Of a stretch of DNA of 5,348 nucleotides, positions 1 to 5,348 are shown one piece after another. The notes beneath the pieces are model-generated. The model searched no databases. It was not told the DNA's origin and saw nothing but the letters and a program-made list of their open reading frames with translations. Position 1 is the stretch's first letter. Each line of letters opens with the position of its first letter. A program made the translations under genes and the position numbers. The stretch is from the IMG/VR virus record IMGVR_UViG_2698536533_000009; one strand, written 5' to 3'. Source of the DNA: a virus. Lineage: Duplodnaviria; Heunggongvirae; Uroviricota; Caudoviricetes.

Positions 1-347
1 ATCAGATGGCTGCTTAAAAAAAGAACAAATGGTAGTGTCCGCTATTGCCAGTACACCTCAATCTGTCGATAGAAGGTTGGTTCGTGAGGAACGGAACACA
101 ATTCACCTGCAATGGTTTTCAGCGTTAACTCTGGTAATAAGGCGATGCCTAATCCCTGTCGAATAAAATTCATCGCTGTATCCACCTGATTAAATTCACA
201 TTTTATCTGCTGGGCGCACTATTAGTGGTCGTGGCTGGTGGAATCTATGCGCTGCAAATGAAGGGCAAAAGCGGTGTCACACTAGTAGCGGCAAAAGAAA
301 TTCATTAATACGACACGTTTCATTAAGATTTTCCTCAGGTAACCACC

Positions 348-353
348 TATAGT
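348..353 (+). promoter_or_regulatory. Candidate -10 hexamer (TATAGT) for inaA
   Basis: TATAGT lies 35 nt upstream of the inaA ATG at 388; no convincing -35 was found (best is TTAAGA at 323..328 with a 19-nt spacer). A weak -35 would fit an activator-dependent promoter, but this is inference from the motif alone. Confidence 0.25.
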
Positions 354-387
354 CATTGTCGTTAATAAAAATGACAGGCGATAGGGT

Positions 388-763
388 ATGGCAGTTTCAG
401 CAAAGTACGACGAATTTAATCACTGGTGGGCAACAGAGGGCGACTGGGTTGAAGAGCCTAACTATCGCCGTAATGGTATGAGCGGGGTGCAATGCGTCGA
501 GCGCAACGGCAAAAAGCTGTATGTAAAGCGCATGACGCATCATCTGTTTCATTCCGTACGTTATCCGTTCGGCCGACCAACGATTGTCCGTGAGGTTGCG
601 GTAATTAAAGAACTGGAACGGGCCGGTGTCATCGTGCCGAAGATCGTTTTTGGTGAAGCGGTGAAAATTGAGGGTGAATGGCGCGCGTTGCTGGTGACTG
701 AAGATATGGCGGGGTTCATCAGCATTGCTGACTGGTATGCCCGGCATGCAGTATCGCCCTATT
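388..763 (+). CDS. inaA: InaA, acid-inducible protein of the Kdo/WaaP-like kinase family; 5' partial (first 125 codons), truncated by the N-run
   Basis: ATG at 388 with AGGG just upstream; translation MAVSAKYDEFNHWWATEGDWVEEPNYRRNG... is recognised as the N-terminus of E. coli InaA (216 aa from memory). The reading frame runs straight into the N-run at 764, so the C-terminal ~91 codons are not visible. Convergent with yfaE, as in E. coli. Confidence 0.85.
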
Positions 764-977
764 NNNNNNNNNNNNNNNNNNNNNNNNNNNNNNNNNNNNN
801 NNNNNNNNNNNNNNNNNNNNNNNNNNNNNNNNNNNNNNNNNNNNNNNNNNNNNNNNNNNNNNNNNNNNNNNNNNNNNNNNNNNNNNNNNNNNNNNNNNNN
901 NNNNNNNNNNNNNNNNNNNNNNNNNNNNNNNNNNNNNNNNNNNNNNNNNNNNNNNNNNNNNNNNNNNNNNNNNNNNN
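764..977. other. Masked or unsequenced gap: 214 consecutive N
   Basis: Directly seen: uninterrupted N from 764 to 977. It interrupts inaA on the plus strand and yfaE on the minus strand. Confidence 1.
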
Positions 978-1122
978 GTCGGGTGCGACAGGAGCCGCAG
1001 TAACCTTCGCGGCACTGGTACTCAACCGCAACATTGTGGGATTCCAGCGCCGCCAGAAGGGAAGGGTGTTCATCCTGGCACAGCAGTTGTGTGCCAGTGA
1101 TGCGCAGGGTAACGCGGGCCAT
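978..1122 (-). CDS. yfaE: YfaE, 2Fe-2S ferredoxin associated with ribonucleotide reductase; N-terminal 48 codons visible, 3' end lost in the N-run
   Basis: Minus-strand ATG at 1122..1120; translation [48 protein letters not shown] matches the N-terminus of E. coli YfaE (84 aa from memory), including the CxxxxCxxC part of the 2Fe-2S ligand motif. The start ATG shares nucleotide 1122 with the nrdB TGA stop (minus strand reads TGATG). Confidence 0.85.
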
Positions 1123-2252
1123 CAGAGCTGGAAGTTACTCAAATCGTCGGTGTCCACTTCCGCGTCAATCTGCCCGACCAGATAAGAACTGACTTCCACT
1201 TCCTGCGGAGCAACCTGCACGTTATCAGACACCAGCCAGGTGTTGATCCACGGGATCGGGTTGGAGCGCGTCTGGAACGGCAGATCCAAACCGACTGCCT
1301 GCATGCGGATATTGGTGATGTATTCAACGTACTGGCAGAGAATATCTTTATTCAGACCAATCATCGAACCGTCACGGAACAGATAATCCGCCCAGTCTTT
1401 CTCTTGCTGTGCCGCCTGGACAAACAGGTCATAGCACTCCTGCTTACATTCTTCGGCAATTTCCGCCATCTCCGGATCATCCGCGCCGCTGCGCAGCAGA
1501 TTCAGCATATGCTGAGTACCGGTCAGGTGCAGGGCTTCATCGCGGGCAATCAGGCGAATAATCTTGGCGTTACCTTCCATCAGTTCGCGTTCTGCAAAGG
1601 CAAAGGAACAAGCAAAGCTGACGTAGAAGCGGATCGCTTCCAGCGCGTTAACGCTCATCAGGCAGAGATACAGTTTTTTCTTCAGCTCGCGCAGGCTAAC
1701 GGTTACGGTTTTACCGTTAACGGTGTGGGTGCCTTCGCCCAGAAGGTGCCAGTAGCTGGTCATTTCGATCAGTTCATCGTAATAGCTGGAGATCCCTTCC
1801 GCACGTTTCTGGATCTGCTCGTTGGTGACGATATCGTCAAACACAACAGACGGATCGTTAACGATATTACGAATGATATGAGTATAGGAACGGGAATGAA
1901 TCGTTTCTGAGAACGCCCAGGTTTCGACCCAGGTTTCCAGTTCCGGAATAGAAATAAGCGGCAATAGCGCCACGTTCGGGCTACGACCCTGAATGGAATC
2001 CAGCAGCGTCTGATATTTCAGGTTGCTGATAAAGATGTGTTTTTCGTGCTCCGGCAGCGCCTGGTAATCTATACGGTCGCGGGAGACGTCAACTTCTTCC
2101 GGACGCCAGAAGAAAGAGAGCTGCTTTTCGATCAGCTTTTCGAAGATGTCATATTTTTGCTGATCGTAGCGAGCCACGTTGACCGGCTGACCAAAGAACA
2201 TCGGTTCTTTGAGCTGATCATTTTTCGTCTGTGAAAAGGTGGTATATGCCAT
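1122..2252 (-). CDS. nrdB: Ribonucleoside-diphosphate reductase 1 beta subunit (R2, di-iron tyrosyl-radical protein), 376 aa
   Basis: Translation [54 protein letters not shown]...[10 protein letters not shown] is recognised as E. coli NrdB. True start is the ATG at 2252..2250 (78th codon of the track ORF), preceded by AGGA at 2263..2260 with a 7-nt spacer. Stop TGA at 1124..1122. Length 1131 nt = 376 codons plus stop. Confidence 0.97.
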
Positions 2253-2259
2253 GAGTGTG

Positions 2260-2263
2260 TCCT
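2260..2263 (-). promoter_or_regulatory. Shine-Dalgarno (AGGA) for nrdB
   Basis: Minus strand reads CAGGACACACTCATG; AGGA sits 7 nt upstream of the nrdB ATG. Confidence 0.6.
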
Positions 2264-2277
2264 GTTGGGAGTTTAAT

Positions 2278-2477
<200 letters not shown>

Positions 2478-2485
2478 TCTCAATA

Positions 2486-4771
2486 TCAGATCTTACATGC
2501 GCCGCTTTCGCAGCCATCGTCCTGGATTGACGGTACCAGATCGTCCTGCGCGTCTTCAGCGCCGTCACGGGTGTTCTGATAATACAGCGTTTTGACCCCG
2601 AATTTGTAGGCGGTGAGCAGGTCTTTCAGCAACTGCTGCATCGGCACTTTTCCTGACGGGAAACGTGACGGATCGTAGTTGGTGTTAGCAGAGATCGACT
2701 GATCGATAAATTTCTGCATGATACCTACCAGTTGCAGGTAGCCATCGTTACCCGGCATTTCCCACAGCAGCTCATAGGCGTCGTGCAGGTGCTCGTAGTC
2801 CGGCACCACCTGGCGCAAAATACCGTCTTTCGACGCTTTGATGCTGACGTAACCGCGCGGCGGTTCAATACCGTTAGTGGCGTTAGAGATCTGCGAAGAG
2901 GTCTCGGACGGCATCAGGGCAGAAAGCGTAGAGTTACGCAGGCCGTGCGTTTTGATTGATTCACGCAATGCTTCCCAGTCGTAATGCAGCGGCTCATTAG
3001 CGATGGTATCCAGATCTTTCTTATAGGTATCGATCGGCAGGATCCCTTTCGCGTAAGTGGTTTCGTTAAACCACGGGCACGCGCCTTGCTCTTTCGCCAG
3101 CTCATTAGAGGCTTTCAGCAGGTAATACTGAATGGCTTCGAAGGTTTTATGCGTCAGGTTGTTGGCGCTGCCGTCGGAGTAGCGTTTACCGTGCTTCGCC
3201 AGGTAGTAAGCGAAGTTGATCACACCAATACCCAGCGTACGACGACCCATCGCTCCACGTTTGGCGGCCGGGATCGGGTAATCCTGATAATCCAGCAGCG
3301 CGTCAAGTGCACGAACCGCCAGAATTGCCAGCTCTTCCAGTTCATCCAGGTTATTAATTGCGCCCAGGTTGAAAGCAGACAGCGTACACAGCGCGATTTC
3401 ACCGTTCTCGTCGTTGACGTCGTTCAGCGGTTTGGTCGGCAGGGCTATCTCCAGGCACAGGTTAGACTGACGCACTGGCGCGATGGCCGGATCAAACGGG
3501 CTATGGGTATTGCAGTGGTCAACGTTCTGAATATAGATACGACCGGTAGACGCACGTTCCTGCATCATCAGCGAGAACAGCTCAACGGCTTTCACACGCT
3601 GCTTGCGGATGCTGTCGTCTTTCTCATATTTGGTATACAGACGTTCAAACTCTTCCTGATCGGCGAAGAACGCGTCGTACAGCCCCGGTACGTCGGACGG
3701 GCTGAACAGGGTGATATCTTCACCTTTCAGCAGACGGGTATACATCAGTTTGTTGATTTGTACCCCGTAGTCCATATGACGCACGCGGTTGCCTTCCACA
3801 CCACGGTTGTTTTTCAACACCAGCAGGCTTTCCACTTCCAGATGCCACATCGGGTAGAACAGCGTTGCCGCACCGCCGCGCACACCGCCCTGAGAGCAGG
3901 ATTTCACCGCTGTCTGGAAATGTTTGTAGAACGGAATGCAGCCGGTATGGAACGCTTCACCACCGCGAATCGGGCTACCCAGCGCACGAATACGCCCGGC
4001 GTTGATGCCGATCCCGGCACGCTGGGAAACGTATTTAACAATCGCGCTGGAGGTGGCGTTGATGGAATCCAGGCTGTCACCGCACTCGATCAGTACGCAG
4101 GAGCTGAACTGACGAGTCGGGGTACGCACGCCGGACATGATTGGCGTCGGCAGCGAAATTTTAAATGTGGAAACCGCGTCGTAAAAACGCTTCACATATT
4201 GCAGGCGCGTTTCACGCGGGTAGTTCGAGAACAGGCACGCGGCAACCAGAATATAAAGGAACTGGGCGCTCTCATAGATTTCGCCGGTCACGCGGTTCTG
4301 TACCAGATATTTGCCTTCCAGCTGCTTAACGGCAGCATAAGAGAAGGTCATATCACGGTCGTGATCGATAAACGTGTCCATCTGCTTGAACTCTTCTTCC
4401 GTGTAGTCTTCCAGCAGATGATTATCGTATTTGCCCATCTCGACCATTTTCACCACGTGGTCGTACAGCGCAGGCGGCTCAAACTGGCCGTAGGCTTTTT
4501 TACGCAGGTGGAAGATCGCCAGGCGCGCGGCGAGATACTGATAATCCGGCGCATCACGGGAGATCAGGTCTGCGGCAGCCTTGATAATGGTTTCGTGGAT
4601 GTCAGAGGTCTTGATACCGTCATAAAACTGAATGTGGGAGCGCAGCTCGACCTGGGAAATCGAAACGTTATGCAGTCCTTCTGCCGCCCAATCCAGAACG
4701 CGATGGATTTTGTCGAGATTGATGCGCTCTGTGCTACCGTCGCGCTTTGTCACCAGCAGATTCTGATTCAT
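2486..4771 (-). CDS. nrdA: Ribonucleoside-diphosphate reductase 1 alpha subunit (R1, catalytic and allosteric subunit), 761 aa
   Basis: Translation [33 protein letters not shown]...[11 protein letters not shown] is recognised as E. coli NrdA, with the N-terminal ATP-cone region and the C-terminal redox-shuttle cysteine pair (CESGAC). ATG at 4771..4769, stop TGA at 2488..2486; 2286 nt = 761 codons plus stop. AGGT lies 9 nt upstream of the ATG. Confidence 0.98.
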
Positions 4772-4848
4772 GTATGTCGTACCTGTTTTTGGAATTCTTT
4801 CCGCAATAGTTTCATGCAGACTACCTGTAGTAAGGGAAGCTGCTTAGA

Positions 4849-4864
4849 ACACTATATATAGGGG
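4849..4864 (-). promoter_or_regulatory. NrdR box (promoter-distal copy, in the nrdA 5' leader)
   Basis: ACACTATATATAGGGG matches 14 of 16 positions of the NrdR box palindrome acaCwAtATaTwGtgt. It lies between the predicted transcription start and the nrdA ATG. Confidence 0.7.
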
Positions 4865-4878
4865 GTATGTTTGGGATT

Positions 4879-4894
4879 CACTGCAAGATAGTGT
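4879..4894 (-). promoter_or_regulatory. Partial NrdR box overlapping the candidate -10
   Basis: Minus strand reads ACACTATCTTGCAGTG: the left half-site ACACTAT is conserved and the right half is degenerate. Its centre is ~29 bp from the better box, roughly the paired-box spacing known for NrdR operators. Confidence 0.4.
4885..4890 (-). promoter_or_regulatory. Candidate -10 hexamer (TATCTT) of the nrdAB promoter
   Basis: Minus strand reads TTGCAA-17 nt-TATCTT. This puts the transcription start near 4878 and gives a leader of ~107 nt, in line with the ~110-nt nrdA leader I recall from the literature. Confidence 0.5.
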
Positions 4895-4907
4895 GAAAAT
4901 GACCCTC

Positions 4908-4913
4908 TTGCAA
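4908..4913 (-). promoter_or_regulatory. Candidate -35 hexamer (TTGCAA) of the nrdAB promoter
   Basis: TTGCAA lies 17 nt upstream of TATCTT and directly abuts the two DnaA boxes. Confidence 0.5.
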
Positions 4914-4921
4914 GTGCATAA
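4913..4921 (-). promoter_or_regulatory. DnaA box, promoter-proximal (TTATGCACT, one mismatch to TTATNCACA)
   Basis: Minus strand reads GAGTTATCCACAAAGTTATGCACTTGCAAG; the second 9-mer, TTATGCACT, abuts the -35. Confidence 0.65.
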
Positions 4922-4924
4922 CTT

Positions 4925-4933
4925 TGTGGATAA
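4925..4933 (-). promoter_or_regulatory. DnaA box, promoter-distal (TTATCCACA, perfect consensus)
   Basis: Perfect 9-mer TTATCCACA on the minus strand, 3 bp upstream of the second box. Tandem DnaA boxes upstream of the nrd promoter are established for E. coli. Confidence 0.8.
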
Positions 4934-4950
4934 CTCAGGAAGGAAAAAGT

Positions 4951-4993
4951 GGCTTTCGCGCACCTTAGGTCAGACAAGGTGTCCGGGAAAGTC
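4951..4993. promoter_or_regulatory. Imperfect inverted repeat upstream of the nrdAB promoter
   Basis: Arms GGCTTTCGCGCACC (4951..4964) and GGTGTCCGGGAAAGTC (4978..4993) are partially complementary (GGTG...GAAAG core), ~43 bp overall. It resembles in size and position the upstream inverted repeat described for nrd regulation; identity not verified. Confidence 0.35.
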
Positions 4994-5348
4994 AATGGGA
5001 AGAGAAAAATTTGTTAAAAATAACTGTTCGGCGATTTCTTGAACGGCAGAATAGGTTGGATAAATTGATATAGATGGTTTATTAATCTTTTTGTTAATGA
5101 TTGCAAAAATTGATCTAAGCACGAGTCATCACATAATCTGATGTATCAGTTGTGGTCAATATATAAGCGAATGTAAGCGATTGTTGATGTCGAAATGGTT
5201 GTTTTCTATTCGGTTATTGTTAAATGCGAAGCCATTTTGTTAATTTACCTTATATTATAAGAAAATTATTCATTACTATAATTTAGTTTAAATATAACTG
5301 GTATCCCTTAAGGTTATTAACTTGAATTATGACGCACTGATATTATTC
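4994..5348. promoter_or_regulatory. AT-rich upstream regulatory region of nrdAB (probably a divergent intergenic region; no gene start visible)
   Basis: Strongly AT-rich with A/T tracts and a recurring TTGTTAA-like motif (around 5013, 5091, 5217, 5238). No ORF of meaningful size. In E. coli this region carries Fis and other nucleoid-protein sites and separates nrdA from the divergent yfaL gene; that is from memory, and the sites themselves are too degenerate to place by eye. Confidence 0.5.

What the first reader, a model, noticed from the sequence alone, without database searches (positions are those of the whole stretch)
764..977. N-run is too short to contain the missing parts of inaA and yfaE
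Visible sequence gives 125 codons of inaA up to 763 and 48 codons of yfaE from 1122 down to 979. If the proteins have their E. coli lengths (216 and 84 aa, from memory), the hidden segment must hold ~276 nt of inaA plus ~110 nt of yfaE plus any spacer (~50 nt in K-12), i.e. at least ~385 and probably ~440 nt. The N-run is 214 nt. So either the gap length is arbitrary (collapsed or masked), or this locus has a deletion or rearrangement at the convergent inaA/yfaE junction. It is the only part of the window I cannot read, so anything non-canonical would be here.
Basis: partly seen in the sequence, partly recalled or inferred. Interest (0 to 1): 0.5.

Follow-up and report, generated by a model that had tools for sequence, protein, structure and literature searches.

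The report
Assembly gap of arbitrary length
The 214 unread bases are a placeholder shorter than the real DNA: Shigella sonnei genomes identical to every readable base of the window carry an ordinary 437-base stretch there, so nothing unusual is hidden.

Summary
Positions 764-977 are the window's only N-run (214 N). They are too short to hold the missing 3' ends of inaA and yfaE. E. coli genomes carry 438 nt between the same flanks (275 inaA, 53 spacer, 110 yfaE), and other enterobacterial species carry 391-638 nt.

The window is Shigella sonnei. Bases 1-59 are an IS600 end joined to a truncated LysR-regulator remnant. This junction is absent from 5,426 complete E. coli genomes. Its 43-aa ORF is named as S. 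sonnei by its sources.

Nine public assemblies carry that junction. Five match all 5,134 readable bases at 100%, a sixth matches everything its contig reaches, and three differ only by 1-3 single-base gaps. In place of the N-run, six hold the same 437 nt and three hold 436 nt. That stretch contains the inaA 3' end with the known S. sonnei 1-nt frameshift (InaA 208 aa, Q3YZX1), a REP hairpin spacer, and an intact yfaE 3' end (84 aa).

The N-run length is therefore not informative. It is most likely a scaffolder's underestimated gap, or a mask that does not preserve length. There is no sign of a deletion or rearrangement. The source record itself was not recovered, so a private 223-nt deletion in that isolate remains possible (about 5%). 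Interest is very low.

The parts
1..59 (.). Terminal end of an IS600-like (IS3 family) insertion sequence. The window starts inside it.
   Evidence: bases 1-76/86 match the ends of annotated IS600-family elements in E. coli genomes. Bases 60 onward match the LysR-regulator remnant. No complete E. coli genome carries the junction. Read from the sequence and recalled, not tested: bases 41-59 look like the IS3-family terminal inverted repeat (reverse complement TGAGGTGTACTGGCAATAGC).
42..173 (-). 43-aa remnant ORF of a LysR-type regulator that runs into the IS600 end. It serves as a lineage marker.
   Evidence: this exact product is listed in 1,155 blocks of the collection; its sources name it 'transcriptional regulator [Shigella sonnei]' (A0A2Y6ECC7_SHISO).
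388..763 (+). inaA 5' part (codons 1-125 plus 1 base), lipopolysaccharide-kinase family.
   Evidence: It is 100% identical to S. sonnei loci L045/L046/L049/L052/L053. PF06293 is on record for the full-length product in the sister loci.
764..977 (.). N-run of 214. It stands in for about 437 nt: the inaA 3' end (frameshifted, stop after codon 208), a REP-hairpin spacer, and the yfaE 3' end.
978..1122 (-). yfaE 5' part (1 base of codon 49 plus codons 48-1), 2Fe-2S ferredoxin. Its ATG overlaps the nrdB stop.
   Evidence: The sister loci encode an intact 84-aa YfaE with PF00111.
1122..2252 (-). nrdB, class Ia ribonucleotide reductase beta subunit (376 aa).
   Evidence: this exact protein is listed in 86,221 blocks.
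2300..2477 (.). REP/BIME cluster between nrdB and nrdA: two direct repeat units about 88 nt apart.
   Evidence: The length of this spacer varies among E. coli.
2486..4771 (-). nrdA, class Ia ribonucleotide reductase alpha subunit (761 aa).
   Evidence: this exact protein is listed in 42,815 blocks.

Best explanation
The N-run is a placeholder whose length does not equal the length of the DNA it replaces. The most likely origin is a scaffolding gap in a short-read draft assembly of Shigella sonnei, with the gap size estimated from read pairs and underestimated. Less likely, the data provider applied a mask that does not preserve length. The DNA actually present is the ordinary S. sonnei inaA/yfaE convergent junction, 437 nt long. 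It holds the last 83 codons and stop of a frameshifted inaA (a 1-nt loss in an A5 run gives a 208-aa product), an intergenic spacer with one REP palindrome that folds into a strong hairpin, and the last 36 codons and stop of an intact yfaE. Shown: the N-run coordinates, the arithmetic, the S. sonnei identity of the flanks, and the content of the stretch in sister genomes. Inferred: that the source isolate has the same content, and that the Ns come from a scaffolder.
For: The N-run is verified. The expected stretch is 438 nt in E. coli. Among the 65 E. coli rows listed, the record span across both flanks was 1312-1326 nt against 1101 nt in the window, apart from one record split into two places. 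In other Escherichia, Citrobacter, Pseudocitrobacter and Enterobacter species representatives the equivalent stretch is 391-638 nt, never near 214. Window 1-59 is an IS600 end, and this junction is in no complete E. coli genome. The 43-aa junction ORF led to nine assemblies. Five of them (L045, L046, L049, L052, and L053 as far as its contig reaches) match the readable bases at 100%, L048 matches apart from one single-base gap, and L047, L050 and L051 differ by 1-3 single-base gaps. Six hold an identical 437-nt stretch between the flanks and three hold 436 nt. Reconstruction gives InaA 208 aa and YfaE 84 aa. Sources name the junction ORF and the 208-aa InaA as Shigella sonnei (Q3YZX1_SHISS, Ss046), and the 208-aa InaA is seen on at least 1,000 contigs. 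A flank-gap-flank pattern with a short gap matches none of 53 fetched loci, while the same pattern with the normal gap matches 32. The short-gap pattern does match the window's own N-run, which shows the pattern works, and it finds nothing in JGI metagenomes. Sister draft L049 carries isolated single Ns, so unresolved N positions occur in other public drafts of this lineage. The contig-length histogram for the junction ORF (787 blocks at 2-5 kb, 307 at 5-10 kb, 28 below 2 kb) shows that this locus usually sits on a small contig in drafts of this lineage, which fits a 5.3-kb scaffold starting in IS600. From my own knowledge: naive read-pair gap estimators underestimate gaps that are comparable to the insert size (Sahlin et al. 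2012 Bioinformatics 28:2215, listed as reference 17 in PMC4262078).
Against: The source record itself was never found. Exact scans of genome contigs, viral contigs and metagenome contigs were negative, and look-ups of ORFs read through the N-run were negative. Neither the origin of the Ns nor the isolate's true sequence was observed directly. The gap edges lie 275 nt and 110 nt from the only repeat in the stretch, the REP. A repeat-induced contig break therefore does not explain the gap, and a coverage dropout has to be assumed. The GC content of the hidden stretch is unremarkable at 48%. If the tool provider's masks preserve length, the 214 would be real.
Confidence: 0.9

Rival explanations
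1. The N-run preserves length, and this isolate carries a private deletion of about 223 nt inside the hidden stretch. Such a deletion would truncate inaA and/or yfaE at their convergent 3' ends, as further gene decay in Shigella.
For: The length mismatch itself. The tool descriptions say some stretches in the collections are masked as N, which could be one-for-one. In this lineage inaA is already frameshifted, and inaA is hit by IS1 in another strain (L007), so the gene can evidently be lost.
Against: Every sister genome with identical flanks has 436-437 nt. No fetched locus and no metagenome contig has the short spacing. The 208-aa InaA is seen on at least 1,000 contigs. The deletion would have to fall entirely inside the masked stretch while all 5,134 flanking bases stay 100% identical. 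yfaE belongs to the nrdAB-yfaE operon and is intact in every E. coli and S. sonnei locus whose called genes were listed, apart from three indel-bearing assemblies.
Confidence: 0.05
2. An insertion sequence sits at the junction together with an adjacent deletion (IS-mediated deletion from inaA codon ~126 to yfaE codon ~49). The assembler could not cross the IS, and the scaffolder bridged it with 214 N.
For: S. sonnei is rich in IS elements. The window starts in IS600, and the sister loci show several IS copies nearby. IS1 insertion in inaA occurs in another strain.
Against: No IS-end sequence is visible at either edge of the N-run. Both edges continue the reference sequence exactly, whereas short-read contigs normally run a k-mer length into a repeat, as the window's left end does. 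An IS of 0.8-1.3 kb would be even less compatible with a 214-N estimate. No sister genome shows it.
Confidence: 0.03
3. The Ns were put in deliberately by the data provider to hide a stretch, with a length unrelated to the original.
For: The tool descriptions mention masked stretches. The source record could not be found in any searchable collection.
Against: The edges fall inside codons and match no feature boundary. A simple mask would normally preserve length. The practical conclusion is the same as for the best explanation: the length is not informative and the content is ordinary.
Confidence: 0.1

Closest known systems
Scaffold (assembly) gap of estimated size in a short-read draft genome
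   Same: An uninterrupted run of N joins two stretches that are colinear with, and in the same orientation as, closed genomes of the same lineage. The length is not a conventional fixed value (100 N), which suggests an estimate. The scaffold starts inside an IS copy, as draft contigs of IS-rich Shigella do. One sister draft carries isolated Ns.
   Different: The break is not at a repeat boundary. The estimate is off by 223 nt, about half the true gap. The record's own gap annotation could not be seen.
Shigella sonnei inaA-yfaE-nrdB-nrdA locus (for example Ss046; InaA Q3YZX1, 208 aa)
   Same: All 5,134 readable bases are 100% identical to several S. sonnei assemblies, including the IS600/LysR-remnant junction.
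   Different: Only the 214 N in place of 437 nt.
E. coli K-12-type inaA/yfaE convergent junction
   Same: Same gene order, same 438-nt budget and same REP-containing 53-nt spacer.
   Different: The S. sonnei version differs by 5 substitutions and a 1-nt deletion that frameshifts inaA after codon 196. Readable flanks are 98-99% identical to E. coli.

Membership tests
Assembly/scaffold gap with uninformative length | Uninterrupted run of N with no other ambiguity codes | tested here: met
   a single run, 764-977, 214 N. Every other base is A, C, G or T.
Assembly/scaffold gap with uninformative length | Flanks are colinear, in the same orientation, and adjacent to the same stretch in finished genomes of the same lineage | tested here: met
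   both flanks match L045/L046/L049/L052 at 100%, in the same orientation; they lie 437 nt apart.
Assembly/scaffold gap with uninformative length | N count differs from the true distance in sister genomes | tested here: met
   214 against 437 (436 in three indel-bearing assemblies). E. coli has 438.
Assembly/scaffold gap with uninformative length | Source record annotates the run as assembly_gap with estimated length and paired-end linkage | not testable with these tools
   Source record not recovered.
Genuine deletion or rearrangement at the inaA/yfaE junction | Real sequence of about 214 nt joining the two flanks in at least one genome | tested here: not met
   The short-gap pattern matches 0 of 53 loci and nothing in metagenome contigs. 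The normal-gap pattern matches 32 loci. The source isolate itself could not be tested.
Shigella sonnei chromosome | Lineage-specific IS600 junction and identical sequence across the locus | tested here: met
   (the sources' own names: Shigella sonnei, Ss046, 4822-66).
InaA (PF06293 Kdo/WaaP-type lipopolysaccharide kinase family) | Sequence identity to annotated InaA over the readable part | tested here: met
   The 125 readable residues differ from E. coli InaA WP_000301049.1 at one position (R119 for Q). The reconstructed 208-aa protein equals Q3YZX1_SHISS. PF06293 is on record for the product.
YfaE (2Fe-2S ferredoxin, PF00111) | Sequence identity to annotated YfaE, and the first three Cys of the cluster motif in the readable part | tested here: met
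   The 48 readable residues are identical to WP_000135040.1 and include C-x4-C-x2-C. The C-terminal Cys residues lie under the N-run and are present in the sister genomes.

The most novel reading that the evidence does not exclude
The N-run preserves length, and this particular S. sonnei isolate has lost about 223 nt at the convergent junction. The loss would truncate inaA further and/or remove the C-terminal part of YfaE, including the last cluster-ligand cysteines. That would be a fresh step of reductive evolution touching the ribonucleotide reductase maintenance ferredoxin.
Probability: 0.05. Interest if true: 0.2.

Novelty: not a real feature. Interest (0 to 1): 0.03.

Why it matters
It matters only for data quality. 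N-run lengths in draft or masked sequence should not be read as true distances. Here the hidden content can be recovered from sister genomes that are identical in every readable base, and it is the ordinary, already catalogued S. sonnei inaA/yfaE junction. No new biology follows.

Tried and rejected
1. An exact 24-mer next to the N-run found nothing in genome contigs. Typical E. coli have a SNP in the first 5 bases of that pattern, and the source is not in that collection.
2. A lineage-specific 30-mer found nothing in viral contigs or metagenome contigs.
3. Look-ups by the exact NrdA and NrdB proteins returned generic E. coli at 96-99% DNA identity. These proteins are too widespread to identify the lineage.
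4. A search with the InaA N-terminus in genome contigs gave 23 species representatives. None contained an N-run and none was the source. The loci were still useful for the range of junction lengths.
5. Look-ups of the two ORFs that read through the N-run, with X residues, were not on record.
6. Literature searches for the assembly accessions found nothing.
7. I looked for a repeat that could explain a contig break. The hidden stretch shares only a 19-nt REP core with the nrdA-nrdB BIME cluster. A repeat-caused gap was rejected because the gap edges lie 110-275 nt from the REP.
8. An Rfam scan of the hidden stretch in L045 gave only sub-threshold naRNA4 hits at the REP hairpin (recalled, not tested: naRNA4 derives from REP elements). 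The terminator scan found nothing beyond chance.

Full report
**Observation.** The window has a single N-run at 764-977, 214 N long. On the plus strand an ORF starts at 388 and is readable for 125 codons. On the minus strand an ORF starts at 1122 and is readable for 48 codons. RefSeq annotation of the closest complete E. coli (strain PT62, locus L001) names these inaA (651 nt, 216 aa) and yfaE (255 nt, 84 aa). The two genes converge, with a 53-nt spacer, and are followed by nrdB and nrdA. Ungapped alignment puts the last readable base of the left flank at L001 1964 and the first readable base of the right flank at L001 2403. The N-run therefore replaces 438 nt in E. coli: 275 of inaA, 53 of spacer and 110 of yfaE.

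**How constant is this distance?** All 5,426 complete E. coli genomes hold both flanks. In the 65 rows listed (best and spread), the 1,101-nt query corresponds to 1,312-1,326 nt of record. One record was split into two places. In 20 further loci found through the exact NrdA and NrdB proteins, yfaE is 84 aa and the spacer is 53 nt. inaA is 216 aa in 19 of them and is interrupted by IS1 in the other. Among 23 species representatives found with the InaA N-terminus, the equivalent stretch is 438 nt in several Escherichia, 537 and 638 nt in two others, and 391-448 nt in Citrobacter, Pseudocitrobacter, Enterobacter and Intestinirhabdus. Nothing comes near 214 nt. That is expected, because the two gene ends alone need 385 nt.

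**Where the window comes from.** No complete E. coli genome is closer than 98.7% over the whole window or 99.3% around the junction. The first 59 bases match no E. coli locus at this position. They are the end of an IS600-like IS3-family element abutting a truncated LysR-regulator gene, and no complete E. coli genome carries this junction.

The 43-aa ORF across that junction (window 42-173, minus strand) is listed in 1,155 blocks of the public assembly collection. Nine loci were returned. Five of them (L045, L046, L049, L052, and L053 as far as its contig reaches) are 100% identical to the readable bases. L048 is identical apart from one single-base gap. L047, L050 and L051 differ by 1-3 single-base gaps. 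The sources name the junction ORF 'transcriptional regulator [Shigella sonnei]'. The window is therefore Shigella sonnei.

The contig-length histogram for this ORF (787 blocks at 2-5 kb, 307 at 5-10 kb, 28 below 2 kb) shows that the locus usually sits on a small contig in short-read drafts of this lineage. That fits a 5.3-kb piece that begins inside IS600.

**What lies under the N-run.** In six of the nine sister loci the stretch between the flanks is the same 437 nt. The three indel-bearing assemblies have 436 nt. Compared with E. coli it has five substitutions and one lost A in an A5 run. The lost base frameshifts inaA after codon 196 and gives a 208-aa product. That exact protein is on record as Q3YZX1_SHISS, 'pH-inducible protein [Shigella sonnei Ss046]', on at least 1,000 contigs. 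yfaE is intact at 84 aa, including the C-terminal cysteines.

The intergenic spacer holds one REP palindrome. It folds into a hairpin of -37.2 kcal/mol (z = -5.1 against shuffles). It gives only sub-threshold Rfam hits to naRNA4. The terminator and promoter scans show nothing above chance. By established knowledge of REP elements, such a hairpin between convergent genes most plausibly acts as a transcript-end stabiliser or terminator. This is inference and not new.

**Direct test for a short junction.** I used a pattern made of 20 nt of the left flank, a variable gap, and 20 nt of the right flank.
- With the short gap (205-234) it matches the window's own N-run, which serves as a control.
- With the short gap it matches none of the 53 fetched loci and nothing in JGI metagenome contigs.
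- With the normal gap (428-457) it matches 32 loci, including all nine S. sonnei loci.

**Explanation.** The length of the N-run is not the length of the DNA it replaces. The most likely origin is a scaffold gap in a short-read S. sonnei draft. One sister draft (L049) carries isolated Ns, so unresolved N positions occur in other public drafts of this lineage. The window starts inside a repeat, as draft contigs do. From my own knowledge, naive read-pair estimators underestimate gaps that approach the insert size, because only unusually long inserts span them (Sahlin et al. 2012, listed as reference 17 in PMC4262078).

What is not explained is why the assembler failed here. The hidden stretch has ordinary GC content (48%). 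Its only repeat is a 19-nt REP core, and the gap edges lie 110-275 nt away from it. A coverage dropout has to be assumed. A provider's mask that does not preserve length would lead to the same conclusion.

**What remains open.** The source record was not found. Exact scans were negative, as were look-ups of the ORFs read through the N-run. A private 223-nt deletion in this one isolate, or an IS with an adjacent deletion, therefore cannot be excluded. Three points argue against these:
- identical sister genomes all have the full stretch;
- no IS-end sequence appears at the gap edges;
- the 208-aa inaA allele is carried on at least 1,000 contigs.

I put these rivals at about 5% and 3%.

**Comparison with what is known, and verdict.** The locus is the catalogued S. 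sonnei inaA-yfaE-nrdB-nrdA region. The 'feature' is an artefact of how missing sequence is represented. It is not a real biological feature, and interest is about 0.03.

Noticed in passing
window 1-59 and 42-173 (minus strand): The window begins inside the end of an IS600-like IS3-family element inserted into a LysR-regulator remnant. The resulting 43-aa ORF is a Shigella sonnei marker: it is absent as a junction from 5,426 complete E. coli genomes and listed in 1,155 blocks of public assemblies.
   Followed up: yes
under the N-run; L045 7160-7786 (minus strand in the locus): In the S. sonnei sister genomes inaA has lost one A from an A5 run. This frameshifts the last ~20 codons and gives a 208-aa InaA (Q3YZX1_SHISS) instead of 216 aa. 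The readable part also has R119 where E. coli has Q.
   Followed up: partly
L045 7084-7159 (equivalent to the middle of the N-run): A single REP palindrome lies between the convergent inaA and yfaE. Its hairpin folds at -37.2 kcal/mol (z = -5.1), and it gives only sub-threshold Rfam naRNA4 hits.
   Followed up: partly
window 2300-2477: A REP/BIME cluster lies between nrdB and nrdA, with two direct repeat units about 88 nt apart. The length of this spacer varies among E. coli genomes (88, 146, 189, 233 nt). Logan contigs of 2,526 nt carry close variants of the junction ORF, and their length would fit a break at this cluster (inferred, not checked).
   Followed up: partly
L007 10545-11314 (GCA_040813155.1): An E. 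coli strain with IS1 inserted in inaA, with a 9-bp target duplication at window-equivalent 451-459. The gene is evidently dispensable in some lineages.
   Followed up: no
window 1122-2252: nrdB DNA falls into two deeply diverged allele groups among E. coli. The window is 99.3% identical to PT62-type genomes over the yfaE-nrdB stretch but about 96% identical to many others, while the protein is the same or differs only at A364S. This suggests old recombination at the locus.
   Followed up: no
L041, L042, L044 (genome contigs species representatives titled Shigella flexneri / E. coli): These representatives align to the window with many small indels: 9-23 gaps per 0.7-1.3 kb, and InaA identity of only 39-73% by tblastn. 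They look like error-rich assemblies that became separate 'species' representatives.
   Followed up: no
window 4990-5348: An AT-rich stretch (32% GC over the last 400 nt) lies upstream of nrdA, towards the yfaL remnant. One sister draft contig (L053) ends here at window-equivalent 5187, so draft contigs tend to break in this region as well.
   Followed up: no
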